Below, piece after piece: positions 1 to 64,000 of a stretch of DNA of 64,000 nt; position 1 is the stretch's first letter, and every line of letters begins with the position of its first letter. Origin of the DNA: Lytechinus pictus (taxonomy: Eukaryota). The notes under the pieces are model-generated. The model had not been told where the DNA came from and did no database searches. It saw only the letters and a list, made by a program, of their open reading frames with translations. The position numbers and the translations under genes were made by a program. Location: NCBI RefSeq assembly GCF_037042905.1, contig NC_087250.1:21516001-21580000 (forward strand). The letters run 5' to 3'.

Positions 1-487
1 TTTTCACATGTCTGCAGCATTCAATGAGATAAACCAAGTCACCCTCGTCTGTACACTTCACCCTGTACAGAGTGAGATACTTCAGGTTCTTGGTATGTTC
101 CTTGATGAGCAGACCCAGTCCTCTCATTGTCTTGCTTGATACATGACTCTTCTCTAATGGAAGTGAGTACAGAGTGCGAAGGATAATGTGTTTGAGATTT
201 TGTCCTCCAGTCCGACGAAGACCAGCCATGATAAAGGCTATGTCTCCCTCTGCATCATCGATAGTGATAATAATATATACCAAAGCAGGGAGTGATGAGA
301 TCAGACCTTCATAGCATTGTGACGTCACTCTCTTAGTTGATAGCTCTGTGATGGATGGTAGCTCAGGAGGAGATGGAGGGAAATTGATAGATGAGTCTGA
401 GATGGTGAGATGGTTCAGTGAGGTGAAGGATCTCAGACAGGACCACACTCTCGTAGTCATCTCAGGAGACAATTGACATTTGGTCAT
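1..487 (-). CDS. NLR gene, LRR-region exon (partial, runs off window start)
   Basis: Acceptor ttcttcag at 488-495 (minus strand). Open phase-0 frame MTKCQLSPEMTTRVWSCLRSFTSLNHLTISDSSINFPPSPPELPSITEL...LRRTGGQNLKHIIL...LKYLTLYRVKC, clearly paralogous to the 9019-9536 exon. Not in the ORF track. Confidence 0.88.
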   Translation of the reverse strand, partial: MTKCQLSPEMTTRVWSCLRSFTSLNHLTISDSSINFPPSPPELPSITELSTKRVTSQCYEGLISSLPALVYIIITIDDAEGDIAFIMAGLRRTGGQNLKHIILRTLYSLPLEKSHVSSKTMRGLGLLIKEHTKNLKYLTLYRVKCTDEGDLVYLIECCRHVK

Positions 488-1472
488 CTGAAGAAAAAAT
501 GAAAATAAATGTGTGTATATATTGAAAATAATGTAAAATGAATTATAAAATGTTTTTCAAGTGTAATTATCATTCATTATTTAAAGGGTGGATAAATGTT
601 GCAGGTATTAACAAATTGAGTAGTATATATCGCTAGTTAGTAAAAGAGAATGATGGCTTTATAGATTTAATCTTTAGATATCTCGAAACGTTTTATTTCG
701 GCGAGAAAAATGTAATGTCCTTATTTCGAGATATGTTCTGCCCGTTCACTCACACAATAAAGATTACTTTATTGAGTTTACATTTTTTGCATTTGAAATT
801 TCATAAAACATTGCACTAATCTCTTCATATAACTCTTGCTTTAACTTCCAGGAAAAAAAACACACAACACGATTTTTTAAGTCTCTTTTGTGTGATTGGT
901 AATTTGTTAACAGATGGTCGATGTTTGTTATGTTATTTTAGCAGCTACTTAACGTTTGGTACTGAGCCCTAGTTTAAACCAGCATGACGAAATGATTTTG
1001 AACTATTGCAAATTTTTTTCAGTTTCATTTTACGAGGGAAGCCCCTTCAGTTACGAGAATAATTTGGTGAATCTCCCCCCCCCCCAAAAAAAAAAAAAAA
1101 GAATAAGTAAAACGATAAATAAATAGATAAATAGAATGCATGAAAAAAGGAAATATCGTAAAAGGTATATGTTGATTCCCTGGCACATATCTCGAACGGG
1201 GAAAATAGAACATATTACACTGATTGATCCTGTATATTCCTGTGGTAGTCAAACTGTATTAACAGTTTTAAAAGGGAAGTTGACCTTGACAAAAGTTTAT
1301 TGCAAAAATAGCCAAAAAGATTAAAGAAAAGTATTGGCAGATTTTTTGTTGTTGAAAAATCCATGAAAGAGTAAAAAAATTATTAGAATTTTAATTATTT
1401 GATTTGTGACGTCAGGCGCGGATCCAAAGGGGGGGGGCCGAGGGGGCCTTGCCCCCCCCCCCCCCCTTTGGC

Positions 1473-2305
1473 TAAAAAAAAAGAAGAGAGGGAAAGACAG
1501 AGAAAAAAGAGGGGAAAGAAAAGAAAAAAAAAGGAAGAGGGGGAGAAAGGGAAAAAAAAAAGAGAGAGGAAAAGGGGGGAAAGAAAAGAGGAAAGGAGAG
1601 AGGGAGAGGGGGAAAGGAAAAGGAGAAAAAAAAAGAGAGAGGAAGAAGGAGGAAAGAAGAGAAGAGAGAGAAAGGGGAAAAGAAGAGGGGAAAAGAGAGA
1701 GGAAGAGGGGGAAGGAAGAAGAGGAGAAAAAAGAGAGAGGAAAGGGGGAAAGAAAAGAAGAAAAAGGGAAGAGGGGGGAAGAAAGGGAAGGAAAAGGGGA
1801 AAGAAAGAGAAGGAAAAGGAGAGGGAAAGGAAAAAGAGAAAAAAAGAGAGAGAGGGGAAAGGAAGAGAAGAAAAAGAGAGAGAGGAAAAAGAGGAAAGAA
1901 AAGGAGAAAAAAGAGGGAGAGAAGAAAAGGGAGGGGGAGGGAGAGGGGGAAGAAAAAAGAGGAAGAGGGGAAAGAAAAGGAGAAAAGGGAGAGAGAGGAA
2001 AGAAGAGAAAAAAAGAGAAGGGAAAGAAAAGAAGAAAAAAGAAGAGGGGAAAGAAAAGAAGAAAAAAAGGAGAAGAAGAGGGAAAAGCAAGAGAAAAAAA
2101 GAGGAAGAGGGGGAAGGAAGAGAAGAAAAGGGAGGGGGAGGGGGGAGAAAAAAGAGAAAGAGGGGAGAGAAGAGGGGGGAAAGAGAGAGGAAGAGGGAAA
2201 AAGGAGAAAAAAGGAGAAAGAGGAAGAGGGAAGAAAGAAGAGAAGAAAAGAGAGAGAGAAAGGGGGAAGGACGAGAAGAAAAAAAGAGAAAGAGGAGGAA
2301 AGAAA
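1473..2305 (+). repeat. ~830-bp polypurine (G/A) low-complexity tract
   Basis: Almost exclusively A and G on the plus strand. Confidence 0.95.
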
Positions 2306-3540
2306 ATGATGTTCGAACCTAAATGGCGCCGAAATGATGTTCGAATGAATGTCAAAATGATGTTCGAACTGGGGGCCAAATTGATGTTCAAACTAGGGGG
2401 CGCCAAATTGATGTTGGAACTAGGGGACGCCAAATTGATACTCGAGCTAGGGGGGGGGGGGTGCCGAAATGATATTCGAACTAGGGGCGCCAAATTGATG
2501 TTGGACCTACATGTGGGGGCGCCGAATTGATATTCGAACTAGGAGGGCGCCGAAATGATGTTCGAAGGGATGTTAAAATGATGTTCGAACTGGGGGCGCC
2601 AAATTGATACTCGAACTAGGGGGGCTCAGAATTGATGTTGAAAGTAGGGGGCGCCAAATTGATACTCGAAGTATGGGGCGCCAAATTGATGTTGGACCTA
2701 CATGTAGGGGCGCCGAATTGATATTCGATCTAGGAGGGCGCCAAAATGATGTTCGAAGGGATGTTAAAATGATGTTCGAACCGGGGGCGCCAAATTGATA
2801 CTCGAACTAGGGGGGGGGGGGGGGGGCGAATCGATGTTCGAGCTAGGGGGGCGCCAAACTGATACTGAAACTAGGGGGGCGCCAAATTGATACTCGAGCT
2901 AGGGGGGCGAAATGATATTCGAACTAGGGAAGCCTGATTGAGTTCGAAGGGATGCCAAAATGATGTTCGACGTAGGGGGGGGGGGGGTTGCGCGGAATTG
3001 ATGTTTGACGTAGGGGCGCAAAATTTATGTTCGACATCGGGGGGGCGCCGATTGAATGTTCGAACTAGGGGCGCCAAATTGATGTTCGAACTAGGGGGCG
3101 CCGAATTGCTATTCGAACTTGGGGCGCCAAATTGATGTTCGAACGAGGGGGGCGCCAAATTGATGTTAGAACTAGGCGGCGCCAAAATGACGTTCGAACT
3201 ATGGGGCGCCGAATTGATGTTTGAACAAGGGGGAGGGGGCGAATTAATTTTCGAACTAGATGGGGGCGCCAAATTGATGTTTGAACTGGGAGGGGCGCCA
3301 AATTGATGTTCGAACTAGGGGAGCGCCGAATTGATGTCCAAACTAGCGGGGCGCCAAATTGATATTCGAACTAGGGGAGCGCTAATTTGATGTTTGACCA
3401 TAAGGCGACAAATACATTTTTTAGAAGGGGGAGGGCAAAGTGATATTTCACATGACGCCAAATTCATGTTCAACCGAGGGCGCCAAATTGACCTTGAACT
3501 AAGGGGGCTCCATGCAAATTCATGTTCGACCGGGGGCGCA
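2306..3540 (+). repeat. Minisatellite, ~26-27-bp unit TGATGTTCGAACTAGGGGGCGCCAAAT
   Basis: Dozens of tandem diverged copies containing the palindromes TTCGAA and GGCGCC. Confidence 0.92.
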
Positions 3541-4192
3541 ACATTGCTCGTATTGCCTGTTTATAGTGAAATCTATTTCTTGCCTAAAAAAGTCAAATTA
3601 ATGCGGCTGATTTAAAATATCCCGTTTTTACGATAATAGACAAAAATCAATGTGCTCGAGTTTGAAGTTTGTTTGGCGAGATAGGTATCATGTTCAGGGT
3701 CAGAAAAGGGGTTAATATCAAATTCAGCTGGCGCTACGCGCTCGCAATATTTGATTAGTGAGGTGTGTATCCTCTCCATCGATCACACGTACATAAGTCC
3801 TTAAAATGTTAGTGTTTTTCAAGTCAAATATACATAGGCCGATCCAGGGGGCATAGTTTTTGCCCCCCCCCCCCCCCCCCCATGGTGGCAAAAAAAAGGA
3901 AAGAAAAAGATAAAAAAAAAGACGAAGAGAAAAAGGAAAAACTTTTAGAATAGGAATTATACCTTAAAAGAGTCCTTCTTAAGTCAGTATACAAAAAAAA
4001 AATGAGCTCGCGCTTCGCGCTCGCATCACTGTTTAATTATGTACGCATCCCGACCTCACAGTTTTTTTTATGCGAACGAGAAGCACAAGCTGAAAATATT
4101 TTATATTCTAATCTAACAACTGAAAATGTCCTTTTCATTTCATCATTAAAAAAGTTTTCGGCTAGCGCTTCGCGCTCGCATTTATTTCTTAA

Positions 4193-4685
4193 AGGACAAG
4201 TCCACCCCCCAAAAAATGTTGATTTGAATAAATTGAAAAAAATCAAACAAGCATTATGCTGAAAATTTCATCAAAATTGGATGTAAGATAAGAAAATTAT
4301 GACATTTTAAAATTTTGCTTATTTTTCACAAAACAGTGATATGCACAACTCAGTGACATGCAAATGAGACAGTCGATGATGTCCCTCACTCACTGATTCC
4401 TTTGTTTTTTATTGTTAGAATTATACAATATTTCATTTTTTACAGATTTTACAATATGGACCAACTTGATTGAACCATTTAATATTAAAGAATGCTAATT
4501 GCTCATGTTCAGGGAGGAATTAATCGTTGTTTCACACGACAACGGAGAAAATAGAATATTTCATATTTCATATACTAAAATACAAAAAGAACTAGTGAGT
4601 GAGTGATGTCATCAGTCTCCTCATTTGCATACCGTCAAGGATGTGAATATAATTGGTTTGTGAAATTAAGCGAAACTTTAAAATG
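4193..4685. mobile_element. Truncated TTAA-type MITE (AGGACAAGTCCACCCC family)
   Basis: Same family as the copies at 23535-24106 and 41142-42058; second TIR missing. Confidence 0.7.
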
Positions 4686-4828
4686 TTGTAGGCCTACCTA
4701 TTATTTTTGTGTATTTCATATAAGATTCTCAAAATATTCCTTTTCAGGTGTCTCGATTGTCAAATATGAAGGCCTATGAGCTAGCGCTGTGCGCTCGCAT
4801 TTTGATTGGTGAGTTCTGTATACATATA

Positions 4829-5959
4829 CAGTGGCGTAACTACCAGGGGGAATGGGGGCACGTGCCCCCCCCCCCCCCAATCGGCTGCCCCCCCCCAAAA
4901 AAAAAAAAAATAAATAAATAAATAAAAGCGGGAAAAAGGAGAAAAAGAGGGAGAAAGGAAGAGAAACGTATTGTGGAAAGCAGAAATTATTGTTTATTAT
5001 AATGTTATATTATATCATAATTATGTTACATAAGAAGCATTTTTTTCATGACTTTATGAAACAGTTAGCTCAGGGCCTATGTCTTCATTGTTCCTGGTGC
5101 TCGCATAGACTGTTTAACGAGATGTCTAATCCTGTTGTACTAAAACCTCCCGTTTTCAAATCAATATACACCAAATATATTTCCTCGCAATTCGAGTTAT
5201 TGTTATATGTAGTGACATTTGCTTCTTTTTCATGACTACTTAAAGTGATTGCCCAATTAATATAAAACATTTCCTGTCCGTGCTAACGTTCGCATTAGTT
5301 GATTGGTGAGGTGTTTGCTCTTCACGAATTCCTATAATCAGTCCTTAAAATGTCAATTTTTCCGATCTGAATATCAAAATTTTTTAGCTCGCGCTTCGCG
5401 CTCGCGTCATTTGGTAAGTGAAATACGTAAGGACTTAGTGGATTCCTACAAACAAGCCTTAGAATGCCCCTCTTCAGGTCTGAATTTCATAAATTTTCAG
5501 CTCGCGCTTCGCGCTCGCAGTATTTGATTAGTGAGATGCGTATAATAACCATGATAACAATGACTACAAAAAGTGCTACAAAAAGACTACAAAGGACGCC
5601 ACTATCATTAGATGACTATGCTGAGATATTTATACTCTTAATGGATACCTAAAATATAGTCCTTAAAATGTCCCTGTTTGGCGTCAATATATACAAAAAT
5701 TTCAGCTCGCGCTTCGCGCTCGCATTGTTGTGTACGTATCATGATTACAAAAAATTTGCTTATAATGTCCCTTTTAGGTCTGAATATCAAAAATTTTCAG
5801 CTCGCGCTTCGCGCTCGCATTATTTAATCAGTGAGATACTTATCCGTTTTGCATGTCCTTAAAATTTCTCTATTAGGTCAGCATACCTGGCAACTAAGCG
5901 CACTCCCTAAGTGTGGTGTTGCCCCTCCCCCCAATGCCGTGACCCACGGTACGCCACTG
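4829..5959. mobile_element. Nested non-autonomous hAT-type element
   Basis: TIRs CAGTGGCGTA / TACGCCACTG; 8-bp TSD tacatata / tacctata (7 of 8 match). Confidence 0.75.
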
Positions 5960-8218
5960 TACCTATATATTTTATAACAAACTATTTGAATTCCCCCCAT
6001 TTAAAAATTTCGGATCGCGATTTGCGCTCGCATTATTTGCTATAAATGTATCAACCCATGAATGCTGTTCATGATTACAAAAAAATATAAAATATCCAGT
6101 TTTTCAGGCCTCATGCACTGTCAACAGATTTCACGCACTCATTAGGTTTATTAGATTAATAAATATGAAATAATTTTTTTATGAATTCATAACTAAATTG
6201 TCCCTTTTTCAGAAAAAAAATATCGACAAGTTTTAGGAAGAGGAATAGAAGATAGGCATCATTTTTATTTAATGACAAAATGTCCTTAGGCCTAAAATGT
6301 CTCGATCCTGGTTTAAAATAATAATAAAATATCAGCTCCTCGCGATCCGCGCTCGCATTATTGATTTTCATGATGAAAAATGAAATGTATTCAGAATACC
6401 CAGAATCTGTCTAACTCTAAAACACGTGCACGCATGTTTATTGTGATACGCATCTTGATCTTATTAAAAACGTGCTAAAATTATCCAGTTTCAGATCAGA
6501 ATATCAAAAATTTTCTGCTCGCGCTTTGCGCTCGCATTATTAATGTAGGAAGATATAAAAAACTACCCATCATTTTTCATGAGTGACAAAACATGAATCG
6601 AGTGTCCCGTTGGGGGTTTTAAATCTAATTTTTTAGGTTGGAATATAAAAAATGTTCAGCTCGCGCTTCGCGCTCGCATTATTTAATCGTTGAAATATGT
6701 ATCGTCTTAATGGCTAACTGCAAAACTTCATTAACAGGTCCCTTTTCGACCAGGCCAGAACGCACATTAAAAATTTCTGCTCGCGCTTCGCGCTCGTAGT
6801 AACTATTTAGTTACATACGCATCTTGTTCAGGTTCACAAACATTGCCCAGAATGTTCAATTTTCAGGTCAAAATACATGAAATCTAATTATTTTTTTATC
6901 TCGCATAGGGCTTGTGAGATTATTGCACATTAATGTTGTTTATAAAGTAAAATGACTGTTAGGACATGGGCGTTTTGCCCCCGCCTGAAAAAAAAAATCA
7001 CGAACAAGAAAAAAAAGAGAAAAAAAGAAAGGGATTATGGTGAAATATAATATTATTTTCCAAATATTATGTCAAATATATCGCGCTTCGCGTTATTATT
7101 TATTTAGGCCTTGTGAGATACCTCAATGTGTTTTTAAGAATAAATTTCGGAATTTCTTTAACTTCTACCCCCCCCCATTTTATTTTTATTTTTTTATCTT
7201 GGCGCCCTCTACAAAAGTTCAACAAGCCCCCCGCCCCGTGCAACCCTGCTGAATAAATCACAGTTTGGCGACTGATAAGGAGATTGAGTCGATTGCTTCG
7301 AGATTGCGTTATTCCCAGGAGGTTATCATTGATATCATTGAAGGCTATTCTAAACAACTAGGAAGGAAACTACAGCTCCCGTTCACACAATATTCTAGTA
7401 GCTAGGGCCTACTCTGGTGAGAAGTTAAACCAAATTCAGACCCCCCCCAAAAAAAATCGCTCACGCTTCGCGCTCCCATTGATATTACATTATACATTCA
7501 TTGATTTTTTTTCAAGAACACATTAAAAAAGTGGTCTTTAATTGCCTTTTTTTTAAATGTGATTATGTAATAAGATAATTCAAAATACATTTAAGGCATT
7601 TAAGTTACATTTAAGTTAGCCTGGCCGGGAGGGAGGGGGCGCCATTTTTCGAAAAGTACACATGGGCGGCAAAAATCAGGTCAAACTTGGGCTCCCCTCC
7701 CCACGAAATCTTGGATCCGCGCCTGTGTGACGTCATATCCAACAACTCTCCTGCATATCGTATCTTCAAAAACCAAGCAAATTCCATTTTCTCTGAAAAT
7801 TTGAAATGGGTTTTATTGCACCTTCGTTATATCAATAGACAAATCATTTCGCACCCGTAAAAAAAATGTGGCACCCGCTCGTTTATGACCTCATGTTTGC
7901 GAAATTATAAAGCTTAATTCATTTCTTTATCCTTTATGGAATTCGCTCAACCTTCACCAATATTTTTCATTTATTTTTTTGCTATTTTCATAGCATTTTT
8001 CTTCTTCAGGGTAAACTTCCCTTTTAGCTGATTAGTTATCGCATTTAGAAATATAGTACTTAGAATAAGAACCTGCATGTGAACAGGGGGCTAATAATTG
8101 CGTTTTAAACACTTTTCCTAATGATGGGATCATACATTAGATTGAATTTAATGAGCGTTTAATGGTAGGACGAAGCTCGTTAAACATATCAATAAACTTC
8201 GAAACAATCAATGCTCAC

Positions 8219-8267
8219 CTCAAGCCCAAACGTCCTTTCGAAGTTGAAAGAACAACCATCAAGGAAT
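8219..8267 (-). CDS. NLR gene, 49-nt micro-exon ((E)FLDGCSFNFERTFGLE)
   Basis: Bounded by tgtag acceptor and GTGAGC donor. Starts in phase 2 and ends in phase 0, exactly bridging the phase-2 donor at 9019 and the phase-0 acceptor at 487. Confidence 0.75.
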
Positions 8268-9018
8268 CTACATAATATAGGAAAATGCCAATTTATGACA
8301 ATCATTTTGATGGAAAAAAACGTGTTGTCGGAAACAGATCGATAGCCTTATGATCTCTAAATCTGTTTATTTTTAGTAACGAAAAATGTCTAATACAAAT
8401 ATCCCTTGTCGATGGATTACCTTTTTAATAGACCCATAACATGTATACTATCGAGGGGGGAATTGCCAGTGGTGCCTCCAATTCATAGAGTTCGGTAAAA
8501 TAATAAAACCTTGTGGTCAAATGATTCAAATGTCATGATAATGCAGTACAATACAGAATTAGTTTTACCTTGTAAGGTCCACGTTTTTTTTTGGCCATAC
8601 ATTATGTACGCTAGTACTATAGAAAATTACGATTTTCGAAACTTGATCAATGTGTAATAAGATATTTTTAAAAAGTATGTGATTGCATTAATTTAGTAGG
8701 CGTAGTGAAAATGATCAATATTATTTTCATTGCTTTTCTTTTTTTCTTCACTCCTTAAGACAATTGTTCATTAGGAAATTGTGGACACAGATGCAAATTG
8801 AAATGGAAATGATTATTGATGTAGAATAGGAATAGGGGAAAAGCCCTTTTTAGAAGGCCACAAAACTTTCAATAAAGCGTACGTGTTGTATTGATAGAAT
8901 TGTGGTGGATTTTAATTTGCCTAATCTTTGTAGCTGATTCAGTTTTAATCAAATACCACGTTTACCTTAGAACGCACCCATGTACAATATGTTTAATTGC
9001 ATAAAAATAACAACTCAC

Positions 9019-9536
9019 TCTAGTTTCAGTTGAGCCAATGATGCCAAAATTGCAAACGACTCGAGGACTTCAACAGGACCTTTGTTTTCCGAATGTCTAG
9101 CGCTGTGCAATATAAGCATGTTCGTGTCAGATTTGTCGAATAGCAGCCTCGGTCCTCCCTCTGTCTCACTCCGGAAAGGATTCTTCCGTGGCGGGAATGA
9201 TGATGGAGTGTCGCGAATAATCATTCGTTTGAGCTTCTTTGCCCCTGTCCGACGAAGAGCAGATGTGATCTGGGCTATGTCCCAGTCTGCATCATCGATA
9301 TATACTATGTCTGTCAAACCAGGGAGCGATGAGATCAGACTGTTATAGCATTGTAACGCCACTTTCTCAACTAATAGACTTCTGATGGATGGTAGCTCAG
9401 CAGGAGATGGAGGGAAATCGACAGATGAGTCTGAGATGGTGAGAGAATTTAGCATCGGGAATGATTTAAGACAGGCCCATAGTCCATCTGTCACAGCGCT
9501 TGCCATGATAGACTGCTCGAATTGTACACTCACAAC
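9019..9536 (-). CDS. NLR gene, first LRR-region exon
   Basis: ORF 9015..9533. Acceptor caatag (phase 0), donor GA|GTGAGT (phase 2). LxxLxL-like segments (LNSLTIS, IRSLLVE, LKRMIIR). Confidence 0.88.
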
Positions 9537-10022
9537 CTATTGAGGAAATATTAAGGAAAACAAATTAACAAAAAAAAAATGCTGTACAGTGTTCACTTCA
9601 TTCAGTTCATCTTCATTGCTTTCCATTGAAGAATTATGATATTGCATGATTGAAATTACTGTCTTCTCATCTAATTTCATTTTTTTCCTCATTTTCACTG
9701 GGGGCTGGAGCACTGGCGGATCCAAAGTAATGATCAAATTTTTTAGTGTAAACATGCCAGCCATTTTTACCAAAGCGTGCTCCTCCCCCCTTCGAAGCGA
9801 TTAAGGACCTTTTTTTTGCTAGCCATTTTTTTTGGGGACAATAATACACCCTTCTTTATGGCTTGCCAAACTTTTTCTCAGGAAAATGTGCCCCCTCTTG
9901 GAAGAAACTAAATCCGCCCCTGGGCTTGATTGTCCTTTTAATTTTATCTAGGTCTATTCTTAAGCACTTGATATAAAAAAGGAGACAAGTTTTACGCAAG
10001 AAAGGCAAAATATATTCATTAA

Positions 10023-10594
10023 AGGGATAGTCCAGGCTGGAGATATTTATATCGAAAATTTGATCAAAATCGGATAACAAATAACGAAGTTATTGAATTT
10101 TAAAGATTTTCATTATCTGGTGAAACAATTCTAGGCATGTCTTTATGAATATTCATTAGGTGGGCTGATGATGTCATATCCCCACTTTTTCTGTTGTATA
10201 TATTTCATTATATGAAATAAGGTTAATTCAAACATTTTCTACCAAGAGCTAAAACAACTGGATTGACAACTGATTAAATGCATTAGTTATTTATTGCTGC
10301 AACTTATTTCATCATAATGGAGACACATCATTTACACAGGTATGAAATAATGAAATATTTATTATTTCATGTAATAACATAAAAAATTGAAAGTTGGGAT
10401 GTCACATCATCACCCCAACTAATGAATATTCATGACGATGCGCATATAACTGTTTTCACAAAATATTGATAAACTTAAAAATTCAATAACTTCGTCACTT
10501 GTTATCCGATTCTGATAAAATTTTCAGCATTTTGTTTAGTGAATTTTACTCTATTTTTTGTTAGATATAATTATTTGCAGCCCGGAACATCCCT
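10023..10594. mobile_element. TTAA-type (Kolobok-like) MITE with long imperfect inverted arms
   Basis: ttaa|AGGGATAGTCCAGGCTG ... CAGCCCGGAACATCCCT|ttaa; internal arms are also inverted. Confidence 0.75.
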
Positions 10595-10975
10595 TTAACA
10601 TTATCACTATCGGTGCCCTTGGCACTGTTAGTGGATAGTTCAATCATTAGCGCTAATGCCAGCTTCTGTGCGATCTTGTAATATTAGTTTAACAGCGCTA
10701 GCTAGTGATTGGGCTAACATCATGCTCCTGCAGTCCTGTGCGGGCAATACCTCACTAATAGTGCTATTAGCGATTAGTGCTCTGTTAGTGTTAACAACGT
10801 CTCTGCGCGGCCGGTACTTATTCATCAATGGATTATATTCTACTGCTGTTATCTTAAATGATTATCGATTAATATAATGTGATTTGGTATAACAAAAGTA
10901 AGCAAATATTTATGAAATAAAACATGATGGATTATATGAATTTATTTCTCTAGCAATTATCTAGCATTAAAATAC

Positions 10976-12546
10976 CTTTTGTTTCAGTTCTCTTGGAAGA
11001 TTTCGCATCCCAACTACAGTATACACTGTTGGCGATTGCAAAAGCATATTTTGTGACGTCACACACCTTCGAACCAAGGATGACACATTCCCATCGCTAA
11101 CCCCAGACTCTGATGAACAGTCTAAGAGAATACGATAACGCTCACTCTCGGATAAATAACTAGTTGTCAGAAGCGTCTCCATTATTCGAATACAGAGTCT
11201 GTTCTTTGTGCCAGCAGCAAAACGAATGAGATTTTCATAATCGCCAACATTTCTTTTAATCTTTCGCAACACTTGGTCTAACTTAGAAATCTTCAAATTC
11301 AGCTTGAAACTACTTGTTTTATGAGCTAGGAACTTCCCGGCTGCATGTTCTTGGGCAAGTTTGTGATAAAATTCTATAGTAGTAGAATAGGTTTCGTTAG
11401 TTTGAGGAAAGTGTTCGCTTGATACAGTTGTCTTGGATACTATCCCTAACTGACATGCCTTATCGAGGACAGATGGAATCTTCTGAAAATCACGAGGGGT
11501 AAATACCAACTTCTTAGAATCAGCAAGTAGACCAGTGAGAGCAACTTTACCCAGTTTGTGGATTATTTCGTCCAGGGTTTCAGGTGTGAATAACCCATCG
11601 GTCCGTTCATTTGCGTGGTGGCTTAAAAACACGTTTACTTTGTCGAGTAATGCTGTTTGAGTCGAAGTCTCACTGTCAAGACGACCTACAGACCATAAGT
11701 GACATACCATGAGGCAGAATAGTGGTGTTTTTACTAGTTCCTCTATCAGTGGATTTGTCTCGAGGTAAAACTTCAGACCATCTGCTATCATTGGTTGCTG
11801 AATCCGGGAAGAAAAGAACCTGTCAATGTAATCACATGAGCTCTCTTTGGAGAATCCGTCGATCGCCATCTTCGTGTATACCCTTGGTAGATCCCCTTGA
11901 CTGAAAATGTTTTCTAAGTGAGGTCGTGATGTTACAAGAACTCGACATTGTTGAAACATTTCCCATCGGAGAATGTTCATGATATTACTCGAAGAAGAGA
12001 TACCAGCATACTCATCGAGCCCATCTAGTACAATATGACAGATTCCCTGATGCTGCCTGATGAAACTTTCTAGCCCCTCTGGCGTCAGATCGTCAACATC
12101 ACTCAGGAGTTGTGATATGATGGCTTCTCCGATCGATGTACTATGGCTTGTGTTTCGAAACTTGACAACAAACAGCAGTGGCAAGTCCTCTAATCCTGAG
12201 CCATCTTCTCTGTGAACCCAATCGTGCGCCATCTTAGCAACAGCTGTCGTCTTTCCTCGTCCAGCGGGAGCCGAAATAAGGATTCGAGATGGAAATTTTC
12301 CGTTTACTTTGGCTGAAAATATTTTTCCTGCAGAGCCTTGTAGTATTTCCTTTTCCTTAATATCTCTCCCACGATCGTCCTTCTTTACCATGGTAACAAC
12401 GGTGTGCATATCTTCAAACTCTGCATAATCATCTTTATCCCAAGGTTTCATTTGAATTTTACATAGCTGGTTGGAATATTTGTCCTCTAAGATTGTGCGA
12501 CATTTTCCAACAGTCAGAGAATCCGAAATTTTCTCACTGTATATAT
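10976..12546 (-). CDS. NLR gene, NACHT NTPase exon
   Basis: 533-aa ORF with Walker A APAGRGKTT, Walker B HIVLDGLDE, VLVTSRP, TPLFCLMVC and winged-helix motif FYHKLAQEHAAG. Acceptor ttccag (phase 1), donor AAG|GTATTT (phase 0). Confidence 0.95.
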
Positions 12547-13407
12547 CTGGAAGATGTAACAAAAACATTGAGCAAAGTGAGTTAAACTACGTAATATCTG
12601 CCCTTGCAAACAAAGTAAATACATGAACATGATTGATATAGGTAGTTAAAATATGAAGTCATTTAATACAATAGTAAACATGTCGAATGTGAAAAATACA
12701 AATCGGTAGAATGTGTACAAAAAGAAGCATCGAAACTTGTTGCAGATATATTTACCATGTTTACACTACTTGATTTTTTTAAGTCTCACCATACAATGAG
12801 TATTAAAAATACACATGATAAGGCCATTACAGCTTTATAAAATATGCCTTAATCATAATAAATTTTAAGGATATTATCGGTTCATATAGATAATTATATG
12901 TTCTGCGGTCTCCGCTATCAGATGACACCAAATAAGTTAAATTTGCGTCAATTAGAATATAATATTTGATAATTACATGCTCTTTTCATATACTGACGTA
13001 ATTATTAATAGATACAGCGTGTCCCCCTAAAATGTCCCTCTGACATAGGGCTAAGTTTATTCTACAATGTGGTAGCATTCTCAAATAAATGTTCATGAGT
13101 AGAAAGCACATGATCTGACTTCTATGGATATTTTATTAGTCGCGCTTCAGAAGTTTTGTAAACACACTCTTTTACGTAAAAGTGATGCATTTTAGTCCAT
13201 TCCAAGTTTGCAGCATTGATACATTTCTTCATTGTCTATGGCATATTAACTCCTCTTTTTACATCCAGGATCTAAATAGGAACATTTCCCTAATCATATC
13301 CAGGATCATCGAATCACAAACTTGGGTATGTTCCCAAGGACAAGAAACATAACAAATTAAGTTTGTTTGACGAAAGATAATGGGAATCGATGCACCAACT
13401 TGGAAAG

Positions 13408-15564
13408 AACAAGTGGAATGCATCCGGCGGTCTCACCTGCATCACGCGATTCAATAAAGCAGCAGTGCTGACTTTGAAAACTACTATAAAATAATTATTC
13501 AGTGATAATTTTGTTATTCTTATGTCCAAGTTTCATGAATCACATCGATTAACTTTCAAAGTTATGATGGTAATTCAACAGATTCCCCCAAATGGCCGAA
13601 GTTCATTGACCTTCGACGTTGGTCATGTGACGTGAAATTCGCACAGGATGTTCAGTGATACTTGATTACTCTTATGTCCAAGTTTTATGAACTATACCAA
13701 TAAACTTTCAGTTATGATGTTAATTCAACAAATGCCCCTAATTTTGCCAAAGTTCATTGACCCTAAGTGACCTTTGACCTTAATCAGGTGACCTGAAACT
13801 TCCACAGGATGTTCAGTGATACTTGATTATTTTTATGTCCAAGTTTCATGAATCAGATCTCTAAACTCTTAAAGTTTTGTTGGTAATTCAACAGATGCCC
13901 CCAATTTGGCCAAAGTTCATTTACCCTACATGTAAATGACATTTGATCTTGGTTTTGTGATGTGAAACTCGGGCAGGATAATCAGTAATACTTGATTAAC
14001 CTTTTGTCCAAGTTTCATGAACTAGGTATATATATTTTCCAAGTTATGATGACATTTCAAAAACTTAACCTTACGTTAAGATTTTGCTGTTGATTTCCCC
14101 AACATGGTCTTGGTTCATTGACCCTAAATGACCTTTGACCTTAGTCATGTGACCTAAAACTCAGGCAAGATGTTTAGACATACTTGATTAACATTATGGC
14201 CAAGTTTCATGAACTAGGTTCATATACTTTCTACGTTATGCTGTCATTTCAAAAACTTAACCTTCGGTTAAGATTTGATGTTGACGCCGCCGCACAGTGG
14301 GCTGGGGCGAAACAAAAGTGCGCCAAAAGTCATTTTGGGCAATTTCAGATTTTTAATTTTTGTCATGCCCAGCTGAAAGACAACACTTTGGAGAATACTT
14401 CAGCAAAATATTTAATTCGGGAATTTGCATAAAGGTTGTTAATTTCCTACCTCAAATCGTAAAATGTGACATTTTGCGAAATGCTGCGTGTATGACAACT
14501 TACTTGAAAAACAAGCAATTTCACGGGAGGTTTTTCATGTAGGAATCTGAAATGGCACCCACATGATCCTGATATATTCTTTTTTTCGTGTGAAATGGTT
14601 CAAATTAGATAAAAGACACATTTCAGGAGGTTTATAGAACAATTATTCCTCGAAATAGGCTGATAATCCATGTTTTTAGCATTTACATTAGAAACGCTTA
14701 TATTTCCGTGGATTTCCGTTTAAATTCTATCATCATCATTTTGCCAGATGTCTAAGCTTTAAGTCGATACCAAATTTAGCTGCCCGTTTTTGCCCGTTTT
14801 CATGTTAGAGCCGATTTTACTTGGCACAACACCCTCAAACCTGTTCAAAAACGGTCATTTTTATACCGCGCAGTCATCGCAGCGCACCGTGTGGGGTGTA
14901 CATTGCCGTTCATTTTTGCACGGCGAGGACGATTCCCCCTTCCATTCCATGAAAAAGACATGAATTCCGGGCATAATGCAAACAAAATAAAGGTTGATAA
15001 CGCAAATAAGGGCTACCCGCCCCTCTTCCAGAGATAAGATTTACTTGTAGAATGATTTCAGCCAAAAGCCCTCCTCACAGTAAAACATTCGTGGTCCTAT
15101 ATACTCTGCGTTTTACCCAAGTCTACACCGCTTGATAAAGCACGGTTAAGTATTTTTTTAATCTAATGATCACTTTGATGCCATTAATTATTTTCAGGAT
15201 CTCATACACACTTGTTAGGCATGTGAGAAGGATAAACCAACATTCACTCTGGTCAATCTTAAAGTAACACATAACACAAAGTTTATATATATATACACTA
15301 CACATTGTTTAGCGTCATTTGTCTTTTCACAGATAGGTTTTAAGTAGCCAATCAAAATTTGGTATCAAAGTGACGTCATATCGGCTTTAAATTATGTTCA
15401 GTCGATTCTACGCCCAAAATTACCCTTAATCAACACGTTAAAATAAAAATACAACACGGAATATAATTTTGGCGCACTTTCAACTCATTCTGGCCCACTG
15501 TGCGCCGCCGCCGTCGGAAAAGCGGCGCCTATAGTATCACTCTGCTATGCAGGCGAGACAAAAA
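13408..15564 (+). mobile_element. DINE-1/Helentron-associated (HINE)-like repeat with ~150-bp tandem cores, interrupted by Transib
   Basis: Starts AACAAG. Subterminal inverted repeat GTCTCACCTGCAT / ATGCAGGCGAGAC. Tandem TGACCTTTGACC...TCCAAGTTTCATGAA units. GC hairpin near the 3' end. Confidence 0.6.
14293..15502. mobile_element. Non-autonomous Transib-type transposon with RSS-like termini
   Basis: Ends CACAGTGGGC / GCCCACTGTG, shared inner TIR block AAAGTGCGCCAAAA, perfect 5-bp GC-rich TSD CGCCG. No transposase ORF. Confidence 0.85.
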
Positions 15565-16490
15565 TGTGAATGATGGATTAGTAAAATAAGCTGAAAAATA
15601 AAGGGCAATCCACAAGTTAATCACCCTATGCTAAAGGAAACTTTATAAAAAATGACTTTTTTATTTTAAATACTTATATTGAATTAACTTGACCACTGCA
15701 GCTTATCATCTAAAAAAAATAAAAACGAAAATGCTGTATTAGGCATGAATAAAGCATGAAACAGACATAATCCGCTGTCTTAATCATTGTGCATCTCCTT
15801 TTATCAAACATGAAATGAACTGTCAGATATTGTTTTTGCCCTTCTGAACATGCTCAAGGTGATGATTTGATGAGCCTGGTTAGATCATGGAGATGTTCAA
15901 AGGGGGTTGATATGCTAGAAAGTAAAGAACACACAGCAGTGCTGCATGCATGCAAACTTGGAATGGGCTGAAAACACTGTTACGCAATAGACCATGTAGA
16001 CTGTGTATTCAAAACCAGTGAAGAGAGACCAATTATTTTTCATAGAAGTTAAAACATGATATGAGCTTTCTAGTTCTGTACATTTCATTGAGAATAATTG
16101 TATTTCTTAACTAATTAAGCCGAATATCATAGGGACATTGTTTTGGGGATGCGCTGAAGAGCGTGCATTTTAAACATGAAGCCCCCCCCCCCCCCACAAA
16201 AAAAGGGGGAGAATTATAAGGGGTAATAAATGACAATGAATATTGATCTACGCCCCTGTTTGTTCATTATTTGTATAATGCTAATCAGGTTCACACACCT
16301 AAATCGGTTTATGACATTAATTTTCAAATCATAAAATTGAACAAATATATATATTCAACATGATTCCCTTGAATATAGCAAACGAAAAATCTGTTTTTAA
16401 TGGGGGAGCCGGGTCGGAAGTTCATGATACATATTGATGCAATATTCTCATTTCAATGTAAAAGATTTAGAAGGTCTGGATAAAACCAAC

Positions 16491-16796
16491 CTGGAGTATT
16501 CAATGTCTCTTTGAAATAAGTTTCAGCAAGCATGACAAGCTTGGCATCAATGAGAGCTTGTTTCAGCCTAGGATGCTGATTGGATGGCTCCACGGCCTGT
16601 CTCCAGTCAAACAGCATGTCACGTGTTCCATTGAACGTGACTCGGTATCCCTTGTTGTTAGTAGCTGTGTATCTATTTATGGCTGCTTGTTCGAATCCGA
16701 GTGTTCGTGCCAATGCCGCCATTTGTTCATCTGTCTCGATGTTTTCAGCAAGTTTACAGAGAAGATCATCGGTAATACCCCCTAGACTCTCCATAC
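16491..16796 (-). CDS. NLR gene, DEATH-domain exon
   Basis: ITDDLLCKLAENI...LARTLGFEQAAINRY...MLFDWRQ...LKQALIDAKLVMLAE fits a death-fold pattern. Donor CCA G|GTTGGT (phase 1) joins the NACHT exon in frame. An acceptor gatag lies 2 nt before the ATG at 16794, so an upstream exon is implied. Confidence 0.88.
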
Positions 16797-16855
16797 CTAT
16801 CGTGCGATAAATGAAATTAGATGATTTGATCTTTTAAAAATACATTTCTAGACTA

Positions 16856-17308
16856 ATACCGTGTTTACACTTAATCGGCATTTGGTTCTGAACAAAATGC
16901 CGATGCAGAATCGGCATTTGGATTGCGTTTACACGTTGTTACAGCTCGCGGTTCAGAACCGCGAGCCGATGCAAAAACCTGATATGATACGCATACCAAC
17001 AATATACGTCATAATAAAGACAACGCTGGATCAGTGCGCTTGCAATTACGTCACAATGGTAAAGTAATTGAAATGCGCACAAATTGCCGGTGCAGAATCG
17101 GCTTTCAGTTTACACGTAGTAAAAAAGCCGATTCTGCATCGGCTCGCGGTTCAGAACCTACTACTTTACTGGTGCAAATTGCCGGTTCTGAACCGCGAGC
17201 CGATTCAAGTTGCTCGCGTTTACACGCTATGAAAAAGCCGATGCTGAATCGGCTCGCGGTTCAGAACCGCGAGCCGATTCAAATGCCGATTAAGTGTAAA
17301 CACGGTAT
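16856..17308. mobile_element. Palindromic MITE about 60 bp upstream of the DEATH exon acceptor
   Basis: TIR ATACCGTGTTTACACTTAATCGGCATTT / AAATGCCGATTAAGTGTAAACACGGTAT flanked by TA; internal GCTCGCGGTTCAGAACCGCGAGC hairpins. Confidence 0.85.
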
Positions 17309-20300
17309 TAATGGCCCGAATTCACAAAGGTCGACTAAAGTTATACCCGGGGTATAAAACGCGTAATTTGACGTCATTTTAATCCATGGACTAAAGTTAG
17401 CACCTAGGGGCTAACTTTTGCGATTCACAAAGGTGGACTAAAGTTATACCGGGGTATAAAACGCGTCATTTGACGTCACGATTTAGTCAGCTTTTTGGGG
17501 TGGACTAAATCGGTGGATTAAAGTTAGTCCACCGTTTTAACCAATCAGAGAGCAGCGTTGCGATTGCGGAAAAGTTTGCCGTAAGAAAAAAGTTTTTTGG
17601 ACGGAGACGAGATTTGGTGTGATCGGCTTATCTAAAGTAAAGCTTAAAATTTCACGACTTCAACCGAGATTGTAAGTAAATCACATAATTTTTTGGAGCT
17701 TAAATCATGACGGAGCCTTCAGTTCCATCAGTAAATATTATTGATAGCTTTAACTTTCCAAAAAGTATACTCGAAAACTTGAAATGGTATCTGAATCATT
17801 GTTATCGTCGCGTCTCTAAGGTGCTCAGTCCCAGCCATGTACTTTTGTGTGCGTTCATATCTATGAGCAGTGCAGTGCAGTGCGAGACGCAATTAGCGTA
17901 CACTACACAGGCAAGGTAGGCGTGATTGAAAGACCGATACTAGTTATGCCAGGCAGTGATTTTGAGTGATTCTCGATTTCGTGTGATTTTCATGAAATTT
18001 TTGTTGTCTACGATACCCCTGCCACTCCTCCTGGCTCTGCCAACACAATCTACTGTGCATCTAATTTTGTCTAAAGCAAGGCCAAGGCAAGGCCAGGACT
18101 CCTGGCAGGATAGCAGCAATACAATTTTATTTACAAATAATTTTTTTTTAAACACTAACGTTACAAATACAGAGCCGGTATACTATAGACATTTTACTCT
18201 GGGCTGGCTTTGCCTTGGCTTGGATAGATGGTCAAGCTATGAAGCTTACCTGGTAGCCATGTTAGAGTTAGTCCTACAACATCGTTGGAGTAAAAAAAAA
18301 ATATTATAATAAAATAAGGGTCACCTCTAAGACTAAGGCTAAGCCCTGATTAAATTATTTTTGGAAAAAAAAAAAAAAAAAAAGATTGGGTTCCACTCAC
18401 CGCTGTTTACTCCAACAGCTATAAATGAGCTGATTTTACTTTTACTAAAACTAAGTTTTACTGACCTTCGGCATCGCATTTGCGATCACTTATAGATTTA
18501 CGGTGTCGTCAAAACATTAAAAAATAATGGAAATCTTAGGCCTAATTAATAATTTGAGTAAATCTAACTGAGGTCTAACTTTGCAAATTCTCTCTTTTGG
18601 GGGTTATTTTCTCTACCCCACCCTCTTTGTTTCAAGTATTTTTTTTTTCACAAGGTGTCCTTCCAATGTTAAATTCACATGAGACCACAGACAAGTGCAT
18701 TGATCTTTAGTCCTCTACATTTGTAGTAGACCGATAAATAGGTTTATTTCTGTCAGGGATATGCTCCCCTGAGACTTCATGTGGCTCCGCAGCATCCCCT
18801 CCCACAAAAAAAATCAGAAAATGTTACAAGACTCATCTGAAACAGCGGATTTTATCAATCTACATTTGTAGCTGCTTTATTATTTTTTTAATATACTTTG
18901 ACATTGCAGTATGATTGATGAATAAATATTTTTTTCATAATTTTTTTTTCTTCCATATCAGCAACAGACCATACATACTCGGCAGATTGTGATCAATCAA
19001 GACAAGGCAAACATGGCTCACAATTTTGAACTGCTGTGCCGTCTTGCAAGAGAGTGAGGTATGCCTTATCAATTCATATTAAAAAAAAAAATTAAATGTA
19101 ATTAAAATGGCCTCTTTGAATAAAATATTATTTCCGGGATTTCAATTCATCATGTAATTGTAAATGTACCATGTGACATGTATGTTACTTTTTCATTCTT
19201 GTCATAGTAATTGACAAAAAAGAAGAGGGGGGACCTTGCTTGTGTGTTATTAACATATATATTTGTCTACTGGTCACTAGCTTTTTTTTAAAGGCTTGTT
19301 GATCTCCAATTAATCCTGACATTTTGTTGAATATTTATTTAAAAGAGAGAAAGAAAACATTGTCAGTCTGATGAATGCCGGGGGGGGGGGGGAGTAAAAA
19401 AAAAGGTTTAATGAGACTTTGATGAATATTCATGAAAATATGTTATTCGAAAGTCACTCGCAAGCAATAACCTCTATTTGTGTAAACAAAGTTCAATAAA
19501 ATTAGTGCCTTGCCTTCATTATTAAAGCCAATTGAAAGTGATTCACTTAATCAGTTTTCATAGAAGCATCTCTAAGACATCTGCCTGCATGCATTCTGTT
19601 GTCAATAGAAAAGGACGGTGTGCTACGGGTATTAAGCATTCCATTGGATTATCTGTGCATGAAAGTGGACACTTGTGATAAAAATATGGTAGCTTGGTTG
19701 ATAGGATGTATTCATGCATTCCGATTTATCATTATTGATCAAATGACCATCTTGCTTTTTAAAACCCAAAGTCACAACATTTTTCTTGTTTGACAAAAGG
19801 TTTGGGACGTGAATTCCAGGATATAAATGACACACATGATGGGCTAATGTATAAGCAGGGACACGAGAGGTATAAGCAACATTTTTTTGCTTAATTAAGT
19901 TTGGCATGAGATGGACTTGGTCTTTCTTATGATTCAAGTCGATTTTATACCAAGGTATGCCTTATCAATTCATATTTAAAAAAAAAATTAAATGTCATTA
20001 AAATGGCCTCTTTGAATAAAATATTATTTCCGGGATTTGAATTCATCATGTAATTGTAAATGTATCATGTGACATGTATGTTACTTTTTCATTCTTGTCA
20101 TAGTAATTGACAAAAAAGAAGAGGGGGGACCTTGCTTGTGTGTTATAGATTTGTCTACTGGTCACTAGCTTTTTTTTTAAGGCTTGTTGATCTCCAATTA
20201 ATCCTGACATTTTGTTGAATATTTATTTAAAAGAGAAAAAGAAAACATTGTCAGTCTGATGAATGCCGGGGGGGGGGGGGAGTAAAAAAAAAGGTTTAAT

Positions 20301-20739
20301 GAGACTTTGATGAAGATTCATGAAAATATGTTATTCGAAAGTCACTCGCAAGCAATAACCTCTATTTGTGTAAACAAAGTTCAATACAATTAGTGCCTTG
20401 CCTTCATTATTAAAGCCAATTGAAAGTGATTCACTTAATCAGTTTTCATAGAAGCATCTCTAAGACGTGCATGGTTTTATCAATGATGATGATCAGCAAC
20501 AATTGGCAGGGTTTTTTTCTTCACTTTTACAAGTAGGTAAATAAAAAAGCTACTAATGTCAATTATAATTTTCATCCGATGTTTTTTTAAGGATTTCTGT
20601 ATAATCTTTCACATTCTGTTTCTCATTTTAAACACTTTTGAATTAAATGAAATTCAAAGAGTAAATTGCCTGTTCATGGTGACTCTTCAACACAATCTTT
20701 CAACTTCCATGCAGATTCAGCAACACATAGAAAGACCAC

Positions 20740-22225
20740 AGCATGGATTAAGAGACAGGAAGAATCCATTTGAATACTACGAGGATGAACCTCTCAGAGT
20801 GGGGTACCAACAGAGAGGACCACACATTGCCTGTCATGTTACAGGTTTTGACAGGACTTTGTTTTTATGCCATTGGTGAGTTTTCATGTGCGAACTATAA
20901 AGCAGAAGGTAATTGGGGGGGGGGGTCAAATTATGTTCTATGAAAGTGATTCTCCAGGCCAAAAATAATGAGATTTTGATAAAGAACAATTCGACTAGCA
21001 AAAACCATCAATATTGGATGGAGAATTATGAATTGATTCAGTTTTAAAGTTTTACATTACTTGGGGGAAACAGTTCTGTGTATCTCATATGCAATATTCA
21101 TATCCCCACTCGTTCTCTAGTGATCTGAAATTATAATCATTAATTTTTTTCCTCCAGGAATGTAAAAATTGGGTTGACTGCTGATTATATATTTAAGATA
21201 GTTATTGCGAGTTCAGAATAATGTAAGGATCAAGGATTGGAAGTATCTAGTCATGAAAATTAAGTTTTATGTTTTGCTTAGCATGCAGATTTTCCATTTT
21301 AATTGTCGCCAGAGCAAATATCATGGAACCCTTATACATTCATGTGTGGAAAATGTGTGGATGTGACATCATCAGGCTACTTCTTCCATATTCATGATAA
21401 CATGTACATGTTTTACAGAAATAATTAATGCAAAACCTAATATTCATTATTAATCATCCAAATTGTATGATTTTTGTTTCTGCTTTCAGCCAGGAGAACT
21501 AGTAACCCCTTACATGGGAGGGGGAGTGTTGGGGGTATTTCACAGAAAGGTTTTTTTTCGGAATGAAACATGTAACCCTTTGGGTTGGAAATAGGTGGGG
21601 ATTTTATTTTTCTCTCATTTTTTACAATGTAGCAACATTTTTTAATACAAATATGTCATATTCAAGTGGGAAATTATCATGAAGGATGATTTATAACCAC
21701 CCAAAAAGAAATATTGGTATGTCATTTCAGCTACAGAGATATTCTCCATTTTGCATGGATAGTTATTGCAGTAGAGTTTTTTTTAATGAATCTAAGAAAA
21801 ATCTCTTTAAGCAGTTCCAGTGCATCATAAACATCAGGTCATAACAGAAGCATAATGTTTGCAAACGTAAATGGTAAAGTATCAATTGGCTTTCATATCA
21901 ATAAACCAATTACATAACATCACTTATCATTCGATAACTAAAGGTACCTTTTAGAAGATGCAAGCAGACGAAGCAACTATATCAGTCATCCGTGTGCAGA
22001 ATCATCAAAGATTTTTCTGAGGCAATAGCAAGGAGTAATAGTTAATGAAGTTTCCAATGACAAGAAATTCAAACCACCCATCGACAATTTGATGATTGCT
22101 ACAGGTTTCCAAGAGGCATAGGTGCTATCGATTGGGGCCAATCCGGGCCATGTCTACATCAGGAGTCCTGATGGGGAACAAGCCCTGTACTTAGCAGGAA
22201 GAACAGGTCTTCTGTAAATGTATAG
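20740..22225 (+). pseudogene. Decayed Harbinger (HARBI1-like) DDE transposase, N-terminal part, two exons
   Basis: LRDRKNPFEYYEDE; HTLPVMLQVLTGLCFYAIG | intron 20876-21943 | TF*KMQADEATIS/QSSVCRIIKDFSEAIAR; FPRGIGAID..HVYIRSPDGEQALYL/RKNRSSVNV. Stops and frameshifts present. Confidence 0.8.
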
Positions 22226-23534
22226 GTTGGTATACTCAATCAGTTTTCAATGTGATATTCTCTGTATTCAACACCTACTAGAGGTATGTGATAATGAAGA
22301 CAAAATATATTGGCCCCTACTACATGTATTTTACTGTCTTTTATCAAGTTTCAATCTTGTTGTTGGTCAAATTTTTTTGTAATTTTAAACTCTTAATATG
22401 TGAAATAAGACAATTTTAAAGATTTCACTGAAGAACAAAAATATAGATAATCTGCTAACTTTCCTATTGCAGGAGAAATTAAAAAGAGAAAAAATGCATT
22501 TTGCTTATTCAGGTAAAGGAGGTATTAATTGCTTGATCAATGAAGATATATTTCCAGAAAGAATACCGAAGATAACATTTTCTAATATTCATTTTGTTTT
22601 GATCCTTATTGCAGGTATTCGTTGCTCCCCTCTTTGATGAATTCCTGCCTGCATTCTGTTGTCAATAGAAAAGGACGGTGTGCTACGGGTATTAAGCATT
22701 CCATTGGATTATCTGTGCATGAAAGTGAATTGTGATAAAAATATGGTAGCTTGGTTGATAGGATGTATTCATGCATTCCGATTTATCATTATTGATCAAA
22801 TGACCATCTTGCTTTTTAAAACCCAAAGTCACAACATTTTTCTTGTTTGACAAAAGGTTTGGGACGTGAATTCCAGGATATAAATGACACACATGATGGG
22901 CTAATGTACATGTATAAGCAGGGACACGAGAGGTATAAGCAACATTTTTTTGCTTAATTAAGTTTGGCATGAGATGGACTTGGTCTTTCTTATGATTCAA
23001 GTCGATTTTATACCAAGTTTGTTTTAATCAACAATCAATGTTTGAAGCCTCATGATTTCAATTTTAAAACCTCTTTGTTAATTAAACAGTCATTTTTCTT
23101 AGCATATGCAGCTTCTTAATTTATCAAATTTAAATTATAAAATGTAATTTTTGCTGAATATCCTTTTTCCACCTATTTTCATAGGCCCTAAGATACATTT
23201 CTGTAGTAAGCACTATAAATACATTGCAAGCTATTATCATTTGTTTGATATTACTATTTTATAGAATCATCCTTTAATTTCTTTAAGAAATATATTTGAC
23301 AAATTACTTGTGATATTCATGCTTTAGCTGTTGAGTTTAAAATATTCATTAAACTTTTTTTAATCCATTGTTTATCTATTTTTATTCAGAGTTTCTGATG
23401 CATTGTTAAGAAAACGTAAACAGCCTATTCAATCTTCGTATCATTATGTAAAGAATATCAATCTACCTTAAAAAGTAATGCACTAAATAAACTGCTCTGT
23501 CTACTACACATGTACATATAAGTTTTGATTTTAA

Positions 23535-24106
23535 AGGTCAAGTCCTCCCCAGAAAAAAATCGATTTGAATTAATAGAAGAAAATCAACCGAGCATAATGC
23601 TGAAAATTTCATCCAAATCGGTTGTAAAATAGGAACGTTATGACATTTTTAGATTTGGCTTATTTTTCACAACACAGTTATATGCACAGATCAGTGACAT
23701 GCAAATGAGACAGTCAATGACGTCCTTCACTATTTCTTTTGTTTTTGTTGCTTGAATTGTACAACATTTCATTTTTTACAAATTTGACATTGAGGGCCAA
23801 CTTGATTAAACCAAAATTATAGTATTAAAATAATGCAAATCCCACATGTTCGGGGGGGGGGGGGGGGGGGACTAATCTTGGTTTCACTTGACAATGAAGA
23901 GAAAATTTGAATATTTCATCTAGTAGATTAAAAAGAAATAGTTTGCATGCCGACTGGGATGTACATATAAGTGTGTGGTCAAGCAAAACTTTAAAAATGT
24001 CATAATTTAATATCTTTACATCAGATTTTGATGAAATTTTCAGTGTTACGCTTGTTGGGTTTTTCTCTTTTTATTCAAATCAACTTTGTGGGGGTGGACT
24101 TGTCCT
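23535..24106. mobile_element. TTAA-type MITE nested in the Harbinger
   Basis: ttaa|AGGTCAAGTCCTCCCC ... GGGGTGGACTTGTCCT|ttta. Confidence 0.75.
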
Positions 24107-24589
24107 TTTATATCGTTTTCAAGTAATTGTGTCAGGAGAAAACAAAAATGAAATTCTTTTATCAATTCTGTCCATATGCTGCATGGTTCATCGTTCTTGC
24201 AGGAGGCAAAAAATAAATTTATATAAGAAAGACTTATTTTATTTACTTTCAGATAAAAATTGTGCTAAGGAGAGATGAAGGTTATGTGTAAGGCAGGGGT
24301 GGTGGTAATGGTATGTTGGTTAAGGTTGTTTATGAATAAAGTCAAGTGATTGCTTGCTTGTGCAGGAGGATATACTTCAAGAAACTTGTTGTAGGGTATA
24401 ATGCAAAATTATTATGATAGAATTTAATTGAGAGAAAAGTATTTGGCACGTTAAGATGCACAATAATGTACATGTGATGGAAGCAAATGAGAAATGAAAG
24501 GAGTAAAGGTAGCTACATGTGTCAATGAGAGAATGGCCAGTGGTGTTATAGCATAAATAGCACACATTATAGCACACATTGTGTGCGGG

Positions 24590-24702
24590 AATGACTGATT
24601 GAATCCGATGACCGGGGTAATAATATATCTGTAAAGCACTTAGACACGTCGTTCCGATGTATAAAGCGCTATATAAAAAACCGGATTATTATTATTATTA
24701 TA
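24590..24702 (+). mobile_element. 3' tail of a SINE or L2/CR1-type retroelement
   Basis: GTAAAGCACTTAGA...AAAGCGCTATATAAA...(ATT)n terminus. Confidence 0.5.
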
Positions 24703-27275
24703 AATCTTTGTTTAAAAGTTATTTTATTTTAGGAAATTTAGTCCGTTCAGTTTGAAAGTATAGAGGGGGGACCATGGACCACTGACCATGGAAAAAAGTC
24801 CCCCCCCAAAAAAAAAAAAAAAAAAAAATTATAACCAAGGAAAAAAAAGAAAGGTGAACACATTTTTTTTTAATATTATGTCAAATCTATCACAAAATTT
24901 GATATTTGATACTAAAATTTTTGATATTTTTCCTTGCTCGCAATTTTTTATTTTACCCGATACGCCATATATTTAGCCCCCTCAAAATTTTGGGCTTAAT
25001 ACGTACGCCACTGATATTTCCCCAATTTCAAATATATTATTATGATTGGGTGGAATACCCTTTACACTTATCCAGGGTTGATAAGTCTTCATTTTTTCTG
25101 ATAAGGAAATTGTGCTTCCTTTAAAGAAAAAAATACTGCAAGCATGGTGAATAGCTTGACCCCCCCCCCCCCCCTCCAAAGCAAACTGGAGTATAGGTTA
25201 AGGTTGGGAATAATGCGATTGCAAGAGTGACCAGTTAGTGTGGAGGAGCTACCAATGAGTATCTCAGCTCCTTTTAGAGATGTTTGAAGAACTGACGTAC
25301 AGAGTAGCCCCCCCCCCCCCGAAATAATAATAAATTCAAGACCAAGAAAAATAAATGAGGGTGAAATATACTATTTTTTTTATATTATGTGAAAATCTAA
25401 CACAAACTTGGATTTTTCATGTCAATTAAAAAAAAAATTGCTCGCTTATTTTTTTTTCTTTTTTAAAATCAATTTATCGAGATACACCATATAAAAGGAC
25501 AAGAATAAATAAATGAATTGAAAATATTACTTCCAATGGGAAAGGAAAAGAGGCACGCTTGTGGACGCGAGATCAGATCAAAGGTCATGTCGCTTGGCCC
25601 CACGCGACGCTGGCCCCACCATTTACCAATTAACGTACAAAACCTTAACCCGGGACAAAACCCAAACAAAGATTCAATTCCATTTTGAATTTTCTATCAA
25701 AGCTAGCTCCGGGCAAAGTTCCACCGGACTTCGATAAGGTAGGATTATACAACAGTATCAGATTGGTTATGATTTAATTCAAACAAATGTGCACTTGATC
25801 TAGATGTAATTGGCGTGTAACGTTAGTTTAGATTTATTTTTCCGTAGATCTAACTTCCTCAGGCCTAAATTTAAACGCAGTTACGACACGCTATTAGGCC
25901 TAACTTAGATCCACGTCTAACTGCACTGTTACTATGTTACGATGGCGATCGATCTGGACTTCATACATTAGATTTAGACCAAAAAGGCGAAAAAACTATA
26001 AAAAAAAAAATTGGTCTCTGTCATTGTTCCGCTGGACTCTGTTGCCTCCACTCACCAATTGAGAAATAAGAAATTGAAAAAAATGTGTAAAACCCCCTCG
26101 AAACAGCCGGCTGCTGCAGCTGTCTAAAAAAGGGTTAAAACTTCTTCACGTTGCAGTACACCTACCGTACGGGACGGTACCGTACATTGTGTTGAGTTTG
26201 AACTTCTCGATACGGTACGATGCTGCAGGCGCAGTCGAGCTAGCTCGCACGCAGGCAGCGCTAGTCCGAACCTAAGTTGGCCAATATTAAATAAGTAATG
26301 ACAATGTTTGTTATCATTACCTCATTGCTAAGAAATTCAAGTGCATGCTGCTGATACATGATTTTGGGGTTGAGTTCTGCTTCCTAACTCATGTGATGCA
26401 ATGGCGACGTTTCATATGGCCCTAGCAGACTAAACTCTCAAATACGGCACTGAGCATGCTCAGTACTGCTATATTACACTGAGCATGCTCAGTGCAGTGT
26501 TATAATAGTATGCTAGCTTCAGTTCATGATTTAATCCATGGACTAAAGTTAGCACCGGGGTATAACTCAGCCGTGGGTTAAATTTAGCCCCGGGTGCTAA
26601 AGTTAGTCCATGGATTAGTTAGTCCACCGTTTGTGAATAGCGCGGTGGACTAACTTTATACCCCGGTATTAGTTAACCCCCGACTAAATTTAACCCCGGT
26701 ATAAATTTAGTCGACCTTTGTGAATTCGGGCTATAACCCTTTTTTCAGGGAGAAATATAATTTTCTTTTTATCAAACAGAAAATAAAAATTAGGCATCTT
26801 TTTTAGTTGGATGCACATCCCCGTCTACTATTTCCTGCCAAAAAAAAAACATCAAAAGAAAAAATTGATTATAAATCTTTTATTTCCCTGAGTCTTTTAA
26901 TCACTAATGAATATTCACACCTCAAATGTTTTACGATCGACAATTTGGGATATACATGCAAAGGCGGGATCAAACATTACTGTGTGTCCGTTTCAACCCA
27001 CAATCGTGAAAGGTGGGGGGGGGGCGTATTTTCTTTATCTATACATATATTTCTCTCTAACTATACTGGGGAAAATGTGATGCATGCAGGAAACAAATAG
27101 ATAACAAAAATAAGCGGTAATAAACATGATGAATAGAAATAAATAATAATATGTATCCCTGGTTAATCTTGAATGTAACTTATCGCATCTACGCCCTTAA
27201 ATTTGTTTATGGCATTCGTTTTATAAATCATAAAAGTATTATATGCGCAAACTATCGATCGAATGTGAGACCCTT

Positions 27276-28953
27276 AAATTAATAGGAATACAATGATTTT
27301 AGACTTTAAGCAAGGGGGTTAAAGATGTTAAACTTCCCTGTGCAGGTAAAGGCAATGCGAATAATGTGGATTAAACAACTTATAAATAAAGATGAAGATA
27401 TGAAATGGAAACAGTACCCTAATTTTGCCACTAAACATTTGGGTGGAGATTTGATATTTTCATGTGACTATCTACCAGGTTTATTGAAAGTAACAGCTTC
27501 CAAATTTTACATGGACTTATAAGAAGAGTGGGTAAGTATAAGACATATTAGAAGTACAGAGTTTGGGAAAGTTGTGACTTTTAATAATAAGCTTATTCGA
27601 TATAAAGGGAGTTGTATATTTGATCAGATTCTATATGATAAAGAGGTTTATAAATTGCATCATATTTTGGATAATAATGGTAAACTAAAATATGATAGGC
27701 ATTTTCTTAATTTGAATTTGGATGCAAATGATGTTGAAAAAATCAAGCATATTTCTGCCTGTTTACCCGTTTATAGTTGGAAGAACAATATCGAAATAAA
27801 TGCAAAGCATAACTCTGGAGTTGATTTCAATTTGGGTAAGAAAACAACAAATTTAATGTTTTTTAAAAATCAAAAGACATATACGAACAGCTGTTGAATA
27901 CAAATGAAATTAAACCTTCTAATTTTGACAGAATTAGAACGAATAATGATCATACCAATAAGGAAATAGAAATATATTTTTAAGACTAAGATATTGCACA
28001 CTGAATAGTCGATTAAGGGAGTTTCAGTATAAACTCTTGCATAGTATTATATACACTAACCACCACCTTTTCAGTTTTTGGCCTTGTTTCGACAATTTTA
28101 TGCTCATTTTGTGAAAAGGAAGAAGAAACGTATGAACATTTATTTTATACATGTAAATTTTTAAAATCACTTTGGGATCTGTGTGAAAGAAGTCTACATT
28201 TTTAAATAGATAAATTTAGTTGACAGGAAATTCTTTTCGGGAAACAGGAGAGAAGTAAAAGGTAAATATAAATTAATTATATTTTTTTTTATTTTAGTTA
28301 CATATCTTATTTACAAGAACCGAGAATTAAAAGAAAATTCATTGAATGAAATAAAAAATAGTATTAAGGGGATCAAAGAGAAGAAAAGAATTTAGCAACA
28401 AAAAGGGGGACTCTTACAATCCATTTCTCTAAATGGGAAATTTTAACATTAGACCATTAATTAGAACCCAGAGCCAGTTCTTCATTGGATAGGGGATGGG
28501 GTGTTTTAGGGAGGGTCAGGGAGGGGGTAGAGTCCAGGGCTGAGTTTGTTGTTGAGAATGAATTTATCTGAGTGAAGAGGCCGAAGCGATATATTTTTTT
28601 ATATGCTGATGGCTTCAATTCGTTTTGGTTAAATTAATAATTTATTTTTGTGTATTTGGAAAATCTCCTTTTTATGTTGATATTTGACACTGGAAATATT
28701 CAATATCTTGAATTTATTGTAGAAGTTTATTCTTAATGTATATTATAATCATCAATGTTATTTATAATTTATTTGAAGATGTCTGACATTGTGTTTTATT
28801 GTAACACTTAAATAAAAAAATGCTGTTAAATTTATGAGTTGTCAAGGTATTTATCAATTTGTAAGGACATAAAACTTTTATTTGTTGTTGTAATGTATTT
28901 TATTTTGTATATGAATTGAAGTTGTCAATACATTTTTGTACTTAATACAAAAA
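27276..28953 (+). mobile_element. 5'-truncated, decayed L1/Tx1-like LINE (ORF2 C-terminus plus 3' UTR)
   Basis: GG-LKM...VKAMRIMWIKQL; LNSRLREFQYKLLHSIIYTN; zinc knuckle LCSFCEKEEETYEHLFYTC; terminal KW. A-rich end. Candidate TSD ACCCTT. Confidence 0.8.
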
Positions 28954-29459
28954 ACCCTTGAACAACACCATTGATTTTTGGATGATAAAGGTCGGACAGT
29001 TCATCCAATAATCAGAAACGAATCTCGGGCATGAAACCTGGGAGGGGGTAGGTAAGGGGCTTTAGCCCTCTTCCCCACAGAAATAAGTGGTAACATTGCA
29101 ACAAATACTTGTTGATCTAAGTGTATAATTCAACAAGGGCAGATACATAAGTTTCCAGGGGGGGGGGGGGGGGTGTTGCACCCACAAATGTAATAACGCC
29201 CACAAATGTAATAACACTTTACCCACAAATGTAATAACGCCCACAAATGTAATAACACTTTACCCACAAATGTAATAATTTCACCCACAAATGTAATAAT
29301 GCACTTTACCCACAAATGTAATAATTTTTGATCGCCCACAAATGTAATAATGACTTTACCCACAAATGTATGTAATAAATTTGAAGGGATTTTTGGCGAA
29401 TCCGTTCTAAACTAAAATCTTATAGTAATGCCTTCATAAAGCACAAATGTGCAAAGTCT

Positions 29460-31220
29460 TTCTTCCAGACCCACTTGTTACAAAAATTACAATATAAGTC
29501 CAAAGTCTTTTTTTCAGACCCGGTTGTTTCAATAATTAAAATATAAGTCCAAAGTGTTTTTTCAGAACCGGTTGTTAAAAAAATTATAATATATGTCCAA
29601 AGTCTTTTTTTCCAGACCCGGTTGTTTCAAAAATAATAATATAAGTCCAAAGTCTTTTTTTCAGACCCGGTTGTTTAATAAAGTATTATAAGTCCAAAGT
29701 CTTTTTCCAGACCCGGTTGTTTCAAAAATTATAATATATGTCCACAGTCTTTTTTTCCAGACCCGGTTGTTTCAAAAATAATAATATAAGTCCAAAGTCT
29801 TTTTCCAGACCCGGTTGTTTCAAAAATTATAATATATGTCCAAAGTCTTTTTTTCCAGACCCGGTTGTTTCAAAAATAATAATATAAGTCCAAAGTCTTT
29901 TTTCCAGACCCGGTTGTTTCCAAAATTATAATATAAGTCCAAAGTCTTTTTTTCAGACCTGGTTGTTTCAAAAATCTTAATATAAGTCCAAACTAAGATA
30001 CAATAATGATATTCCAGTGGGGAAAAAAATGAGAATCGAGTTTAGTCTTTTCTCCAGACCTAGTTAATTAAAACTGGTGGAATTAATGTCTTTGTTGTTC
30101 TTTCAACTTATATGGCATATATTGTGAATATATGCGCTAAGAGTAAATTGAGAATCAAGCATAGTCTTTTCTCCAGACCCAGTTACTTAAAATTAAAACT
30201 AAACCCTATAGCATTGCGTTTATATAGCACAAAAGTGCAGTCTTTTTTCCAGACCTGGATAATTAAACAATTACAATACAAGTCCAAAGTCTTTTTTCCA
30301 GACCCGGTTGTTTAAAAAATTATAATATAAGTCCAAGTCTTTTTCCAGACCCGGTTGTTTCAAAAATAATAATATAAGTCCAAAGTCTTTTTCCAGACCC
30401 GGTTGTTTAAAAAATTATAATATATGTCCAAAGTCTTTTTTTCCAGACCCGGTTGTTTCAAAAATAATAATATAAGTCCAAAGTCTTTTTTCCAGACCCG
30501 GTTGTTTCAAAAATTATAATATAAGTCCAAAGTCTTTTTTTCAGACCTGGTTGTTTCAAAAATTATAATATAAGTCCAAAGTCTTTTTTTCAGACCTGGT
30601 TGTTTAAAAAATCTTAATATAAGTCGAAACTAAGATACAATAATGATATTCCAGTGGGAAAAAAAATGAGAATCGAGCTTAGTCTTTTATCCAGACCCAG
30701 TTAATTAAAACTGGTGGAATTAATGTCTTTGTTGTTCTTTCAACTTATATGGCATATATTGTGAATATATGCGCTAAGAGTAAAATTGAGAATCAAGCAT
30801 AGTCTTTTCTCCAGACCCGGTTACTTAAAATTAAAACTAAACCCTATAGCACTGCGTTCATATAGCACAAAAGTGCAGTCTTTTTTCCAGAACTGGATAA
30901 TTAAACAATTACAATACAAGTCCAAAGTCTTTTTTCCAGACCCGGTTGTTTAAAAAATGTTAATATAAGTCCAAAGTCTTTTTCCAGACCTGTTTATTTC
31001 AAAAATTTTAATATAAGTCCATACTAAGATACGATAATGATATTCCAGTGGAATAAAAAATGAGAATCGAGCTTAGTCTTTTCTCCAGACCCAGTTAATT
31101 AAAACTAGTGGAATTAATGTCTTTGTTGTTGTTTTAACTTATTCGGCGTATATTGTGAATATATGCGCTTAGGGTAAATTGAGAATCAAGCGTACTCTTT
31201 CCTCCAGACCCGGCTATTCA
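29460..31220 (+). repeat. ~54-bp satellite (TCCAGACCCGGTTGTTTCAAAAATTATAATATAAGTCCAAAGTCTTTT) with higher-order blocks
   Basis: Tandem copies; a longer spacer block recurs near 29990, 30630 and 31025. Confidence 0.92.
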
Positions 31221-32358
31221 AAAAATGAATTAAAAAACTTCAAATCTAAGACCAATTTTCCAAAGTTTCACCCAGTAAAAAAATATGTCTTTACCCCACA
31301 CCCATTTTTTTTTTAATAATACTACGACCAGGGCCGAAAATTTCTCCCAAAAGGTAGGGGGACAAGGGTCTGGAAAATTTGACAAGCAAAAAAAAAAAAA
31401 GGGTTATCACCCGAAAGTAAGGTCATCTCGTCCTAAAATACATGTTTTATTTCGATTTTGAATGATGAATTTCTTACCATCATAGAAGACCAGAAATAGT
31501 AGGGGGAACATTTGATAGTGTGTCCCCCTACTATTTTGAGTAGGGGGGACACGTCCCCCTGGGATTTCCGCCCATGACTATGACCCCTACAAAACATTGT
31601 AATAATGCATGTGTTAAGCAAACATCCTTTCTCCAGACTTGGTTATTATTTAAAAAAAATAAAATAGTTTTTACAAATATTCTAAAACGAATACCCAATA
31701 ATAAAATTACTGTGGAATAACATGAAGGCCGACTGTCGAAGATCGACTTTCCTCCAGACACAATTATTTCAAGAATAAAAAATCAATAAAACCCAACCCC
31801 CAACAACGAATCTGAGAACCAACAATCCTCCAAAATTAAGACCATGCATGTAGAAAAGCACATGTTTAGAGCGTTGTCTTTATTCCAGACCCAGTAATTT
31901 AAAATTGATTTTAACAATCTTAAAAACAGAAGACTTTGTCATATTCTTATTCTTGTGGAATAACACGAGTATTATGCTTAGTCTTTCGTCTAGTCTCGGT
32001 TATTTAAAAGATAAGCAAATATTGAAAAAAAATCGCAGCTAAGACCAATCTTCAAAATTAAACCCACTTAAAATGCTTGGACTTAGAATGTTGTCTTAAA
32101 CCATCACGCAGTTCTCTTAAAAATACAAATTAAGCGAAACATTAATCTTAAAACTTAGACCCCAGCATCTTCCAAACTATAAAACCCTTGTGATAACGCA
32201 TACTTAATTTGACCAGACCAGTTTATTAAAAAAAGAACCAAAAAAAATTATCCCTCTTCCAGCCTCACATCCTGTATTAAATGATCTAATTAAACATTCA
32301 CTTTTTTTTCCAGGCAAAGAAATTTATAATAAAAAAACAACATAAAAACTTAGAGCCC

Positions 32359-32498
32359 GGGGAGCATTTCATGAAAGGAGTTGTCTGACGTTGTATCCGA
32401 CACTTACCATGGTAGCACTGCTTCTTAGCCAATCAACATCAAGGACAGTTGTCAGATCTGACAACTTGTCGGACATAAATGTTGATGAAATACTCCCC
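32359..32498. mobile_element. Small Harbinger-like MITE
   Basis: GGGGAGCATTTCAT ... ATGAAATACTCCCC; ends related to those of the 35056-40127 element. Confidence 0.6.
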
Positions 32499-32699
32499 CA
32501 ATCATCTAATTCATGTTGAACAGGCACAAGAATATGATTGTGTCTTAGTTATGAGGATTTCATTTATCTTATTTTTTGAAAATGACAAGGTCTTGAATAA
32601 AGAAAACTCTCTAAACTTTTATTTATTGAAGGTTCTTAGTTTGAAGGATAGTTGGTCCATAGATTCTGTTATTCTGTTTTAATGATTTTGGTTATTTTG

Positions 32700-34230
32700 A
32701 AATAATTGGGTCTGGAGGAAAGACTACGCTATATTTCCATGTTTTTCAACATAAGGAGGATCGTGGGTCTTTGTTTGCTTTTTTATTATTACTAATTTAT
32801 TATTATTATTCATCATTTCTTATTTGAAAGATCTGGGTTTGGAGGAAAGACTACGCTATATTTCCATGTTATTCAACATAAATAGGATCGTGGGTCTTTT
32901 TTGGCTTTTTTTTATTACTAATTCATTATTATTATTATTATTCATTTGTTATTTGAAAGATCTGGGTCTTGAGGAAAGACTGCGCTATACTTCCATGTTA
33001 TTCAACATAAATAGGATCGTGGGTCTGTGTTTGCTTTTTTATTATTACTAATTTATTATTATTATTATTCATTTGTTATCTGAAAGATCTGGGTCTGGAT
33101 GAAAGACTACACTATATTTCTATGTTATTTAACATTAATAAGAGAGTTGGGGTCTTTGTTACTTTTCCACCAGTTTTAATTAACTGGGTCTGGAGAAAAG
33201 ACTAAGCTTGATTCTCATTTTATTCCACTCGAATATCATTATCGTATCTTAGTTTGGACTTATATAATAATTTTTCAAACAACCGGGTCTGGAAAAAAGT
33301 CTTTGGACGTATATTATAAATTTTTTTTAAACCGGGTCTGGAAGAAAGACTTTGGACTTATATTATATTTTTTTTTAAACCGGGTCTGGAAGAAAGACTT
33401 TGGACTTATATTATAATTTTTGAAACAACCGGGTCTGAAAAAAAGACGTTGGACTTGCGTTATAATTTTTTTATTAACCGGGTCTGGAATAAAGACTTTG
33501 GATGTATATTATAATTTTTGAATTTAAACGGGTCTGGAAAAAAGACTTTGGATGTATATTATAATTCTTGAAACAACCGGGTCTGGAAAAAAGACTTTGG
33601 ACTTCTATTATAATTTTTGAATTAACCGGGTCTGGAAAAAAGACTTGAATTTTTTAATTAACCGGGTCTGGGAAAAAGACTTTGGACTTGCATTATAATT
33701 TTTTAAGCAACGGGGTCCGGAAAAAAAGACTTTGGACTTGCATTATAATTTTTTGATTAACCGGGTCAGGAATGAAGACTTTGGACGTATATTATAATTT
33801 TTGAAACAACCGGGTCTGGAAAAAAGACTTTGGACTTACATTATAATTTTTTAATTAACCGGGTCTGGAAAAAAGACTTTGGACGTATATTATCATTTTT
33901 TAAACAACCGGGTCTGGAAAAAAGACTTTGGACTTACATCATAATTTTTTAATTAACCGGGTCTGGAAAAAAGACTTTGGACGTATATTATAACTTTTGA
34001 AATAACCGGGTCTGGAAAAAAGACTTTGGACTTGCATTATAATTTTTGAAACAACCGGGTCTGGAAAAAAGACTTTGGACTTATATTACAATTTTTGAAA
34101 CAACCGGGTCTGGAAAAAAGACTTTGGACGTATATTATAATTTTGAAACAACCGGGTCTGGAAAAAGACCTTGGACTTGTACTATAATGTTTTATTAACT
34201 GGGTCTGGAAAAAAGACTTTGCACTTTTGT
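32700..34230 (-). repeat. Inverted array of the same ~54-bp satellite
   Basis: Tandem AACCGGGTCTGGAAAAAAGACTTTGGACTTATATTATAATTTTTGAAAC units. Confidence 0.92.
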
Positions 34231-35055
34231 GCTATATGAACGCATTACTATAGGATTTTAGTTTAGAACGGATTCGCCAAAAATCCCTTCAAATTTATTA
34301 CATTTGTGGGTAAAGTCATTATTACATTTGTGGGCGATCAAAAATTATTACATTTGTGGGTAAAGTGCATTATTACATTTGTGGGTGAAATTATTACATT
34401 TGTGGGTAAAGTGTTATTACATTTGTGGGCGTTATTACATTTGTGGGTAAAGTGTTATTACATTTGTGGGCGTTATTACATTTGTGGGCGATTATTACAT
34501 TTGTGGGTGTAACAGGGGGTTGAAAAGAAGGACCGTGACACGCGAAGCGGTGAGCCAATTTCCTTTATTTTTATTATTATTATCATCTATTCCGTGTTTT
34601 TTGGGGTGGGGGTGTTGTTTTGTGTATTATTCCTGACATCTACCAAACGAAATGGAGACCATAAAAGTTAGTTCATGATAAGTTATTTTATAAGTTATTA
34701 TATCTAGAGCTATCGTGCGTTTGATAATTAACTTAATAAGTTACCTAAAAAAATCGACCTCTAAATAGACTGTTATAATTGTATCATAAACAAGTTACAT
34801 AGTGCTGGATAACTTAAATATAATATGACGGCATGTGCTAATAAATTCCAATAAAATGAGTACCAAGAAATCATTTCATTTGAACTTACCTCATTTAACC
34901 AACGCACACAGTAAATATTATAGGAAAATTCAGAACACCACCTGCCACGTCTGTATACGCTGCACGAAAATCGAACAAGTACCATTCCCACTACACTATA
35001 CTATACTATACGCAGCTATACGGCATTCTCGTATAGTGCCCTCTCATGTGACCCG

Positions 35056-36711
35056 GGGGGCGTTTCATCAAACAATTAGTCGGTGGTTTTCTCCGACTAA
35101 ATGTGATTTTCACCGACTAATTTCATTTTCACCGACAATTTTGCCATCACCGACTAAATTCCATTTCATGAAAATTTGTCGGTGATTTTCTCCGACAAAT
35201 TATTGGAAACCACCGACTAATTTTGTCGGTGGCCTTCACCTACCGACAAAACTTATTTTCACCGACTAATCCAATTTTCACCGACTAATCAGCCTTTTGA
35301 GGGCCTTTGCAGCTAAAATCGATCAATTTCAGTTGATTTTGAATATAACATTTTAATAAATTGCTTATTTTTCATTTCATTGAGAAAATTCAAAGAAAAT
35401 GTATTTATTTTTAGTCAATGACAAATAAAAAGTAGACATTTCAAGAATAATATTTTCATCTTTAAAACTATATTATATCAATCAATACATAGGAAACATC
35501 TTCAAATGTACACATTTTTTCAAACATAATTTTCTTTAACCCCAATAAATCATTGTGCATTTTTTAATCAATAATGTCTGATAATGTCTGAAAAATGCGA
35601 CCTCATTGACTTTTGTACAAGTTTTTTCAATGTTCATTAGTGTTGTTGGTGTTGCTGCTGCTGTTGTCATCATGATTGCTGGAATTGTTGTTTGTTTTTG
35701 CTGCTCTTGGTGTTGTGGGTGTGGTTGTTGCATCTCCTGGTGCAATTAGTTATTTTTGCTACTGATGTTGCTCAAGGTGTTGCCTGTGTGGTTGCTGTTG
35801 TCATCGCTGCTACTGCTGCTGTTTACGAGTGTGGCTGTTGCATCTCCTGATGCATCTATTGATGTTGTCGCTTGTGTTGTTGCTTGTATGATTGCTTGTT
35901 AGAATCCTTGCTGTTGGCTTTGTTTCTACTGTCGTTGTTGCTACTGCTGTTGATGTTTACCACTGTGGTTGTTGCATCTCTTAATGAAGTTATTTATGTT
36001 GCGCCCGATGTTCCCTGCATGGTTGTTGGAGCTCCTGCTGCTGTTGATGTTGTCGGTGTGGTTGTTGCATCTCTTACTGCAGTTGTAGTTTCAGCTGCTG
36101 ATGCTGTTGTTGCTCCTGCTGCTGTCCATGTTCATTGAAGTAACTAAAATGGATTTAATTTATAGAGCATGTGATATTTTATTAATAAAGATATCAATTT
36201 CCATCATTATTGATATCAGTCATTTATTCTTAATTTAATTATCATTGTTAAAACTTACATTTTTTTATTTCTAATGTTTGAAATAAGAACTTTAAGTTCT
36301 AAATGGTTAAAATATTGTCACCAAAGCCTTATTAAACAATGAAAACAAAAAAGTTAATAACAAAGAAATGCATAAGAAAATGATTAACATTTCATCTTTT
36401 TTTATACACAATTGATTTTAATGACTTGGGTTTTTCTCATTGGTTTACCAAAGAAAGGGAGTCAAAATCCAAAATTATCACATTTGGTCTTTATTTCTTG
36501 AGCCAAATGCTGATTTCATGCAAGAGTCATGTTATCATATGAAATAAATAAAAAAAAAAACATCAGGAACAGCAGCATGATTTCTGAAGCGAGTGCACAA
36601 TCAACAGGCAAGATCCTGAGGCACCCCCCCCCCTACCAAGATCATTTGAATTAATGAGGTTTCATGACTGCTTTTGTAGGCATTACATTTATACAGGCCT
36701 ACAAGAGATAT

Positions 36712-36748
<37 letters not shown>

Positions 36749-39700
36749 GGGGGGGGGGGGGGTAATCTTCCAGTGTTACTCCCATACAAAGCAGATGGTG
36801 ATGGGGCGGGGGGGGGGGGGTCTAATAGGAATGCAGAACAATGGAACATTAATTTACTACTTTGGCAATAGAAAGCAAGTCACACCATCTAGCATTTATT
36901 GATATTGGTTGTTTTACAACTGTCCAATAAATATCACCATTAATCAATTAAGCATCTAAGCACTTATAGATGTCATTGTTTTCAAATATTTGAGTAGACC
37001 AAATAAAGAAGAGAGCAGTACCAGTAATTCAATATTTTTTTTAATGTGACTTTACTTTCTTCGCCAAAGTGAGGCAGTCATAATTAAGTGTGTTTTAACT
37101 TACAAGTGACATCACATTTCCTGCCTTCTTGTCTGGCTCTCCTAAACCTTCAACCATTTATACTTGTGTAACTTTGTATCTCATGTCTGTCTGAAAAGTT
37201 TGGTTGAAGCCTCCACCTGAAGGAAAAATAGTATTGAAATAACTAATTAAACTATTTGCCATAATCTGGTATTTCTTCTCACATGTATATGTACATGTCT
37301 AAAAACAGGAAATAAAACATCTTTTGATTACCAGGTTTCATATAGAAGGGGGTAAATAAAGGGTTCAAGTTTTTATTATGTTAACAAAAAATACAAACAA
37401 TAGTAAATGACATATGCTCTGGCTGAGAAACTTAAAAAGTGAAATTATTCCTCACAATGTAGCTTGTATGTACATACACATGAGCAAGTAGTGCTAAATG
37501 GATTGAGGGGTGAGAGCAGGGGCTCCGGAAACCGGGGGGGGGGGGTGCATGTTAGCTGCAGGGTCATCGGAACGGTTTTTACAGTGAGCGGGCTGACCAT
37601 GCAAAAAATCGTAACCAGATGGTCATTTCATATTTTTCAGCCCCCGCACTGTTTTCCAAAACCATGTACAAAAATGTAAAATTGACCATCTGCTTATGAT
37701 TTTTTGCATTGGTCAGCCCCCCCCCCCCCCACTTTCGGCTCAGCCCCCTCACTTTCAAAACCGTTCTGCTGACCCTGCAGCTAACATGCAAAATATATTG
37801 AATCTATTATGTCTTTCATGCTTATGTAATGTTTGCATTTCAAACTGACTTTAAATAGAAAATCTGGTCACAGTCCGATTTCATTGTCATTGATGTGGGT
37901 TTTTATGATTTTACATTCTGCAACCAAAACAATATCCTTCATTATTTTTTAATCATTATCGCATTTTACTAGTCTACATGTTACCTGTGGTTGCATTTCA
38001 ATCTCAGTATTTCTTCACCCATTGCCAAATCTTCTGTCACATGTTCATCAGATTGGCCGCTGGCACATTCCTTGCTGTAGTAGACCAGTCAGAGCCTTGC
38101 TTTCTAGTTCCAGATCCGTCTTCTTCTGCATACTGTTCAAATGTCCATAGTCTGAAATTAAAATATTAATAATATCACATTGTTATACATGTTGCAAAGA
38201 AAATATGTAGATTTACAGTGATCATTGAAAAATACTGCACTTTCAATGAATATTGTTGATATTTCATAAAGGGGAATGATCGATTATACCAATCATTTTT
38301 CTTCTTTTATTATCCTGAAATTTATAGAATTTACCAACAATCGGTCAACAATTTATCCTTGTTAATTCATATAATTTTCACTTGATTATAAACAAGACGG
38401 TAATTAACACATTAACCATACAAAATAGTAAAACAGCTTTTTCAATAATTTTTTTTTAAATTAAAAAATAAAAAGAAAAGTTTTTTTTCTAACTCATTAG
38501 CGCTTGGATACCTTGCCGGTTAAAAGCCACGATCAAATTAATAAAAAATATGAATAGGCTCCTAATTCATAACTGCAGCAAATTGCATCCCCATCAAACT
38601 GTCAACTATTTCTGGACTGTGACCTTTGTTCAATGGAACTTTAATATGAGATTCAAGGCAGAAAAATACTTGGGATTGATGAGATCCATTCCATATTCTC
38701 CTATATTTTTTTCTAATGAAGAGACCTTTAACCTTTACATGCTATTTAAGGTTAGGTATGACTAGACTCTAACTTTATGTGGTACGACAGTATTTTTCAA
38801 AAAATAGATTAAGAGACATTATCAACAATAATTTAATTTATTTACCCCAATAACACCGATGCTATTGCAGATTCATGCTAAATAGTAATTTGTCTAAAAA
38901 ATTGACTTAGAAAAATAAAAGCAAAACAAACTTTATAATCGCACACAAATGAAGAGCATTATTTCGTCTCCCCCAAATTGGACGATCAATCTTTTTTTAA
39001 AAAGGGAGCTATGCAATGGCTCATTTCACTTGGGTGCGCAAAGTCAAAGATAATTTAAGATAGATCTAGGCCTATAAGCTATACCAGTACGGCCACGGGC
39101 CGGGTGCACTATTTAAAACTTAGAGTTAGATCTAATAATTTGTTTATATCTAGATTTTAATTTTTATTGGGTGTGAACGCACCTCTGCCACAATCGCATC
39201 ACCCCCCCCCCCGAATCCTCGCCAGCTGTCGAGAGCCTTCACTTCATTCGACTTGCTAAGGCTAAGCCTACATTAATAGTTGAGAACATCCACTTTACAA
39301 ATTTACCACTCACACTATTAATTACCATGTGATTTAGCTCCTGTTCAATTCCAATATCTGTAACACAGAATTAGGATGGCCCCATTGGATATGTGTACAT
39401 TTACAATTGCACACGCTGGTTTGCCTGGTGATCAAGGATATCTCCGACCACACCGAACAACAAAATTATTACAAAACCAAAGGAAATGAAAAAATATGAT
39501 TTGCAACATAGAATGACATAAAGATAGAACAATATAAAGAATTCTCTTTGCAAAATTTATAAAATTGCAGCCATGTGCGGATCATAAAAACGTGACAGCC
39601 GTGAGCCGTGTCGTTAGTTTGGACCTGAGATAGTTCTACAGACACAGAAACACGGGTATGGGACTTGACTGGATTTTGTAATGTCAAGTTACCGATCGTA

Positions 39701-40127
39701 TCGACAGGGGTCCTGCCAGAAGATCCTCTTTTCTTGTAATTCATTTGATAATCACGCACAACGAATAATTCGATCACCTTACATACAATATGAAGGATAT
39801 TTTGAAGGGTTTTACTTACGGTAAAATCCTCATTCACCTCTACGAGGACCTTCGCTTCTTCTCATTTCTTCGTTTCATTTCGAATCGTCGCGGCGAAAAC
39901 ATCAACCAATTTTACATCTTTTTCACGACTTTGGGAGTGGGCGTGGCCTAATTAGTCAGCGAACCTCGTTCAAGACGATTTGTAAAATAAAAATTCTCTG
40001 ACAATAGTCAGAGGAGCTCCGAGAGTTTGATGAAACGAATTTTTGTCAGCGCTGACTAAATTGTCAGCGCTGACAATTTTAGTCAGCGCTGACAGTTGTC
40101 GGACGAAAATATTGATGAAACACCCCC
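35056..40127. mobile_element. 5.1-kb Harbinger-like DNA transposon, no intact ORF
   Basis: TIRs GGGGGCGTTTCATCAA / TTGATGAAACACCCCC, 3-bp TSD CCG, subterminal CCGACTAA / CTGACAA repeats. Confidence 0.78.
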
Positions 40128-40454
40128 CCGGTATTAGGAAATCCTATTGTTCGATTCAAGCTACTCGCGTGCCCTCGAAAACGTGCACCGTATACCCGAA
40201 TAGTATACTTCTATGTGAACCCAGCCTAACGAAGATCATCTACATAATTTACATGCAGCAGGCAATACGGAGTTTTCGCAAACATCGGGGACGCATTATT
40301 AGGGTCCGGTAACACAAAAGTTAACAATTTCTAAAATTGATTGTACATTGTTGTCAATAGAATCATACGTAGAAAACTGCTCTACAATCATTGATAAGCT
40401 TTGTGCTACAGCATTACAGGCACTATAGACCTGTTGTTCGTGTGCAAAATTCTT

Positions 40455-40607
40455 TCACGCGACACCCGAACCATGCATGCCTTTCCAAGATGCGAGATTA
40501 AATCCCGCTTTCTCATGCATGTCCGACTGGTCATTAGCGTATGCTCCCTGAGCCGGCGGCGAGCCTCTCCTAATGACAGGTGGCTGGAGATATTCGAAAT
40601 GCTGGGC
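40455..40607 (-). CDS. Putative terminal coding exon of an unidentified gene
   Basis: ttgtag acceptor, phase 0: AQHFEYLQPPVIRRGSPPAQGAYANDQSDMHEKAGFNLASWKGMHGSGVA*. GC-rich island in AT-rich surroundings. Confidence 0.5.
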   Translation of the reverse strand, partial: AQHFEYLQPPVIRRGSPPAQGAYANDQSDMHEKAGFNLASWKGMHGSGVA

Positions 40608-41141
40608 CTACAATAGATTATGACATGGATAAGAAAGTGGTTTTTCAAACAAATCGAGTACATATTGAGTGAGGAAAAGCTTACTGAATTAAGGCTTGGA
40701 TATAGATCATTACAGTCCATAGAATCGATATTGCATCTAATGTGGATTATTGGTGGATCACTGGCAATTGATTCCATGAGTCAGATCACCTCTGCAGTCG
40801 AAACCATTTACATGCGTTGATATGTACACATCATATGCAATAGGCCTATTTGTCTGAAACCCATCCGAATTTTCGGGTTTTTTATTTTGCTTGCTCCTCG
40901 TACTCACACGATATGCCTCTAGCACACAATGTAATGGGTATTATGTTTTACTTTCCCCCGAAATGGGGGTTTAGATTCACGTTCCCGGGGAACCACTTCC
41001 TTTGACGAGTGGCCATGGGGTTTCGAAAAGCACCCTAAATGAGGGAAGCAAGTCTTTTCCAGATTATGAAAGTGCATCCCTTAACAAGTATTTGGCTTGT
41101 GAAACCCTACAAGTATTGGAAATACATCCCTTTTTCAGTAA

Positions 41142-42058
41142 AGGTCAAGTCCTCCTCACAAAATTGTTGATTTGAATGGATAGAGGAAAATCAAACAAAC
41201 ATAACACTGAAAATTTCATCAAAATCAGATTTAAAATAAGAAAGTTATGACATTTTTTAGTTTTGCTTATTTTTCACAAAATAGTAATAGGCACAACTCA
41301 TTGGTGTGCAAATGAGAGAGTCGATGATGTCACTAACTCACTATTTCTTTTGTTTTTTATTGTTTGAATTATACAATATTTCAATTTTTACAGATTTGAC
41401 AATTGTGATTAACTTGATTTAACCACAAACTGTTAAAATAACGGTAATTGCACATGTTCAGGGAAAAAAAATTCCACATGACGATGAGGAGAAAATTGAA
41501 ATTTTTCATATTTCATATAATGTAATACAAAAGATATAGGCCCGTATTCTGAAATCGGGTTTAACTTAAACTCAGGTTTAAAGTTGTGGTTTAAGTATGG
41601 AAAGCCAATTGTTACATACATCACTAACAGTAGAGATATCATATTTGAACTCATTTAGCTCTCAAATCATTCATAATTGTCTAGGTAGTATAAAGAGATG
41701 ATTGTCTTCACCATTGATGCATCAAGAAGTGAAGAAAGAGCACAGTAAAAATAAGAAACTTACAACTTAATAAAAAAATTAAACTTTTTGCTTCCCATAA
41801 TTTAAGCACAGAGTTAGACAATGGTCTAAGTTAAACCTGACTTCAGAATACGGGCCATAGTGAGTAGATGATGTCATTTGTCTATTAATTTGCATACTGA
41901 CCAGGATTGCATATAACTGTTTTGTGAAATTAAGCAAAACTTTAAAATGTCATAACTTTCTTATTTTACGGCCGATTTTGATGAAATTTTCAGTATTGTG
42001 TTTGTTGGATTTTTCTTATTTTATTCAAACCACGTTTTTATTGGGGTGGACTTGTCAT
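41142..42058. mobile_element. TTAA-type MITE carrying a nested MITE
   Basis: AGGTCAAGTCCTC ... GGGTGGACTTGTCAT|ttaa; same family as 23535-24106. Confidence 0.7.
41539..41856. mobile_element. Harbinger-like MITE
   Basis: TIR GGCCCGTATTCTGAA / TTCAGAATACGGGCC; 3-bp direct repeat ATA. Confidence 0.8.
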
Positions 42059-42113
42059 TTAAGCATCGTTTTTTACACCCATATAACGTTACATATGCAT
42101 ATACGTAACGTAC

Positions 42114-42220
42114 TTGCCCACTATTTCCATGTTTACGCGTGGTTGCGCCTGGTATCCACTCGTCAATGGAAGTGGGCCCCCGGACGGCCTCTCGAGCTCT
42201 GGCAGGATCCAAATGTGGCT
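42114..42220 (-). CDS. Putative internal coding exon of the same unidentified gene
   Basis: tttccag acceptor (phase 1), PHLDPARAREAVRGPTSIDEWIPGATTRKHGNSGQ, donor GTACGT (phase 0), compatible with the acceptor at 40607. Confidence 0.5.
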
Positions 42221-44642
42221 CTGGAAAGTCGACTTAAAACATATAAAATCCAACAAGCATAACACTGATTTTTTTCATCAAAATCGAATGTAAAATAGGA
42301 AAGTTATGACATTTTCAAGTTTTGCTTAATTTCACAAAACAACTATATGCACAATCTGATCGGTATGCAAATGAGAGGACTGATGAAATCACTCACTACT
42401 ATTGCTTTTGTATATCATTATATGAAATATTCTAATCAGCAAAAAATTAGAATTTCTAATTTTCTCAATGGTACAGTATGTGTAACAAGTTTTCTTTCTC
42501 CATGAACATAGGGGATTGCAAAAGTAACATTTCATCGCCCAATCAAGCTGGTCCTTCTTACCATAACTGTAAAAATTGAAAGATTGTATGATTGAAACAA
42601 TGAAAAAAATAATAATAGGGCGTAAGGACATCATCGACTCTATCATTTTCGTGTTGCTGAGTTGTGCATTGAACTGTTTTGTGAAAAATAAGCGAAGTTT
42701 AAAGATGTCATAATTTTCCTAATTTTCATCCGATTTTTAAGAAATGTTCATCTTCCAGGAGCGGAAGTGAAGTGATTTGAATATACTGAATTTACGATAC
42801 GTTAATTTTCATTAATTTTCTTATAATACGTTATAAATTGAAGTTGCTCCAATATGATTTCACCTGTTTTTTTTTCTAATGGCTTCTTTTGAAAATCTTT
42901 GATCCATTTTCCTAAAGACTTTACCAATAATCTTGAAATACTTTTTTTATTTTACAGATAACTTTTTCTCGTGGTGAATATTCCATTCAAACGTTGTACT
43001 GTCTCAGTTTGTAATCGATGGGTGGAAAATGCTATGCCAAATAACTCGCCTATAGACCACCACTTCACCTCCTTTACCTCATCGTCCCCCCTCCCCCTCT
43101 TTCTCTTTATTTCCCCTTTCCCGCATACACCCTGCCATGTCTGTCTATCTAGCTATCTAACTATCTATCTATCGTCCCTCTTCCTTTTTCAATCAGTTTT
43201 TACTTTGTATCGCCTCTGTATTGTTCTGGCCCTTTGAAGAATAAACATATTTCGTAATCTACTTATGAATATATTCGAAATCCAACAATTCAGTCTGAGT
43301 GTGAAAGGTACTTGGGGACGTTTCATACAGTCATTACAATGTTATCATTATGACAACTACCATGGCATCAGGACTCAGCAGCCAATAACAATCAAGGTTT
43401 CCATGATTGTTGACATAATGGCTAAGTTACCATAGTTACAAGGAGGTGATTCCATACGTTTCGTACGGGACATTTAGAGAACATTTGACAGGTTTTCGAC
43501 AAGAAAAACAAAAAAATATTCCAGTAACTATAGGTGATCATCAAGTACTACCAGAGTGTTAGGAAAACCAAGACCTAACATGACTTGAATTTACATCCTG
43601 TATAATACAGATTTAAAATAGTAATGTGTCGTACGGGACGCAGAAAAGTGGCTGTTTTAGAAACCTCAAGTTTGTACTTAATGTCTGTGAGTTGGACAAA
43701 TAATTTTCATAAACAATGAACTCAAATTGATATTCAATCACCCAAGAACAAACACATGTATGAAAGAAAGCAAAATAAACATTTATGAATAAATAAAGCA
43801 AGTTAAATTTTTTGAGAACAATGTGACCTACGGGACACTCAAAATGTGTCGTACGGGACATCTATACATTGAAGCCAAACTTTCTTACTTTATGTGTCTT
43901 TGACTTCTTCAATCACTTTATCTGGCTGATGATAATGATAATCCTATCAAACTAAAGACATTCATTATGTCAGAAACCGCTGTTGACTGAATATTTCTGT
44001 CAATATATCGTGTGTTGTACTAGACAGCCTGTATAAAACAATGAACTTTTTATCAATAAAAAGGGGAGCATTGCCCCTATATTCTTCCTTTTTAATGAAA
44101 AGCCTTATTAAGTAGTCATTCAGGACAATATAATTGAGTAACCTCAATACATCCGTTATATACAAAATCGGGAGCAGTATATCATAATTTTTTCATAATG
44201 GGAAATGTACAATGGTTCACAGCATTTTTAAGAGGAAAAAAAATTGAGGTTTTGTGTGAAGTTATATTTTAGTGAATTAGGTGATGAATTCCAATTCACT
44301 ATTTAAACAATAAAAGAATGAAATTGTGTTTATGTTAATTATGGGGCTAAAATGTTATAATTCTTTGTATAAAATGTATTTTTATACATGAAATATGACA
44401 CAACTGTCACTTCCACCAATTTTTTTTTTGTAAAAAAATGCGATTCTACTTTTTCAAACTTTTCTGCAATTCATGAAACCACATTGTTTGTCTTGTTTTC
44501 CAGATTTTTTTTAACAACATGGTTTGTCTTATATTCCATATTTTTTTACAACCAGAGAAAAATAAGGATTTTAATACTGAATATAATGGAAAAATTTGGT
44601 GAATCTCAAGGGAGGTCCAAATAGATGACTGATATGTAAATA

Positions 44643-45973
44643 CAGTGCGTATAGAAAAAGGGACAGATTTGAAAAGTCTATAAAACTTTTGTTTCAAATT
44701 ATGATCTCTATATTTTGGTGTCAATAGGTGCTCTGAAGTCTTATCCTTCAAATGCCATTAAAATAATTTAGTTTGTTCATACTTGAGCGAACGCGGAATG
44801 TTTTTGTCTGGGGCTAAAACGGAGGATTCCGCCAAAATGGCATAAAATGATAAATATGATGGTCGGACTTCTTGCTAATCAACAGACTTTCTCTTAACCT
44901 TTTCATTATCTTTGAATTATGCTGTCAAAAATCATTTCCAAATCTACTTGTTTGCTTGAATAGTTCAGTTGTTCCTTTTAGCTTTGAAAATTCCTTCTTT
45001 AGGTAAGAACAATTTTTTTTTTACCGAAGTATGAGAGAGCGTGTTTTTTTTTTTTCAAATCCTTTCATTGTGTGCTACAAAGGTTATGGTGCCTTTGAAC
45101 AGTGGCATACTGATGGGTTGGGGTTGGGGGCGCTCCCCTCCCCCTAATAATAAAATCATGACCAAGAAAACAAAAGTGGAAAAGAAAATAACAGAAAACA
45201 TAGAAAGTGAAATATGATATCATTTTCCGAAGATGATGTCAAAATCACAAAATTTGATATTTCAATAAAAAGGTGGAAATTTTTGCTTGCTCGCTTCACA
45301 ACTTTTTCATACATTTTACCCGATCTGCCATATCTTGCTCCTTCAAAATTGACTCAATACACCATTGCCATTAAAAGACGTGAATCCTTTCCTGTTTGTC
45401 CTTTGTCCTGTCAGGCACATAATTAAACTTGGTGAATGATTCAATAACCCCTTGAAAATAGGATTCATGTCCTTCATAGGTTCCATAACATAATTTCTTT
45501 CACATAATAACGGAATTTGAATAATTACAAATTATCCCAATTAATAATGCAAATCTTCTTACTTGGGTTGACAAAAAGTCTTCTTTTCTTACTTATGAGG
45601 GAAAATTCAAAGGTAATAAAAGTTTAAATGAAAAACAAAATAATTCAGGTAAATAACTAAATTTGTAAATGAAATTTTACAGCATAATTCGAAAATTTTA
45701 GCGAAAATAATGAAAAGATTAAGAGAAAGTCTGCTAATTAGCAAAAAGTCTAATCATCACATTTCTCGTTTCTGCCATTTGGGCGCAAGCCTCTTTTTGA
45801 ACCCCCGACAAAAACGTCCCGTGTTCGCTCAAGCACGAACAATTTTTTTTTATTTAATGGCATTTCAAAGATACGATCTCAGAGCATCCATTAACATCCA
45901 AATATAGATAAAATAATTTGAAATTAATTTTTTTATAGACTTTTCAAAACTGTCTCTTTTTTCATACGCATTA
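44643..45973. mobile_element. Tc1/mariner-like non-autonomous element with ~250-bp imperfect TIRs
   Basis: ta|CAGTGCGTATAGAAAAAGGGACAG...TTTGAAAAGTCTATAAAA mirrored at 45930-45973. Confidence 0.7.
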
Positions 45974-46350
45974 TATATATATATATAATTTGTTTCCTCT
46001 TTTTTCTTCTCTTATTTCTTTCTCCCCAGCTGTACTCTATTTTTGCCCCCTTCTCTCTCTTTTTTTCTAGTCGTTTTCCTTTTCCCTTTTCTCTCTTCCT
46101 TTTGTCTCCCCGGCTTTCTTCTTCTTCTTCTTTTTTCCCTTCCCTTTCTTTCTCTCTCTCTCTCTTTTCTTTTGTCCTGTTGCGCTTCGCGTCTTACCTC
46201 TTAGTGCGTTGTTTTTTACGCTTTGCGTTTTGCGCACTGCGTTTCTTGGTGCTGTTGACTAATAAATTCATAATTTTCTGATGAAGCCCAATGTGCGAAA
46301 ATTTGATCAACTTTTCTATCTACGGTTGTTTTATTCACCTTGTATTTTGC

Positions 46351-46429
<79 letters not shown>

Positions 46430-46470
46430 GTATATATATATATTTATATACATATATATATTTATATTTA
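46351..46470. repeat. (TA)n microsatellite
   Basis: Direct observation. Confidence 0.95.
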
Positions 46471-47047
46471 CATCTTATAATAATTACACAAAAGCATCCA
46501 AGAGGGAGTCATCTTCCAGGCTATGGTGAATCAATTATAAAGGTTTTCTTTTCATGCTCAATGACAAAGAAATTAACCTGCTCTGACCAACAAAAATCAT
46601 CAAATTAGCTGAAGGGATTTACAAAAGAATACGCCTACATTTTAATAGGATAATTGTTGAAAAAGTGAAGGGCAATATTTAGATCCTCATATGATAAATC
46701 GATCACCCTTGCGTCAAAGATAGAGAAACTGATATTGTAAATTTTCTTCATCAAAATTAATATTGTAGGAATTTTTTTTTTCATTTTCATGTGCTGTACG
46801 GGACATTACCAAAAATAGGTTTGGAAAAATCATAAATTATTGAAAATTTAAAATTCCATTGTTTCCCCCCCCCCCAAAAAAAAAAAAAAAAAACTACATC
46901 TGACTTCACTTTTCGTTAAAAACTCATAATTTTCATTAAAAAAATAGGTATCATAGTAAAATATTACACTACTTACATGACTTATGACTTATTGAAAGCA
47001 TGTTGAAATTTATGATATTTTTAAGTTCTAGTGTGGAATCACCCTAA

Positions 47048-50000
47048 TGGGGTGTTGCAAGAAAGTTACGTTGCAATTGATTGCAAATCGACTGCAACTT
47101 TGCAGCCGATCCCGATCGACTGCAACTAGCAATCAATCGCCAATTTGCGTTGCAAGAAAAAGGCTTGCGATTGAACGCAAGTTGCAGCTGATTTGCAGAC
47201 GATTTGCAGCTGTAAACAGGGTCTGCAGCACAAGACTAGCTGATGAAGCAAAATAATCCTTGCAATAATCGTGATTGTGGAAGAGAGTAAGTAGAAAATA
47301 TTCATTTTTCACTGCTTTCTTTCTCCATTATGTATGTTTTCAGAGAATTTATATGTTTTAGACCTATGCCAGGGAAAAAAATTATTTTGTAAAATGTGAA
47401 AATGTATCTTTATCGCCAGTCGAAATTTCACCTTCAAATTTTTTTTTACCACACAGTTTAAACCCAGTCCCACTCTTGACTTTTTGTGTCGGTAATGCAC
47501 TGTTGTACCAACAACACGGCAGGACATTCCCGGTGCAGTGCTGTTAAAAATCACCCTGAAGCAAGTAAATTTGTAGGCTCTAATTATGTCTGAAACATCG
47601 AAAATGACCTTAACAGATTATTATTGTTCATATTTGAAATGATTTTTAAGTTATATAAGTTTCAACGGCTAATAACCATCCAGTAAATGGATTCAATGCA
47701 GTCGAATGGCCACAACTTTTGAGAAACACTCGACAGAAAGCAATTTTTTGTTTTTAACTTAAAGGATTTTTAATCTAACGTTAGGCTTTAAATCAAAGAC
47801 TTCCATTATTAGATCCTCTCCATTAGTCTCTCTTTTTTAAGAGTCTGTCTAACCTCCCTTTTTATGACTTTCCTTTGCCTGGCCTGGGATAGAATGAAAA
47901 TTTTGCTCTTGACTTTGGAGGAATTGTTTAGATTTATTTAATATTATTTTATTTATTTATTCCTTTATTTTTAATTTTTTGGAGGGGGGGGGGGGGGGGG
48001 GGGTTCTCCACATTTTTCGCCAGGCCAAAAAAAAACAACAACAAAGGTATAGGGGGTCTACATGTAGGCCTATATTATTAATTATTTTTAAAGATGTTAT
48101 TGGGCTATTAAACCTATTGGCCACATCTGCCACATTCTTTGGGAAGTTTTAACATTGAACAGGGAGTTGCTCGCCCGGGCCTTTTTTTAAAATTTCTTAC
48201 GGGCAGATTGCACAAGAGGTTCTTTGCAAGGACAGTCTATTTGTGTCGTTGATTTGTAATGATGTGCCGTATGAGTCACATTTTTAATATCCATCACATA
48301 TAAATATAAAAAGATATAGGGCCTACATGTAAGCCTAAATAAATCTATTTTTTAGATTCAATATGTAGGTCTACTATGCCGGGGGGAAGGTACTTAGATT
48401 TGGTTTGGACAAAGGTGTGCGGCTGAAGGTTTGAAACCCGTACCCATATTTACAGGTCATTTCGGCTAAAAAGGTACCCATTATTAGGGATTCTATACAG
48501 GGGCGGATCCAGGATTTCCACAAGGGGGGGGGGGCACATTTTCGCCTGGAAAACTTGACAAGCAAAAAAAAAAGAAAAAAGTTATCGCCCAAATGTAAGG
48601 TAATTTTGTATTTGCACCAAAGACAAGAGTAGAATATGGACCCATTTTTAAGGCCAGTATCTAAAAATTGGGCCATGTTTAGGGATTTTCCAGCATAAAA
48701 CCATACCCCATGTTTAGGGATTTCTTCCAAAAAGGCGACCCATTCCAGCGGCACGTCCCCATATGCATTATTTTGTGAGTCCCCCCCCCCCCCGGGCTAC
48801 TATTTAACTGACTCTAGTCTTAACTTGATTTTTATGCAAGCACATGAGGTGCTATATAGATGACAGATTTTTTTTCACTTTAAATTGTTTAATGGATGAT
48901 TACAATGCTTTTCCAGGTGCTTACAGTAAAAGGGTGTCTCATATGGTGCATCACTATCATTTTATTAATATTGAATGCATAATCATGATTTTTTTTACAT
49001 CCTTTTACATCAAGCACAATACTCGGGGGGGGGGGCATATGGTCCCCCTTCACATTTTTCAGAATAAATCTGCCACTCAAAATTTTATTACCGCACCACT
49101 GACTGGCGTTTTACTTTCAAGTCTCGCGCAACTTTTGAGACCAAATTTGCAATTCCCAGGTACAGGGTCAGGAAATTTTGCAACATTGTGTTTGTTTAAG
49201 TACATGTCAGACAAAAACATGATTACATGTAAAAAGTTAATTGGGTAATTTTTTTTATTGACAATAGTAATTTAATGTCACTGATGAACTTTGTCTTGAA
49301 AATAACAAAAAAAAAAAATACATTTAAGAAGTTAAGAAAAAATATTTAAAAAAAAACATGAAAGGATTTTTTTTTATACCAGATTTTTTAAAGTAAAGTT
49401 GTTAGGAATGCTCTAGAAAGGAATATGTACACCAAAGTTTAGCATTCTATTACAAGCTTTTTTTAGTAAATTAAAGCAAAAGGTATGATTCATAATTTTT
49501 TTATTGCGCCGCCCATAGCTGAGGAACCATAGTACCCCTCCCCAGGACAGAAGTGACTTTAATCAAAACACCCTGGGACTACTATAATGATTAACACACT
49601 GGCAACTGAGCTTAACTTGTATATTAATTTCATGAACATGTTTTATCTCTTTGCTTTTTGCTTTTAATTGCTTACTACAGTTATGACAAGGAAGTCTGGA
49701 ATAAACCGAACCACCATAACTGTGTCTGCTACCATGTGTGTTCTTGCAACCAGCTGATTGATTCATTTTATCAACTCTTGAATGGTAGGTTACATGTAAA
49801 CTGTATTATTATTAATAATTCACCATGATTGTAATGCGGATGGGGGTGAAATCTGTACACATTGACCAAAGGATAATGCAAAATGAAAAAAAGGCAAACA
49901 CAAATCTCTATCTTGACTGGACTTCTCAGCAATGAAGACATCCCATTGATGGGGGGGGGGGGGGAGGGGAGGGGGCGGTTGTTGTGCTCATCCAAGGTGT

Positions 50001-51809
50001 ACTGTATGAAAGTGTGTATTTTGCTTTCATTGATTTAATTTATTGCATATTTTAATTTCCATGATTCATTTATTTGGGGAAAAACAATCAGTTCACACTT
50101 TTTTAGATTACATCATGGCAAATTGCCAATTACTATGGTCTCAGGAGTAAGCCACTTTCCCTCTATCATATCATCATGTCGGTGCAAACAACGCCCTTAC
50201 CAGCAGGCATAGGGGCATTTCTGCACCAATGGGGTGCACAAAAATGTTTTGCTAAGGGCGTTTTTGCACTGAAAGGACAAAATTTGAACTAACCCAAGCT
50301 ACATGTATGTATAGTTATGGGCTTGCATTATTTCCTATATTATTATTTTTTTATGGACAGGTTGATTATCAGAACTGAATTCAGAGCTGCTCCTGTCTGT
50401 AGTAAGATCATTTAGAGTGGACTTCAGAATGAGGGCGTTGCTTGTTTAAAATCTTCACTCCATGAAGCTCTCCAAATTCATCTCAAATTAGACTGCTTCT
50501 GGAAACCAGATTTGTTCCTTCAAGCAGAGACGCTTGTGGCTTTCCTGACTGGACTTCTATGGATTCTTCATGCCAACCTTAAGGACTGTGGTCTTCTGCA
50601 TGATACATCAATTTCAAACAAGACATTCTGTGGTGAAACACTTGATGTAGATGATATGAAATTTTATTTCATATAACTGAATCTCAGAAGTAATTCCTCG
50701 GGAGCAAGAAACATTGAAAAATAAAAATAAAAGGTCCATCAATAATGAATGTCTTGAGCAGTGTTCTTTTTTTGTGCACAGATCAATGGATCTTTTCAAG
50801 TCCAAGCAGGGATGTAGTCAATGCTGACCTCGAGGCAACATTTTGCTGGCCTTGGTCCGAGTCACTGTACAGAATCTATGGGAAGTTCTCTCAAGCTGCC
50901 TCATGACTCGGAAGAATCAGCCTCGACCTCATCCCTGTATGCAAGTGTGATATGTATCTACGATGCAATCTTATGATTAAAGAGAGCTTCAGATTTTGAA
51001 GTGTTACAGTAGCAATCTCCTGAAATGTATGTTTTATTTGAAAATCAAACTAAAATAACTTAATTGGGCATGTTATTCATTATGATATGTATGAATGAAA
51101 GCATTTAAGCAATTTAGTGCTCTTGCAAAATAAATTCTGAGTTGTATTTACTGCAAACCCTCAGATATATTTATAAGCATTTGCCAGTGCATGAAGTGTT
51201 TTAATAAAGAGTGGCTTTTGTGCCTATGGAGAGTTATTATTTCTTCAACATTTCTTCATACAAATTATTTCAGAAATCACAATTTGAATATTCCATGACC
51301 TCTGATAACAAGAGCAGAATATTTTTGGTGATTGACACACTTTAAAATGATATTAGGAGAGAATGTACTGAAATTGTGTGAAAATAATGGCATAATTGCT
51401 GAAGAGGCCTATAAAGATTGAAAATAACATTATTACAAGTTTTTCTTGAAAAAAACCCATGGAAAATTGAAAATGGCATAATTTACACAAGTTTTCAAAA
51501 CAAAATAAAAAAATAAAAAAAATTTTGCAGAATTTTTAGTACACAAGCCTATGGACAATCAATTGAACGTAAATCGAACGCAAATTTTGCGCGTCCTCCA
51601 AAATCTCACATAAGTTACGTTCGATTTGCAATCAATCGCAAAGCTTGCGCTTGATCTACGTTCAATTGATCAAACGCAACTTCTTCTTGCAACAGGATTG
51701 AACGTAACTTGCGTTCAATTGCAGATTTGCGTTTAATCGGAGGACTTACGCTCAATTTTGGGAGTTGCGTTCGATTTGCGTTCAATCGCAAGTTTCTTGC
51801 AACACCCCA
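47048..51809. mobile_element. 4.8-kb PIF/Harbinger-type element, no intact ORF
   Basis: taa|TGGGGTGTTGCAAGAAA ... TTTCTTGCAACACCCCA|taa; subterminal GATTGAACGCAA / TTGCGTTCAAT repeats. Confidence 0.85.
48378..48796. mobile_element. MITE with CCGGGGGG-type ends
   Basis: Direct repeat CTACTAT on both flanks. Confidence 0.65.
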
Positions 51810-53690
51810 TAAGTCTTTATGAAACAGGCCCGGATGCAAGCGATGACAGCTTACTTTTTATCCCCTCTCTATCTTTTTTTTTCTCCCTTTGTGGTATAGT
51901 AACAATTTACAACTTATTCTGATATGTACTTACCTCTATAACATTGGAAATCCAACAGTTTGAATATGATGTTAATAATTTCTTTATAATATGCGGCGGG
52001 TACAATAGACAACCACGGACCATGAAAACAAAGCAAACTCACACATCATGCAGTTCAAATCGACCAGTCATTTAACAACTGGTCATTTAAAACCATGCTG
52101 CTCCTCTTCATGTAGCAAAATGTCAGATTAAGAAAATATCGTACAGTCTACACGATAAAGTTGTAATATCGAATGAGGGCCAGTTTTAAAGTAAGGCTCG
52201 GAGCAAAATGATTTTTTTAGATTAACTAAAAGATCCGTACCTGATTTGTTCCTCACTTTAACACGTGACTTCATGCAAAGGATTTAACTCGACCAGTAAA
52301 ATTGGTTGCAGCATTTTCGTAACCAAATATGGTCAATTCATTTTGCATATCTTTTTAGGACACCAGGGTAAATAAACGCCCTCTATTATTAAATTAAGTC
52401 CCGTGAGGTTAAACAAACATCTACAGTGATAAACAAGATATAAATAACACCCGTTAACTCAGGGACGGATTCCCACCCCCTGTTCCCTACGATATAATTC
52501 ACACGTTATCAAAAAAAGTAGACACCCATCACTATTCTTTAAGAAAGAAGTTATAGCATCCAACTTAATTGTTTCTTTAACATGAAACAAGTGATAACAA
52601 ACAATACTAAGATGCATAATGGCGACACTCGAACTATTCATTAAAGATAATATCGAGGTATTCCACTTCGATTTTTTCATATTTTCAATCGCCAGAAATT
52701 TAGCGTTGATATAGTGAGAGACACCGTAGCAAGCCACGAATCAGCAACATCAATGAGCAAACATAATTTGGCTTTTGATTAGTTGAAGCTTATATATTAG
52801 CGCACCTTGTATGTAATCAATTTTCCAAAAGGTATTATTACACAACTCAGCCTTATGCACACATTATCTGTTTGATATTAGTCATGATTTTGAGTACAAT
52901 TATAGAGCTTGATAAGTATTTGAGAAATTGGGAATGTACCTATCACTGCATTTGAATATAATTAAAAAGAATAAGAGGTTAATTTTCGTTTTAAACAGTT
53001 TCTCAAAGAGGGAGGGGTGCTGGTGCTGAGTGAGTTAAAATCTCCCATATCCCTTTCGTCTTGGGGGTGTTTTTTTTTCGATTCGATTTGCATTCCTAAA
53101 AAAATAGAAATGATATTTTACCCCATTTTGCCCCTCTCGTAAGAAATAATGGATCAGCCATTGCGTCATACTCCAACCCCACCCTCCTTACACACCTCCG
53201 TGACATTAGCGTACACATGGGGCGGTTACAGGGGTTCAACCCCTCCATTTTTTGTATACCTGAACCCCGTTCTCCTCCCTAGAATTTTTTGAAAGACCTT
53301 CCTTTTTTTCTATTTATATATTTATTTTATTTTTTTGCTTGTCAAGTTTTTGAGGTACGAAACGACGTAAATTTAGTGGTGAAGACGTATTTTCTTGTCA
53401 ATTCTTGTTGGGGTAGGAAACAGCCTAAAAAGGTGGTGAAGACGCTTTTTTTTTGGTTGTCAACATTTCATTTAGCTTGAAACTTGTCCCCCTTCAAAAG
53501 AAAATCCTGCGTACGATACTGCTTCGTGATATGTTATGTTAGTCACAGGAACTACAGTTTTCGTTTTATCCTAATATCTCTGACTTAGACAACATAAATT
53601 GGACAGAAAAATCACAGATCGGATGCTTTACAGAGTTGAGTAAATATATATATTATTGTATTAATACCCACTTACCCATGTTAATGGTTA

Positions 53691-53856
53691 CACTGTACGA
53701 AAATGAAGTGCTAATTTAGCGCGTACAGTGCTTATTTAATGACTGCACTACGAGTGTTGATTTTCTAGTTTAAATTTGAAGTAGAAAATCAGCGCTCGTA
53801 GTGCAGTCACTAAATAAGCACTGTAGGTGCTAAATCAACACTTTCATTTGACAGTG
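53691..53856. mobile_element. Palindromic CACTG...CAGTG (EnSpm/CACTA-like) MITE
   Basis: Nearly the whole element folds back; TA on both flanks. Confidence 0.75.
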
Positions 53857-53974
53857 TATGAGTTATTTAAAATTTGTGAAATTGCCCCAATTACAATTAT
53901 ATGATCGAAAATACAGAATAAGCTGTTAAATTTCAGTAAATATATCCATCTATATTTATATATATATATATATA

Positions 53975-55197
53975 AAGAGTGAGTCAGAAAAAATGTCCCA
54001 CTTTTGTAAAGTTGAATTGTTTAAAATATGAATAATTAATCATTAGTTTCATGATATGTCTTGATAGAGGTATCCTCCCAGTACATTCAGGTACCTTTTT
54101 CATTTGATCCCCTGCACGCATGACTGAACAGCGGACAATCTTTAGAAGACTGTCAGATCTCACTTGCGCCAAGTTACAGGGTGCCATTCTTCGTTCGTGG
54201 TCTCTTGCCAGGAGCTCATGCCTACGTATCATCTGGTACGGGTGATATCGTACATCAAGCCGGGTGATACGGTTGAAGGTGCCCCAATACCTGCCGAACT
54301 GCATCGATGTTGGACTGACTCCTTGCTGTTCTGCGACGACCTGAATGCCCTGCGTTGAGGTTGGTACTCGTTCCTGTTCGGTGATATTTCTGAACATTCC
54401 GGAGAACAGTCTTTCTGCTGGGACACCGAACATCTGGGTAACGGCGGCGAAACCCTTGCAAAACAATTGCTACACTCTGAGTCCTTGCATACTCGGTGAC
54501 CATAAATGACCTATGTTGTGGTGTGAATTGAGGACGAACCATGATTCGTGTACTTTTGCTACTGTAAAAAGAGGCTCAAGTGACTGCTGCCAAATCAGGC
54601 AAGCCCTTTTATAGGCAAGTGCAACAAAAGCACAGACATCCATTGTAAATTTTCATTGTTAACCAATAAAAGACATAACCAGCATATTGGATTTATGTGC
54701 ACTTGATGATGATAATGAAGATCAAGATGATGGCAATGAGGATGATGATGATGATAATTATGATGGTGGTAGTGAATGTGTTTTAAGGGGAAAGATTGTC
54801 GGGAATTGCCACTTAAACATTCAGCGATCTTGCTAATAATCAATGCTTAATCAGAAAAGAGAAAATTATGAACCAGTTATTACCATGTGTGTTGTGTGTG
54901 TTAGGGTGTTCGCGTGTGTGTGTGTGTGTGTGAGCATGCCAGTATGTCTGTCTGTCTGACTGTCTTTGTCTAAAGCACTGTTTTATCATCACCCAGTAAC
55001 TTGGCGCAAGTGAGATCTGACAGTCTTCTAAAGATTGTCCGATGTTCAGCATGCGTGCACGGGATCAAGTGAAAATGGTACCTGAATGTACTTGGAGGAT
55101 ACCTCTATCAAGACATATCATGAAACTAATGATTGAATATTCATATTTTAAACAATTCAACTTTACAAAAGTGGGACATTTTTTCTGACTCACTCTG
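53975..55197 (-). mobile_element. Tc1/mariner-superfamily deletion derivative with ~210-bp TIRs, in a (TA)n tract
   Basis: AGAGTGAGTCAGAAAAAATGTCCCACTTTTGTAAAG mirrored at the right end; TA flanks. Confidence 0.9.
54185..54542 (-). pseudogene. Truncated transposase: N-terminal HTH (DUF4817-like) only
   Basis: MVRPQFTPQHRSFMVTEY...FRRRYP...KYHRTGT...SGRRRTARSQSNIDAVRQVL, frameshifting into TFNRITRLDVRYHPYQMIRRHELLARDHERR. No catalytic domain. Confidence 0.75.
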
Positions 55198-55360
55198 TAT
55201 ATATATATATATTTCCTGCTTTATTGCCTGCAATTTTTTGGTGAATATTATAGCCTTTTATAATTGTCATACCTCTTTGTTATTTCTTTAAAAAAAATCT
55301 CCGCGATCTGTCCCTTGAAACTCCGCATCAGTGGCAATATGTGGGGTGTCGTGGTATGTA

Positions 55361-55680
55361 GGGGCGTCGTGGTCAAGTGGTTATAACTGATGGACGTGGA
55401 TTCGATTCCAAGTCATGATGTGTTTTCCTTCAGCAGGAAATCTTCCCACATTGTATTGTACTCAACCTGGGTGGGTTTTTCAAAAAAAGCTGTTCGTATG
55501 TAAATTGTGATTTTTAGGAACGATTGGTGGACCTTTTTTAACCGCTAAATGATCACCGACGAATATCTGATGGTGAATATATATCACCACAAGGAAAGAT
55601 CACCAGTCATTCTTAATGTAACTCTTAACCTGTGGACAGCTTTATGAAGCGACCCCAAGGTGAGGTAAATGGGTACCGGT
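55361..55680 (+). mobile_element. tRNA-derived SINE interrupted by a small MITE (~55470-55655)
   Basis: A-box TGGTCAAGTGG, B-box-like GGATTCGATTCC, then ACTCAACC...GGTGAGGTAAATGGGTACC core. Confidence 0.6.
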
Positions 55681-56926
55681 GTCATAGGCGAATTGGACCG
55701 GGCAGCCGATCGGGGCCGGAGGAACTAGTATGATTAGTTCCGAATTATGTTGTGTGATGCGATCGTCATAGCCGATTTGTTCCGACCAGGCGATTTGTTC
55801 CCATACGCCGTTATTGCAACTTTGACACCCCTACAGCGAAAATGTGAAATTCCAGTCCTTTTCAACCAATTGGCTCCTCCAAATCAACCACACCCATATT
55901 ACAGAACTAGTATAGTTGCCGATTTGAGAAACTTATTTTGGGACATAGAGATGTATATATGGTTTGAAAATATATAATTCATGCATTATTTTAGCACACT
56001 TCCAATTGATTACAGCTGTGTGGGGCCGCAAAGCCATATTCACAATGAGTATTCCCTCTGTACGCCTGTGCTATTCGTGGTGTGAACTTCGATTTTGTAA
56101 AGATCTGGGTCTTCATTACTCAAGTAAGAATCCGGGGCAAGAAATAGGATTGGATAGCGACTGGTGTGTTGAGGGTGGGTGCGAGTAAACACTGGTGCGT
56201 GCTCACCAAAACCCCCCAAAGTAAGTAGAAAAGAAAAATATATATATCAATGAAATAGAACTAAAAGCTTAATAGTCCAACAAGGCTGCAAAACAGAGGG
56301 AACTCTCAGTGACACCTCATTGAGACAAACACACACACATGCACATTTTTTTTCTCTTTTTTTGAGGGGGGTGGGGCTTTCGGGGCTAATTAGCGCCCCG
56401 GGTAGTCCAAAAAGGAGGTGCCAAAAAAGGAGAAGGAAATAGATGAAAATAAAAGGGAGAGAAAAAAAGGGAGATTCGAAGAAGAGATCGCAAAAAATGG
56501 GGGAAAGTATAAAAGAGAAAAGGGGAAAAAAGGAAGAGGGAATTGAGAAGGGAGAGAAAAGTTAAAGACAAGGGGGAGCTCAAAAAAGGTTATAAAAGAG
56601 CGTGGGCGGCCATTTGAAGTGTGATCTGTAAGGAGGTGCCGAATTGATTATGTTCGACCTTTGGGCGGCAATTTTATGTTTGGCCTGGGGCGCATTCATG
56701 TTTCTAATGGTGGGGGGGGGGACAAATTTACATTAAATTACTTATAGGGGCATCAAATTGACCTGTATAAATGAGGGGCAGCCAAATTGACGGGGGGGGG
56801 GGGCTTTGGTGCTGACATAAGCAAACACACACACACAGGTGTATATACATTTTATTTATGACGACTCAAAACTGGTCGTAGCTTCTTACGATCATCAAAG
56901 CTTGGCGCAATAAGAGATACTAAGCA

Positions 56927-57450
56927 CCCAGGGGGGGGGGCATTCATAATGCATAGTGGGTATGTGCCGCGGAGGGGACCCCCATTTTTACACTCAAATG
57001 TCCGTTCGAAGGCATAGCATTTTTGTCTTATTGAGAAAAAGAACAAAGAAAGCCGCTCCAAAGCATAGTATTTTTCTTCTTATCGAGAAAAAAAGAAGAA
57101 AGAAATCCGCTCCAAAGCTTCGCATATTTTCCATTTTGCCGTTCCGGTCGCATTGATCTGCTACAATGAGCCGCAATTTTGGTGAAAAGCGGCAGCAGAG
57201 CGCTGTCCGACCATCGCCTCTGCGCTAGCGCACCCGGCGCCCGTGCGGCAGCCCCGCCGCCAGGCTAGCTGCATGCACGTTCCATAGGGATGCATACGCA
57301 TTCACACGCAGGCTACCCGTTCCAAGGACCACCGTTTCACAAACATTTGTAGTTCCGAAGCCCGTTCCGAGGACCCTCCTTTTTACAATAAGCCCGCTCC
57401 AAGGCCCCCGTATCTTGTCTCGCCCGCGAGTACCCCCCCCCCCCCCCGGG
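56927..57450. mobile_element. MITE with CCC(A/G)GGGGG ends
   Basis: Perfect 8-bp TSD ACTAAGCA. Confidence 0.75.
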
Positions 57451-60400
57451 ACTAAGCAGCTACAAGTTGTCATTATTTTTTCACTGATTATTAAAGTATG
57501 GCACCGACGTTCTGTCCGCGGGTCATTTCTCACGCTATATATTTCACCAAATTTATACATATGAAGAAAAAGGAGAATAATATAATCAGGGGCGGCGGAG
57601 CAAATCTGAAAGTGGGATGGGCACGGGGAAAGGGGGGGGGGCACTTCCTCTTTTGAAAAGTGAACTTAAAACAAAGAACAATTTTAAAAGAAAATAGTCT
57701 ACTATATATATCTACCCCAGTGGTATAATGAGGCAAAAGTTTTGAGGGGGGAGAGTTGGTGTACGAATGTTGACATATTTTAATAAAAAATAAAATTTGC
57801 GATATATATTTTGACACAATTTTCAGAGAATAATATATGTCAAAAGGTTTTTTTTGTGCAAACAGATAACCCCCATGCCTACGGTATATAGTGCAAGATG
57901 TTTTCTCATTAGATAAACAAATCAAGGTCCCTGTTTACAATCAAAAAGTAAAATATTGTTAAAAAACTAGCTCTATATATACTCCAAAAAAGAGACGTGG
58001 AACGGTATACCGTATTGTATGTCAACTGTCCAGCGCTGCAATATATGCACGTCGCGCATTACGAAAATGCCCCATTTGTTGTTCTACCGCTGTTGGGGTA
58101 TCAAACTGCGGTAATATACCCCAAAATACGTTTGAAAATCTCATTTCTCATTTGAACATTTCCAAGCCCCGATAAACCCATCTTGGCCAGGTAATCCCCG
58201 TTGTCTCAGTTTCACCTCCACAGGCCAGTAAAGCCAAGGACGAAATGATAAACAACAGCTGTGCTATTACGTAAGACTTCTCTGCCTGAAGAAGGAACTT
58301 CGGAATTAAATTATTGTCTTCGATATTTAATCACGTTTTCAAAGGCATATTGTATTCAGACATCCAATATTAGTCCTATTTCAATTTCGAACGAAGAAAA
58401 TCGACCTCGAAATAAGGAAAATAAGCGAATAAAAATTAGGTTATGCTTTGCATGCAGGGACTGCCCTTAAAGCGCTGCGCACACGATGCATCCCATAGTT
58501 TTTTTCCGTCCAGCAAGAAAATATGGGATGCATGCCGTTCACTCGCGCATTGATACAGTCCTGACGTTCGAAAAAAAAAGAAGTAATGGCATACCAACAT
58601 ACACAGTAGAATAATCATGCGGCTGATATGTATAAAAATATGAAATCATTATTTTTTTTACCCCCAAAGTCTTATTCATAATTTAAATACAAACTATGAC
58701 TGTAACTATCTTTTTAATCGCAAAAGTACCATTGTACCATATGTGGTTCTCCGGTAAATTGAACATGTGCGCTGCATCGTTTCCACTGTTTGTTTTGGAT
58801 AGTTTCACTTTTAGTTTCCACCATTAAATATTTAACGTAGATATGCTGTGCTAATTTTTTTGTGAGTCAAAATGTTCATCGTTGGAGAGCGAGTTCAGGC
58901 GATTGATGAGTTGGGAAGGTGGAGTGTGAGGTGATTAAAATTAGCGCCCTGTCCTTTCAGTCGGGAGCAAGAGAGAGAGAAATAGAGAGGGGGGGGGGGG
59001 TGGAAACAAATCTCAAAGAAAACCTGAAACCAAGAAAGGTATTTCAGAGGGAGGTTTACCGTATAGGCCTACACAGGATATAGGCCTACAAAATAAGAAC
59101 AATGATGGAGAGAAAGAACAACACTCAAAGAAAAGATCATCTGCTAATAATGCGTGTGAATTATAAAACGTTCTGATATAAATAGAACATTGAAATGCCA
59201 TCCAAACTTTACGATTCATAATGCTGGCCTGTGTATTTTAATGTTCTTTGTATATACCTCAACTTTGAGAAAAGGACATTAATAGGCCTACAGATATGAT
59301 TGGCAAATGCAGGTTCTTTAGAGGTGTAAAAAGGGGGTGGATGAATAAAAATAGTCCTAGAAAGAAAAAAAAACAGCCAGACAGAAAGAAAGAAAGAAGG
59401 AAAGAAAGAAAGGAAGGAAGAAAGAAAGAAAGGAAGAAAGAAGAAAAAAAGTTGCACTTCACCGCGTGTATACACGGAACTCCATAGCAGGCTCTTAGAC
59501 CAAGGAGTTAGAGTGATATATCTCCTTGCTTAGACACGTTGCAATCCATCGTGCCGTGTGACCCCCTGCTGTGCTGGGCTGTCGCGTTATCTTCAGACCG
59601 AGGTCAAGAAACATGTGTTTTGATAATTAAATTTCTTGCTTGAGGGAATGGAGAAGAGAATTGGTGAAAACGATTTGGGGTATAGCGATCCTAAATGGAG
59701 GTTTTTCGTCATGGCGTGCGCAAAAAAAGTGTAGCCTATTGGTACCGTACGAGGCTGAAATACCTCTTTAATATCTAGACCAACATTTTGAATTTTAGAC
59801 AGGATTATAGAAATAATCGATTTTGTTATAATATGTAAATCACATTAAAAATTACTACAAGATTGAAACATTTGAGCAAAACAAATATTTATAGAATATA
59901 GTTATTATCTTTAAACAGAATTATAGAAATCATTATTTCTAAGATAATATTGAAAATACGTTAAAAATTACACAGATATATTTTGAAACATTTATAAAAG
60001 TAAATAATTATAATATCTACCTTAGAAAGATTTGATAAATGTGGAACCAAACGGCGGCTCTCCTATCGTTTCGGCCAAAATTTGAACCAGTCATTTGGAT
60101 CTGGCGGGCCCGAACGACTAGCCGTTTTGTACTGGCGGTACTAAGCAGCTAGCCGTTTCGGACCGCCGGTACCCGGGCCAATTCGCAGTGCGTAATTCCT
60201 CAACCATCACTGACCTTATCACGTGGTTGATCTCTGTCATGACCCTTCCTAATGATAACACAAAAAGTCGCCATTCATCGGGTCACTAATCGTAACACGA
60301 ATAGATGATTTTATTCATAAGGATCTCTGTTCTAAATATTTGAGTAGCTTGACCGTAATAAACCTCAATATGGGACGACTCGGTGTTCTTAACACAAACT

Positions 60401-60997
60401 AGTGTTCATAACACATATAACCTAAACACTGAACTCTTACAGTGCATTTTATCCAGTTCACTTGGAACGATTTTTGTAGAGAGGTGCTGGTTTGGGAAAA
60501 ACTGACATTTTTGTCCGAAAAAAAATATTGTCGGGCATAAAAAAAAGAGAACAAAGGCTTTCAATCATTTCTGTAATAACGTTACAAAGTAACGATAATA
60601 ATCAAAACAATACTACTACTACTAATAATAATAAAGACTGATTTAAAAACACTTTACAATTATTGAGTTCCTTTTGCATGTTAGTTTTCAACTGAAGGGA
60701 CATAAGAATACGCATCAGTGATTGTAAGACAATTCATTAAAATTGTTTCTTAATAAACATAATAATTCAATGAAATTACATCCGGAAAACGTATGGTCAA
60801 CAATATTGATAATTAGGTTTCTTCAAGTAAAATAGTTTATGACGCCTTCACATCAGCGAAACATATTATTGATAGTGTTCTGTTAAAGTCTACCCGTAGA
60901 TTTTGACACTGCGTAGAATTTAACAAGCTAGGCAAACGGTACAATCTGAATTATAATAGCCGTTCTGTGATGTACAGATACATTAGGAAACGAAATA

Positions 60998-62298
60998 CAC
61001 TACTAAAAAAAAGTTAAGGACCACTTTTTAAAACGTACATAAAGATTTTATACAAGGTGTTTTATTTCTGGAAATACCTCAGTACAACTGTCCTAAATGT
61101 CCTTAAACACGCTGTAATCAATTTCACGCATGGGTGGTTTCAGTTGTTGCACAATGTCTCTCGCATCACTGCACATCCTGAAAAGTGGGCCCCGAGGGGT
61201 ATCAGCTACCGACATGAAGTGGTAAAAACGAATGTCTGAGTGTCTTTCAGGCAGTTCAGTAACGAGTGTGACCACCTCCTGCAGCAATAACGGCTTCACA
61301 GCGCTGTCTCATGGAGCTGATGAGGCGATTGATGTCTCTGACGTCCAGTGCATCCCATGCAGCCTCCAGAGCCACACCCAGCTGCTGCAGTCCAAGTGGA
61401 TGGGCTTCGAGCTGCTCGAGACTCCTCCCCATCATGTCCCAGACGTGCTCTATCGGGTTTAAGTCCGGGGACCTCGCTGGCCACTCCATACGCTCAATCC
61501 CCTGGCCCTCAAGGAACTCGGTCACCACCCTAGCTCGGTGGGCACGGGCATTGTCATCCATGAAAATGATGTTTTGTCCCACATTTTCTGCAAATGGCAC
61601 CACTATAGGTTCAAGGACCTCATCCCTGTACCTCACTCCTGTCATTGCTCCCCCTGGGACCACGTAGAGACGAGTACGGTTGGCGTAGGTGATGCCTCCC
61701 CACACCATGATGCTGCCTCCCCCATAACGGTCATGTTCTGCAATACAGGGGTCTGCAAATCTCTCTCCTGGTCGCCTCCAGACTCTCGAACGTCCATCAT
61801 TGTGGTCAAGGGAAAATCTGCTCTCATCTGTGAACAGAACTCTACGCCATTGCTGTCTGGTCCATCTGACATGCTCCCGGGCCCAGTTGAGACGAATTCT
61901 TCTGTGAGCAGGGGTGAGTGGGACACACTGAGCTGGCCGTCTGGCATGCATATTGGCTCTGTGAAGTCGGTTACGGATTGTTTGAGTGGAAACAATCACT
62001 CCAGTTGCTGCAGCGAAGTCATTGTTGAGGCGGCGTGCACTGTGAAAGCGGTTGCGGAGGCTGAGATTCGTCAAGTAGCGATCATCTCTAGGGGTTGTCG
62101 AAACTGGTCGGCCACTGCGGGGTCTCTCGGAGTATAGCCCTGTCTCTCGGTGTCTTTGATTTGCTCTGCTAATGACACTGTGTGACACGCCCATCATTCT
62201 GGCTACTCTTCGCTGACTGAGGCCAGCTTCCAGCATCCCTAGGGCTCTGGCTACTGGCTACGTTTTAAAAAGTGGTCCTTAACTTTTTTTGAGTAGTG
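60998..62298 (-). mobile_element. Tc1 transposon, 1.3 kb
   Basis: 40-bp TIRs CACTACT(A/C)AAAAAAAGTTAAGGACCACTTTTTAAAACGTA with one mismatch; TA TSD. Confidence 0.95.
61256..62236 (-). CDS. Tc1 DD34E transposase (probably lacking its extreme N-terminus)
   Basis: 326-aa ORF with GRP linker, VLFTDESRF, FMDDNARAH and SPDLNPIEHVW; 34 residues between the second D and the E. Confidence 0.93.
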   Translation of the reverse strand: MLEAGLSQRRVARMMGVSHSVISRANQRHRETGLYSERPRSGRPVSTTPRDDRYLTNLSLRNRFHSARRLNNDFAAATGVIVSTQTIRNRLHRANMHARRPAQCVPLTPAHRRIRLNWAREHVRWTRQQWRRVLFTDESRFSLDHNDGRSRVWRRPGERFADPCIAEHDRYGGGSIMVWGGITYANRTRLYVVPGGAMTGVRYRDEVLEPIVVPFAENVGQNIIFMDDNARAHRARVVTEFLEGQGIERMEWPARSPDLNPIEHVWDMMGRSLEQLEAHPLGLQQLGVALEAAWDALDVRDINRLISSMRQRCEAVIAAGGGHTRY

Positions 62299-63839
62299 TA
62301 TATGAAGTGTTACTTGTAGAACGTTATAATTTATATCAAGCAATTCCCCTTTTGGGGAATGCACAGGCATCTTTGGCGACTTGTTTTGCAATGTTAATAG
62401 TCTACATTGTCTTGTTTTTTCAAGGTACTTTATTAACAAACACAATTATTATAGGAGTGTCATGTTATAAGAGGTCATGTTTTATCTGCCTTATTTCAAA
62501 TCCTAATGATATACGACAAGTGCTTATCACTTTTTTTCAATGACAATACTTCACAGATTGGGAGTAGGCCTCTGAAAGGTATTCATGCACAAAGAATAGA
62601 TTTTTAGAGTTCAGTAATTTGTATACCCATATTGGAAGTCAGTAGGCCTATAGTTTCTTTTCATATGCAGCCTCTGGTTTTAATGCAAATACAGCATGTT
62701 CTTCTCAGTATGTACGTCAGTTTAGTCGGTATTCATGTTATTCGAACGGTTGTTGTGTCTATACATTTACATTCTCATGATAACGCATATTACGGAAAAG
62801 ATACGATAATTCGACCGGGTGATTTTATAGTGTTTTCTAGTAGAACGATTCTTTTTCTTATGCTAATTTTTAGCAACCGAAAGGAAATTTGCAGGAATCT
62901 AATTATGTATAGACACTTGATAAAAAGTGTTAGCTTGAATCCACCTCTTCTGGAATTTGATACATTCTTTACCGGTTTCGATTATCACGATGATAAGGTA
63001 TATTATCTTTCACGAATTTTTTGGCTTTCAGTAAACTGTAAAGTCTGTAAACAATTCTTGCACACAAAATTCTTTGGACATGATATAAATACAGTTTGTT
63101 TTTTGTTTACATGTTTGAATGAATGGGATTTTTTACATTGGCTTCAAAGCTCTAATACGCAAAAGATACTCGAGGTCTTTAAATAGCATTCTTACACAGT
63201 CATTCGACTGTCGAGTTTTTCAATTATTCAAATACCGCATTGTGATAATGGTATGCATTGTATGATATGTCAATTAAAGATGTTTCTCAATATCGAAGCC
63301 ATGGTTCTTTCACAAGCGTTACATAATCAAATAGGAGTTGATTATGCAGTTAGGGTTTGGATAATTCGGCGAATAGGCTTGTTATGCATGCTATCTCAAG
63401 TTTTTTTACCGCCATCTCTTAAGATATTTTAATACACCTTTGATTTATATTCAAATACTCCTTTTTCCAGTAGAAAGAATTTTTGAATTCCTTGTTACAC
63501 AAATCACACAAAAAATTGCAAATGTTTTAATTGGGACTATAAGTCGGTCATTCATTGCGCATGCTTCCGGGTTTATGTTTTTTACAAGGTCCATTTTCAT
63601 GTTAAATCCTTCTTTAATTGCGATACTCTTGCCTTGACCATGATGACCTTGTTGAAACGTATTCTCTTTGAATTATTCATGTTCACGAGATATTCTTTGC
63701 CATGGCTTTCCATTCGGGTAAACTTTCCTATTTTCATTACCCCGTATTTGTTATTCCTACGTACAAAACTTCGCTTTTGTAAATCCGGCTTTATGAGGTT
63801 GACAAATCAGGATGTCATATTTTAATGATTATTAAATAA

Positions 63840-64000
63840 ACAAAGTTGAAATTTCTGTCGCTAAATGTAAGAGGTATTAGATCCAATTTTAAAAGGAATA
63901 AAGTTTTTCATTGGCTGGAAGATATTAATGCAGATGTGATATTCATGCAGGAGACATATAGCTCTGATGATATAACTAATATTTGGTCGTCTCAATGTAA
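63840..64000 (+). mobile_element. L1/Tx1-like LINE ORF2 APE-endonuclease N-terminus (partial, window end)
   Basis: KLKFLSLNVRGIRSNFKRNKVFHWLEDINADVIFMQETY; in-frame stop just upstream. Confidence 0.8.

Follow-up and report, generated by a model that had tools for sequence, protein, structure and literature searches.

The transposase of Transib DNA transposons is a relative of the RAG1 core. Transib elements were characterised by Kapitonov and Jurka in 2005 by target duplications of 5 bp, targets rich in GC and a resemblance of their ends to recombination signals, and RAG-mediated transposition is described in the same paper as also producing 5-bp, GC-rich target duplications (PMC1131882). Two of the elements reported there come from sea urchins. 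Transib1_SP is autonomous, 4,132 bp long, with a 676-aa transposase encoded in two exons and a CGGCG duplication; Transib-N1_SP of the purple sea urchin is non-autonomous, and the copies displayed in supplementary Figure S4g are flanked by CGGCG, CGACG and CGCCG duplications (PMC1131882). For the insect elements Transib5, Transib2_AG and TransibN1-N3_AG, the legend of Figure 4C in that paper describes the 5' end as RSS12-like and the 3' end as RSS23-like. ProtoRAG and TransibSU are described with CAC-type heptamer ends and 5-bp duplications around genes for RAG1L and RAG2L; terminal repeats are, according to these sources, lacking at the RAG1L/RAG2L loci of sea urchins (PMC4411706, PMC8355894). 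Regarding activity, sea-urchin RAG1L combined with mouse RAG2 is reported to recombine mouse signals, while the pair spRAG1L and spRAG2L is reported to have no recombination activity on them (PMC4840297). The moth Transib enzyme is reported to act by a nick-and-hairpin cut-and-paste reaction (Hencken et al. 2012, cited in PMC4840297).

Here we analyse an element with ends of this kind that lies in an NLR gene of Lytechinus pictus. The window, i.e. the whole 64,000-nt stretch of DNA that was analysed, corresponds to C6:21516001-21580000 in an assembly of 812 Mb. Like ProtoRAG and TransibSU, the element carries CAC-type heptamers and a 5-bp duplication but, unlike them as described, it encodes nothing. 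Like Transib-N1_SP, it encodes no protein and belongs to a family that duplicates CGNCG pentamers. The evidence presented below makes it very probable that we are dealing with a dead-end copy of a non-autonomous Transib that was mobilised in trans by a Transib transposase, inserted into a hot spot and is now neutral intron DNA.

Structure of the element and of the surrounding NLR gene

The non-autonomous Transib-type DNA transposon extends over positions 14293-15502 of the window (1,210 bp, no strand assigned) and is without coding capacity: none of its 12 ORFs of at least 45 aa had a Pfam match at E ≤ 1, so that neither RAG1-like nor RAG2-like proteins were found between its ends, and none of the 34 ORFs from three elements came near any cut-off. 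It is bounded by the heptamers CACAGTG (14293-14299) and CACTGTG (15496-15502). The left terminal inverted repeat (14293-14328, plus strand) consists of the heptamer block at positions 1-11, an 11-bp spacer and the 14-bp block AAAGTGCGCCAAAA at positions 23-36; the right one (15467-15502, minus strand) has the same two blocks and a different 11-bp spacer. Together with their flanks, the ends can be paired over 44 nt as an imperfect inverted repeat, 75% complementary, with perfect matching at positions 1-10 and 23-36. Read in terms of V(D)J signals, the left end is CACAGTG followed by the 12 nt GGCTGGGGCGAA and then ACAAAAGTG, and CCAAAA begins 23 nt past the heptamer at the left and right ends alike. 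In the window copy, position 11 of the left end is a private T, in contrast to the C of the 30 other aligned copies; the right end (C6:21531467-21531502) shows 0 mismatches to the family right end.

The element is flanked by the duplicated pentamer CGCCG (left copy 14288-14292, right copy 15503-15507, neither with a strand). Within the CCG run that flanks the element, the limits of the direct repeat are ambiguous, and it could be as long as 8 bp. Its true length was set by an empty site in the paralog L051, 175 kb from the window element, where an uninterrupted CGC run measures 14 nt as compared to 8 + 11 = 19 nt in the window. L051 thus lacks exactly the element and 5 bp, and the duplication is therefore of exactly 5 bp.

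The element lies between two exons of an NLR gene that is encoded on the minus strand. The NACHT exon (10967-12546, minus strand) is contained in an open frame of 539 aa (10967-12586), its limit being taken from the acceptor; its Pfam NACHT match is above cut-off (E 3.4e-15, 56.7 bits) and figures as C6:21527807-21528283 among the NACHT hits of the genome. Upstream on the same strand is a Death-like exon (16491-16794, minus strand), with a possible ATG at 16794-16792 and a donor after 16491. The ORF that covers it (16453-16833, minus strand) matched Pfam Death with E 5.9e-4 and 20.4 bits, under the curated cut-off of 22.6 bits, and the exon shows 67-68% protein identity in the paralogs L053 and L054. 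We infer from the sequence that the two exons are joined in frame by removal of a GT-AG intron of phase 1 (12547-16490, minus strand; GT at 16490-16489, AG at 12548-12547). In a raw RNA run there was next to no depth over the two exons. Six NACHT exons, among them the one of this gene, form a minus-strand tandem array in the 21.015-21.53 Mb region of C6. While the predicted intron measures 3,944 bp in the window, in L053 and L054 only some 430 bp separate the NACHT exon from the Death exon upstream of it; the intron has been inflated by the transposon together with the host repeat that surrounds it.

The original prediction had described exact V(D)J heptamers at both ends, a 5-bp CGCCG target-site duplication, a left end in which the heptamer is followed by 12 nt and ACAAAAGTG, and CCAAAA at 23 nt on both sides, and had placed the element between the DEATH and NACHT exons of an NLR gene. 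The sequence is as described, the coordinates and the L051 empty site agree with the duplication, and the position in the gene is borne out by the Pfam NACHT match, the sub-cut-off Death match and the putative splice.

A family of about 300 copies related to Transib-N1_SP

In order to place the element in the genome we used both its full length and its ends as queries. A DNA search with the element yielded 545 first-look candidates, and 40 of the 45 matches that were scored covered at least 98% of it at 88-95% identity. The genome search for the terminal repeat and the copy count that had been proposed with the prediction were also carried out: allowing up to 3 mismatches, the genome contains 285 occurrences of the 36-nt left end and 361 of the right end, as compared to 0 for the reversed-pattern controls. 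The element is therefore not a chance resemblance but a real member of a non-coding family of about 300 copies. Thirty-one copies were aligned; they were those most similar to the window copy and hence do not constitute a random sample. They lie 2.5-5.8% from their majority sequence and their ends are nearly invariant. Divergence amounts to 0.4% and 1.3% at the two ends versus 3.9% in the interior, a comparison that is biased because the copies were picked by end-to-end matches; for the same reason the low divergence of the ends was discarded as a sign of recent selection for mobility. The duplicated pentamer is the same on both sides in 27 of the 31 copies and reads CGNCG in 24 of these 27, showing that CGNCG is the target of the family. 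The remaining three intact duplications (CATCG, CAGCG, CACCG, CGGTG types) look like decayed CpG.

Compared with the majority sequence of the 31 copies, the window copy differs by 3.0% and has 20 deleted columns. This bears on the idea that the insertion was co-opted and alters splicing or regulation of the NLR gene. The element does sit between two coding exons and, with the host repeat, it lengthens the intron from about 430 to 3,944 bp; yet the window copy is conserved no better than the rest of the family and contains no ORF with a family match. Co-option consequently appears very unlikely to us, and we retain the reading of a neutral insertion.

The features of the family are those of Transib: a 5-bp duplication, a CAC-type heptamer with a second, A-rich block within about 38 bp, and a GC-rich target, visible both in the CGNCG pentamers and in the (CCG)n site that holds 9 of the 31 copies (see below). 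The closest published relative is Transib-N1_SP, whose two ends, as published, are identical to those of the present family over positions 1-11 (CACAGTGGGCC) and 23-36 (AAAGTGCGCCAAAA). Both families are also alike in their CGNCG duplications of 5 bp and in coding for no protein. They differ in the 11-bp spacer at positions 12-22, which is moreover unequal between the two ends of the present family, and in length, since the published Transib-N1_SP copies measure ~560-910 bp by their coordinates as compared to about 1.2 kb here. Two sister non-coding families with the same end blocks are present in the genome, of ~1.9 kb in L055 and L057 and another in L058; the exact published spacer of Transib-N1_SP was absent from the 100 sister-family ends listed out of 132. 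Because its end blocks at positions 1-11 and 23-36 equal those of Transib-N1_SP, the element can be assigned to the non-autonomous Transibs, in line with the Transib type that had been predicted for it and with its 5-bp CGNCG duplications. On the evidence of these blocks, the present family is a sister of Transib-N1_SP with a different 11-bp spacer; it may already bear a name in Repbase.

Symmetry of the ends

The left end had been proposed to resemble a 12-RSS. The hexamer ACAAAA is indeed found at 12-nt spacing in 30 of the 31 copies, the last one having ATAAAA, and thus belongs to the family consensus. This part of the prediction stands. The likeness to V(D)J 12-RSS and 23-RSS further includes the exact CACAGTG heptamer and A-rich, nonamer-like stretches at both 12 and 23 nt. 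Within ACAAAAGTG, only the ACA at positions 20-22 is peculiar to the left end of the present family; the other families have CCC, GCA, ACT or ACC at these positions. The AAAGTG is part of the 14-bp block at positions 23-36, which is equidistant from the heptamer at both ends. This block was found at positions 23-36 of both ends in the 31 copies, and the arrangement CACAGTGGGCC, 11 variable bases, AAAGTGCGCCAAAA is common to both ends of the present family, of its two sister families and of Transib-N1_SP. In contrast to a V(D)J signal, the second block is here a single 14-bp unit at a fixed distance from either heptamer.

Matches to the nonamer at 12 nt number 6/9 at the left end and 3/9 at the right end, and at 23 nt they number 6/9 and 5/9. 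The A pairs that matter in the nonamer are those at its positions 5 and 6. Such pairs were found at both 12-nt and 23-nt spacing, at both ends. When the four families were compared, no asymmetry with a nonamer at 12 ± 1 nt on one end and at 23 ± 1 nt on the other was detected. Since the distal block is equidistant at both ends in all four families, we read the ends as symmetric in design, not as a real 12/23 pair, and in this respect the 12-RSS-like end of the original prediction did not hold. The insect Transibs cited above provide a precedent for a 12-RSS-like end within the superfamily; they are truly asymmetric as reported in the figure legend (PMC1131882), whereas here the asymmetry amounts to three spacer bases. 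The probability that a host RAG1-like enzyme reads the left and right ends, with ACAAAAGTG at 12 nt on one side, as a 12/23-like pair and cuts there somatically is in our estimation close to nil. If true, it would represent a pre-vertebrate analogue of signal-directed rearrangement in immune genes.

A genome-wide insertion hot spot in an older host repeat

Similarity between the flanks of different copies revealed that the transposon is inserted in an older and very abundant host repeat. Its left part covers approximately 13408-14292 of the window (plus strand) and ends in the (CCG)n hot spot, while its right part, at approximately 15503-15565 (plus strand), extends about 60 bp to the 3' end of the repeat and was delimited from reads as well. 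The host repeat contains internal tandem units of 161-192 bp. In sequencing reads its depth, 10^4 to 10^6, exceeds that of the transposon by a factor of hundreds, and its boundaries are marked by loose ends at 13408 and A-rich tails past 15564-15566. The same host repeat is present in L051 at the same relative place, with flanks 94.6% and 93.8% identical to those of the window. The alignments of the two flanks meet in the CGC run, overlapping slightly, and the L051 site is empty, so that the insertion postdates the divergence of the two introns.

The same site of the host repeat is occupied by 9 of the 31 aligned copies (L001, L010, L011, L013, L014, L015, L016, L028 and L030). An uninterrupted 30-nt version of this site was counted 1,687 times in the genome with up to 3 mismatches, i.e. 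about 0.006% of the genome, in which about 29% of the sampled insertions are found. Across the genome, the (CCG)n stretch close to the 3' terminus of the host repeat is therefore a hot spot for insertions of this family.

The nine nested copies have several hundred bp in common on the left and about 60 bp on the right, as they would if a single composite of host repeat and transposon had spread as a unit. Several features argue against such a spread. The transposon is found in either orientation with respect to the host repeat, three copies having that of the window and six the opposite one, and the duplicated pentamers vary between CGCCG, CGACG and CGGTG (on the element's strand). In addition, identity among the nested copies is 70-86% in the host repeat versus 91-95% in the transposon, from which it follows that the nested insertions are independent and the host repeat is older. 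Finally, the genome contains the 1,687 host sites without any insertion. We regard a composite origin as hardly credible and favour independent insertions into the hot spot. Because the intron already held a hot-spot site of the host repeat, the element came to be located in the intron of an NLR gene; the presence of this site is a sufficient reason for the location.

RAG-like genes and candidate partners in the genome

Candidates for an autonomous partner were sought by searching the genome with Pfam RAG1, using E cut-offs of 0.001 and 10. Neither a Transib transposase nor an autonomous partner was present among the 22 candidates, all of which are RAG1-like genes or fragments. The matches include pieces of pseudogenes and a tandem repeat of 4.09 kb that contains RAG1-like fragments and lacks heptamers, as well as open RAG1-like frames of 612-624 aa. 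The ends of the family were found at none of the 12 RAG1-candidate loci that were fetched. The corresponding Pfam RAG2 search gave no candidate, and its controls were silent as well. Two further sets of loci were considered as possible autonomous elements and rejected. Seven left-right end pairs separated by 2-5 kb turned out to be the same element interrupted by other repeats, as in L043, which contains reverse-transcriptase-like frames; and the ends with rare spacers (5 loci) correspond either to the two non-coding sister families or to places where other repeats are inserted.

Because no Transib transposase was found in these searches, it is the published family that speaks for mobilisation by a Transib transposase. 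Transib1_SP comes from the same host group and its reported CGGCG duplication fits CGNCG, so that, by analogy, an element of the Transib1_SP type is likely to be the kind of mobiliser involved.

Distribution relative to immune genes

The original prediction had raised the possibility that copies are enriched at NLR and TLR loci and recur at this position in NLR paralogs. We therefore compared 169 places of the element (the matches listed, of roughly 300) with at least 73 NACHT hits and at least 23 TIR-domain hits. Among the matches listed, and leaving the window copy out, 0 copies were observed within 25 kb of NACHT hits (0.75 expected), 4 within 50 kb (1.43 expected, P 0.057) and 6 within 100 kb (2.36 expected, P 0.033). 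The weak excess of copies at 25-100 kb may reflect repeat-rich NLR clusters. The window copy is thus alone, among the 169 copies listed, in lying within 25 kb of any of the at least 73 NACHT hits, and none of the 169 lies within 200 kb of a TIR-domain hit, the nearest being 205 kb away. The proposed enrichment was not borne out by these counts. Nor was the recurrence: in the 7 kb upstream of each other NACHT exon of the array, the element was found in none of the five neighbouring paralogs, and there is therefore no nearby partner for exon shuffling. A literature search on Transib with NLR genes in sea urchin returned nothing on the topic, as judged by titles and the start of abstracts.

These data bear directly on the most far-reaching reading of the locus, in which the ends are used somatically, be it by a RAG1-like/RAG2-like enzyme of the host or by an active Transib transposase, and the effector and NACHT exons of NLR genes are reshuffled as a result. 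It can invoke the exact V(D)J heptamer, the 6/9 nonamer match at 12 nt from the left one, conserved in 30 of the 31 copies, the open RAG1-like frames in the genome, and the reported capacity of sea-urchin RAG1L to recombine mouse signals with mouse RAG2 (PMC4840297). Against it stand the absence of a copy from all five neighbouring paralogs and the lack of gene-level enrichment at NACHT or TIR-domain loci among the matches listed. The second block, equidistant at both ends in all four families, leaves no 12/23 asymmetry to be used, the window copy bears its private change in block 1, and the spRAG1L and spRAG2L pair is inactive as reported (PMC4840297). Joints that leave out about 1,210 bp are numerous in reads over the element; they stem from the thousands of uninterrupted host-repeat copies elsewhere rather than bearing on excision or polymorphism at this locus, and none of the read contigs spans either junction of the element with unique sequence. 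Taken together, we consider somatic shuffling extremely improbable, and nothing links the element to the function of the NLR gene.

Discussion

The reading that we favour, a non-autonomous Transib inserted at a hot spot and now neutral, leads us to propose the following course of events. The family would have been mobilised in trans by a Transib transposase reading the end blocks at positions 1-11 and 23-36, presumably through nick-and-hairpin cut-and-paste, as the literature describes for the moth enzyme. As the data above show, the insertion, of the cut-and-paste kind, duplicated 5 bp of target in the (CCG)n of an older host repeat that was already in the intron, and took place after the NLR gene of the window and a neighbouring paralog had diverged. 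The window copy would now be neutral intron DNA. Such a neutral intronic insertion had been the default explanation from the start, and it fits all the evidence.

The resemblance of the ends to recombination signals is a known property of the whole Transib superfamily. RSS-like ends, GC-rich 5-bp duplications and sea-urchin non-autonomous Transibs are all features published in 2005 (PMC1131882), and no tie connects this copy to NLR genes; the finding is for these reasons of little import for immunity. Its interest lies in the transposon family. Several families hold the two end blocks fixed and vary the 11-bp spacer between them, which maps what the transposase probably reads. Furthermore, the hot spot in the host repeat constitutes a strong natural targeting preference that could be used for studying target choice by Transib or RAG.

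Introns of the tandem NLR paralogs and the host repeat

The introns upstream of the NACHT exon differ greatly among the six tandem NLR paralogs compared, namely five stretches upstream of other NACHT exons of the array (L050-L054, C6:21.015-21.455 Mb) and the window gene (11900-16833). A Death exon lies about 430 bp upstream of the NACHT exon in two tandem paralogs, and in three no Death exon was seen within 7 kb. When L051 was aligned with the window, the NACHT-exon stretch was only 84.7% identical, whereas the intronic host repeat reached 94%. This older repeat, interrupted by the Transib copy (window 13408-14292 and 15503-15565), is extremely abundant. It is built of internal tandem units of 161-192 bp, and reads that pass its 3' end continue into A-rich tails. 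One raw RNA run contained it in large amounts and in a strand-specific manner. The hot spot used by the Transib family is the (CCG)n site of this repeat, some 60 bp before its 3' end; the genome contains 1,687 such sites.

Further Transib families and end variants

A second non-coding Transib family, about 1.9 kb long, was found at L055:69-1955 (C8:18.57 Mb) and L057:3471-5461 (C13:1.21 Mb). Compared with the window family, its two end blocks (positions 1-11 and 23-36) are identical but the spacers between them differ; the L055 copy carries CGTCG on its flanks. Ends with a base other than A at position 18 number at least 132 genome-wide, most of them belonging to this 1.9-kb family. A third end variant, with the spacer GGGGAAGAACT, runs from L058:74 onward (C11:197023) and recurs at C11:941846 and C11:1173542. 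These three occurrences, all on the plus strand and inside 1 Mb of C11, may result from segmental duplication. About 1 kb past the L058 end, a reverse-transcriptase/endonuclease-type repeat lies on the opposite strand.

RAG1-like sequences

Three loci (L031, L032 and L033, on C182, C233 and C4:15674907-15676589) each contain an open RAG1-like frame, 612-624 aa long; these frames matched Pfam RAG1 with E-values of 6e-72 to 4e-65, and all three terminate in a CCHC zinc knuckle. The copies on C182 and C233 are identical and may therefore be an assembly duplicate or alleles. On C9, a 4.09-kb tandem repeat with units 98% alike (L060, C9:18156000-18165000, and C9:18143020-18173215) holds in every unit a degenerate fragment that resembles the C-terminal portion of the RAG1 core and matches Pfam RAG1 with E-values of roughly 0.01-0.02; heptamer ends are absent from these units. 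A CACAGTG heptamer followed, after 22 nt, by ACAAAATCT (L042:789-798, C9:18142308-18142317, minus strand) has the appearance of a 23-signal. A decayed RAG1-like fragment lies some 700 bp downstream of this site, which may mark the terminus of a further Transib or RAG-like element.

Occurrence in a second organism

In run X5, from a second, differently labelled organism (organism B), DNA contigs aligned to window 14293-15502 carry the host repeat as well as the Transib family, with at least 93% identity. Both repeats therefore extend beyond Lytechinus pictus.
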